Source: Octopus sinensis
Taxonomy: Eukaryota
NCBI RefSeq assembly: GCF_006345805.1
Contig: NC_043002.1
Span: 93,248,001-93,312,000, forward strand
DNA length: 64,000 nt
Direction: 5' to 3'
The notes beneath the pieces are model-generated. The model had not been told where the DNA came from and made no database searches. It worked only from the letters and a program-made list of their open reading frames with translations. Positions 1 to 64,000 of the stretch are shown in pieces; within the stretch, counting starts at the first letter, position 1, and every line of letters starts with the position of its first letter. The position numbers and the translations under genes are program-made.

Positions 1-360
1 GGTGGTTGGATGGAACCTACACTCGCCTCCTTATGAGAGCTCAAAATCTCTCGTGGAAGCGCCATCCAACCAAAATGCAAATATATGGGAAACTACCACC
101 TGTGTCATCTCTTGTGAAAGGTAGGAGAGTCCAGTATGCTGGACATTGTTGTAGAGCTGAAAAAGAAGTAATTTCTACTCTTCTCCTCTGGAAGCCATCT
201 ACTCGCAATACCAGACGGCGCACACTCTCCTACCCTGATGTAATCTCCAGGGATACAGGCATCAAGCAACAGGACCTCCATAATGCCATGTTGGACCGTG
301 AAGTCTGGCGTAGCATGGTAAATTCCATTGTCTCGACCACGGTCGAACAATGATGATGAT
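1..360 (+). mobile_element. RTE-clade LINE 3' end (ORF C-terminus plus (TGA)n tail)
   Basis: ORF 6-353 ...RRVQYAGHCCRAEKE...LSYPDVISRDTG...AMLDREVWRSMV resembles an RTE post-RT region. The stop codon is the first unit of a tgatgatgat tail. Confidence 0.8.
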
Positions 361-655
361 AGTGTTCATGTGAGAGTGGAAGATAAATGTTGTTTTGATT
401 TATAGGCATATATATGTGTATACTCCCACACACTCCTGGATCTATGTATGTGTCTGTACTACTGTGCTTGTGTGTGCCTCCTATCAAAGAGGCTGTCTGT
501 AAATGCATGGCAAGGCTGTATGGTTGAGAAGTTTACTTCACAATTTCAGAGTTTTGAATTTGACCTGACTGTATGGCACCTTGGGCAAGTATTTTCTATC
601 AGAGCCATGGGTTGAGCAAAGCTTTGCAAGTGAAACTTGGTTGACAAATTGTGTA

Positions 656-895
656 AAGGCAGTGAGCTGGCAGAAATATTAGCACACCAGGCGAAATGCT
701 TAGCGGTATTTTGTTTGCCGCTATGTTCAGGGTTCAAATTCCACCGAGATCGACTTTGCCTTTCATCCTTTCGGGGGTTGATAAATCAAGTACCAGTTAC
801 GCACTGGGGTCAATGTAATCGACTTAATCCCTTTGTCTGTCCTTGTTTGTCCCCTCTATGTTTAGCCCCTTGTGGGTAATAAAGAAATAAGAAAT
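656..895 (+). mobile_element. tRNA-headed SINE family B, full copy
   Basis: Head ggcagtgagctggcagaa, B-box-like gggttcaaattcc, central block gactttgcctttcatcctttcgggg...agtaccag, (aataaagaa) tail. Degenerate relatives at about 6340-6520(-), 20455-20625(-), 23425-23600(-), 25145-25338(+), 26361-26800(+, two copies) and 63470-63660(-). Confidence 0.8.
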
Positions 896-2787
896 TGTGT
901 AAAACTTGATAGAGATTTTGTTGAAATGGATAATTTTATTATTTACTAGCTTGTAACCAAAGCAACACCCCCACTTTTCCACTTCCTCATTCTCAGACAA
1001 AGGGCAAATGTTCAAAATGTTAGTGTTCACTTTTTATAATAGTTTTATTTACTGAACTCTCTTATTAATGTATATATGTCCACTGGTCATAATTGTATTT
1101 ACATGACTAATAACATGAGGTATGTTTATGAAAAATTTTAGATTTTATTTAGTCATTATTCTGGCTTTATTAATAAGAATTTCCAATAGCACAGACTTTC
1201 TATTATAGAAGTGCACTGAAATTGACTCGTGAATGTAAGATGAGATGGTGTCTCGATGCACAGGTGTAAAATGTTACACTTCATAATTTTGAAGGTTTTG
1301 AACTGACATAGATTTGGAAGAGACTACAAATAAGACAGTTTGAAAGGTAATACCTGTAAACAAATGAATTGACATGAAAAGTTCAAAACATTTTCATGTT
1401 ATCAACACTAACGCATCTACAAATGTTAGTTTTAAGTATACATGCAATATACCTTAGATTCATAATCATGTTGTCCTCTAAATATCAAGGTCATTGTATG
1501 TCTCACTATGTGTCTGTAATTTGGCAACAAGCTCTTGGTAAAGTTCATTAAAAGCATCAGATCATACCCCCACTCCCATATCATCATCATCATCGTTTAG
1601 TGTCCGCTTTCCATGCTGACATGGGTTGGACGGTGCAACTGGGGTCTGGGAAGCCAGAAGGCTGCACCAGGCCCAGTCTGATCTGGCAATGTTTCTACGG
1701 CTGGATGCCCTTCCTAACGCCAACCACTCCATGAGTGTAGTGGGTGCTTTTTACGTGCCACCTGCACAGGTGCCATATAGATTCATTAATTTCATACAGA
1801 CAATTTCTAAAAGTTAACTTTATAGTCATCAATAATTAGCCTACACAGAAAACAAAATTTAAAGCTCTCAAAAATTTGATGTTGCTTTTCTAATGTTTTT
1901 TTTTTTCATATTAATGGGATTTGAACAGTTTTACAAATAATAACGTTTTCAAGAATTGTTGGAGTAACCAACTTGATGGTTTACTATATCTAATTCAGTT
2001 CTCCATTCCTTGTCATTGGCTTTAAGTTCTATCTAACAATAGCATCATCATCATCATTATTATTTTATGCCCCTTTTATGCTGACATGGGTTAGATGGGT
2101 CTCACAATGTCTCATCATTTACTTTAGCCCTTTGCATCTGGCAAAAACCTGATACCTTTGTACAAGAGAGGCCATGTCTGACAAAACTAAAAAGTCCCTC
2201 TCTTATCTATGTTAAATTGGTCTGGTCTTTTTTTTTTGTATAGTTTTCACAGCTGGATGCTCTTCCTATTATTAAACACATAGCATAGATTGATAGATTG
2301 GATGCAATTTAATCATACCACCAGTAGAGAGTTTGATTACCTCAATCAAGACCACAGAGTTCCTTCCACTCTGTGTCTCTTCTGTTTAAGTAAATTAAAT
2401 GTCTGACTTTTTACTTAGCTTCTTGATATCTTCCTTTCTCTTTATCTTCCAAACCTCTTTACCTCATTCACTACTGTGTCATTTCTTATCTCTTGCACTG
2501 ACACTGGTCAGTTGGTTACTTGTAGTAGTTTGTCCCTAAAGAGTGCTAATGTTCCTTTATGTTGCCTTGATTGAAGTATCCATGACTTGTATGGAAGCAA
2601 ACTCATAAAACCATTTACCAAGAAAACTGTACTGGTTACTTCGGTCACTAGCAACAAGAAAATGTTGACTTCGATTTTTACTTGCTCACAAATAAGAATG
2701 AACATGGTTTTTATCAAAGTTTGGGGTAAATTTGAGTTTTGATGTTTTTGTTTCAAACTGAAAATTCTCCATTTATTGTTTTGTTAA

Positions 2788-3009
2788 CCCTTTAGTGTTC
2801 GCATTATTCTGCCAAAATTAATCCTTTTTCATCCACATTGCCTTGAACTAATCATGCATTATCTTGGAGCTATGAGATTTTGATGAGGTAGCTGTTAATT
2901 TTCAAAAAAAATATTGTAGGGCTGGTGAGAGAGACCAGATCTGGCCAGTTTGAACATAAAACAGGTAGAATACTTTTGGCCGGATATGGCCGGTTTGAAT
3001 GCTAAAAGG
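2788..3009. mobile_element. piggyBac-like MITE
   Basis: TTAA|ccctttagtgttc ... gaatgctaaaagg|TTAA: TTAA target duplication with imperfect CCC/GG(G) terminal inverted repeats. Confidence 0.65.
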
Positions 3010-6000
3010 TTAATGGCAGTAGAGATTAGCTATAAAGTGTTATTTCTCTGTCTAATGTTACAAGAACTGACTTGAATACTATTAATAATTAATCATTTTA
3101 CAAATGCCACTGATGAGAGAAAAGACAAATATAAGCCACAATAAAGGCTCTGATTTCAAAGCTTCACTTGAGGGACTTTAATTTCGAATCATACATAATG
3201 ATTTCATTGATGTTTTCTAAACATGTGATCTCAGCAATTGTTAGTAATTAAATTAGATTTTAACATTTTGATGCTCCTTTGGTAAATAATTATGCTACTA
3301 TGCTAGGTACATGGGTTCAAATTTTCTTGAGCCCTATTGTCATCTTTCATACCCAATTTCTCTTTTAAATGCTCTAGTTCTTTTCAGTGTATTCAGATCT
3401 GTTATGTGTAGAGCAGAATTGAACTTCAACTTTTCCTCTTTTTATCACATCTTCTCTTCTGTCATCCTTTCCCACTCATCTACAATGGACATCAACATTG
3501 AATGTTCCCAATTTTAATCAGGAGTGCTGTTAACTTTGGTTCTAATGATTAATGCATGTCTTTTCCCTAACTGCAATTGTTATGTGTTCTTATGAGTTTT
3601 GTTTTCGTCCTCTTAATGACTTAACGAGAGGAGGAAAGCAACATCCTTGACTATTCCAGGGCCTCTAAAACTGATGGGAGGAAGTAGAAGTTATCTTCAA
3701 GTCTGGCCTCTATTCTTATAGCAGTATGGACTCTACTAAACTCATGCAAGAACCAGGTGGCAGGGTTACACCAGCCAACAAATTAAATTTACTGCCTAGG
3801 GACAAGAACAGTCCTTATGACTGCTTTCCATTTAGTTTCACCCATAAGGCTTTGATTGACCCTAAGCTATAGTAGAAAACATTTTCCCAATTTGCTACTC
3901 TGTTGGGATCAAAACTGAAGCTACATTGTTGAGGTGAACTTCTTAAACACTTGTCTATGTCTTCAGATCTACAGTGGTATTGAGTACTTATAATTCATCT
4001 GTTCCTTTTTGATACTTTCAATTCTTTTTAATAATAATTTTTACTTCTTTCACCATTATTTAGAAAACTCCATAATAGTTAATGTAAATTTTTTAATGTG
4101 GTTAACTAACTGGAAAAATTATTGCCAATCTTATGGATGCGTAAGTTTTATTCTCATCCCATCTAAAACAAGAAAGTGAGTGAAAACAAAGAAATTCTCT
4201 TGTATCTTTCTCTTCATAGCTTTTGCATTATCAAATTCTTTCATCTGTTGTTGAAAAATAAACAGCCTATAATAAATATTTGGAGGCAATTACCCATTAT
4301 CACAACTCAGAACACATTCACACAGAAGAGCAATTCTTGTAAGAGGAAACTGTCCTGAGGGCAAAATATGCATTTACTAATTGTCCAAGTTGCCAATTTC
4401 TTCAATTGCAGCTATGTAATCTGTTTCCTTCCACCCATCTTTTCTCAGCAGAGGTCGTTACAAGTCATATTCTTGCAGACAAAGCTGCTATAAACATTGT
4501 GTGCATTTCTTTCAACTCTCAGCATCACCATTATTTTCTTTGCTTTTCCATGTTAGTATGGGGTGGAACTTGTTCTTAGTTGATGCTACTGCTTCCCTAG
4601 ACAAGTTGAGGATATTTCAGTTGTACATTCCATTTTTATGGTTGGATGCTCTTCCTAATGCCACTTTACAAAATGGATGTACTTATGGCACCACCCTATT
4701 GAAAGTATTTTCATCTCCAGCTCACCATAATTCCATTACTTCTGTACTGCTTACCCTTCATAACTCCATTGTTGCTAAGTCTGATAATGCTATACGTTTG
4801 TGTGTGTATAGCAGTGTGGTAAGAAACTTGCTTCTCAACCACTTAGTACTGGGTTTGGTCCCATTGTATGGCACCTTGGCAAGTACTTTTACTATGCCTT
4901 GGGCTGACCAAACCCTTGTGAGTGAATTTGGTAGATGGAAACTGAAAGAAGCACATCACATATATATGTGTGTATATATATATATATATGTATGTTTGTA
5001 TGTATGTGTGTGTGTGTGTTTGGTTGTCCCCTCTACCACTTGACAATCAGTGTTTCTGTGTTTATGTCCCTGTAACTTAGCGGCTTGCCAAAAAGAGACC
5101 AATAGAATAAATACCAGGCTTAACAAGAAATAAGTACTGGAGTTGATTTATTCAACTAAAAATTCTTCAAGGCAGTGCCTCAGTACAGCTGCAGTCTAAT
5201 TGCTGAAACAAGTAAATGATTAAAGATATATCAGAGACTCACTCTTATCATTTCTGTACATTAAATTTCTTTTCTTCTTTTTGTCTGATGAGAAAGAACA
5301 GTGCTCTGGATCCTTTTCAGGGTCTCAAAGATTGATGTGAGGAAATCATTCTCAAACTGGAAACCTGGATTAAATGTGGCAACAGTGTTAACTTTACTAA
5401 AGGTATACTCTAGTCCTAACTGGAAGTACCTTCCTCTTCTCTCTGAAACCTTATATTCTTCACTCATTTTCCCTGTCTTTAGTTTGTTCACTAGCAATTT
5501 CAACTACTCCCTCTGGGCTTTCATATCTTCTGTCAATTGCTAATTCCTAAAGATCTTGTTAACATGCAATTATAAACATCAGGGAATCTCTAGAGAGAAA
5601 AAATGTGTGATGAAAGTCTCTAGTAAGTGCTGATTTACTATTGGATAACCTTGTTTTTTTTGGTTGAAGTGGAAGCAGTACTCTGTAAAGATAAAGAGGA
5701 ATTGATTAATCACGAGTCAATTTAGTTGACATAGTAACGTTGTACATACAACATTTTATATATACACACATGACTCCGTGCCAATGGCACGTAAAAAGCA
5801 CCAATCCGATCGTGGCCGTTGCCAGCCTCGCCTGGCACGTAAAAAGCACCCACTACACTCACGGAGTGGTTGGCATTAGGAAGGGCATCCAGCTGTAGAA
5901 ACACTGCCAGATCAGACTGGAGCCTGGTGCAGCCTCCTGGCTTCCCAGATCCCTAGTCGAACTGTCCAACCCATGCTAGCATGGAGAACGGACGTTAAAT

Positions 6001-8448
6001 GATGATGATGTCCTTGTATTTACATTATCAAATGTGTCTATGGCAATTATATACCATATGTTTTCATCATCATTTAGCATCTGTATTCCAAGCTTTTGAC
6101 AAGCTTTGACAATTTAAAAGACTGGTCAAGCTCTAACATCTGTTTTGGTGTAGTTTCTGTGGATGGATGATCTTTCTAAATATTAGATATATTTAATCTT
6201 GGTGTGAAAATATAAATCAAAAGAGTGGACAAACCAAAAGAGCTTTGAAAGCTTAGTGAGTAAAGTATTTGCTCAACTAGTTTGTATTTCTTAACTGTTA
6301 AGAACAATATGTTATTAACTAAATAATGGATTCAGATTTTGGAATAAAGCCAGCAATTTGAGGGGTGGGGTAAGTTAATCGCATTGACCCCAGTGCTCAT
6401 CTGGTAGATGAAAGGCAAAGTTGTCCTTGGCAGAATTTGAACTCAGAATGTAATGAGCCTGAATAAATGTCGCTAAATATTTTGTCTGATGCATTAACAG
6501 CTCTGTCACTTTGCCGCCTTTTGTCTACTAAATAACGTAATGTATTTACGACTCAGTTTCCCTCTCCAGTCTAAGCTTTACACCCAGTGGATTTAGTGTC
6601 AACTCTATAAAGATTAAGTGAGAACAATGAAATACTATCCAATATCTTGTTCACTGCCCTTGTTTCTGTGTCAAATGCACATACCTTAACTAACTATTAA
6701 AGAGACCTTGTTTTTAATATATCTTTTATAGTAGCTATACATAGATACACAAACATACTGACAGTCCTAATCCAAACAAAATATTTCTATATCCTTATTT
6801 AAACATTCTCCATTCATTGCTATTGTTTCATCTGTAAAGCTTCTGTCAATTTTTCAGTGCTACAACAAAAGAAACCATCCTCTTATCAACTTGTTTTAAC
6901 TATTATGAATATTTTCAGTTAAAACTACTCCATTTTTTTTTTACAGCTAACATTTAAATTTTTCAAGGTAGACATAGGTCATTCTTGTTCTTTGCTCAAG
7001 CTGGTTTAAAAAAGAGGACGTAAACATTGTTTATGTATATATACATATATTTACAATCAACATGCTTAAGTAGATTAAATACAACATTCTGCCTTCATTA
7101 GAAAAAGTGTTAATATGTCAGAAGTGGTTTTTATGTAAGATACACTAATCTGGTTGTTATTTAACCAATTAAGCACTATTTCAGCGTTAAACAAGCAAGG
7201 TAGAAATGAATGGAAATCATACAGATGCTCTGTGACTATTTTGTTGTCATGTTGCTTAGTTCCTAGTCAGTCCGATCAAGCAGACATATGATCAAAGATA
7301 TTCCAGCCACATCTTATTCAGACATAGTAAAGCTACAACCAAATTATAAGTTGTGATGTGAGTGAGATTTGACTGCTTTTTTTAACAGTTCAGGGGATCA
7401 CATAGAGGGTTGCTCATTGGTTCATGTATTTTCTTTTATCATGTACTTGTTTCATTCATTTGACTGTAGCCATGCTGGAGCACTGCCTTGAAGGGTTTTA
7501 GTTGAATGAATCAACCCCCAGTACTTAATTTTTTAAAAGCTGGTATTATATTGATCTTTTTTCGCCAAACTGCCAAGTTAGAGGGACATAAACTAACCAA
7601 CACTGGTTGTCAAACAATGGTGGATGACAAACACAGGGACACACACACACACACACATGCATGCACATACGTATATGCATATACATATATATGTGCACAC
7701 ACATCATCATCATTTAGCGTTTGCTTTCCATGATGGCATGGGTTAGACAGTTTGATTGAAACTGGTAAGCTTCCAGTCTGATTTGGTATGATTTCTATGG
7801 CTTGATGCCCTTCTTAATGCCAACCACTCCAAGAGTGCAATGGGTGCTTTTTACATGCCACTGGCACAGGTACCAGTTACATGACACTAGCGCCGGCCAT
7901 GAATATTTCACTTGGCTTGACAGGTCTTCTCAAGCATAGCATATTGCCAAAGGTCTTGGTCACTTATCATTGCCTCCATGAGACCCAATGTTCAAATAGA
8001 CTTCTCAATCATCATCATCATCGTTTAACGTCCGTTTTCCGCGCTAGCACGGGTTGGACGGTTTGACCGGGGTCTGGGGAGCCAGGGACTGCCCCAGGCT
8101 CCAGTCTGATCTGGCAGTGTTTCTACAGCTGGATGCCCTTCCTAACGCCAACCACTCCGCGAGTGTAGTGGGTGCTTTTTACGTGCCACCTGCACAGGTG
8201 CCAGAGGGGTCATATATATATATATATATCTTTTACTTGTTTCAGTCATTTGACTGAAGCCATGCTGGAGCTCTGCCTTGAACGATTTTAGTCAAACAAA
8301 TCAACTCCAGGACTTATTTTTTTAAAGCTTAGTACTTATTCCATTGGTCTCCTTTGCCGAACTGCTAAGTTATGGGAATGTAAACACATCAACACTGGTT
8401 GTCAAATGGTTGTGGGGCAAACATAGACACAAAGACACACACGCATAG

Positions 8449-8935
8449 ATCATCATCATCATCATCATCATCATCATTTAACGTCCGCTTTCCATGCTAG
8501 CATGGGTTGGACGGTTCAACTGGGGTCTGGGGAGCCCAAAGGCTGCACCAGGCCAGTCAGATCTGGCAGTGTTTCTACAGCTGGATGCCCTTCCTAACGC
8601 CAACCACTCCGAGAGTGTAGTGGGTGATTTTATGTGCCACCGACACAGGTGCCAGACGAGGCTGGCGAACGGCCACGCTCGGATGGTGTTTTTTATGTGC
8701 CAACGACACAGGTGCCAGACGAGGCTGGCAGACGGCCACGCTCGGATGGTGTTTTTATGTGCCACCGACACAGGTGCCAGATGAGGCTGGCAAACGGCCA
8801 CGATCGGATGGTGTTTGTTACGTGCCCACAGCACGGAGGCCAGTCGATGCGGTACTGGCTACGGCCACGTTCGGATGGCTTTCTTGTGTGCCACCGGCAC
8901 TGGTACCACAAAGATACAAATTCCATTGATGTTCA

Positions 8936-8940
<5 letters not shown>
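8449..8940 (-). mobile_element. (GAT)n-tailed repeat family C (RTE 3'UTR-derived), young copy with ~60-bp internal repeats
   Basis: (cat)n ttaacgtccgctttccatgctagcatgggttggacgg...gctggatgcccttcctaacgccaaccactcc, then tandem ~60-bp units. Other copies at about 1580-1775, 5770-6010, 7700-8210, 8970-9185, 13530-13855, 21405-21750, 24790-25090, 28340-28570, 36629-37040, 50010-50660, 61175-61455, 62200-62640 and 63830-64000. Confidence 0.85.
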
Positions 8941-8972
<32 letters not shown>

Positions 8973-9479
8973 TCATCATCATTTAACGTCCGTTTTCCAT
9001 GCTAGCATGGGTTGGACTGTTTGACCGGGGTCTGGGAAGCCAGGAAGCTGCACTAGACTCCAGTCTGATCTGGCAGTGTTTCTACAGCTAGATACCCTTC
9101 CTTATGCCAACCACTCTGTGAGTATAATGGATGCTTTTTATGTGCCACTGGCACAGGGGCCAGAGGAGGCTGGCAACGGCCACGATATATATATATATAT
9201 ATACATACACACACACACTAGCAGAGATATCCAGCATTGCTCAGGATTAAAATGGCAGAGTTTGTATATATTACAGTTACGTTGAAACAAGTGATACAAG
9301 AAAGTGCAGCATTGACGACAAAACATTTGTGGAGTAAATGATGGGCTAATTCAACTAAGCAACATGCCATGCGTCCATTTGGAGTATTCCAAGCCCATGG
9401 AAAATTGGGGTGATGGGGTACGTGGTTTTTGAATGCATCAAAAAGCTGCCAGTGGATATACTTTCCTTTGTGGCAGTCA

Positions 9480-10450
9480 AGCACTGCATCTAACATGACC
9501 CATCATCTGAAGATTTGACACCTCCTTCGGGTTTGTTGTCCTATATCACTCATAAAGAAAATTTGGAGGAACTGTGGTTGTTCATTTGTGAGTAACAGGG
9601 AACCAATGATGTGATAGCCTTGCCTTTGAACTTTGAACATCAGCATAAATCCATGTTCAATTATCTCCTTAGATGCACCATATGATGTCATTTGAAATGC
9701 AGAATTGTATTGTGTGATATTGTTCAGGAAATCCTTTGACTGGATGGAAGTGCTTTCCAGAAATCCATAAGAGGTTGAGGAGGAGCTGGCAATGTTAACT
9801 TACTGCCTGAGCAGCACATCTCATTAGTTTCATTTGGAAATTTTAAACCTTTGCAGAAACAACAATTTGAATTTAGCACACCAGTTTGGACAAAATTATC
9901 ATTTTTATAAGAATAGGGTGGATCATATCTGAAAGTAGCTAGGAGTTGTGAAGAACGAATTTGTATGTAGTCTGTTTCTGAGAGCTATTCTATTGGACCT
10001 CTGTCTAATCATTAAAACATTGTTTTAATGATCTAACATTAAGTGCTGCAACATGCATTTGCTGATCTTAAGAAAGTCTCATCTGCCTTCTCTCTTGAGA
10101 CTGCATGTGACTTGCTGCAACATGCATTTGCTGATCTTGGGAAAGTCTCATTTCCTTTCTCTCTTGGGACTCCATTTGATGTACTGGAGCATGCCTTTGC
10201 TGATCTTGGGAATATCTCACCTCTCTTCTCTCTTGAGACTCCATTTAATGTACTGCAGCATGCATTTGGTGATCTTGGGAAAGTCTCATCTTCTGTCTTG
10301 AGACTCCATTTGACATGCTGCAGCATGCTTTTTCTTGATCTTGAGAAAGTCTCATCTCGCTTCTGTCTTGAGACTCCATTTAATGTACCGTTGCATTCGT
10401 TTGCTGATCTTGACAAAGTCTCATCTCTTTTCTCTCTTGAGACTCTCACA
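9480..10450 (-). mobile_element. Decayed autonomous Helitron ORF (N-terminal region)
   Basis: The - strand reads, across frameshifts, FRYDPPYSYKNDNFVQTGVLNSNCCFCKGLKFPNETNEMCCSG...SKDFLNNITQYNSAFQMTSYGASKEIIEHGFMLMFKVQRQGYHIIGSL...QPQFLQIFF. This is the conserved pre-Rep block of animal Helitrons. Confidence 0.75.
10044..10447. repeat. Tandem repeat, 6 x ~69 bp
   Basis: The tgatctt motif recurs with its g at 10064, 10133, 10202, 10271, 10337 and 10406. Confidence 0.9.
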
Positions 10451-10950
10451 TTCAGTTCTCTACAATCCTCCTTGTTTTATACTCGTTTCTGGAGAGATTA
10501 CGTCTTTTTTTTGGTGGCATATTTTTTTCAATATTGTTAACAGAAATTATGAACATAGAAAAATTTATACATTAATCTCTATTTTTGTAAGCAGTTGTAT
10601 GTATGTAGTATGTCTTTATTTTTGCATGCAGTATAAATGAACCAAATAGAAGCACATGTATGAACTGCTGATTTTCTTTAGAAATAAGATGATCTTAGTG
10701 TTATCACATTAGAATTAAAAGTGAAACAATATTATATCACATTACAATATAGATCTCATTCTTTCACTTTTACATGTAATACCGACCCAGTGCCAATGTT
10801 ATGTTTTAATCCAAATGAAAAAAACAATTACATGTTGACACCCATGGGGTCTGATACTATTACCTAGTAAAATTTGATTTGGTTTGGTTGAGCCATTTGA
10901 GAATGCATAGACAGGCAGACAAAAAATTATATTTATATATATATACATAT

Positions 10951-11482
10951 ATTATATAAAAGGGCTTAGTAAAATAAATTACTTTGCCGCATACTGAACT
11001 CATTAGAAATAGCAGCTAAAAAACTTTTTTAAGGCTATTTCTAATACTTAAAGAAAATCTCTCTCATATATAGTGTTTGCATAATTCAACTCACAAAAGT
11101 TTGGGGGTAAGGACATCGAAAAATCAAATGCTAAGGTTATTCGAGAACGTACGTTTCAAGATTAGTCAAAACAACATTTCTATCATCGGCTCGGAAATTC
11201 CTTGGTTTGGATTTGGATTTCCAAATCCAAACCAAGGAATTTCCGAGCCGATGATAGAAATGTTGTTTTGACTAATCTTGAAACGTACGTTCTCGAATAC
11301 CTTAGCATTTGATTTTTCGATGTCCTTACCCCCAAACTTTTGTGAGTTGAATTATGCAAACACATATATGAGAGAGATTTTCTTTAAGTATTAGAAATAG
11401 CTTAAAAAAGTTTTTTAGCTGCTATTTCTAATGAGTTCAGTATGCGGCAAAGTAATTATTTTACTAAGCCCTTTTATATAAT
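10951..11482. repeat. Near-perfect palindrome: 267-bp and 263-bp arms, 2-nt spacer
   Basis: 10951-11217 is the reverse complement of 11220-11482 with no substitutions found and four single-base insertions, all in the left arm. Confidence 0.95.
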
Positions 11483-11579
11483 GTAATAATTTGAATTCGC
11501 CTTGAATGGTCCCTTTGCATACTGAACACTTGGTGAAATTGATTAATAATTAATTAATTTTGCCCTCAATTGTTGAAAT

Positions 11580-11613
<34 letters not shown>

Positions 11614-11907
11614 GAAGATAGATAGATAGATGGTGGGCTTCTTTCAGTTTCTATCTACCAAATAAACTCACAAGGCCATGGACAGCCTGGGGCTGTAGTA
11701 GCAGATAGTTGTCCAAGGTATCATACTGTGGGACTGAATCCAGACCCATGTGGTTGGGAAACAAACTTTTTACCATACAGCCACTCCTGCACGTATGTTG
11801 ATAAATTTCATAAACAGATTGATGATGTCAGTAATGAACACCTTGACTTCCCATGCTGTATCTTTATAGCAAGACAGCTTCACACAACTCATACTTCTAG
11901 TTATATA

Positions 11908-13296
11908 TAGGGTAGGTGAAAAGTAAGTAGGCATCAAGGATTGTTAATAAAATCCATATTCCTTTTACAAATTTATTGAAACAACTGATACATGTTCTTT
12001 ATTACATGAGAAAGTGAAAGTAAGCACCAGTGGCATCAGCAAGTTTCTTCAAACAGCCAGGGATGGAATGAACAAACTTCTGAAGGATGTCATCTGGGAT
12101 ATCATTGAAAAATTCCTGAATCCATGTCTCCAAGTCCTTCTGTGTGCGAGGTTTTATCTTGTACACCTCTTTTGTGTAGCCCCACAGGTAAAAATCACAT
12201 GGAGTGAGATCTGGACTTCTTGGAGTTCTGGACCTCTGGACTTCTGCAGTCACAGTCTTCGGGTTTTAGCACCTGCATGTAATGGGGTTTCCACGGACAT
12301 AAATTCAGTTCTTTATGCAACACTGTATGTATTGTGTGTTTTGTTAGTCCGCTTTCACGAGCTGCTTGACATGTTGTTTTTTGAAGGCTGCAATTTAACA
12401 TTTCCTGCACTGTTGCCACATTCTCTGCTGATTGGGACGTGGTTGGATGACAACTTTTTCTTGCATCATTCTCTGAGCCCATGGTCATCAGCTTTGGCTG
12501 ACAACTTTTTATTGTCTCTGGATGTAGTAAGCATACAACATGCTTACCTTTCCATGCACGCCACCATCTCTGAACCAAAACAATGGAATTCCACATTTTA
12601 TAGTGTGCTGCTATCTTAGCTCACTCCTGAACAGTCAAGCAACCGACCATCTGGAAAATCTCTATATATATAAAACTGTAGTTGCGTAAGTGTCTGTCCC
12701 CTTCGATTTAGATTCCTAACTACTCCCACATTTTGCGGTGCAGTTTAACCAAATTCGGGTATCTTATAGTCGTGATTCATATCGAGCCCATCTGAGTATT
12801 AGCGCGTGTCTACGATGAGTCTACGATTTAAAAAATAATTTAACATCATTTTTTATTCCATTTTAATGCATAATTTTTTGTGTGTCGATGGCGGCGGAGT
12901 TGGCGTCCATGGTCACACCTGCACCTGTTTGCTTCTCCCCTTCTTCCCTCCCTCGTGAAGCTGTGGGGAAGGGAGTGTAAGGAAATCAACATCGTAAAGC
13001 GTTGTCAAGGAGACCAGCGTTCTTTTAGAACAATGACTTCATGGCTTGAAGACACCAAAACAGAAATGGCTAAGAAAGCCCGAATTGGCATCTATAAGGG
13101 AAGTAACTCTCTAAAAATGCTTATATAGTTATTTCCCTTACAAACCCGAGCAACGCCGGGCGATACTGCTAGTAAGATATAAGAAAATAAGAAATCCCTT
13201 TTAGCGTTTTCTATTTAAAAAGTGTTTTCGTCATGACTTCAGTGATACTAAAAATTCTGTAAGCAATTTCTAATGCCTAGTTACTTTCCACCCACC

Positions 13297-13297
<1 letters not shown>
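11908..13297 (-). mobile_element. Internally deleted mariner-superfamily transposon (rosa/DD41D-like), interrupted by a Helitron
   Basis: Imperfect ~26-bp TIRs (tagggtaggtgaaaagtaagtaggca / tgcctagttactttccacccacca) in TA tracts. - strand ORFs give the HTH region (QAARESGLTKHTIHTVLHKELNLCPWKP) joined directly to PRSPDLTPCDFYLWG; the catalytic middle is missing, so the D..D spacing cannot be counted. Confidence 0.75.
12659..13172 (+). mobile_element. Non-autonomous Helitron
   Basis: a|TCtctatatatataaaa 5' end; subterminal hairpin cccgagcaacgccggg; CTAG|t 3' end; inserted between A and T with no TSD. Confidence 0.85.
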
Positions 13298-13329
<32 letters not shown>

Positions 13330-16093
13330 ATTATATACACAATTCAAATAAACAAGTAAAAATTAACGGACAACAAGAGGACATGCACACGAAATGTATT
13401 AGCTCGACGCTTGGTGAAAAGAGCGAGTTTGATGTTTCAAGCATAGCTCTTTGTTAGAAAGGAGAAAAGGAAAAGAAATCGCCAACAGCATGTGTGTAAT
13501 TACATTGCATATATATATATATATATATATAGGCTCTGTCTGGCCCCCGTGTCGGTGGCACGTAAAATCACCATCCGTTCGTGTCCGTTGCCAGCCTCGC
13601 CTGGCCCCGTGCTGGTGACACGTAAAAGCACCATCCATTCATGGCCGTTTGCCAGCTCTGTCTGGCACCTGTGCGGGTGGCACATAAAAAGCACCCACTA
13701 CACTCACGGAGTGGTTGGCGTTAGGAAGGGCATCCAGCCGTAGAAACACTGCCAGATCTGACTGGGCCTGACGAAGCCTTCCAGCTTCACAGACCCCAGT
13801 TGAACCGTCCAACCCATGCTAGCATGGAAAGCGGATGCTAAATGATGATGATGATATAGCAGAAAAGTTTTTCTGTTTAATTCAAACATTTCTCAGTTAC
13901 ACTGTGCAACAGTAATGACAAAAAAATCAACCAGAGGTCTCTCATTGATTTAGTCTAGTCTAACTAAGTAATTTTATGATTATTGTTACGAAAATAAAAA
14001 GCTTTCCCTCTTATATTTTTCTTTAGCAGAATTAGATTTTTTTCTCTAGTTTTACTTCTTTTATCATTGTTACATTTTTTTTCTCTTGCTATTTTTACTA
14101 ATATTTATTATTACAGCTGCTAACTTCTATAAATTTACAATGATCACTGCAGCTGCAACTTTCTCCCCCTCCTCTGTGCATTATAATGATTTTGCCATTA
14201 AGTATCTGGAAATTCCTTCACTAAATTTTCCAAGATGTTTTTGTTTTGAATCTCTTATATGATTATTTGAAAGAACTACTCTGTTGTAAGGTGTATGTAA
14301 ATACAAAGGAGATAATGACTCTTCTATTAATGTAAATACCCTGAGCTAATGGTGATTCAGTAAATGTGGATTTGATCTTTCTCACTCCACCTTACATTAT
14401 CCTTTCTCTTTTCCAGATCTTGACAGTTGTAGGAATCAGTGTAAAGAATGTATTCACATTCTGAAGCTGTTTGTTTATGTCTTGGAATTTTAAGTCCAAC
14501 TTCACTGTCTTCTATCTTTTACTTGTTTCAGTTACTGGACTACAGCCACTCCCAGGCACTGCCTTGAAGTGTTTAGTTGAATGAATCGTCCCCCAGTAAT
14601 TATTTTTTTAAGTCTGGTACTTATTCTATCATTCTCTTTTGCCAAACTGCTAACGTACAGGGATGTAAATTAACCAACACCGGTTGCCAAGTGGTGGTAG
14701 AGGACAAACACAACACATACACAAAGACGCACCACATACATATGTTTGATCTTTTCCTCACATTGGGACCCTGTACCAACAAAGAATCTGTTATGTTGTT
14801 ACTCAGCTTTTTGTACAACATATTTCACATTGTCCGTCTTCGTTTTGGTGTGAAAATCTTTTAGTTCCCAGCATCATGCATGCTAATACTGACTTTACAG
14901 TAAACCCTAACTGACCCTCTCTACGCCCACAACCAATCTCTCTATGACAAGTTTGCAGTCTGTTCTTAGACAAAATTAAAAGTATGGCATATCCAAAATG
15001 CTAGATGTAGCATGACTTGCAACCATTTTGATCTGCTACATCTGTGCTGTTTTTTTGCAAGTAGAATATTGTTAGCATGGATCCTTTATAGAGCAGCAAA
15101 ATAGCCAACTTTTCTCCTCAGCTGGTTTTCTAAGTTTCCTTCTCTTTCTAGTGACTGCAGTTTTTTTACTAAAGCTGCCAAGACACTCTTTCCACTACTG
15201 GTTGACTCTCTCTCTCTCTTTTGTATTTTTTAAGCATCATATATGTTAATTACAAACTTAACATTTGTTTTCCATGTAGCTCCTCCCATGTTCACCTTTC
15301 ACTGCATTCCCTCTACCTTCTATCATGATCCTTATATTAAATATGGTAACACTAACTTAACAATTAGTTTGTGAATAAGACTTGTCTGTCCTCTCTATCC
15401 AGTTACTAGGTAGATAGCTTTGTGATGACTGAACATTGCTGTTTAGCCCCAGGGTAGCCCTACAATGAAAGCCATTCGACTCACAAAAATCCTATCATGT
15501 TTTGTTGCTTTTTTCCTAGATTTAATGTATCTAGGAATATTCCATTATTCAGTATGTCCTTCCTTTTCTTAAGGTGATACAATGTGGTTTGAAGGAGATT
15601 TTTCTATTTCCATCAGGTTGAATTATCATGCAGAGTAAATTTTATTTTTAGCTATCAGTTGTTTTCTCCTAGATCTTGTTTCCTGATCAATCAGTGATAC
15701 AGTATGATTTTTGTTTGTTTATTTAATTAGGTATATTCTTTATATATGTTTTTGATTTTTCACTATGGTAAGGTCTACAGGAATTTCAGGAGAGTATTGG
15801 TTGCACCAAATTATCCTACCAACTCAATCTTCCTGTAACTAATTTTCCTTACTTTGAAGTTATGAACACAGGTTATCTCTCTCTTTCCCTCTCAATGGTG
15901 GAGGGATATTGGAAAAATATAATTATGGCTGTAAAACTTGGATTTGGTCCATAGCAATGAAAATATTTCTTTTGTGCTAAATACATTTACCTCATACATT
16001 ATTGGATAAGACCAGACTAGCTTATTTATTCAGTAACATCATGTATTTACATGTGTACATGTCATATTACCATATTGTTATTTATTATTTAAT

Positions 16094-16155
<62 letters not shown>

Positions 16156-16156
<1 letters not shown>

Positions 16157-16900
16157 TAGCTGACATACCTGGTAATTCCCAGGAAAGTGGGGCTTGTCCC
16201 TTGGTTCCATTCTCATAATTGTTTCGCTAATCCAATAACAACATTACAAAGTATGTAGCCCATAAAACGGTTTTCCTGCATTTACAGAGAATATCAAACT
16301 ATCTTACACAGGATCTTGTTTTTAAGAATTCCCAATAAGTTATGAATACCCAAATTGTGAAGGCAGTTATGTAATAACATGAAATTAGTTACCTGATAGT
16401 AAGAATTCAAATAAAGTAGCCTCGAAAAGGATTTTAATGCATTTCCAGGGTATATATAACATAGGAGGAAATACTAATAGGGTATGTATACTAAAATCGG
16501 GATGCATGATACGTAATAACAGGCTAATCAGATATGAGATACGAGCAATTCAAAGTAAATAACTTTGAAAAGGGCCTTTGTGCATTCCTAGAGAATATTA
16601 CCCTCAACAGCACCAGTGTTGGTATATTCGTGAATAAGTCACTAACCGAAATAAGTGGATTTATTGTTTAGGAAAATACTATTTACTTGTTTAAGGGTTG
16701 TACAGGATAAATTACGAAAATAACTCTAACAGTTCAAATACTAAGAAATAAGCATACTCAATTTGATTTATCTCAAATGATTTAGGAAAATGAATGGGTT
16801 ATTCCCCTTGGCTGTTAAAATCTGGGCAAATGGGTTATTACCCTTACACACACACACATTTGTACACATTCATTCATACTTACATACATATATAATAGGT
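16156..16900 (-). mobile_element. Helitron-like element, old
   Basis: The - strand 3' end reads cctgggaattaccaggtatgtcagCTAG|t (hairpin plus CTAG). The 5' end is degenerate and approximate. Confidence 0.5.
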
Positions 16901-17789
16901 AAATGGTAAGGCATTGGGTCAGGTCAAAAATAAGATGTATACACAACAAAGATAGACAAATATATACGCATGTATTGAAGTACAGGCAGAAAGATATTCA
17001 GGTTATATATACAATTAAGTATATCAATAACGCTGAGGCTAATCAGGGAACTAAATGTACAGTCCATAATATACTTTGGATCTATGCAAGAAGCAGGTTC
17101 CAAGTAAGGTGAGTAATAAATAACAACAGATGAATAATGTGTCAATCCACTACAGCTGTTTCCAACAAATTTTTAATTGATTAATGAAGACATTACATCA
17201 TTAGAAAAAACCATTTTAATCGGGTAAATACATGAATCACAACATTCAAAAACATTCAAAACCCAACAGTTTGCACCACTTCATGATTCTATGACCATTG
17301 TTGATCATAGAATGAATTTGTTAGTACAGTTTGGTAGTATTATAGGAAAAACTAATGCAATGTCAGGCGTGGGTAGAAGATTTAAAGCAAGAGGGAAAGG
17401 GCTCAAATAGCAAAGCATTTCACCCCTACAACTAAGATAGAGTTAGTTTCTTTTTATCTTTTATTTCTATTCAATAAGGTTTTGGGGCTAAGTACAAAGG
17501 GTAAAGTCACCAAGTTATTTATTTATCTAACAGCCTTCTATATGCCTCCTTTAAGGTTGGAAAGACCATAAAAAAAGAGACAGTAAGTTTAGGATGCGCT
17601 GATAGAGGAGAGGATATCAAATAAGAAGAGTGGCCATCATATAAATAATTAGATTAAGTATACAATAAAAAGTATATGAAAGCAGATGGATAATAATAAA
17701 AAATGGAAGTGGTAAATAATGACTATGTACAGAATCTTATAGGAATTAAAAAATAATTAAAGAGTAGTTAAAATAGTTAAAATCTTTTT

Positions 17790-18390
17790 TTAAACTCAGA
17801 CATAAGGCTAATAGCACATCATTACCTAGAAATATTTGGAACTTAAGGATAACAATATCAAGTTCAACATTATGTGGAACATAATTCATAGGGCTCAGCC
17901 ATACTCCATCCACAGATATGGGTGTGGACTGTGCTGTATGGAGCTATACAAAATATTAAGAAATAAGAATAATGCTCATTTAATTAATAATAAATTAGAT
18001 CTGACAGTTTCGTGCATTCACAAAATCCTTCATACCATTAAATATTTTTAAAGTACTGCATAACCCTATAACCCCTGTTTTATCTCACCATTTCTGGTTA
18101 CTGTACTCTATCTTACCTTCTATCACTATCTGTAGTCTGGTGGTCACTAAGAAAACTGGGTGTAGATGAATGGCTTATGATTGCCATATAAATTACATAT
18201 ATATGTGGAGTAACATGAAAGTTAGCAATAAATTGAGCTATATAACACACAAATAGGTGTTCTTCAGGGTTCAGTTCTCAGCTTCATCTTGTTTATAATA
18301 AAGTTTTTCAAACTATAACAGGACTTCAAGTCTGAGGAAACTCTTATTTCATGTAACTGATTGAGTTGAGTAACAAAAGTTTGTTGTAAT
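17790..18390 (+). mobile_element. Penelope-like element (PLE) 3' fragment
   Basis: ELKDNNIKFNIMWNIIHRAQPY...CGLCCMELYKIL...LINNKLDLTVSCIHK resembles the PLE GIY-YIG C-terminal signature W.I...A.PY....C.LC..E...I......LN...E....C.H. Confidence 0.65.
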
Positions 18391-18429
18391 TGTTTAACCT
18401 CAGGTCAACCCTGATCAAGTTCCTTCTCG

Positions 18430-18648
18430 AGCCATGCCAGGCTCATAAGGGCCGGTTTCCCAGTTTCAGTGGCGTAGAAATTCCCCACCTGGACGGGATG
18501 CTAGTCCATCGCAGGATTACTCATTTTTGCCAGCTGAGTGGACTGGAGCAATGTGAAATAAAGAACACAACACACCGCCCGATCCAGGAATCGAAACCAC
18601 AGCCTTATGATCATGAGTTCAACACCTTAACCACTAAGCCATGCGCCT
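18430..18648 (-). mobile_element. tRNA-derived SINE (third family)
   Basis: - strand head aggcgcaTGGCTTAGTGGttaagg...GGTTTCGATTCCtgg (A and B boxes), then cctgcgatggactagcatcccgtccagg. Confidence 0.7.
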
Positions 18649-19449
18649 ACAGCATTCTCGTTGTGATTATCCCATTTTTTTTTTTTTATTTGGACTTAAT
18701 ATATCTAGTACTACATTACCCAATATATCCTTCTTTGTTTTAAACCAATAGCATATGATTTGATAGAGATTTGGCTGGTGCTATTTCTAGCTGGCAAAGT
18801 AACCACATAGAGGCTACTCATAACTTTTTGAAAATGGTACATAGTGGCACATCAGAGAGAGTTAATTTATAGTTTATTTTCTCTATTGAATCAATATTTT
18901 ACAATCTCAATAAATTGTATTTAGTTGAGTATTTGAAATCAGCTCTGATTGAGGAGACCCAGGTGTAGTGGTTGCTAATGAAATATTTTGGGTTTTATTT
19001 GTAACTACATTGCACTGTTGGTCATGCAGTTTCACTGTACAGATGAACAGTGGGTATGCACCCTGTAATGATATGCAGAAAGGTGTACTAAACTATATTT
19101 TGTGTGTGTGTGTGTGTGTGAATACATAGGCATGGACATATGTGATTACATAGTTTGCAACCACATGGTTTTATATTTGGTCCATGTATGTGGCACTTTG
19201 AGCAAGCATCTATTACAGCCATGTAGCAACCAATGTTTTGAGTGTGGAAATGGTAAGCAGAAAGTGAGAGGCTCATTGTATTTATTTGTGTATGTCTGTG
19301 TGTCTGTGCTATTTGATTTGTGGAGTTCTCACTTTCTATTAGTAAATTTTGAATGGCTAACTCTATAGAAGATATATATCACCAAGCCTACCTTTTATGC
19401 ACTGCTGTCCTTTGCTCTTGAACTTTAGAAAGGTCTCTTTAAAAGCAAA

Positions 19450-19804
19450 TCTTTATATATAAAAGAGAAGTTGTGTGTCTGTCTCCTACGATTTAGATTC
19501 CTAACTACTCCCACATTTTAGTCATGATTCATATCGAGCCCTTCTGAGTATTAGCGTGCGTCTACGATTTAAAAAAAAATTTACCATCATTTTTTTCCAT
19601 TTTAATGTATTTTTTCGCTATTATATAAGGGAAATAACTCTCTAAAAATGTCTACGATGAGTCAACGGTTTTAAAAAAAAATTTACCATCATTTTTTTTC
19701 CATTTTTAATGCATGTTTTTGCTATTTTTTGGCTATAACTCTCTAAAAATGCTTATATAGTTATTTCCCTTACAAACCCGAGCAACGCCGGGCGATACTG
19801 CTAG
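19450..19804 (+). mobile_element. Non-autonomous Helitron (same family as 12659-13172)
   Basis: a|TCtttatatataaaa ... cccgagcaacgccgggcgatactgCTAG|t. Shorter than 12659-13172, with an internal duplication. Confidence 0.85.
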
Positions 19805-20859
19805 TTTTAAATAAAAGCACTATGTTTCTTTTGTTAACTACAGAGGTAATATTAACTTCTATAGTTTAATTGAAGTCTTCACAATACAACATTGATAGAA
19901 TATAAGGAGTACTCAAGAGTTCCTTATGTGGCATTTGATTTCTTGATTTCTACTCACTTGTCCCCTTTTTAAGGTGTTAAAACTTTTAGTATCCTCAATC
20001 TCTCTGAGATTCAATTTTCAAATTTCTTGAGCTGAAATGTTCTTTGTAGAATATCTATCATTGCTGTATCTCTATATTTTTGACATATTTTGACATATTC
20101 CCAATTGTACATTAAAATATTTTCCAAATATGTGATATTAATTTCTAATTTAGGTACAAGGCAGGAAATGCGCTTGACTGTCGTCTCTAGTTGAGGAATT
20201 TTCTTTATCCTCTTCCACTAGCGTTCACCACTATTTTCACCCATCCACTACTCTACTGTTTCTCCAATTCATATTCATTTTGTCTGCCACTTTACCAATC
20301 CTGACAGAAGTATTACAGTGTTTGTTTTAATAATTAGCTAGGAAGACAGAACTATACCCATGGCCTTCACAGATTCTCCAAGGTTATGTCTTGTTTTCAG
20401 ATCTATATTTACTGCCAAAGAGTAACAGAGTTACACAACTATGATCCTTTGTACTAGAGGCACAAGACCTGAAATTTCAGAGGAAGGGAATAGTTGATTA
20501 CATCGACCCCAGTGCTCAACTGGTACTTATTTCATCAACCCTGAAAGGGTGAAAGGCAAAGTGAACCCCAGTGGATTTTGAACCGAGAATATGCGGATGA
20601 ATTGCCACTAAGCATTTCACCAGGTGAAATCATTGCTGTTACTAGAGCACCTTTGATTGTTGATTGAGAAGGATGACCTTTTGTCAAGGAATAAAGGGAA
20701 TGCTTACATATCTAAATATAAGATTAAATTTTAATATTGATTTTAGTCTTTTTTGTCCTTTGATATAATATATATACATCCCCGAAACTCAGTGGTTTGG
20801 CAAAAGAGACCAATAGAATAATTGGTGGCGGCTTTATCTCATATCTGAGTGTTTATTTT

Positions 20860-21075
20860 CTTCTTTACTGAATGCTTCCTTTATGGTGATGCTGTTGATG
20901 ACTCTGTAGACCAATTCTTGCATAGAAAAGTCAATGGCATTGACTGTATGGCAATGGTGGTAGAGGATGAGGTTGATTTTCTCAAGCCTTTCTCTCTTGT
21001 CGTTTGATTTCATCCCTTTCTCTTCTGGTGGCTTTGAAGTTTCTGGTTCTGATGGTGATGGAACGCCACCACTTG
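20860..21075 (-). mobile_element. RTE LINE C-terminal fragment with C2H2-like finger
   Basis: The - strand reads KWWRSITIRTRNFKATRRERDEIKRQERKA*ENQPHPLPPLPYSQCH*LFYARIGLQSHQQHH. Confidence 0.6.
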
Positions 21076-21889
21076 GTATAGTTTTGGACTTGTGTTAAGC
21101 CATTAGACTGCAGCCATGCTGGAGCACCACCTTGAAGAATAAGTACTGGGGTCGATTCATTCAACTGAAAATTCTTCAAGGCGGTGCCCCAGCATGGCTG
21201 CAGTCTAATGACTGAAACAAGTCAAAGATAAAAGATACTAAGATAAAAAGCCAAAACTATATTTTAGTTTTTCTGTCCTTCAATATAAATAGATTCAAAG
21301 AAATAACCACAATGTTTGTACAAACACAAATTTACTTAAAATCAGTTTCATCTCTTACCTGAAACTGACAGTGTTGTAACTGCTTGTGAATTAGTCCTAC
21401 CACATCATCACCATCATCATCGTTTAATGTCCGTTTTCCATGCTAACATGGGTTGGACAGTTTTCACTGAGGGCTGGCAACCAGATGGCTGCGCCAGGCT
21501 CCAGTCTTGATCTGGCAGAGTTTCTACAGCTGGATGCCCTTCTTAATGCCAACCACTCCGAGAGTGTAGTGGGTGCTTTTTACATGCCACCTGCACAGGG
21601 GCCAGCCAGGCAGTACTGGCAATGACCTCACTCGAATCTTTTAGAGGTGCCAGTGAAGCGACGTTGGTAACAATCACACTTGAATGGTGCCCTTTTATGT
21701 GCCACAGGTACGGAAGCCAGTTGGCTGCTCTGGCAACGATCACAATGTAAATCTATAAACCAGTATTAATTTGAAGTTCAAAAATCATTCAATGGTGATT
21801 GGTATCAGATTATAATGATTGCAAGGAATTGACACTGAATAATAAATTTAGAGGCAGAGAAAATAAGACTGGGAATTAGATAATGATGA

Positions 21890-23072
21890 TACCTCTGGAC
21901 ACATAAGAGGTGCAGCAACATCAAAGGAAAATTAATCGAGAAGATAGCTTTTGTATGTGGCAGATGCACAGTGGCAATAGACACCACAGATACTCAGAAA
22001 ACAGGTTCCATCACACTCCAGGGGGAGAAACTAAAAGTAGTTGATAGCTTCTGCTACCTAGGTGACCAAGTTAGTAGTGGGGGTGGATGTTCAGAGAGTG
22101 TTACCACTAGAATAAGAATAGCCTAGGCAAAGTTTAGAAAGCTTCTTCCCCTACTGGTGTCAAAGGGTTCTCGCTCAGAGTGGAAGGTAGATTGTACGAC
22201 ACATGTGTGCGAACTGCCATGCTTCATGGCAGTGAAACACAGGCCGTGACTGCGGAGGACATGCATAGGCTCGAAAGAAATGAAGCTAGCAAGATCCACT
22301 GGATGTGTAATGTCAGTGTGCACGCATAACAGTGTGTAAGTGCCCTGAGAGAAAGGTTGGACATAAGAAGCATCAGATGTGACATGCAGGAGAGACATTT
22401 GCGTTGGTATGGTCATGTACTACGGATGGATGAGGAGAGATGTGTGAAGAAGTGCCACTCTCAAACAGTTGAAGCAATCTGGGGTAAAGGTAGACCTAGG
22501 AAGACATGAATTGGGATGGTCAAGTATGACCTTTGAACGTTGGGCCTCACAGAGGCAATGATGAAAAACCGAGACCCCTGGAGATATGCTGTGACTGCAA
22601 AGACCTGACAAATGAAATGAGTTCATGGCTTGCAGGATGGCCTGCTGTGCTTACCTTAGATCATAGGGCAACTTGCTGTGCTTGAGGAGACCTATTGAGT
22701 CAAGTACATCAACATCAAAATAAAAATTCAAATGGAAATTGTTATTGTGATACATGTGCCGGTGGCACGGAAAAAACACCATCCAAACATGGCTGATGCC
22801 AGCGACACCTTGACTGGCATCCGTGCCGGTGGCACGTAAAAAGCACCAGCCTATCGTGGTCATTGCCAGCCTCCTCTGGCCCCTGTGCTGGTGGCACATA
22901 AAAAGCACCCACTACGCTCATGGAGTGGTTGTCGTTAGGAAGGGCATCCAGCTGTAGAAACACTGCCAGATCAGACTGGAGCCTGGTGCAGCCTCCTGGC
23001 TTCCCAGACCCCGGTCGAACCGTCTAACCCGTGCTAGCATGGAAAACGGATGTTAAACGATGATGATGATGA
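21890..23072 (+). mobile_element. 5'-truncated RTE LINE: ORF C-terminus, 3'UTR with 60-bp repeats, (GAT)n tail
   Basis: LWTHKRCSNIKGK...CGRC...VVDSFCYLGDQVSSGGGCSE...AMLHGSET...RHLRWYGHVLRMDEERCVKK...GRPRKT runs without a break into the family C sequence, ending gttaaacgatgatgatgatga. Confidence 0.85.
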
Positions 23073-24071
23073 CTTTGTGTTTCTGTGGTAGCAATATTAA
23101 AAAAAAAATGCCCAGCTGTCAACATTTGAAACTATTGACCTATGTTTAGTAATTTAATTTATGGTCATTGAATGACACAATCCAATTTGGCTAGGTGTTT
23201 CAAGTTGGTCCTTTAAAACTTTTAAGTGGGTTATTAAAACTTAGATTCAGTTGGCAAACACAATTTAACTCTATTAATGTGTACCATCTTAATGATCCAA
23301 TTAGCCCGACAGATTCCATTATATATTACTGTATTGAAAAGGTAATTTTTAAATAACTGAACAAGGTGAAAAACACACATACAGTCAACACCACTATCAT
23401 CATTATCATCTTTTCTTATCTACTATAGGCACAAAGCATGACATTTAGGAGGAGGGGATAGTCTTTTATATCAACCCCAATATTCAACTGGTATCTTGAT
23501 CCTGAAAGGATAAAAGGCAATGTTGACCTCAGAACATGAAGAAAGGCTTCTTAGCATTTTTTCTGACATGCTAACAATTCTACCAGCTCACCGCCTTTCT
23601 TCATTATCATCATCATCATCATCATTATAATAATGTTCGTTTCCCCCCTCCCTTGCTGTCTTGTGTTGTCATGCAACATAATTCCATTTATTGTGATCTT
23701 GCACCATTTTATCAGTTATGCATGCTATTCTTACATCTCAACTTCATCTCTTTCTTGTTTATTCCTTGTTTTTCTTCTGTTATGGCACTCTCCATTTGTA
23801 AACTTTTTACATGGTTTCATCCCACATATATAATCTATTCATATTACTAGGCCATACCAGCTCAGATGACTTTTAGGCAGGCACTTATAATGCTCAACTA
23901 CTTTCTGAATAGAAATGTAGGTATGATTATTTCAAATGTTTTCAACATCAGGAAAAGAAAAAATCTTAGATTAAATACAGTGATGAGAAAAAGATATATT
24001 AGGTGTTAGCTCTAACATTATTGTGTGGCTGAACAAACGAGGGAGACAACACTGAACATGTAAGCTCTATT

Positions 24072-24480
24072 GGTGCAGGAGTGGCTGTGTGGTAAGAAGC
24101 TTGCTTCCTAACCACATGGTTCTGGGTTCAGTCCAACTGAGTGGCACCTTGGGCAAGTGTCTTCTACTATAGTCTCAGGCCAACCAAAGCCTTGTGAGTG
24201 GATTTGGTAGACAGAAACTGAAAGAAGCCCATCGTATATATGTATATATATATATTCATGTGTGTGTATGTGTTTGTGTGTCTGTGTTTGTCTCCCCAAC
24301 ATCGCTTGACAACCGATGCTGTGTGTTTACGTCCCCGTAACTTAGCCGTTTGGCAAAAGAGACTGATACAATAAGTACTAGGCTTCCAAAGAATAAGTCC
24401 TGGGGTCGATTTGCTCGACTAAAGGCGGTGCTCCAGCATGGCCACAGTCAAATAACTGAAACAAGTAAAAGAGTAAAGAG
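24072..24480 (+). mobile_element. tRNA-headed composite SINE family A, full copy
   Basis: A-box-like tggctgtgtggtaag, B-box-like gggttcagtcc, CORE-like gcaccttgggcaagt, internal (TA)/(TG) microsatellite, body ending gactgaaacaagtaaaaagagtaaagag. Confidence 0.85.
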
Positions 24481-25341
24481 TTATTAACTTTAGCAAGAGT
24501 TTTTTCACTACTAAGATGCTTCTTACTTAATCATAAGCACACTTATATCTACCTACCTGTTAAAAGATCTCTTGGCTTGCTTATTAAGTCCTCTTTCACT
24601 ATTACCTGTTCTGTGGTTGTGTCTTGATGTTTGTTTCTGTCCTTTTTACAATTCTCCAAACATTTTTTTTCCCTCTAATACCCACCATCTTCTGTGTTTA
24701 TTCCCTGACATCCTCTCATAACATATCTTAATCTGCTACAATTTGAAACTGTTGCTTATGCATTGAAAACACACACACATACTCTCTCTCATCATCATCG
24801 TTTAACGTCCGCTTTCCATGCTAGCATGGGTTGGATGGTTTTCACTGAGGGCTGGCAACCAGATGGCTGCAACAGGCTCCAGTTTTGATCTGGCAGAGTT
24901 TCTACAGCTGGATGCCCTTCCTAATGCCAACCACTCCGAGAGTGTAGTGGGTGATTTTTATGTGCCACCTGCACGGGGGCCAGTCAGGCGGTACTGGCAG
25001 CAGCCACACTCAAATCTTTTTACACGTGCCACTGACACAGGTGCCAGTGAAGCGACGTTGGTAATGATCACGCTCGAATGGTGCCCTGAAGATAATAAAA
25101 ATAAAGTTATAAATTTTTTCAATTTAATAATATTCTGGTTACATAAGGCGGTCAGCTGGCAGAAATGTTAGAGCGCTGGGTAAAATACTAGCAGCATTTC
25201 ATCTATCTTTACATTCTGAGATCAAATTCTGCTGAGGTTGACTTTGCCCTTCATCCTTTTGGGGTTGATAAAAAAAGTACCAGTCAAGCACAGGGTTGGT
25301 GTAATTGATTTACCCACTTGCCTGAAATTACTGGCCTTACT

Positions 25342-25492
25342 TTTTTACTTGTTTCAGTCATTTGACTGTGGCCATGCTGGAGCACCGCCTTTAGTCGAGC
25401 AAATCGACCCCAGGACTTATTCTTTGTAAGCCTAATACTTATTCTATCGGTTGTCAAGCGATGTTGGGGGGACAAACACAGACAAACATACA

Positions 25493-25530
<38 letters not shown>

Positions 25531-25694
25531 CATATACACGACGGGCTTCTTTCAGTTTCCGTCTACCAAATCCACTCACAAGGCTTTGGTCGGCCCGAGG
25601 CTATAGTAGAAGACACTTGCCCAAGGTGCCACACAGTGGGACTGAACCTGGAACCATGTGATACGTAAGCAAGCTACTTACCACACAGCCACTC
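25342..25694 (-). mobile_element. SINE family A copy with internal deletion
   Basis: Reverse complement of 24072-24480, from ttttacttgtttcagtc to ccacacagccactc. Confidence 0.85.
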
Positions 25695-27438
25695 AAAATT
25701 TGAAACAAATATTATTCTGGTTACATGCACTCATACACCTTTCTAATTTGACCTCTAGTGACCAAAGTACTTATCTAAGAATTATTTTTAGATAGCTAAT
25801 ATTATTGTATTAGTACTCAAAACGTTTTTCTTATCCCTAAAAAAGAAAAAAGATGAAGTTTGTAGCTCATTATTTTGAATAATTCAAAGTTTTCTATATT
25901 TAGCAAATTCCAACCTGGTACTGGCTGTTTATGACGTGATTATTCATTCCTTATATATGCTATCAATATATCGGATATAACAACCATGCCAAATCTAACT
26001 GGAAAAATATTCTTTCCTTGCTAATCATTGAGAGTTGCATGTTTGAGTTGTTGTTAATCTCAAATACTTGAACTTTTTTTAATTAAACTTAGCATTTGGA
26101 GTTCTTCAAGGAAAGATTTTGGGAAAGATAAACAATTCCCCACTCAACAACCTTTTCCTATGAATTCATTTATTGAGATACATATTTTGGTACTTGGCAT
26201 CATGTTCTTTTCTGTCTGGATACTTTTTTCAACATGAAAGTAAATAATTAGTTGGCATCTGATAAATGAACCATACTTGTTTGCTGAAATGATGATTATT
26301 ATTATTATTATTATTAATATTATTATTATTATTATTATTATTTTTTTTTTTTTTTTTATTAAGGTAGTGAGCTACCAGAAATTATTAGAACATTGGAAAA
26401 GATGCTTTTGCAGCAATTCTTCTGACTCATTATGTTCTGAATTCAAATTCTACCGAGGTTGACATTGCTTTTTGTCCTTTCAGGGTCAATTAAATAAGTA
26501 CCAGCCAAGCACTGGAATCGATGTAACCGACTTTCTCCTACCCTTAAAATTTGCTGGTCATGTGCCAAAATTAGAAAGAATTATTATTAATTATTTGGCA
26601 GAATTGTTAGCATATTGGACAAAATACTTAACAGCATTTCATTTGGCTATTTACATCCTAAGTTCAAATTCCACCAAGGTCAACTTGTCTTTCAGGGTCA
26701 ATAAAATAAGTACCAGTTGAGCACTGGGGTTAATGTAACTAACTAATTTCCCCTTCACAAATTCAGGCCCTGTACCTTTAGCAGAGGGAATTATTATTAT
26801 TTTTGTTATTCTTTATTCTTGAATTTCTTTAACTTGGATAAATATGTGTGTATATATACTCTTTTACTTGTTTCAGTCATTTGACTGGCCATGCTGGAGT
26901 ACCGCCTTTAGTCGAGCAAATCGACCCCATGACTTATTCTTTGTAAGCCTAGTACTTATTCTATCGGTCTCTTTTGCCGAACTGCTACATTACGGTGACG
27001 TAAACACACCAGCATCGGTTGTCAAGCAACATTTGGGGGACAAACACAGACACAGAAACATATACACACACACACACATATATATATACATATATACGAC
27101 AGGCTTCTTTCAGTTTCCATCTACCAAGTCCACTCACAAGGCTTTGGTCAGCCCGAGGCTATAGTAGAAGACACTTGCCCAAGGTATATTTCCAATATAT
27201 GACATAATTGGGGGCCAGTAGTGAGATACAAGTAGTAAGCTTTTGACTAAATATATTTGCTTTTTAGAAAATCTCTATAAGAGAAGTAAGTAGTAACTAT
27301 ACTGAGAAGTGATGTTTGTCACCACTTCAACATGGCTGTTCTGTACGAACCAACACTACTACCATTTTTTTAACCCCAAGAGGACATCTCTTCTAGCTGG
27401 TTATCAATGCAATCTCTCTCTCTATATATATATATTAA

Positions 27439-27642
27439 CCCTTTCATTACTGCATTTATTTTGAGATGCTCTGTGTTTCTTTCAATTACAATTTAGTAAA
27501 ATAACTTGGTTATCATTAAGATAGTGTTAGGAACATAAATTGTGACTAAGGTTTGGTGGAAGATTCTAATTCAAAACTTATGAAAACAAGACATTTGTAC
27601 TCAGAATCAGAGCTGGTTTCAGCCAGGTTGGTAACAAAAGGG
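27439..27642. mobile_element. piggyBac-like MITE (same family as 54643-54863)
   Basis: TTAA|ccctttcattac ... gtaacaaaaggg|TTAA; internal sequence closely similar to the copy at 54643. Confidence 0.8.
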
Positions 27643-29104
27643 TTAAGCAGGGTAGCAAACCCCTACCATCTTCTAGCAACTTATTTTTTGATTTCACTTT
27701 CATTGAAATGGCCCTTGAGGAAAGCACAAATATAGGGGAAATCTTTATATCTGTTGTTGTTGTTGCTGTTGATGATGTTTAGCCCTAGGTCAATCCTGAC
27801 TGAGTAGGTCTGTGATCATAAAGTATCCAGTTCGTGTTCTTCCCTTTTTAAGATGATAGAGTATGATTTGAGGAAAGTTGGGCTGCTATTTTTTCTAGCA
27901 GTTGAAGCAACTTTTAGGCCTGGTGTTTATTCTGTCCGTCACTTTTGTTGAACTGTTAAGTTTTGGGGATGTAAACACATACCAATGCCAGTTGTTAAGT
28001 GTTGGGACACACACTCATTTGTTGACCCAATCTAGCTTTGTACCTATGTAAGAAATCAATAATTACGCAATTACTGTATTATGCTCATCTCACCCTCTTG
28101 TACCTCAAGAGTTTTTCTCTGGCATTACATCACTACCTTCTTTTATCTCCTCAATTACCCTACCCACTCTTATGTAACATGGGGTAGCCGTGTATCTTCT
28201 CTGAAGCAACACACCTGTGCTTGTCCCTCTATCATACTTTTTAACCTTTCAACTTCTGGTATAAAACCATCCCCACTTAGTAGTGGGAGCTTTTCTTTTT
28301 TTCCTTGTTCTTTTTCAGTCTTGCAAGTTACTCAGTAACCCCACTAGTGCTGGTGACATGAAAAAAGAAACACCAAGTACTCACTGTATTTAATGTGGTT
28401 GGCATTAGGGAAGGCATCCATCTGTAGAAACCATGCTAAAACTGACACTGAAACCCAACACAGTCCTACAGCTTACCAGATTCTGTTGAACCATCTAATC
28501 CATGCCAGCATGGAAAATTAGCATTAATTCATGCTGCTGCTAATGATAATGATGATGATGATGATGATGAAATAAGCTGAAAGCCATTGTATGTTGTTAA
28601 TATAAAAACAATATAAGTACTAAAATTGGGAATTATTAGTGATAATTAAAAAGATAGTACCTGGTTGATGTGATTGATGGTCTCAAAGACTGATCATGTA
28701 TTGATATGAAATAATGTTTAATATCTGATATTGATCCTTAGACATTGTCATGTTGATCTTACAGGATTACTTTTTGAAAAACATGATTCAATTCTAATGT
28801 TTTGTTGAGTTCAATTCTGGTCTCTACTGCTGCTATTAAGGATCTCTTTTTAGTTAAGGTACCTGGCCAGTTTTCTAAAAATAGAGTGTATGTTTGATAT
28901 GATGCCCACAAATAGTTTTGCACTTCTGGTTAAGTTAGTGTTAACTTATTTCCTGGAAAGAGGTGTTCCATATTAGCCTGGCCTCTACCTTGACCTGTCC
29001 AGCATAGGAGGCTCTACCAGAAATTTGTGCCCTGCTGGTATAGTTGTCAGGATCATTGAAGCACATTAAGCCACCACATTTCAATGAGGACTGGAACTTA
29101 TGAA

Positions 29105-29550
29105 TTTATGTGTATTGTTGGCGATTTTCTTTCTCTGTCTTCCCTTCCTTGGACCTTTCTTTTTCTCTGTTTCTGCCAAAGAGCTCCACTCCTCCTTCTT
29201 GCCTTTCCTGAGCGTCCAATAACACTATACTTGCTTCACATCCTCACGTTGTTGTGTTTTCTCTTTGTTCATGTTTGGATTAACTATATATATATATATA
29301 GTTACTGATGCACAAGTAAAATCAGATTTGATTTTGAATTTTTGTCCCTCTTTGAAGAGGAATTCAAATCCTTCTAAAAGGTTTGGGCATGTTGCGCAAT
29401 TTGGCCTACCACATTTTTTCACTTTTGCATCCAAAATTTACCAATGCTACATAAGGACCCCAAATTAAAGGAAATTTTACACATACATAAAATCATTAAA
29501 AGCTACAAACAACCGAAATCACTAAAAAAGATCCTCACAAAGGCAAAATA
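29105..29550. mobile_element. Rearranged Penelope-like fragment
   Basis: + strand 29435-29550 reads NLPMLHKDPKLKEILHIHKIIKSYKQPKSLKKILTKAK. - strand from 29434 reads DAKVKKCGRPNCATCPNLLEGFEFLFKEGQKFKIKSDFTCAS. These are adjacent PLE linker and Cys-rich motifs in opposite orientations. Confidence 0.65.
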
Positions 29551-29564
29551 TTATATATATATAT

Positions 29565-30216
29565 ATCACCTTGATCTTTGATCACCTTGACCGACCAGTC
29601 CATCAGGCGTCCATTTGACACCGCTGGTCACAGCACGCTGTCCACTCCTCTCTGGATCGCGCCTTTCTCATCCACGTGATCCCAATCATCCTCTTGAAAT
29701 CGTAACTCCACCGTCGTGGAGGTCTTCTGGGTGGTCTTTTCTGCTCACGCGGGTACCACTCGACACTGCGTGCGTCCACCGATTATCGGTGAGCCGGGCG
29801 ACGTGTCCAGCCCATCTATACTTGCTGCGTGTATACTCTGCGATGACATCTCTCACGCCGGACTTCTTTCTGATGATCTTGCTACTTATGTGCTCTCTCA
29901 ACGAGATACCAAGCATTGACCTTTCCATGGCTCTTTGAGCTGTTACCAGTCTTTGCTCTTCTCTCTTTGTGGTAGCCCATGTTTCACTACCATATAACAT
30001 TGCAGGCAGAACTGCACTGTTAATGAGGTTGGCGCAGGTGGTCCTGTCCAATCTTCCCTTGAGCACATCCCTTATGCCATTGAACGCCTTCCATCCGGCC
30101 CTTACTCTCCGTAGGAGGTGAGGGAATATGTCTACCTGGGACAGGAAGTAAATATGTGCCGGGATATCAAAAAGGAGATCTCACGGAGAGTAAGGGCTGG
30201 ATGGAAGGCGTTCAAT
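29565..30216 (-). mobile_element. 5'-truncated RTE LINE with inverted 5' segment
   Basis: - strand ...VLPAMLYGSETWATTKREEQRLVTAQRAMERSMLG...RWAGHVARLTDNRW at 29565-30112; + strand EVREYVYLGQEVNMCRDIKKEISRRVRAGWKAFN at 30113-30216. (TA)n on both flanks. Confidence 0.85.
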
Positions 30217-30599
30217 ATATATATATATATATAGGAATCTGGCAATGATTTTTTTCTTTTTTTACCTATGTTCAATTTACAATGTGGTAAATTGACTAAA
30301 TCATTTGCAGTACTTGTTCCTCCTGCCAAAGTTAACCATACCTGTCTGCCATTCCTTCTTTCCTTTCTTTCTTTACTTATTTGTTTAAGTTAAAGATCCA
30401 GTTTTGTTGCGCTGATTTGGTCTGAGAATTATGTTATCAGTATAAGATGTGAAGCTCTAGAAACTGCATTGATTCAATCAGCCACTTACACATTAATTTC
30501 ATGAATAGAAATTTAGCTGGTTGAACAAACTTGATGCTCACCACTAAAACTAATGTGGAATCTGCCATCAACTGTGCTTAACTAAGATGTTTTGTCTTG

Positions 30600-30860
30600 T
30601 AGTGACGTCATATTCCAGTGTGCGCACACGCAACGTCATTCTTCAGTGTGCGTGTGCAGAACGTCCTTCTTCAGTATGCGTGTGCGGGGTTGGAACCTTC
30701 TGGAAAGGCATAAGGAAGTTCCCTCGTGCACATGCGCTAGAGACTGAAAAAGAAATTCTATAGCGTTCCTTAATAGCGTTGGGGACTTGAGACACGGCGA
30801 TAGAAGAGAAAGGACGTATTTTTAAACATGTGTTCAGCCTATTCTCCTGTCCCAGACGCT
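30600..30860 (+). promoter_or_regulatory. Candidate promoter / 5' region of the SYNJ2BP-like gene
   Basis: The most conspicuously CpG-rich segment upstream of the gene that I could not assign to a repeat. It contains a palindromic CRE (tgacgtca 30603-30610), NRF1/EWG-like tgcgcacacgca and gcacatgcgc (30728-30737), and a 28-bp triplication. No TSS data. Confidence 0.4.
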
Positions 30861-31944
30861 TAGGATTTAACCTGTTCTATTAATGCTGAATTGTTGTAAG
30901 AAGCTTACAAACGTTAGAATTCAGCCTTGCTGTGTTGAACTATGTGGATACCAGTACACCATCGTGTTTCATTGTTGAACCAAGAGAATAAAGAATTGTA
31001 TATATTTTTAAACTTGTGTTTCGTTCCTGACTGGTAGTTTCTAGAAACAAAAGGAAAGGAAATTGTGTTGCACCCAAGTTGCACCCCAAAAGTGTAAAGA
31101 AGCAACCAGTATCCCTTTACAGTCTGTTATTTCCTTTGTTTATCACTTATTTTTCTCCATTCCTTATAAATCCTTTATATGATATAGCCATGCTTGTATA
31201 AACTTCATATAACAAGAAAAATATGATACAATTCTATATTTCAGTTAACTTGTTTTTCATATGAAAGACGGAACTCTTTCATCACCATATTTCTTTTGAA
31301 ATACACTGCTTTTGTTTTAATTAATTTTGAAAATATTGAAGGATTAAGGAAAACAATTTTTGCCATTATTAAGCTGATGTTTGGAACATACAAAATCAAC
31401 AGAAATTTTGATGAAAGGTTTTAACTTAGATCACTTGAAAACAGTAAATTTATATCACAGAACCAGGAGCAGTTTTATGCAGGCTGTTATCAAAAGGGTT
31501 ATCCTTTTTGATAGCAATCACCATCACTAAATGTGTCTCTTGTAGTTTTATTTTAGACACAACTGCCAACATTTACTCTTTTATAATAGCTAGAATGTAA
31601 AGCAACTTGCGGTGTTCTATATCAGCATGAATAATTTCTATAAAACAATATAAAATCAAAGCATATAGGTCTGTAGTGTGAAGAAATAAGTATTGCTTCA
31701 CATAAGAATTTCAAGAGTTTGATAATTCTTACATAATATAACTTAAATTTTGGTTTTTCACTGAAGCTACTCTAAAGTGTTTCAAGGAAATATCTGTTAA
31801 TTTCATTTCGCCAGTGGGTTATGGCCATGCTGGGGTAATTAGTTCACAAGTGAAACGAAAATAGTTGCAATATCAATATCAAGCTTGTTGGATGACAAAG
31901 GAATTATTTTGAGCAATATATTTGTGGTTGTCTAACATAAATGA

Positions 31945-32367
31945 ATGTTAAAAACTGCTCTCTTGGCTTTATTGAGAAAACTCTATAGTTTGTAAGATAT
32001 TTGTTGTTTTCTTTTTCTTCAATTTCTGCAATTTCAACCAATCACTGACGTCCATTGAGGTAAAAAAACAAAACATTCTGTGCCGTATGAATATGTCCCT
32101 CGTTTAAGAAACAGATTGGGTTTATTTACATTTGTGAAGAAAAAAAGATACCCTTCCCCCTAACCCTAAAACAGATTGAAATGCAATAGATCGATACTAG
32201 GGTCACAATTATGGGTGACAATTTCATATGACACCGCTAGAAAAAACTGCCGTTCAAACCGAAAAGATCCGATGTTTTATAAACACATTCTACCAGTATA
32301 CGAAGTTTAAAATTTTTTAGTTACATAGAAATTATGTTAAAAACTGCCGTTCAAACCGAAAAGATCC
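31945..32367. mobile_element. Rearranged copy of Merlin-like MITE
   Basis: 31959-32270 is the inverted left ~310 bp of the element and 32271-32367 is the right end in normal orientation, leaving two TIR copies (aaaaactgccgttcaaaccgaaaagatcc) in direct orientation. Confidence 0.8.
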
Positions 32368-33188
32368 TAAATGCAATCCTACGCGTAAGCTCACTGCTAA
32401 AACTATCACGTGTCAGTTGGGAGAAATATGTATGCTCGTAGAAAAATGCATTTTAATTTTTTATCTGGCCTTTAAATGTTCTTGAGTCACAAGTTATTTC
32501 CCTTTAACATCTGGTCACAAGATACAGAACCAAAGCATTTTTATTGTTACTCCAAATCGTTGACTGTTTTCTATTAAATACCCCCATCCCTTACCAGAAA
32601 ATCAGTAAATTTTCCATTGAAATAATTTCTTTAAGCTGAGTTTATTATTTCTTGTGGAATAATAATAAAAATAAAAGCTTTTTGGCGTTTAAATTTTAAC
32701 GCAGAAATGTATAAATTGCCCCCTCTACCTTCTGTGTGTGGTACAGTGTTAAATATTGGCAGAATCATTAGAGCGTCAGATAAAATAACCTTGCGATATT
32801 TCTTCTGAATCGATCGTTATAAGCTGTATCGGGAGGTGGAGGATACTTCTTAAAGGAGAAAACTGCCGGTGTTCCAAAAAAAAAAAAAAGAAATGAAAAT
32901 TGCCCAGGTTTGCACTCTGGAGCGGAAATTTTCATATGAAAAAATTTGATCAACTTTACCCTGTTTTAAACCTTAGAATAGAACAGAACTGAATTTTTAA
33001 GTTTCTTATGTGCTTTTTCAGTCATCGTTTTAAAAGTAATTTTTGGTTGTCGGGAATTATCTCCCTTGTATTTTCAAATTTCCTATTTTCCCTTTACAAA
33101 ATTTAATACGCATTAAAATTATTTGAAAATACTTCTATAGTTTTCATTAATTTAAGCCATTAACATCCACAGATTAATTTTCAGAATG

Positions 33189-33568
33189 GGATCTTTTCGG
33201 TTTGAACAGCAGTTTTTTCTAGCGGTGTCATATGAAATTGTCACCCATAATTGTGACCCTAGTATCGATCTATTGCATTTCAGTCTGTTTTAGGGTTAGG
33301 GGTAGGGGGAATGGTATCTTTTTTTCTTCACAAATGTAAATAAACCCAATCTGTTTCTTAAACGAAGGACATATTCATACGGTACAGAATGTTTTTTTTA
33401 CCTCAATGGACGTCAGTGATTGGTTGAAATTGCAGAAATTGAAGTAAAAAAACAACAAATATCTTACAAACTATAGAATTTTCTCAATAAAGCCAGTATA
33501 CGAAGTTTAAAATTTTTTTAGTTACCTAGAAATTATGTTAAAAACTGCCATTCAAACCGAAAAGATCC
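33189..33568. mobile_element. Merlin-like MITE with perfect 8-bp TSD
   Basis: TSD tcagaatg at 33181-33188 and 33569-33576; ~29-bp TIRs ggatcttttcggtttgaa(c/t)rgcagttttt. GG termini with an 8-bp TSD fit the Merlin/IS1016 superfamily. Confidence 0.8.
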
Positions 33569-33717
33569 TCAGAATGTTCTCTAGTTTTTAAGGTGTGGGG
33601 TGGTGTGTTACAAGAACTTTAGTATCGTGTTCAGAGTTTTTGTCATAAATTCTTTGATCTTATTTTGGATTTGATTTTCTTTGCAACCCCTTAATTCATA
33701 TTTATTTATTTTTTCAG

Positions 33718-33854
33718 TTGGTCTTGGATTTAATATTCGGGGTGGAATTGATATGCCCCTGGCCTGGGATACAGGAATTTTTGTGGCTCGAATCAAAGAA
33801 AAAGAAGCAGCAGATATTGATGGCCGTTTAGAAGAAGGAGATAAAATTTTAGAG
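33718..33854 (+). CDS. SYNJ2BP: Coding exon of SYNJ2BP/OMP25-like PDZ protein (N-terminal half of PDZ; phase 1 start)
   Basis: Acceptor tttttcag|TT and donor GAG|gtaaat bound 137 nt reading [46 protein letters not shown]. It has the PDZ GLGF loop and GRLxEGDKIL motif and closely parallels vertebrate SYNJ2BP (GLGFNIVGG...[26 protein letters not shown], from recall). Confidence 0.9.
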
Positions 33855-34124
33855 GTAAATCACATTTTTCTTTATTTTTTCTTTCTTTTTTTTTTCTGCT
33901 TTAATATGATTTGATTAATTATACTCGATGAAAATGACTAATGAAAACTTGTCTTCATCAAACTATATATTGTTTAAATGATTATAACTTAAAATTTAGA
34001 GTGGGGTTCAGCACACCACGACTGCTTTGCAGTGAAAATAATATCTTTTGGATTGAAGGTACTAGAAAATTAGCTTTACTTTGTTATTGAATTTTTTTTG
34101 TTGCAATTGTTGTTTTTCATCATC

Positions 34125-36581
34125 CAAAACAAATCAAAATAGATGAACATCAATGGAATTTGTATCTTTGTGGTACCAGTGCCGGTGGCACACAAGAATC
34201 CATCCGAACGTGGCCGTAGTCAGTACCGCATCACTGGCCATCGTGCTGTGGGCACATAACAAACACCATCCGATCGTGGCCATTCGCCAGCCTCATCTAG
34301 CACCTGTGTCGGTGGCACATAAAAACACCATCCGAAGACCCGGCAAGACTAGTCTGGCCATAAACCATGGCCCCTACCTGGGACGTAGTCAGTCCACCTG
34401 TGCATACCTTCCTCCTTGTGATACTTGTGAAGGCCTGTTGAGGCAAGTGAAAATCAAAATCAAATCAAAACAAATCAAAATAGATGAACATCAATGGAAT
34501 TTGTATCCTTGTGGTACCAGTGCCGGTGGCACACAAGAGAAAACCATCCGAAAGTGGCCGTAGCCAGTACCGCATCGACTGGCCTCCGTGCTGTGGGCGC
34601 ATGACAAACACCATCCGATCGTGGCCGTTCGCCAGCCTCATCTAGCACCTGTGTCGGTGGCACATAAAAACACCATCCGAAGACCCGGCAAGACTAGTCA
34701 GGCCATAACCCATGGCCCCTACCTGGGACGTAGTCAGTCCACCTGTGCATACCTTCCTTCTTGTGACACTTGTGAAGACCTGTTGAGGTAAGTGAAAATC
34801 AAAATCAAAACAAATCAAAATAGATGAACATCAATGGAATCTGTATCTTTGTGGTACCAGTGCCGGTGGCACACAAGAGAACCATCCGAATGTGGCCGTA
34901 GCCAGTTCCGCATCGACCGGCCTCCATGCTGTGGGCACGTAACACACACCATCCGATCATGGCCGTTCGCCAGCCTCATCTGGCACCTGTGTCTTTGGCA
35001 CATAAAAACACCTTCCGAAGACCCGGCAAGACTAGTCAGTCCACCTGTGCATACCTTCCTTCTTGTGACACTTGTGAAGACCTGTTGAGGCAAGTGAAAA
35101 TCAAAATCAAATCAAAATAGATGAACATCAATGGAATTTGTATCTTTGTGGTACCAGTGCCTGTGGCACACAAGAATCCATCCGAACGTGGCCGTAGTCA
35201 GTACCGCATCGACTGGCCATCGTGCTGTGGGCACATAACAAACACCATCCGATCGTGGCCGTTCGCCAGCCTCATCTAGCACCTGTGTCGGTGGCACATA
35301 AAAACACCATCCGAAGACCCGGCAAGACTAGTCAGTCCACCTGTGCATACCTTCCTTCTTGTGACACTTGTGAAGACCTGTTGAGGCAAGTGAAAATCAA
35401 AATCAAATCAAAATAGATGAACATCAATGGAATTTGTATCTTTGTGGTACCAGTGCCTGTGGCACACAAGAATCCATCCGAACGTGGCCGTAGTCAGTAC
35501 CGCATCGACTGGCCATCGTGCTGTGGGCACATAACAAACACCATCCGATCGTGGCCGTTCGCCAGCCTCATCTAGCACCTGTGTCGGTGGCACATAAAAA
35601 CACCATCCGAAGACCCGGCAAGACTAGTCAGGCCATATCCCATGGCCCCTACCTGGGACGTAGTCAGTCCACCTGTGCATACCTTCCTCCTTGTGATACT
35701 TGTGAAGGCCTGTTGAGGCAAGTGAAAATCAAAATGAAATCAAAACAAATCAAATCAAATCAAATCAAAACAAATCAAAATAGATGAACATTAATGGAAT
35801 TGTATCTTTGTGGTACCAGTGCCGGTGGCACACAAGAAAACCATCCGAACGTGGCCGTAGTCAGTACCGCATCGACTGGCCTCCGTGCTGTGGGCACGTA
35901 ACACACACCATCCGATCGTGGCCGTTCGCCAGCCTCATCTGGCACCTGTGTCGGTGGCACATAAAAACACCATCCGAAGACCCGGCAAGACTAGTCAGGC
36001 CATAACCTGTGGCCCCTACATGGGACGTAGTCAGTCCACCTGTGCATACCTTCCTTCTTGTGACACTTGTGAAGACCTGTTGAGGCAAGTGAAAATCAAA
36101 ACAAATCAAAATAGATGAACATCAATGGAATTTGTATCTTTGTGGTACCAGTGCCGGTGGCACGTGGCACACAAGAAAACCATCCGAACGTGGCCGTAGC
36201 CAGTACCGCATCGACTGGCCTCCGTGCTGTGGGCACGTAACAAACACCATCCGATCGTGGCCGTTTGCCAGCCTCATCTGGCACCTGTGTCGGTGGCACA
36301 TAAAAACACCATCCGAGCGTGGCCGTCTGCCAGCCTCGTCTGGCACCTGTGTCGGTGGCACATAAAAAAACACCATCCGAGCGTGGCCGTTTGCCAGCCT
36401 CGTCTGGCACCTGTGTCGGTGGCACATAAAATCACCCACTACACTCTCGGAGTGGTTGGCGTTAGGAAGGGCATCCAGCTGTAGAAACACTGCCAGATCT
36501 GACTGGACTGGTGCAGCTTTCGGGCTCCCCAGACCCCAGTTGAACCGTCCAACCCATGCTAGCATGGAAAGCGGACGTTAA

Positions 36582-36628
<47 letters not shown>
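34125..36628 (+). repeat. 2.5-kb tandem array of RTE-3'UTR-derived units ending in the family C core and (TGA)15 tail
   Basis: agatgaacat recurs at 34141, 34482, 34822, 35119, 35415, 35782 and 36113 (periods 341, 340, 297, 296, 367, 331). Each unit holds ~60-bp subrepeats and a (caaaat)n tract. Tail at 36583-36628. Confidence 0.95.
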
Positions 36629-37614
36629 CTCCATTTAACATCCACATTCCATGCTTGCATGAGCTGAATAGTTTGACAGAATCTAATGGGTTCGAGAATT
36701 GCCTCAGTGTCTGGTTTCTGTGGCTGGATGCATTTCCTAATGCCAACCACTTTAGAGTATGCACTTGTGAGGTTATCATGCAGCTTGCAAGCCTACAAAT
36801 CCAGGGGATGGGGTGGGATATTGTTGCCACTGCAGTTATCACCACCACCGCCTATGCCTACATTTTGTTTGCTTTCCATGCTGGCATAGGTTGGATAGGT
36901 TGTTTTAACAGTCCAAGTCATTTCCTACTGGGAGCCACTGCACTTAAAGACCGGAACTTATACATGTCATTTGATTGGATGCCTTTCCTGTCTTCAACCA
37001 GGGTGTAGTAGGTGCATGACGTCATGGCACCGATACTAGAGAGTTTGAACAGTTCTTCATGAGAGAGGAAGAATTAAAGCACCCTTAAGCTTTCTCTACT
37101 CATTTACCAACAGCTTTATGATGTGTACTTGGTGCATTTTTCATAGTTGTAGATGACGACGATGATGATTCTAGAACCTATAAAGCAGAGACAGATATTG
37201 CCAACTCCCACCAATATAATCTGGCCTCTGGTTCAGCTGATCGGCGTATTTACTCTCAGACACAATTTTGAGAGGCAGCATGCATTGAATCAGAAATTTT
37301 TAAAAATTGCAACAAGAAAAAAAAAAAAATTTTAATTTTTGCCACTGAAAATTCTTGTAAGGATGTAAAACTCACAAATCAGAATCTCAGAAAGCAAGAA
37401 CTACCTATATACAAAGCCTGAGGGAACAGTTGGTCATGACTGCAGTGCTTTTTCTCATGGTGTTTCTTCGCCATTTAAGCATTCAGATTCTTGCAAATAC
37501 TTACTTAAAGATTTGATAAAGTTGCATTGGATTTGTCTAATCTTTGTGATAAAAAAAAAAAATGGTTTATTTCAAATAATTGTCATATTATCTTTTTATT
37601 GTTGTTGAGCTCAG

Positions 37615-37728
37615 GTGAATGGTCAGAGTTTGGAGAATTTACCACATAGTGAAGCAGTCAAGATATTTCTCTCAGCTGGAAATGTTGTAAAGCTAAAGGT
37701 CCAACATGGTGCAATGGATAACCTTGTG
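37615..37728 (+). CDS. SYNJ2BP: Coding exon of SYNJ2BP/OMP25-like protein (C-terminal half of PDZ)
   Basis: ctcag|GTG ... GTG|gtaggt, 114 nt, phase 0/0, in frame with the previous exon. Reads VNGQSLENLPHSEAVKIFLSAGNVVKLKVQHGAMDNLV (PDZ VNG..L....H.EAV..F motif). Confidence 0.9.
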
Positions 37729-37785
37729 GTAGGTTACACAAGCCCCTTTTTTTTGTCATATCCCTTGCACTGTTATTGTTTATGC

Positions 37786-37827
<42 letters not shown>

Positions 37828-38689
37828 CCTAATTCACTTTGTTTTTCTTTTTCCTTCATTTTCCCTTCTTTATTTTGTTTATATAAGTTAGTGACAGAAT
37901 GGGAGTGGCCATCGCACATGCTGGTTGTTCTCTCAAACAGTTGACATTAATGTAGATGATGTCCAACTTGATGCTGAGTATCATCTTACATGTTGATATT
38001 GGTAAGAAATCATTGGTGGAGAGGGTCTAGTCTGTATTCCTGCAACATAGTATTCACTATAGCCTTGGGCCAACCAAAGCCTTGTGAGTGGATTTGGTAG
38101 ACGGAAACTGAAACTGAAAGAAGCCTGTTGTATATGTGTGTGTCTTAGTGTCTGTGTTTGTCCCCCACCACTGCTTCACAACCAGTGATGGTGTGTTAAC
38201 TTAGTGGTTCGGCAAAAGCAAACCGATAGAATAAGTATCAGACTTTAAAATAAAAAGTACTGGAGTCGATTCATTCTACTAAAAAAAGAATTCTTCAAGG
38301 CAGTACCCCAACATGGCTACAGTCCAATGAGTGAGACAAGTAAAAGATAAAGATAAAAAGAATATATAGTAGCATTTCCTGAAGGCTTACAAAAAGTGCA
38401 TTATAAGAGGTGACTGACTGGGATTAGGAAGGGAATCTAACTGTAACTCCCATGATAAGTACAGTTGGGGCATAACTCAAAGTATTTTGTAGGAATCGTC
38501 TCTGCTTTTGTGAAATTTGAAGTTGGGAAACCCAATCAAAGTAAGAGTGGAATTCAGTCCCTTTTTCATGGCCAACTTCCTGATGTCTCTTGAAGAGATC
38601 AGTATCTGTAGTTTTGGATGGAATATAGGAATTATGGTAGGGTTATCAGGAGAAGTGGTAGAGGCACTGATCAGAAGAAATGTGAACGT

Positions 38690-39075
38690 ATAGGTGCAGG
38701 CATGGCTTTGTGGTAAGAAACTTGCATCCCATTCATTCACATGGTTTCTGGTTCAGTCCCACTGTGTGGCACTTTGGGCAAATGTTTTCTACTGTAGCCC
38801 TGGACCAACCAAAACTCTGTGAGTGGATTTGGCAGGCAGAAACTGAAAGAAGCCTGTCATATATACATATCTATTTGTGTCAATGTTTGTTCCCCACTAC
38901 CACTTGATAACTGGTGTTGGTGTGTTTATATCCCTGTAACTTAGTGGTTCGGTAAAAGAGACCAAGGAATAAGTACTGGGCTTTAAAAAAAAAATTAGTA
39001 CTGGGGTCAGCCCATCTAACTAAAAATTCTTCAAGGAAGGGCTCCAGTGACTGAAACAAGTAAAAGGTAGAAGAT
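38690..39075 (+). mobile_element. SINE family A copy (last intron of SYNJ2BP-like gene)
   Basis: Same head, microsatellite and body order as 24072-24480. A head-truncated + copy lies at about 38030-38360. Confidence 0.8.
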
Positions 39076-39201
39076 AAAAGATCTGTTATGAGATAGAAAG
39101 AAGTTATGCAAGAGTAGGAAGGAGAAGCAGGAACAGAAGAACAAATTTATGTGGCAAAGTTGCTTGAAAGTGTGTCTGCTGTTGTTGGTTTCCTGATTTA
39201 C

Positions 39202-39416
39202 TCTTTTACTTGTTTCAGTCATTTGACTGCGGCCATGCTGGAGCACCACCTTTAGTCGAGCAAATCGACCCCAGGACTTATTCTTTGTAAGCCCAGTACT
39301 TATTCTATCGGTATCTTTTGCCGAACCGCTAAGTGACAGGGACGTAAACACACCAGCATCGGTTGTCAAGCAATGCTAGGGGGACAAACACAGACACACA
39401 AACATATACACACACA

Positions 39417-39478
<62 letters not shown>

Positions 39479-39650
39479 ATATACATATATATGGCAGGCT
39501 TCTTTCAGTTTCCGTCTACCAAATCCACTCACAAGGCATTGGTCGGCCCGGGGCTATAGCAGAAGACACTTGCCCAAGATGCCACGCAGTGGGACTGAAC
39601 CCGGAACCATGTGGTTGGTTAGCAAGCTACTTACCACACAGCCACTCCTG
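39202..39650 (-). mobile_element. SINE family A, full young copy (last intron)
   Basis: High identity to 24072-24480 and 56880-57280, in reverse orientation. Confidence 0.85.
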
Positions 39651-39789
39651 AAGAATTTGTAAATTGTGATGAATGTAGCTAGAGTGAGTGTAAGGTTGAC
39701 GATGATGAAACAAGGGGTTTGAACTTTTCAGTCTATGTCATCATAGGATAGATATGCTCTGCTGATAGAAGGAGGGAGTAAACCTTGGT

Positions 39790-40000
39790 ATGTGCCAGAA
39801 AACCTGATGGCAAACATGAAAGATCTACAAGTTTTCATAGCAGCAAAAGTCTTCAGTGGACATTTGGGAAGGAGTAAACATGGTTTTGATGGAGCTTACA
39901 GGAGTTATGGATATGGCATGAGGAACGGTGAAAAAATTTTGGAGTTTGCCAGTGGAGATGGTTATTTAATTTGAAATACCAAATTCCAGGAAAGCAGAGT
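39790..40000 (+). mobile_element. RTE AP-endonuclease fragment
   Basis: FSGHLGRSKHGFDGAYRSYGYGMRNGEKILEFA...LI*NTKF matches the D.NGHVG...G..RN..GERILEFA endonuclease region. Confidence 0.6.
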
Positions 40001-40706
40001 TCCTTCTATTTTGTATCATTTTTCATTCAAAGTTACAGCTCTCCTCTCTTGGATGGGTTGCATTCATTGCAGCTTGCGGCAAATATGCCTCTGGTATGTG
40101 ATGAGGCTAGAACCCATTCTATATATTGATAGCTGATCAGAGTGTCTAGTTTCTCAGATGCGTCTCTCTGTAATTTAAGGAGGGTGTTTGGTTACCACTG
40201 TGGAAGTCAATAGTCACTGGGATAATACTTGAGGGATTAGTTACCAATGGAGCTTATTTGATAGCTTAATGGCAGCATCTGTGCCTGTCATCAAGATCTG
40301 TGTGGTTGGGTGAATACATCAGCTAGGCCCTCCAGATGTAATTCATCCACCACTACTTTTTTTCTAACTTATATAATATAAATATAACATGAACATTAAT
40401 AGCTTCACTACCTCATTTGTATATCTGTCAAAACTTTCATCATTTCAAATTAATTATTAACTTGCAATTGTCTTACATTTTCTCAGAGACATTGATGGTT
40501 TTTAGAAACAAGCAGCCATACATGCACACACACACATGCACACACAATCATAAACAAATAAACAAATAAATGTATCTATCAATCAAATGATAACAAGTTT
40601 AATATTGATATAATACCTTAATTGAATATTTGTAAAATATTTGTTGTTACTATTTTTACACTTACTTAAAACTGGTGTTCATTTAAGTTTATTTTCTCTT
40701 TTACAG

Positions 40707-40847
40707 AAGGCTGCCAATCGCAAAATAGATCATGACAAAAAGCAATCGATGACAGATTATATTTACCCAGCCCTGCTTTTGGTGACAGGCATTGCTGTCC
40801 TCTCTGCCGGCGCTTTCTTTGTACACAAACGCTTCTTCAACAGATAA
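40707..40847 (+). CDS. SYNJ2BP: Last coding exon of SYNJ2BP/OMP25-like protein: linker, transmembrane tail anchor, basic tail, stop
   Basis: ttttctcttttacag|AAG, phase 0. Reads KAANRKIDHDKKQSMTDYIYPALLLVTGIAVLSAGAFFVHKRFFNR*. A hydrophobic ~20-aa stretch followed by a short basic tail is the mitochondrial outer-membrane tail-anchor architecture of OMP25. Confidence 0.88.
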   Translation, partial: KAANRKIDHDKKQSMTDYIYPALLLVTGIAVLSAGAFFVHKRFFNR

Positions 40848-40993
40848 TTATGTAGAATTTTAGACATTTAGTTATTTTATCATCTATCAAATGAATTGGA
40901 TCTCCTCCTCTCACTTTAGTGCATAAGAGGAAAAAAATTAAGTCTCTTCTCTGGGGATATATATATATATATATGTGTGTGTATGTATGTATG

Positions 40994-41028
<35 letters not shown>

Positions 41029-41708
41029 ATGTATGTATATATATATATATAACACATACATGTAATATATAGTGTATGTGTGGGTGTAATATATAAAATA
41101 TATATATGTGCAGTATATATATATATGCAACATCTATCTACATATACATACACCTAAGTATATATGTGATATATATATAGTTATAGGTGGGTGTGTACAT
41201 GTATATACACACATATATGTATATGTGTAATATGTATGTATGTTTTGCAAGATTCTTGATGTGAAATTGTGTGTTGAAACAAATATTGTTACACTTGGCA
41301 ATGGTCATCTTTTGCCAATCAAACACATGCACTATATCCTTGGTCTTTACTTGAGTTTTGTTATTATTGTAAACAATAATAATATAGCTAAAGTGAAGTT
41401 CAAACCAATAGCATGTTTAATTAGCAAAATATGCCATCCCCAAGTATAGCAATAGATATACATATTTCTGCATTAATGATTCCTTTTCTGTGAAGTTTGA
41501 AATAATTAAGTAATATTCCTAATTGTTTTATTCCTTTTTTAATAGTGTAAGGTGGTTGACTGTTGCAAGTTATTTTTGGGAGGGTGTTCCTATTGTCTAA
41601 ATTGTAAAGATGACTCTGAAAGGATTCTAAAACATTCCTTAATTCTTCCACTTTTGGGGATTTACCCAAAACTTTCTTTTAAACATTAATCTCATTTATA
41701 TATATATA

Positions 41709-41752
<44 letters not shown>

Positions 41753-42218
41753 TACATACATACATACAAATATATATATACACATGCACACACATTTACA
41801 TACACATGTTCGTTATATATATATATCTATCTATATATATATATGCACACACACGTGTGTGTTGATTTTGAGGTTGTTATTTCAAAGTAATTTTTTACAA
41901 TGACAAAACTAAATGTTGAGAAAAATTTGTTATATTATTAGATTTGATTGCGACTTCAAGTTTCACAAAACACCTTATTTTACTTAGTTTTATGGTTGAA
42001 TAAGATATTAGGACAAACTTGAAGTCTCAATCAAAAGAAATTTATATATGTATGTATATATGTATGCATGTGTGTGTATATATATATATTTATATATATA
42101 TATATGTATGTATGCATGTGTATATGTATATATATATACACACACACACACACGCGCGTGTGTGTATGTATATGTTTGTGTGTTGACATGTATGTATGTG
42201 TATGCATACATACTTACA

Positions 42219-42267
<49 letters not shown>

Positions 42268-45200
42268 ATATTCAATAAAGCATTTAAAATGTTTTCGAAG
42301 AAGCTAAGAGAGAAAACACAATATTATTTTTAATAATTTATTTTCTATTTCGAAGTGAAAGAAAGAAAAAAAAAAAAAACATTTAGCATTCTAAGCATTT
42401 ATGAATTTTTAAAAAATTAGGTTTCAAATAAACTGACTTTGATTAATCAGTGGATTTGATGCATTTTGTTTGTTTTTCAATTTAATTTTAATTGTAAACC
42501 AAAGAAGCAAACTCAAATTTGAGAAAATCAAAATTCATATTTATTAAAAATTGCATTTAGAAGGAAATCTCTGACTTTTGATGGTTTATCTTTTAATTAC
42601 ATTTGGTTAATGAACCTTGTATATTTAAAGTCTTGTCTACCAAGTGAGTAATGTTGTGCTATTAATGAGAATATAGTATTTATCTTTAGAAACAAAATCA
42701 TTGTATCTTTTTGATAATGATAGTAATAACATCTACAACTACAGATACAACAACATAATGACTGCTGTTTAATTAAAGTGATTCATTACTGGAGTTCCAA
42801 ATCTATATATAATTAATTGCTATAATTATAAATTGAATTGTGGCATATTTTATAGTTTAATACTCAAGCCAATTGGTTGACCAATTCACCTATGTTCTGA
42901 CTGGTACAGCAAATACCACAAAGTTTGGTTCTCTTGTAAATATTTGCATCAGAAACTCAAGGAGATATATTTGAAACTGTGTTTTTCTATTATAATTCTG
43001 TTCATGTCTTGGAACATAAATTAACCTCAGTACTTAACTGGTTCTTTGTTTTATTGATCTTGGAAAATTGTAAAGTAATGTTAATTACTTCAGTGAGAAT
43101 TCAACATAAGGGGCTGCCTCTAAATACCAAAAGGCAATTTTATCAGATGCTCTAATGATTCTGCCCATCCAGTTAAAATATTTTATTTGTGGTACGTAAG
43201 ACCTGACAGGAATTTTGTGAAATTTTGCTTCTAAAGACATTGAATTCTTATTGTTTTGAATAAGATAAAAATGTAATTTGTAATTGTGATTATGCGAGAT
43301 TAATGGGTTCAACTCCCAGTTTACCTGTGACATATTGCTTGTAGAATTAGTGGTGTGTGGTAGATTGTTGTTATTGTTCTTCCATCACTTGAAATGATGA
43401 TCATCACCTCAGCTAACTGAGTATGATGTCCAAAGATGGCTGGGCAGGCAAATCTGAGCAAATAAACTTCCATAGTGTCAGTAAAGACAGGTGGTACTGC
43501 ATAAAGTCTATTATCATATTGATTGCCAACCAATAAAGTTAGTGTTACTTAATGCTTGCACTCATCTTCATTAAGTTATTATTACATCAAGGATGTCAAT
43601 TTTATTCTTAAGGAAATCTTTTTTTCATGTAAGAAATTTTACGGAATTTTTAAAATTATAAAATTTCTTTCTTTTTTTTCAACATTTTAAATATGAAAAG
43701 AATAAACTATACTGGATATATAGATTTGTCAGTTCCTTCAATACAGTACTGTATTCAGAAGGTTCTTTTATTGACAGTTTATTCTAATATAGTTTATAGT
43801 TTGCCAAAATTGCTGTATTTTTTGCTTTCGTCTTAACCTTTGTGAATTAACAGCAATTTTCAACTTTTAAACCATCAGTTGGATGATATTTATAAAGCAT
43901 TTTGTTTATTTGAATCACTGCTCACAGACCATGTTGAAACATTTGTGCATATTTTCCATTAAGAGATTGGTTATAAATATATATAACACACATTGGGCAA
44001 AATGAATATAGACACAGTTATCACATTACAGTGTAGTAGAAAATTCTGCACTTTCCATGTTGTGTAGAAGAATGTAGTTGGAAGTTAGTACTGCTGGAGG
44101 ATATTAGGTATAATTTGGCTTTCAAGTGGACAGACTGACAAAGGATCAACACTGCCAAAATGAATAGCCAAAGATTCCTCAATACTTTTTATGTAATACA
44201 TTTGACTGGTTAAGTAGAGTAATTGGGATTGAGATGAAATCAACAACAATAGAGAGAGAAAACATTTATGTAACCAGTTCTTTTGTTAGCAACTGCTGGA
44301 AATGGTTGTGTGAACTTTAGATTTAGACCAAGTATAATGAATTAAAACGAGAATATTGATTAGTGTTTAAAAAAAGATATCTGCATTATATATAGACACA
44401 TATTGCAAATAATGCATGAGGGGACAAAATATGTTGTAAAGACGTTGAGATAAGAAAATTAGGTTTTATAGCTGAAATAATGGTGAATAGGAATGAATAG
44501 AGCTATACTGTACAAGTTTGTCCATTTGGAAGAATTGGAGAATCAAATGCTAAAATACTGATGGTTTTAAAATGTTCTTTTGATTGAAAGTATTCTTAAA
44601 ATGCTGCTACTTTTAAAATTACTTCTTCAAGCTTTTAACTCTTAACCAGAAGGAATCTTGAAAAAGTGATCATCTTTTAGAGGCTAAACTGTAATTCTTT
44701 TAATTGTGATTTTAGAAGAGAAAATTCCCCAAAATTGTAACAATAGTTTTAGTGTCCTTTTTAAATACTTAAGATTAAAAAAATTTCTCTTTTTTTTTAA
44801 ATATGTTGAAGTAATTTATAAAACTAAACCTATTAGAGGAAGCTTCCAGTGGATTGGTTTCTGTAAAAAAAAAAAAATAAATAAATAAAATAAAAAAAAG
44901 ATTAATTCTCAGTAGATTTTCTTCAAAGAACTTTTAGAGTATTGATGTTTATAATTCTTCAGAGTTGCAAGAAAAGTTACAAAAAATTCTTGATGAAATT
45001 TATTGAAAACATGGTTAATAAACTCTAATCTCTAATATACTTTGATGTAAAATTTATTAGCTTATTGTTAAAATATTTTGTTAGTGAAATACAAAAAATA
45101 TTTACTCTAACAGAATATCAGCATTACTTAATTACACATTTAACTGTGTTATAACGATTATATTAATTAATGTTACTCAGATACAGGTGGATGGTTGTTA

Positions 45201-45850
45201 TGATAATTATATTTATATTGTAGGTTACAAGGAACATTTAAAGAATTAGTTTAGCATTATGTACCAAACAACTTTTAATCCATTAATTAAATTGAAATTC
45301 TAGAATGTTATTAAAATATTTTTTTTTTTTTAAATGTGTATATGTGTTGCCAAGCTGCAGTGTGGGAAGGATTTTCATTGCCCAACATATTGTTGAAGAT
45401 CAAAATGGATGGAAGCAATGGTGGACTACAGAATATTTGTTCCAAAATTTGATGCAATCTAGTTTATTTACTCCACAAAATTGTCATGCAAGTTTAGGAG
45501 AGAGGACAAAAAAATGAAGTAACTAATTGAAAGGAGAGAGGGGGAGCATAACGGATAAAACAAAAACAAAAAAACGAATTAATGAAGAACAGTAGAAGCA
45601 AGGGCTAGCTGATATTCAGTTTCTTTAGATTTCTCCATAAATAGTTTGAGAAAAAAAAATGTGAGAATGTTTTGAAGTTTAGCCATTTAAGAGAAGTAAA
45701 TATGAAGACTGAAGTGAAACAGACACTATAAAAAAATTAAAAAATTAAAGAATTATTGGAGGAACTTATTGAAGATTAAAGAACTTGCATTCTGGTTGTT
45801 TTCATTAAATTTTGTTTCATTAAAAAAAAAATAAATATATTTCAATGCCA
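40848..45850 (+). other. Putative long 3'UTR with candidate poly(A) signals (aataaa 42274-42279 and 45830-45835)
   Basis: AT-rich stretch after the stop codon, nearly free of the young SINEs found elsewhere. The aataaa at 45830 is followed by GT-rich tgtttgttgagtctgtgtt. Extent is inferred. Confidence 0.35.
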
Positions 45851-46204
45851 TTGTTTGTTGAGTCTGTGTTATGAATGTATATTTTCGTTAAAGAGTATAA
45901 AATGTTATATGATGCATTTATGGCTGGGTTTACAGTTTCATTATTTCCACATTGTTCATTCCAATGTTCATGTTATAACATAAATTGCTATTTCTGGTAC
46001 AAATATTGAGAAGTAAGAATCAAATTTTGTCAGATATTGATTTAGTGAAATTCTAGAAAAATTTTTTGATGTTGTTTTGATATTCATTCGCTCATTCGTT
46101 TATTCATCACCATTTAGTGTCCACTTTTCCCTGGTTGCATGGGTCAGATGGAATTTGTTCAGGTAGATTTTCTATAGCCAAATATCATTCTATTACAGCT
46201 ACAG

Positions 46205-46480
46205 GTCAAGGTGAGGCTGACATTAAAACATGAATCGACCTCGCTCGCCAAACCTTCAACCGACTCAATGCACAACTCTGGTCAAGATCTGAGATCCGAT
46301 GCACCACCAAAGTATGGATCTACCAAGCACTAGTATGAACGATTCTCCTTTACGGCAGCGAGTCATGGCCGATGAGGGTGGAAGATATTAAGCGACTAGA
46401 ATCCTTTGATCACCTCTGTCTACACTGCATCTTTCGTGTCCAATGACATCACTTTGTCTCCAACAATTCGGTGCAACACC
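46205..46480 (+). mobile_element. RTE LINE fragment (post-RT region)
   Basis: ADIKT*IDLARQTFNRLNAQLWSRSEIRCTTKVWIYQALV*TILLYGSESWPMRVEDIKRLESFDHLCLHCIFRV. Confidence 0.7.
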
Positions 46481-47914
46481 AGTGAAAAATCACATCCCCG
46501 TAACTTACTGGTTTCACAAGAACAAACTAACAGAATAAGTACCAGGCTTATCAACATAAAAAAAGCACTAGGCTCTGTCTCATTTTTGTTTGCCCACTCA
46601 GTTGTATCCATCAATTTTAGTAATTTCTTATATGATCCAAAACTAGGTCAAAAGTACTGAATGGATCTTTATGAAATTTTAAAATTATATTCTATGCATA
46701 AGGGCCATAACCCCCATGACATTTCATATATTTTTGCTGTTGATGAAATTTTAACCATACATATTACACACAAATGAAGTAATATTTATAAAATTTCATC
46801 TTCTTACAAGTTACAAGGACCCCTCCATGGGGACTTCACGCCCACAATTTTGTCATTTTATCTAAGCAAAAACGAATACAGTTGTGCTCTTGGAAGCTGT
46901 AGGGTTACCCGAGCATAAAAGATGAGCATTATTTGTAATTCAATGGTATAACAGCGTAACAGTTTGCTTTGATATACACTTACACTGTGATTTCTGCAAT
47001 GTGGTGCATAAATTGTAAAGTAAATGGGGGGGCATCTTTACCTCCACTGATTCAGTTGCAAAGTATTGAGTAAAGTTATTTGATTGCAGACCTCTTTTCA
47101 GTCTTTTTATTATCACTGGGTCACACATAGTCCCCGGAGGGTAACATTGATTTCAAGGCCTTCCCAGATGAGTGACTGGTTATTCAAAGACACTTATACA
47201 TTGTAAATTTATTCTGTCCAGTTACATATCAGTATAGTGGTCATTTGCAAACTCCAGAGGTGACACTTTAATTTCTCCCTAGCCCTCATGTCACACAGTT
47301 GTTAATGTTTATTTCAGCTGGGTCACGCCCTTCCAGCTGCTATAGATTCGTAATGCATCTTATGGCTGTGCCTGTCACCTGGATGATGAGGAATCCTACA
47401 TTGGGAGTGGAAAAGACTAGGGTAGGGTAGCTGACTGCTTATTGTGATCATTCATCTTTTGGTTTCCTGTAGCTTTGCTCTCTTTTACAAACCCAGTAAA
47501 CATATATTTCCTATTTCAAAGAAATTCAAACAATAGATATAAGACCCAATTTAAAAAGACTCTCAACAATTCAACTTCTCTGGTTGACATTAAGATGCCC
47601 ACCCCCAACAGGAGCCTTAACTCTCACATTTTAGAGCTCCATGACCTTCATTTTTCAGGAACAAAATCTTTTTAACAGGTTCAATTAGACTGGAATTTTA
47701 GAATATGCGCATAAAAATCAGCAGTATGGGATACATGTGGCATAATTACAATTTTTTTCGGGTGTGTAAAGAGGGAAATAACCCTCATCTGCAATTTTGA
47801 TGAAATTCGAAACATATTCCAGTTCATTACAGAAAATATAACAGAAAAGTCTAATTCTTCAATGGCATGTAACATGGGCAACGCTGGGTATCTCTGCTAG
47901 TATATATATATGTA

Positions 47915-48536
47915 TCTAATATATAAATGGCAATTTCTGTCTATCTGTTACCATCTTAGTGCCCAAACCAGCCAACCAATATTCATGAAACTTTGTATAC
48001 ATGTTACACTAACATCCAGTTCAATAATAGGCTAATTGGATTTCAATAAAAATCTATAATGTATCCTCCCCCAGGCGTGTTAGGCAAATTATATGATAAA
48101 ATGAGAAGGTTGCAAAAAATTGTGTGAGAGAAAGGTAATAACAGAATGTTACTGAGATTTACAGTTTAATCAATTTTACCTAATCAGAAAACAGGATTTG
48201 GAAGCTGGCATTTTCTGCATGATAGCTGTCTATCACAAAATGAAAGCAAAATCATTAGGAGGAAGAATTTTTATTAAACAAATGAAAGCAAAGCATTATG
48301 ACAACCAAAATGATAAGAAATCCAGAAGTTTTAATGAATAAAGTCATGTGAAATGGTTAAACAGACATGTAAATAATTTAAAAAAGGAAAAAAATTTTCA
48401 AGTATGTTTTTTGGCAAAAAATTGCACAAATCTGGCCTATCTGTCGGGGAAGAAATGCTCTGACATGGTATAAATAAGATTTATATAAGACATTCTATTA
48501 TAAAAATTGCCTGGCAACAAAAGGCTATTCAGTTAG
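47915..48536 (+). mobile_element. Helitron-like element, preceded by another Helitron 3' end at 47870-47900
   Basis: a|TCtaatatataaatgg...tgtctatctg start; degenerate end tgcctggcaacaaaaggctattcagttag|t. The upstream terminus is catgggcaacgctgggtatctctgCTAG|t. Confidence 0.55.
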
Positions 48537-49826
48537 TATGTATATATATATATATATGATAATAATTATAATAATAACAGAAAATTTAGACAAACGTATA
48601 AGATTAGTGTGTTTAAATGTAACTTTACAATATAAATAAATAGATAGATATATGTATCTATACATGTGTATATGAGTATACATATGTATATATAGAGAGA
48701 GAGATAGATAGATATGTTAATATATATATATATATCTGTGTGTGTATAATACAAGTGTGTGTCTGGTTTTGGATGTATGTGTATATATGGGTCTACGTAT
48801 ATATCCACATATTTATATGTCAGTGTATGTGTATGTATGTCTGTAGGCACGTTTACCTAAATATATTAGTTTTTGTATATATTTATGTCCATATATGTAT
48901 ACATGTATGTATGTATATGTGAGCATATGTATGTAAATAGAGGTGTGTGTATATACACATGAACACGATAATACTTGTCTAAGTATTAATCTTCCTTTCA
49001 CCTTTCTTTTTCCTCTAACCAGTTACAAAACCATAAGCTGGTTACATCATTTATCTGAACTGGAATGAATGGTTTCCAAGTTCATATTTGAATTTTTAGC
49101 ATTTCTACAATATTTTTTTACTTTTATTCATTCTCAAACTGGATGGGCATATAGCAACAAGCCAACTGACACAAAAAATATCTAGCCTGACTTCTTTATC
49201 AGTGTACCTGAAGAGACCCAGACTGATGGGTTGAAATATGTTGTACCTAATAAAAGTCTGATATGAAATCCATTAATACTATATATATATATATATATGT
49301 GTGTGTATGTGCGTGTTTGTGTGGTGCGTGTGTGTGTGTGAGAGTATATATATACATATATGTATATATATATATATATGTATGTACATATATATATGTG
49401 TGTGTGTCCCTGTATATTGGCTGTATGGTAAGTAGCTTGCTTACCAACCACATGGTTTTGGGTTCAGTTCCACTGTGTGGCACCTTGGGCAAGTGTCGTT
49501 GGTCAGCCTTGGGCTGACCAAAGCCTTGTGAGTGGATTTGGTAGAGGGAAACTGAAAGAAGCCCATTGTACATATATATATATATGTATGTGTGTGTATA
49601 TGCTTGTCCACCCAACATCGCTTGACAACCACTGCTGGTGTGTTCACATCCCTGTAACTTAGCAGTTTACCAAAAGGGATTGATAGAATAAGTATTAGGC
49701 TTATAAAAAATAAGTCCTGGGGTCGATTTGCTCGACTAATGGTGGTGCTCCAGCATGGCTGCAGTCAAATGATTGAAACAAGTAAAAGAATATGTATGTA
49801 TATCGACATATATACATATATATGTC

Positions 49827-49869
<43 letters not shown>

Positions 49870-51978
49870 ATATATATGTAGTGTAGGTATCAGTTTGAGG
49901 AGTTTAAGACTTCTAAGGGATAATTAAATCCTGTGATTACCTGAGTAGGTACAGTCCTTTGTACAGTTGTACAGTAGCAGGTAGTTCAGTGGGTAAAATC
50001 GTATATATATATTATCATCATTTAACGTCCGTTCTCCATGCTAGCATGGGTTGGATGGTTTGACCAGGGATCTGGGAAGCCAGAAGGCTCCACCAGGCTC
50101 CAGTCTGATCTGGCAGTATTTCTACAGCTGGATGCCCTTCCTAACGCCAACCACTCCGTGAGTGTAGTGGGTGCTTTTTACGTGCCACTGGCACAGGTGC
50201 CAGGTGAGGCTGGCAACGGCCCACGATCGGATTGGTGCTTTTTACATGCTACCGGCATCATAGTAATAGCCAATGCTAGCATCATGTAATAGTCATGGCC
50301 AATGCTGGTGTCATGTAACTGACATGTGAGCCGGTGGCATGTAAAAAGGGCCTTTCGAGCATTGGGCCTCACAGAGGTAAGGTGGCCAATGCTGGTGGGA
50401 TGTGAAAAGCATCTTTTGAGTGTTGGGATTCATGGAGGCAATGATAAAATGACCAAAAACTTTGGCATTATGCCGTTCTTTGAGATGAAGACCCACGTAA
50501 AAGCACCCATTACACTCTTGGAGTGGTTGGCATTAGGAAGGACATCTAGTTGTAGAAACCATGCTAAATCAGACTGGTGTCTGGTGCAGCCTTCCAGTTT
50601 GCCAGTGCTAGCCAAACCATCCAACCCATGCCAGCATGAACAATGAATGTTAAATGATGATATATATTGTTGTTTTAAACACACACATATATATGTATGT
50701 ATATGCTAGAAGCTGTACCTGGGTTTATTAATACTTAAAATAATAACAAGAATTCACTATATTTTAGATAAATTACTTTCTAAAGTTTCTGGCAACCATC
50801 AATGATAAACCCTCATTTGGTTTAAGAATATTGATTCCTTCAGAACTGTTCCACCCAAGCAATTCAGTTGGCTCACACTGTGCTTCATAAAAATACATAA
50901 AACAATAAAGAATTAAAATATTTATTCTTACATATTTTATTTTCTAGAAAAACCTGCTTTTTTCAAAACGTTGTGCTACTTTACCTAAATGAATTATATA
51001 TACTGTTTACTAACAAGAATAATTTTCTCACCCCAAAATGAAAATCATATCAATCATTGATTAATGCTATTTTTTTTCTCACCACATATTTATATCAGGT
51101 TAGTTTTGTAAAATGCTCCTTTCATGTTAACAATAACTTATTTGCGGAACGATTCATTCTGCTATAATCTTTGATAATATATACTTATTGCTTTGTGCAT
51201 GTTTGTTTATTATCCATTTTGCCATGCTAGCATTGGCTGAGGGAGGATTTTACAGCTGGATGGTCTTCTTGCCACCAACCCTTACATGTTTTTCAAGTGA
51301 GAGAATTCATTATTCCATAGGTATTTGAACATACAGATTGACTAGTGATAATCTCAATATACAGATTGACTAATGATATATATAGATAGGTTTATATATA
51401 TGTATGTTTATATATTCATATGTGTATATATGTATGTATGTATATATGTATTTATATATATATATATATATATATCTGGATGGCCAGATAACCAAAGAGA
51501 TGGTGTTGTGGATTTCCACCTCGGCATCCGAAACTCAGAGTTTTATCTTGGCTACCGAATAATTGTCACATATTGTTTTGCAGATAAATTTCCTCTATTT
51601 ACATAATATTGAGGTCTCTTTCTTTCTTTTGTTATCTTACTGTTTTTACCAATATATATATATATATATCATAGCTGCACTCTTGTTACACAAGAAAAGG
51701 CATTGCCAAAAAGACTTGCTGAAATGATTCATTAGTGATGCCATGTGATGCCCTCATATGACTTTTAAGCCCTGCCAAACTTTTACACATTTTATTACAT
51801 ACTGGACAACTGTGCTGACTGGCAGGAGAAACAGGTGACACCATATTCACTTTCTTAACATAGTATATAATATATATATGATTTTCAATAAAGATGTTTT
51901 ATTACTGTTATTAGTGGTATTAACAAGGTAATATTAAGGTGGCCAGCAAGTTCACAACATTACAGGCATAATATAAGA

Positions 51979-52097
51979 AAAATTTAGATTCAGTAGGGTA
52001 TATAATACTACTTGCTAAAATCAGAGCCAAAACTCCAAAACCACCATAAACTCACATTTTAGCAAGTGTTATTATATATCCCACTGAATCTAAGTTT
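51979..52097. mobile_element. Mini hairpin MITE
   Basis: ~40-bp imperfect inverted repeats (ttagattcagtagggtatataatactacttgctaaaat and its reverse complement) around a 34-nt spacer. Confidence 0.55.
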
Positions 52098-52322
52098 GCT
52101 ATATATATATATATATAAATGACTGGCACTCCGTCGCTTATGACGACGAGGATTCCAGTTGATCCGATCAACGGAACAGCCTGCTCGTGAAATTAACGTG
52201 CAAGTGGCTGACCACTCCACAGACACATGTACCCTTAAAGTAGTTCTCGAAGATATTCAGCATGACACAGAGTGTGACAAGGCTGGCCCTTTGAATTACA
52301 TATATATATATATATATATATA

Positions 52323-52485
52323 CACACCATATTTTAACATGTATAAAGAATGCCCTAATTTGGGGGGCTTAAAATTTGGAAAAGGTTTTGTAAGGGATTC
52401 TAATACTATACATGTATAAGAAACTCCAATATTTTTTAAACCTAATTTTTGACAAAAAGGGGTTCCTGATACATGTTAAAATATG

Positions 52486-52490
<5 letters not shown>
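52323..52490. mobile_element. MITE with 22-bp TIRs in a TA tract
   Basis: cacaccatattttaacatgtat ... atacatgttaaaatatggtgtg. Confidence 0.65.
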
Positions 52491-52517
<27 letters not shown>

Positions 52518-52539
52518 CATCATCATATATATATACAGG

Positions 52540-53759
52540 CAGGGGTTGGACAAAATAATGTGAACACCTAGCATCATAATTTTGAAATATTTATAAAACC
52601 ATCGAAAGCTTGTTTATTTTTATGTTTTTTGATTTATCATTAGTGTTGCTTAATATGTTTTGCTGAAATTGCTGTTTCTTTTCAGATATCATAAGAAAAA
52701 GGTAATTAAAATTCATTAAAATTACAGATCTATTGGACTTTCAAATAGGTCAAGTTGTATGGCAGGCACTAGCATAGCAAAAACAGCCGAAATGTTTGGT
52801 GTATCAAGAAGTACTGTCTCGAAAATAATGACAGCCTTTGAGAAAGAGGGAAAAACCTCCTCATCAAAACAAAACTCCAGAAGATAACCAAAACTTTCAG
52901 ATAGGGACCGTTGGACTCTTACACGAATTGCTAGAAAGGATCACAAAAGTACAGCTCCCAAAATTACTGCAGAATTTAATAACCACCTCAAGAACTCAGC
53001 TTCTACAAAAACTGTTCACCGGGAGCTACACAAAGCTGGATTTCATGGGAGGGCTTCAACCAGAAAACCACTACTTTCAAAAACAAATGTTGCAAAGCAT
53101 TTAGAGAGGAATAAAAATCTACAGAATTGGTCCCTAGAATAGTGGAAGAATGTTATTTTCTCAGACGAGTCAGCCTTTACCTTATTTCCAACTACTGGCT
53201 GAGTATACGTGTTTGACCCAGACTGCCTTCTTCCAACTGTTAAACACGGAGGAGGATCTGTGATTATCTGGGGGTTATATCTCGGAAATCCGCCAGCCTT
53301 CGTGGCAGAATTAATAGTCAAGAACATTTAAGCATTTTATCTGATCAAATTCATCCTATGGTTGCAGATCTGTTTCCTGTGGGAAACACAATCTTTCAGG
53401 ATCATAATGCACCAATTCACACAGCTAAAGTTGTTACTGAATGGCACAAGGAACATTCTAGTGAAGTTGAACATCTTATCTGGCCACCATAGTCCACAGA
53501 TCTCAATATTATTGAACATTTATGGTGCATTTTAGAAAAACAAGTAAGGAGTCGATATCCTCCACCATCATAACTACAAGAACTGGAGACTGTTTTAGCT
53601 GAAGAATGGACAAAAATTCCTTTGGAAACAATTCAAACTTGTATGAGTCTGTACCTCATAGAATTCAAGCTGTAATTACTGCCAAAGGCGATCATGCCCC
53701 ATATTAAAATAAATTTGCTTGAAACTTTAAGGTGTTCCCATTATTTTGTCCAACCCCTG
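52540..53759 (+). mobile_element. Tc1-family (DD34E-type) transposon with pseudogenised transposase
   Basis: 29-bp TIRs caggggttggacaaaataatg(t/g)gaacacc, with TA at the right end. Broken ORF retains AEMFGVSRSTVSKIM, VIFSDES, TVKHGGGSVIIWG, FQDHNAPIH and DLNIIEHLW; several stops and frameshifts. Confidence 0.9.
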
Positions 53760-54038
53760 TATATATTCTTTTATGCTTTTACTTATTTCAGCCATTTGAT
53801 TGTGGCCTTGCTGGAGCACTGCCTTGAAGGGTTTTAGTTGAACAAGTTATTTTTTTAAGCCTAGTACTTATTCATTTGGTCTTTTTTGCCGAACCGCTAA
53901 GTTATGGGGATGCAAACACACCAACACTGGTTATCAAGGCTATAGTAGAAAACACTTGCCCAAAGTGCCACCCAGTAGGACTGAACCTGGAACTATGTGG
54001 TTGAGAAGCAAGCTTCTTACCACACATCCATGCCTGCA

Positions 54039-54082
<44 letters not shown>

Positions 54083-54093
54083 CATACATACAT

Positions 54094-54124
<31 letters not shown>

Positions 54125-54642
54125 TGTTTTTCTCTCTGTGTGTGTATCTTTGTCTTTACATCTGTGTTTGTCCCCCACAACTGCTTGACAATTTGTGCTG
54201 GTGTGTCTATGTCCCCATAACTTAGTGGTTTGGCAAAAGAGACTGACAGAATAAGTATGTTGCTTAAAAAAAAAGTTCTGGAATCAATTCATTCAACGAA
54301 ACTTCTTCAAGGCAGTGCCCCAGTATGGCCTCAGTCTAATGACTGAAACAAATAAAAGAAAAGATACACACATGAAATGCTCCTGCTGTTTCCCTCTACC
54401 TAATCTCCTCACATGGTATTGGTCAGCCCAGGGCTTATAGTAGGAGACATTTGCATGAAGTGCTGCACTGCAGGACCAAACCTGAAACCAAGTGGTCGCA
54501 AAGCAAACTACTTAACCACGCAGCCTTACCTGCGTCTATGCTAAATTGTAAAAACAATTGCTGTTAAGTTCTGTTTGTGTTTGATGCTACAGTGTAATAA
54601 TTTGCAATGATTTAAGTGGGGAAAATGTGAGAGATTACTTAA

Positions 54643-54863
54643 CCCTTTTGTTACTGTATTTATTTTGAGATGCTCTGTGTTTCTTTCAATTACTTTAAAT
54701 ATAACAAAGAATTTAGTAAAATAAATTAGTAATCATTCAGCTAGTGTTAGGAACATAAATTGTGACTAAGGTTTGGTGGAAGATTTTAATTTAAAACTTA
54801 AGAAAACAAGACATTTGTACAACAGAGCCAGAGCCGGTTTCAGCCGGGTTGGTAACGAAAGGG
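54643..54863. mobile_element. piggyBac-like MITE
   Basis: TTAA (54639-42)|cccttttgttac ... gtaacgaaaggg|TTAA (54864-67). A more degraded relative lies at about 31275-31500. Confidence 0.8.
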
Positions 54864-55531
54864 TTAAAGCAATCAGCAAAAGATTCTTTGAAATATGAAC
54901 CAATTGTGGCAGCTTGCCTGCTGCTCTTTGCTTCCTTTTGAAGCTGCACTCACTTTGACTGACATATTTAGCATGTAAAGAGCCTGTTTGAGGAAATAGG
55001 ACTAGTAATAAGAGATAATCAATTTATGATTTTTCAATAAATGTCATTTAATATCACTTTCATCTCTAAAATAGCTTCTTTCCTATTTTGTCTTTTTCAA
55101 TTGAAATTTTATCTTTTAATTTTCCTTGTTTTATTTTTTTATATATATATATATTTAAAAAAAATTTTAAACTTAATTTGTTTGCACTATTTTAATATAT
55201 TTTGATATTTTTAATTAGATTCATTCATTAAGTGCCAGGGAAAATTTTAAATTATGGAAAATTTTTAATCAATGGAATGAAGAACAAAAAAAAAACAAAG
55301 AAAAACACATAAAAATACTAATTTGTTGCATATTCAGATTTTTGTATTGCTAAATACCAATATTTTTTTCTTTTTCTTAAAGAATAATGGTTTGAATAAA
55401 TAAAAAAAAAATCTATAGAATTTATCTTTAGAAAAATCTACAATTTTCAATCAGCAAATGAATATATTTGTATGAGAGTTTTTTTAAAATAAATATCAAA
55501 GAGAAAAAAAGCAAATAATAAGTGGTCAGTC

Positions 55532-55945
55532 GGATCTTTTCGGTTTGAACGGCAGTTTTTTCTAGCGGTGTCATATGAAATTGTCACCCATAATTATGAC
55601 CCTAGTATTGATCTATTGCATTTCAATCTGTTTTAGGGTTAGGGTTAGGGGAAGGGTATCTTTTTTTCTTCACAAATGTAAATAAACCCAATCTGTTTCT
55701 TAAACGAGGGACATATTCATACGGCACAATGTTTTTTTTTACCTCAATAGACATCACTGATTGGTTGAAATTGCAGAAATTGAAGAAAAAAAAACAACAA
55801 ATATCTTACAAACCATAGAATTTTCTCAATAAAGCCAAGAGAAAAAGATGTATTATTAACACATTCTACCAATATACGAAGTTTAAAATTTTTTAGTTAC
55901 CTAGAAATTATGTTAAAAAAACTGCCGTTCAAACCGAAAAGATCC
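55532..55945. mobile_element. Merlin-like MITE, full 414-bp copy
   Basis: Perfect TIRs ggatcttttcggtttgaacggcagttttt; flanks ggtcagtc / ggtcagtt (8-bp TSD, 7/8 match). Confidence 0.8.
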
Positions 55946-56879
55946 GGTCAGTTTCATTAAATCAAGACTACTAAATTCAAGCCTTCATTCAGTTTGGTAT
56001 GCAAAGTCTGCATGTTACTTGAGTTAGTTATCACCCGAAGAACTGTTGGTACAGTTTTTGAGATCATCTTTTGAACTTTCAGTGTTGCATGGAAAACAAT
56101 GACATATTTTTCTGATACATTTATCATCATTATCATTTAACATCCATTTTCCATGCTGGTAAAGTGAGAAATGAGCTGGGCATATCTGAATGAAAGTGGC
56201 TTGAGACCAATAGTGAAAAAGGCAGAGAGAGGAGACATGCCTGTTGGTCAGCAATTGGAATGTATTGCTGCCTGACTTTATAACAGCTGGTGTTGTTTTT
56301 TTTTATGTCTGTATTAGTTTGCATGTTTAGCAGTAACACCATCTGTGTGTGAAGTAGTTACACTGTATGTGTAACAATAACTCTGTATGCGTGAAAGTAT
56401 CACCATCTATATGTGACAATGGCACTGTCACCAATGTGGGTTTCACCAGAGCTATAATACAGAGTTAGTAATTGATGGAGGGTGAAGCCTTTTCTGACTC
56501 AGAAAAGAAACATCAGTCTTTGTGAGGTCGTCTTTGTTATATTGAAGATGTGCATTTGCCCGAAGAGATGCTCAGTTATAGTGAGGTTTAGCAATTGTTG
56601 TGAGTGTGTGTGTGTGGGGTGTGTGTACAGTATTAGTTTTCTTGATATAATGAGACAAGACCCCATTAAAGGATATTTTCAAGGCTTCACTTCATGAAGT
56701 CAATGCAGGTTTGGTGTAGAATGTCTAGTTTATTTGTAGATTGTGCTTGGGCAGGGAACATTAGGGATGTATAAAGGATGATATTATATGCCTAAGTGTG
56801 AGCTTTGGGAAGTGACAGTAAAAAGGGGATCGGTGTAGTCATAAAAATTATAATTTTAAGCTGGTAGAGTGGGGGTTGT

Positions 56880-57280
56880 GGCTGTGTGGTAAGTAGCTTG
56901 CTTACTGACCACATGGTTCCAGGTTCAGTCCCACAGCAGGGTACCTTGGGCAAGTGTCTTCTACTATAGCCTCGGGTCAACCAAAGCCTTGTGAGTGGAT
57001 TTGGTAGACGGAAACTGAAAGAAGCCCGTCGTATATATGTATATATACATTATATGTGTGTGTGTGTGTATGTTTGTGTATCTGTGTTTGTCCCCCCCAA
57101 CATCGCTTGACAACCGATGCTGGTGTGTTTATGTCCCTGTAACTTAGCAGTTCGGCAAAAGAGACTGATAGAATAAGTATTAGGCTTACAAAGAATAAGT
57201 CCTGGGGTTGATTTGCTCGACTAAAGGCGATGCTCCAGCATGGCCACAGTCAAATGACTGAAACGAGTAAAAGAGTAAAG
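56880..57280 (+). mobile_element. SINE family A, full copy
   Basis: Complete head, microsatellite, body and gagtaaaagagtaaag tail. Other full or partial copies at about 503-653, 4800-5228, 7440-7670, 8230-8440, 11615-11775, 14515-14735, 26859-27185, 49415-49790, 53770-54540, 58820-59010, 60030-60315, 60940-61155, 61620-62170 and 62640-62785. Confidence 0.85.
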
Positions 57281-58084
57281 TCAAGCAACCATTTTGAGTC
57301 ATCTATAGTTTGTTACAGAAGTATACAGACTGTACTATCATATTACAGAAGCATTTGAATAATTCACAGATGCTTCTGAAAATAATATTTATTTACAGGC
57401 TTGGAGATTCATTTTCATGATAAGAAAGGTTATTTTCCTTTCAATTTAGAGTAGGTCAGTTTATAAAGAGCTAAATGAAAATAGATAGAGTGGTTGGAAG
57501 GGGTGATTGTTGATGTCCTAATGCATGTCAACTTAGCTTATGCAGAGAAATTGGTGAGTAACATTTACCTGGCTTTGTAGAAACTCCGGGGTTAACTGTC
57601 TTGTTATAATGATAATATACAGGCTGTCATCGACTCACGACCACAATTGGTTCCAACTGACTGGTCGTGAGTCGATTTGGTCATAAGTCAGCCTATAGGC
57701 TTACATAGCTTTGTTTTATATTTTTACATTCTTATGGTTCATTCTCAGGTAAAAGTTACACATAGCATTCTGTATTATACTGTTATACTGGCATTAGTCA
57801 AAAATGTCAGTCTCAAGCAGTCATAAATAAATACGAGGTTGCCTCAATGTCTCCGTGACAGGACAGTCATCCAACACAGTGACGGTCGATAACCAAACCT
57901 AGGGGAAGCATTTGTTAACTGACATCATCTGTAGACAGGTTAATTTCTAAGAAATTAAACCCGTTAGATTTCAACTGGACTATTTATTATTGCTACTGGG
58001 ATCTGGTGTGCCAATCATCGTAAAGTTGATTGGTTGTAAGTTGGATAGGTTGTAAGTCAACAAGGACCTGTATATATATTTAAA

Positions 58085-58320
58085 GATAAAGTATACCTTG
58101 TGTCTGGCACTTGTAATAAGGTATACCTTAAATCTGCTGCCTATAATTAGGCATACTTGAGTCTGGTGCCTATTATAAGGTATACTTTGAGTCTGGTTAG
58201 TATAATAAGGTGTACCTTGAACCTTATACCTATAATAAGATATACCTTGAATCTGGTGCCTATAATAAAATGTATAAGTTATACTTTGAGTTTGGTGCCT
58301 GTAATAAGTCTGGTACCTTA
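58085..58320. repeat. 30-bp minisatellite, about 7-8 degenerate copies
   Basis: gtataccttgaatctggtgcctataataag-like unit recurs near 58091, 58121, 58151, 58181, 58211, 58241 and 58280. Confidence 0.85.
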
Positions 58321-59073
58321 GACAACTCAGCCATCCTGACAATGTGAAACAGAATGGAGAATAATATTTACTAGCAGCACCGATAGAAATTCCTGAGTTA
58401 TTTGAAAACTGTGAAATAAATGGAAGGTTATAGAGAACCACGAAAAACATAATTTCTTTTGAAATTGTATTTTCTAAAACAAATTAATCTTGAGAAGGTA
58501 CAAAAGTTTACATAGGCTGTACTGAAGGTACAGCCTTAGGGGACAACATCTTTGAAAGCTATTTTCTTTGTTAGTCTTCTATCTTGAGTGTTGTTATCAA
58601 TCATTTTTATTTTTACTTCAAGTGGTAAAATAATCTTAACTGAGAGATGAAACTGAAGACATCAGTATTCTACACTATCACCACTTGATAAAACTTTAAC
58701 AAATCATAATGTGATGTATTACATCCTCGTTTTCATATCAGAGAAAAGTTCACGTGTCTAAGATTCAAACCTATAGATCCAGTAAATGAGTATTGTAGAT
58801 GTCCCACTTACCTGTGGATTCTAAAAAAACATACCAGTAATATAGGTGCAAGTGTAACTGTATAGTAAAAAATATTTGCTTGGAAATCATGTGGTTTTTG
58901 GTTTAGTTCCACTGCATAGCACCTTGGGCAAGTGTCTTTTACTATTGTCTCAAGTTTAATAATGCTTTGAGAGTAATTTGGTAAATAGACACTGTATGAA
59001 AGCCTGTCATATATATAGGGAGATGTACTCGCATAGCAAGTAATTTGATCTGAGATCGTGTGCTGAAACGAAA

Positions 59074-59358
59074 ACAATTGCAGCGTGGAAGGTGTTTATA
59101 AGCCATTTAAGAAACACACAAAAGCTGTTCGATTCACTTCAACATTTAAGTTTAATTTGTCAAAATATTTTCGTCGCTAAAATCCGCGACCTGTTCACTG
59201 ACAAAAATCTGTGCTGCATCTCAGCACAGATTTTTTCTGAACAAGTTGCGGATTTTATCGCCGAAAATATTTCGAAAAATTAAACTTAAATGTTGAAGTG
59301 AATCGAACGGCTTTTGTGTGTTTCTTAAATGGCTTATAAACACCTTCCACGCTGCAAT

Positions 59359-59361
<3 letters not shown>
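59074..59361. repeat. 288-bp fold-back (inverted repeat, 5-nt loop catct at 59217-59221)
   Basis: The outer ~84 bp of the arms match with 1 mismatch; the inner ~60 bp show about 7 substitutions plus an indel. Confidence 0.9.
59156..59205 (-). ncRNA. Candidate minimal type-I hammerhead ribozyme (PLE-type) with G3:C8 core variant
   Basis: The - strand reads UUUGUCA-GUGAACA-G-GUCGC-GGAUUUUA-GCGAC-GAA-AAUAUU-U-UGACAAA: perfect 7-bp helix I, core GUGAACA, perfect 5-bp helix II, GAAA, palindromic helix III, and U17. Confidence 0.6.
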
Positions 59362-59940
<579 letters not shown>

Positions 59941-60314
59941 ACCCGTGCTAGCGCGGAAAGCGGACGTTAAACGATGATGATGATGATGATGATGATGATA
60001 TATATATATATATACATATATACACACGTTGGCACAGATGTGGCTGTGTGGTAAGAAGTTTGCTTTCCAACAACATGATCCTGGATTCAGTCCTTCTGTG
60101 TGGCACTTTGGGCAAGTATCTTTTACTTATTTCAGTCATTAGACTGTAGCCATGCTGGAGCACTGCCTTGAAGTATTTTAGTTGTATAAATCGACTCCAG
60201 TACTTTTTTTTTTAAACTTGGTACTTATTTTATCTATTTCTTTTGCTGAACTGCTAAGTTATGGGGAAGTAAACACATCCACAACAGTTGTCAAGTAATG
60301 GTAGGAGACAAACA

Positions 60315-60438
<124 letters not shown>

Positions 60439-61533
60439 AAATTGAACAAAAATGCAATAGAGGACAATAAAACATCCAGAGAGATAGATGATACAAAGGC
60501 AGACAGGAAAAACAACAAATTGAGGGATAGGGAAAAAAGGATGGGTCATTCATGGCTTTCTTTCGTCAGTCAGATTTCCAGATGTCCTTACAGTTTCAGG
60601 CAGTTACACTTGAAACTGTTCAATCTGGTTGCCCACCAAAAAAGCCTAAGCTAAGAGCATTAAATTTTTTGTAAGAAAGTAAGCAAATGTGTATGACAAC
60701 AAAGACTAAAAAACAGAGAACATATTTCACAATTACAAATACAAACAAGAATATAACAACAGGTGTCTTTTGACTAATGAGGACAAATGAAATCGAGCTG
60801 GCATGTATAAAGTGAAAGCCTTGAGGCAGGAACATAGGAGATGGATATAAGAGATGTTATCAGTTGGCAGTCAAACCAAGAAAGAAAGATCATGGCAGGC
60901 TGAACACTGGTCATGCGGAAGGAGATATAAATATACGTATGTGTGTATCTTTGTTTTTGTTCCCCACCACTGTTTGGCAACTGTAGTTGGTATGTTTACA
61001 GCACCATGAATTGGCAGTTCAGCAAGAGAAATTAAGAGAATAAGTACCAAGCTTAAGAAAATACTCACTGGGGTCAATACATTTGATTAAGATTCTTCAT
61101 AATGGTGCCCCAGCAGAGCCATAGTCTAATGACTGCAACAAGTAAAAGATAAAACAAATATACATAAACACACGCATCATCATCGTTTAACGTCTGCTTT
61201 CCATGCTAGCATGGGTTGGACGATTTGACTGGGATCTGGCGAACCAGATGGCTGCACCAGACTCCAATCTGATCTGGCAGAGTTTCTACAGCTGGATGCC
61301 CTTCCTAATGCCAACCACTCCCAGAGTGTAGTGGGTGCTTTTACATGCCACCGGCACAGGGGCCAGTCAGGCGGTACTAGCAATGGCCATGCTCAGATGG
61401 TGCTCTTTATGTGTCACCTGCACAGGAACCAGTCCAGCGGCACTGGCAACGACACACACATACATAAATGCATGCACAAATACATACATATATATGATAT
61501 GTATGTATGTTTGCATGTGTGTGTGTGTGTGTT

Positions 61534-61576
<43 letters not shown>

Positions 61577-63789
61577 AACTTGACAGGAATCTGCTCTGGT
61601 GTACATTTACTTCTGAATATCTTTTATCTTTCACTTGTTTCAGTCATTAGAATGTGGCCATGCGGGAGCAGCACCTAGAAGAATTTTTAGTTGAATAAAT
61701 CAACCTCAGTTCCTTTTTTAAGCCTGGTACTCACTCTATTGGTCAGTTATGCAGAACTACTAAGTTACAGGGAAGTAACTGTCAAGCAGTGGTGGAGTGG
61801 GGGACAAACACAAGCACAAAGATACATAACCACATGGTTCCGGGTTCAGTCCCACTGCATGGCACCTTGGGCAAGTGCCTTCTGCTATAGCTTTGAGCCG
61901 ATCAGAGCATTGTGAATGGATTTGGGGGACAGAAAGTGCAAGTCCGTCGTACATACATATATATGTATATATATTTATAACCCATGCTAGCATGGAGAAC
62001 GGACGTTAAACGACGATGATGATGTGTGTGTCTTTGAGTCTGTGTTTGTCTCCTAGCCATCGCTTGAGAACTGATGTTGGTGTGTTTGGTTCAGCAAAAG
62101 AGACAATAGAACAAGTACTAGACTTACAAAGAATAAGTCCTAGGGTTGATTTGTGTGACTAAAAACCTTTAACAGAATATATATATATATATATATATAT
62201 ATCATCATCATCATTTAGCGTCCGTTTTCCATGCTAGCATGGGTTGGACGGTTTTAACTGGGGTCTGTGAAGCCGGAAGGCTTCATCAGGCCCAGTCAGA
62301 TTTGGCAGTGTTTCTATGGCTGGATGCCCTTCCTAACGCCAACCACTCCATGAGTGTAGTGGGTGCTTTTTACGTGCTACCTGCACAGGTGCCAGACAGA
62401 GCTGGCAAACGGCCACGAATGGATGGTGTTTTTACGTGCCACCGGCACGGGGGCCAGGCGAGGCTGGCAACGAACACGAGTGGATGGTGCTTTTACGTGC
62501 CAACAACACGGGGGCCAGGCAAGGCTGGCAACGGACAAACGATCGGATGGTTTGCTTAACCACAGCTGCAATTTCCACTGATGTTGATTTGGTTTGATTT
62601 TGACTGTTCTAACTAGTCTTGCCGGGTCTTCTCATGCACAAAAATATCAAATCCACTCACAAGGCTCTCATTGACCCAAGGCTATAGTAGAAGACATTTG
62701 CCAAAGGTATCACGAAGAGGGTCTGAACCTGGAGCCATGTTGTTGGGAAACAAACTTCTTACCAAACAGCCACGCTTGCACCTCTTACATCTATCTTAAA
62801 TTTTCTCCACTCTAGAGACACCAATTGTCATTAATTCAATTTTATTTTCATATCCACACATAAGTCGACTCTTCAAACAGGATAAAATTTTTCGTGAAAT
62901 GGGGGAGGGAGGCAGAAAGGATATCAAAAACCTCTTTATAAGTAAAGGTTTGTCCGTCTGTTTGTCTACCAGTCATCCATTTCTCTCATTAAAAAAGAAC
63001 ACAGAAAATTAAAACAGTAGAAACCATTATCACAGCTTGACTTAAAAATTGAAGTTATTTTTTATAATGTTTGAAAGTATGCTGTTATCTATTTTCTGTC
63101 TCTTTCTCTTTCGGGCAAATTTCTTTTCCCCGCTCTCTCTCTCTCTCTTATTCACACTCACAGACATAATACGCTCGACATCCATAAACATTCATTCATA
63201 TTTAACTGTTCATACAAAGTTTGTTCTGCCTCAATTCCCTTTCTTTTTAAAGTAATTTTTACAACAAATTATATCAAACCTATTTTTAAGTATGTCATAT
63301 TGATTTCAGATCTTACAATAAATAGTTATTTTACCTGTTATGTTCTGTCAACAGATCCATGTCTGTGTATGAGAGTTGGGTGTCATAAAAATTTTGTTTC
63401 TTTATTGTAACAATAACAAAAACAAAGAAAAAGTGAACGTTTCACTCAATTTTTTTTACTTTCTACTTAAACACGAAGAGTGGGGGGACCAGTCGATTAC
63501 ATCGACTTCAATACTCAACTGGTACTATTTTATTGACCCCCGAAAGAAGGAAAAGCAGAGTCAACCTTGACAGAATTTGAACTCGGAATGTAAATCCAGT
63601 AGAAATGCCTCTAAAAATTTTTATCCGATGTGCTAACGATTCTGCCAGCTAGCCACCTTTGTTTCGGTCAATTTTGGCCTCTTTTTCTCAGTTTAACAAT
63701 TACAATTTTTAAAATATTTTATCATAATGAAGAGCCAGTTCGACCCATAGACTGCAAAACTACGTCTTTATCATAAAAAATATATTTAA

Positions 63790-63830
63790 CTAGCTGAAGG
63801 TGACTCGCTCTACGCGCGGTTAAGAGTGTG
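63790..63830 (-). mobile_element. Isolated Helitron 3' terminus
   Basis: The - strand reads ccgcgcgtagagcgagtcaccttcagCTAG|t. Confidence 0.45.
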
Positions 63831-64000
63831 GTTGTTACTTTCTGTTGCTTCCTTTCAGCACGTAAAAAGCAACATCCGATCGTGACGGATTGCAGCGCCG
63901 CCTTGACTGGCTTCTGTGCTGGTGGCACATAAAAAGCACAAACCGATTGTGGCCGCTGCCAGCCCCTCTGGCACCTGTGCCGGCGGCACGAAAAAAGCAC

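What the first reader, a model, noticed from the sequence alone, without database searches (positions are those of the whole stretch)
34125..36628. Intronic retro-satellite: seven tandem units built from a LINE 3'UTR, ending in one (GAT)n tail
Seen: units of 341, 340, 297, 296, 367 and 331 bp plus a terminal unit that runs into the family C core and (TGA)15. Six junctions share the sequence acacc(a/t)tccga|agacccggcaag (34334, 34679, 35017, 35313, 35609, 35976). gagaagacccggcaag is also where the copy at ~62630 begins and is homologous to the ORF-end region of the LINE at ~22600. Two units lack a 36-nt module flanked by tagtcag direct repeats. 35119-35330 and 35415-35626 look identical, while other units are mosaics. 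The hierarchy is 60-bp repeats inside ~300-370-bp repeats. Inference: either post-insertion unequal exchange (birth of a satellite from a retroelement 3'UTR), or repeated reverse transcription around a circular or re-primed RNA template. The identical junction is compatible with both.
Basis: partly seen in the sequence, partly recalled or inferred. Interest (0 to 1): 0.7.

Follow-up and report, generated by a model that had tools for sequence, protein, structure and literature searches.

The report
Retrotransposed LINE tail carrying a tandem array
This is one 2.5-kb truncated copy of an octopus-type LINE retrotransposon whose 3' untranslated region had already been multiplied into about 6.6 tandem units before it inserted here; it is a clean but ordinary example of how mobile elements seed satellite-like repeats.

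Summary
34125-36628 contains a 211-bp partial unit and six full units of 345, 338, 296, 296, 367 and 339 bp. They are joined six times by the same junction, ACACC(A/T)TCCGA|AGACCCGGCAAG. The array ends in 62-64-bp subrepeats, a ~150-bp core and (ATG)15.

A monomeric relative (contig L003) shows the parent layout: LINE ORF end (...EKTRQD*), spacer, (AAATC)n, four 62-67-bp subrepeats, core, (GAT)n. Each unit runs from the last five codons to 8 nt into the third subrepeat.

- The joined flanks rebuild an older inverted family copy, so the mid-unit 5' end is the original insertion boundary.
- The terminal unit differs by 1 of 199 bases from a separate copy at 8449-8937, but by 4-12 from its neighbours.
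- The terminal part has changed by at most about 1.4% since its ancestor with L003, while units differ by 1-9% and are mosaic.

Most likely the array evolved in the source element and was retrotransposed with 5' truncation. Only the identical U3/U4 pair looks recent.

The genome-wide junction test could not be run. This is a new member of a known kind (retroelement 3'UTR tandem arrays). Interest is modest.

The parts
34125..34335 (+). U0: 5'-truncated first unit (211 bp). It starts inside the (AAATC)n microsatellite and lacks the ORF-end and spacer part of a unit.
   Evidence: the boundary is good to about 3 nt because ATC is shared with the flank
34336..34680 (+). U1, a full unit of 345 bp. 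Its spacer variant is shared with U5.
34681..35018 (+). U2, a full unit of 338 bp and the most diverged one. Its junction variant is ACACCTTCCGA.
35019..35314 (+). U3, 296 bp, lacking the 36-nt module between the TAGTCAG repeats.
35315..35610 (+). U4, 296 bp and identical to U3, so a very recent duplication (or an assembly duplicate).
35611..35977 (+). U5, 367 bp, with an expanded (AAATC)n microsatellite at 35726-35779.
35978..36316 (+). U6, the terminal unit. It is canonical and collinear with the monomeric relative L003. It carries a private 7-bp duplication (GTGGCAC).
36317..36429 (+). The remainder of subrepeat c and subrepeat d (62-64 bp each). This is the canonical 3'UTR continuing past the point where internal units break off.
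36430..36581 (+). The family core, ending in the palindrome CCATGCTAGCATGG. It is shared by about 16 other copies in the window.
36582..36628 (+). The pure (ATG)15.7, i.e. (GAT)n, 3' tail.
36629..36790 (-). An older, diverged family copy in inverted orientation. Its 3' end abuts the array tail.
34061..34124 (-). The rest of the old copy's tail (gatgatgaaaaac... on the minus strand). It is contiguous with 36629 onwards once the array is removed, which defines the empty site.
8449..8937 (-). A separate young copy of the same subfamily, 5'-truncated at atagatgaac. It differs from U6 plus the tail region by 6 substitutions in about 470 bp.
21971..23072 (+). A decayed older LINE fragment: the C-terminal ORF region with frameshifts and stops, then 3'UTR, subrepeats, core and (GAT)n.

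Best explanation
34125-36628 is a single retrotransposition product. It is a 5'-truncated copy of an RTE-like LINE from an octopus-type genome, or of a non-autonomous derivative that shares the LINE's 3' end. The 3'UTR of the source element already carried a higher-order tandem array.

The parent layout is: ORF end (...EKTRQD*), a ~100-nt spacer, (AAATC)n, four 62-67-bp subrepeats, core, (GAT)n.

Inferred history:
1. One illegitimate event with 2-nt microhomology (GA) joined position 8 of the third subrepeat back to the fifth-last codon. This created the junction once.
2. Homology-driven unequal exchange, at the DNA level or by RT copy-choice between units, then multiplied and shuffled the units in the source lineage. 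Every unit therefore inherited the same junction.
3. Reverse transcription from the (GAU)n tail copied the array and stopped inside the seventh unit from the 3' end.
4. The cDNA joined the target, which was the (GAT) tail of an older inverted copy, at ATC microhomology.
5. The identical U3/U4 pair is the latest duplication. It may have happened after insertion.

Shown: the anatomy, the parent layout, the empty site, and the divergence pattern. Inferred: that the array sat in the source element, and the way the first junction arose.
For: 1. Parent layout. Contig L003 carries an ORF ending ...AVREKTRQD*. It is followed by a monomeric 3'UTR collinear with U6, the subrepeats, the core and the tail. 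The ORF region matches Octopus bimaculoides proteins and proteins carrying RVT_1.

2. Empty site. The joined flanks read ...catgcaagcatggaatgtggatgttaaatggag|gatgatgaaaaac. This aligns across the join with the family core end plus its GAT tail. The mid-unit start at 34125 is therefore the original 5' end. A copy truncated there lacks the ORF-end and spacer segment, so it cannot generate full units by local duplication.

3. Closest relative of U6. U6 differs from the separate copy at 8449-8937 by 1 of 199 bases, but from U0-U5 by 4-12 of 199.

4. Clock. The terminal 458 bp has 2 private substitutions, against 4 in the 8937 copy and 16 in L003. Of the 5 L003 differences that could be polarised, only 1 lies on the branch shared by the array and the 8937 copy. 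Change in place is therefore at most about 1.1-1.4%. Units differ by up to 18 of 199 (9%) in the subrepeat part and 8 of 115 (7%) in the spacer part.

5. Multi-step history. There are 10 informative sites, and 15 of 45 site pairs show all four gametes. Block 34139-34450 is 98.4% identical to 35413-35725 across a junction, against 95-96% for other out-of-register blocks.

6. The pure (ATG)15 tail suggests a young insertion.
Against: - No second locus with the junction was seen. Only one copy in this 64-kb window has it.
- The collections available here do not hold this genome. The only metagenome hit was a chance match in a bacterial contig. The protein search and the genome-contig scan found nothing.
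- The one intact relative recovered, L003, is monomeric.
- The clock argument rests on small counts. It also assumes a uniform rate and no ectopic gene conversion into the array.
- The 8937 copy could instead be a daughter of this locus.
Confidence: 0.55

Rival explanations
1. Local satellite birth. A short copy containing at least one junction (a dimer) was inserted here, and the array then grew and diverged at this locus by unequal sister-chromatid exchange. The copy at 8449-8937 is a later retrocopy of this locus's terminal part, or was gene-converted by it.
For: Exchange has clearly acted on the array: U3 and U4 are identical, the units are mosaic, and there is a higher-order block. No other junction-bearing locus has been seen.
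Against: - The spacer segments would all descend from a single inserted copy, yet they differ by up to 7%.
- The terminal part shows at most about 1.4% change since the ancestor shared with L003.
- This model still needs a junction made before integration, because of the intact 5' boundary.
Confidence: 0.2
2. A concatemer made during this one retrotransposition event. The reverse transcriptase repeatedly switched from the ORF-end position back to the third subrepeat, either on a circular ~340-nt RNA or on re-primed linear templates.
For: The junction is identical in all six units and has only 2-nt microhomology. There is a single tail. The array starts mid-unit, as a truncated cDNA would.
Against: - Units should be identical at birth and show star-like divergence. 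Instead they form nested and conflicting groups. One unit is nearly identical to an outside copy while the others are 2-9% away.
- Length variants (the 36-nt module, microsatellite sizes) are shared by subsets of units.
- Six switches at exactly the same two nucleotides would need an unexplained fixed stop.
Confidence: 0.08
3. An assembly artefact: the array, or part of it, has been inflated by misassembly of repeats.
For: U3 and U4 form an exact 296-bp duplicate. That is the pattern a spurious duplication would give.
Against: The other units all differ from one another by substitutions and indels. They cannot be duplicates of one read pile. There are no Ns.
Confidence: 0.05

Closest known systems
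Satellites and tandem arrays derived from the 3' ends of retroelements. Listed in the reviews PMC9659126 and PMC6947457: chicken HinfI satellite from the CR1 3'UTR plus partial ORF2; common cetacean satellite from the L1 3' end; PisTR-A from the hypervariable 3'UTR of Ogre; 18HT from the HeT-A 3' region.
   Same: The unit is a contiguous piece of a retroelement's 3' non-coding region plus a few terminal codons. Units lie head to tail and show signs of unequal exchange.
   Different: Here there are only about 6.6 units. They are still embedded in a recognisable element copy with its own core and tail, and they were apparently carried by retrotransposition. This is not a large independent heterochromatic array.
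Tandem monomers of the mouse L1 5'UTR and the VNTR of human SVA elements (from general knowledge, not tested here).
   Same: Both are internal tandem arrays that belong to the active element. They are inherited through retrotransposition, vary in copy number between copies, and are often cut mid-unit by 5' truncation.
   Different: The array here lies in the 3'UTR of an RTE-like LINE. It has ~300-370-bp higher-order units that themselves contain 62-67-bp subrepeats. No promoter or other role is known.
RTE-2_OV, the RTE-clade LINE transcribed in Octopus vulgaris brain (PMC9115989).
   Same: It is described as having a ~600-nt 3'UTR with a microsatellite beginning near the ORF end. That resembles the canonical parent here, which has a ~620-nt 3'UTR containing (AAATC)n.
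   Different: No tandem array is reported.
Tandem TE dimers from double insertion as satellite seeds (McGurk and Barbash model; from general knowledge).
   Same: A mobile element provides the first tandem junction, and exchange then expands it.
   Different: Double insertion would leave a core and tail inside every unit. Here the internal units have neither.

Membership tests
5'-truncated copy of a non-LTR (RTE-like) retrotransposon | Sequence collinear with the 3' end of an element that encodes a reverse transcriptase | tested here: met
   L003 has the ORF end ...EKTRQD* plus a 3'UTR collinear with U6 through the tail. The ORF region hits proteins carrying RVT_1 and Octopus bimaculoides proteins.
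5'-truncated copy of a non-LTR (RTE-like) retrotransposon | Simple-repeat 3' tail at the end of the element | tested here: met
   (ATG)15.7 lies at 36582-36628. Relatives end in (GAT)n.
5'-truncated copy of a non-LTR (RTE-like) retrotransposon | Discrete insertion with a reconstructable empty site | tested here: met
   The joined flanks rebuild the 3' end and tail of an older inverted copy.
5'-truncated copy of a non-LTR (RTE-like) retrotransposon | Target-site duplication | tested here: inconclusive
   At most ATC (3 nt) is shared at both ends, and this cannot be told apart from tail sequence.
5'-truncated copy of a non-LTR (RTE-like) retrotransposon | Placement in the RTE clade (APE endonuclease plus RT in a single ORF, and RT phylogeny) | not tested
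   Only the C-terminal ~210 aa were compared. The likeness to BovB-type C-termini is from memory. The Pfam scan of the decayed ORF pieces gave nothing.
Satellite DNA | Head-to-tail tandem units with a common junction | tested here: met
Satellite DNA | Long arrays or many loci in the genome | not testable with these tools
   There are only 6.6 units here. The source genome is not in any searchable collection.
Rolling-circle or circular-RNA-templated concatemeric retrocopy | Units identical at birth, so divergence is star-like | tested here: not met
   There are 10 informative sites. U6 is closest to an outside copy. Higher-order blocks are shared between units.
Rolling-circle or circular-RNA-templated concatemeric retrocopy | Existence of a circular RNA of unit length | not testable with these tools
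   No RNA data were available.
SINE | A pol III-type head (tRNA, 5S or 7SL) at the 5' end | tested here: not met
   ARAGORN finds no tRNA-like sequence in the window. No Rfam family matches in 33500-37500. The 5' end is LINE 3'UTR.

The most novel reading that the evidence does not exclude
The LINE's reverse transcriptase has a fixed template-switch point five codons before the stop codon. It builds tailed multimers during retrotransposition, so the element manufactures and disperses proto-satellites directly from RNA. The 5' end of the copy at ~62640, which lies 10-15 nt from the same motif, would be a second trace of that stop point.
Probability: 0.07. Interest if true: 0.7.

Novelty: new member of a known kind. 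Interest (0 to 1): 0.3.

Why it matters
The locus captures an early stage on the path from mobile element to satellite: a tandem array that still sits inside a recognisable LINE tail. The evidence suggests the array travels with the element rather than arising where it lands. If other copies exist, one duplication could seed many dispersed arrays at once.

This has a practical side for annotating octopus genomes, where LINE and SINE tails fill much of the sequence. It also makes a simple prediction that can be checked with a k-mer search. It does not point to a new mechanism or a host function.

Tried and rejected
- Junction 20-mer in metagenome contigs: one hit, a chance match inside a GC-rich bacterial contig next to HlyD-like coding sequence.
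- Junction 25-mer in genome contigs: nothing.
- Core 22-mer in viral contigs: nothing, so that collection cannot inform on this family.
- Protein search with the 136-aa ORF that spans a junction: no hit. The protein collection evidently holds almost no ORFs from octopus non-coding repeats, so I did not repeat the search on the minus strand.
- Pfam on nine window ORFs, including the LINE pieces: nothing.
- Rfam on 33500-37500: only two sub-threshold snoRNA matches over the microsatellite tail.
- Fold of the core: no better than shuffled sequence, z = 0.47.
- tRNA scan: none.
- Double insertion as the origin of the junction: rejected, because internal units carry no core or tail.
- A defined RNA 5' end at AGACCCGGCAAG, suggested by the copy at ~62630: not supported. 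That copy has LINE-like bases upstream of the motif, and its similarity to the array is ambiguous between the ORF end and the end of the spacer.

Full report
**What is there.** The window is AT-rich eukaryotic DNA (64% A+T). It is crowded with copies of one retroelement 3' end: a ~150-bp core that ends in the palindrome CCATGCTAGCATGG, followed by a (GAT)n tail. There are about 16 copies besides the one under study.

Between 34125 and 36628 the sequence is a head-to-tail array. The string ACACC[AT]TCCGA|AGACCCGGCAAG occurs six times, with the AGACCC starts at 34336, 34681, 35019, 35315, 35611 and 35978. This gives:
- a partial first unit of 211 bp (U0);
- full units of 345, 338, 296, 296 and 367 bp (U1-U5);
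- a terminal unit (U6) of 339 bp.

The terminal unit runs on into two more 62-64-bp subrepeats, the core and (ATG)15.7. Units are 93-97% identical to one another. U3 and U4 lack a 36-nt module bounded by TAGTCAG and are identical; exact period-296 identity covers 322 bp.

**What the unit is made of.** A conceptual translation of the decayed LINE fragment at 21971-22610 matches Octopus bimaculoides proteins at 71-82% identity. It also matches proteins carrying the RVT_1 domain.

One hit, P0004, ends ...AVREKTRQD. Its contig L003 reads gagaagacccggcaagactag at the stop codon. Downstream it carries a monomeric 3'UTR of about 620 nt, which is collinear base for base with U6 and everything after it. 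The order is: ~100-nt spacer, (AAATC)n-like microsatellite, 'atagatgaac...', four subrepeats, core, (GAT)n.

Each array unit is therefore a contiguous piece of the parent. It runs from the fifth-last codon of the ORF to 8 nt into the third subrepeat (CCATCCGA|). The two parental breakpoints share only GA.

Calling the LINE RTE-like rests on the tail type and on my memory of BovB-type C-termini. The clade was not tested. Petrosino et al. describe an Octopus vulgaris RTE with a ~600-nt 3'UTR containing a microsatellite (PMC9115989). It may be the same family, but this is unverified.

**The insertion boundary.** Removing 34125-36628 and joining the flanks gives, on the minus strand...catgcaagcatggaatgtggatgttaaatggag|gatgatgaaaaac... 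This aligns across the join with the family's core end plus GAT tail.

So the array is one discrete insertion into the tail of an older inverted copy. Its 5' end, in the middle of a unit, is the original end. A copy truncated at that point does not contain the ORF-end and spacer segment. Local duplication alone therefore cannot have produced the full units. At least one junction must have been present in the cDNA that integrated.

**Age structure.** A separate copy at 8449-8937 (minus strand, truncated at 'atagatgaac') differs from the terminal part of the array by six substitutions in about 470 bp. Within the 199 bp that belong to the unit, it differs from U6 by 1 base. U6 differs from U0-U5 by 4-12 bases over the same stretch.

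In a three-way comparison over 458 sites, the array's terminal part has 2 private substitutions, the 8937 copy has 4 and L003 has 16. Five of the L003 differences could be polarised using older copies in the window. Four are private to L003 and one lies on the branch shared by the array and the 8937 copy.

The terminal part has therefore changed by at most about 1.1-1.4% since its ancestor with L003. That caps any change in place. Yet units differ by up to 18 of 199 (9%) in the subrepeat part and 8 of 115 (7%) in the spacer part. Most of the divergence among units is therefore older than this insertion.

**Mode of array evolution.** The units do not show a star-like pattern. Ten substitution sites are parsimony-informative, and 15 of 45 site pairs show all four combinations. 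U1 and U5 share a spacer variant. U0, U3 and U4 share a subrepeat variant. The block 34139-34450 is 98.4% identical to 35413-35725 across a junction, against 95-96% for other out-of-register blocks. This is the signature of repeated homology-driven exchange, and it explains the identical junction without any further assumption.

**Best explanation and rivals.**
- Most likely (about 0.55), the array arose and evolved in the 3'UTR of a source element. It was then retrotransposed here with 5' truncation in the seventh unit from the 3' end. The U3/U4 duplication is the latest step.
- Local growth from an inserted dimer (about 0.2) needs the 8937 copy to be a daughter of this locus. It also conflicts with the clock argument.
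- Concatemerisation in a single reverse-transcription event, including a circular template (about 0.08), conflicts with the structured divergence among units.
- Misassembly (about 0.05) could account only for the identical pair.

The main weakness is that no second junction-bearing locus was seen. The collections at hand do not contain this genome.

**Comparison with what is known.** Tandem arrays and satellites born from retroelement 3' regions are well documented. Examples are CR1 to HinfI, the L1 3' end to the cetacean satellite, the Ogre 3'UTR to PisTR-A, and HeT-A to 18HT (PMC9659126 and PMC6947457). Arrays that belong to the element and are cut by 5' truncation are familiar from mouse L1 monomers and the SVA VNTR (general knowledge). 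This locus is a new member of that kind. It stands out mainly for its clean anatomy and its two-level repeat hierarchy.

**Verdict.** Novelty is low to moderate and interest is 0.3.

Noticed in passing
L004 540-620; L005 630-709; compare window 36530-36600: In related LINEs the ORF (...AVLERTRPTHA(S/R)MEK..) reads straight through the terminal palindrome ccaacccatgc.agcatgg and stops just before (GAT)n. The ~620-nt 3'UTR of the family in the window therefore looks like an insertion or expansion between 'gacccg' and 'ccaaccc' of a once-compact 3' end.
   Followed up: partly
window 62201-62760 (-): This older family copy carries the AGACCCGGCAAGACTAG motif but lacks about 100 nt of spacer. It abuts a different repeat (...tgtcttctactatagccttgggtcaatgagagccttgtgagtggatttg) that I recognise from memory as an abundant octopus SINE-like element.
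   Followed up: partly
window 8449-9186 (-): A young copy (8449-8937) is inserted into a (TA)n run that directly follows the tail of an older copy (8969-9186). It is a second case of insertion at or next to the tail of an earlier family member.
   Followed up: partly
window 36543-36673 and 36871-36895: The new tail and the old inverted copy form a tail-to-tail inverted repeat with 65-nt arms, 74% complementary. A second old inverted core end lies at 36871-36895. If transcribed, such inverted pairs would form long double-stranded RNA.
   Followed up: no
window 10039-10445: A 69-bp tandem repeat of 5.8 copies with 204-bp higher-order periodicity. ORFs of 136-165 aa lie on both strands and have no Pfam match.
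   Followed up: no
window 59367-59940; 58086-58268: A very long (TA)n microsatellite (about 291 copies, 87% matches). A 30-bp tandem repeat of 6 copies lies nearby.
   Followed up: no
L001 2140-2159: The junction 20-mer occurs by chance in a GC-rich bacterial metagenome contig. This shows that a 20-mer is too short for unsupervised searches of very large collections.
   Followed up: yes
window 36158-36171: A private 7-bp tandem duplication (GTGGCAC GTGGCAC) occurs in the terminal unit only. It is absent from all other units, from the 8937 copy and from L003.
   Followed up: yes
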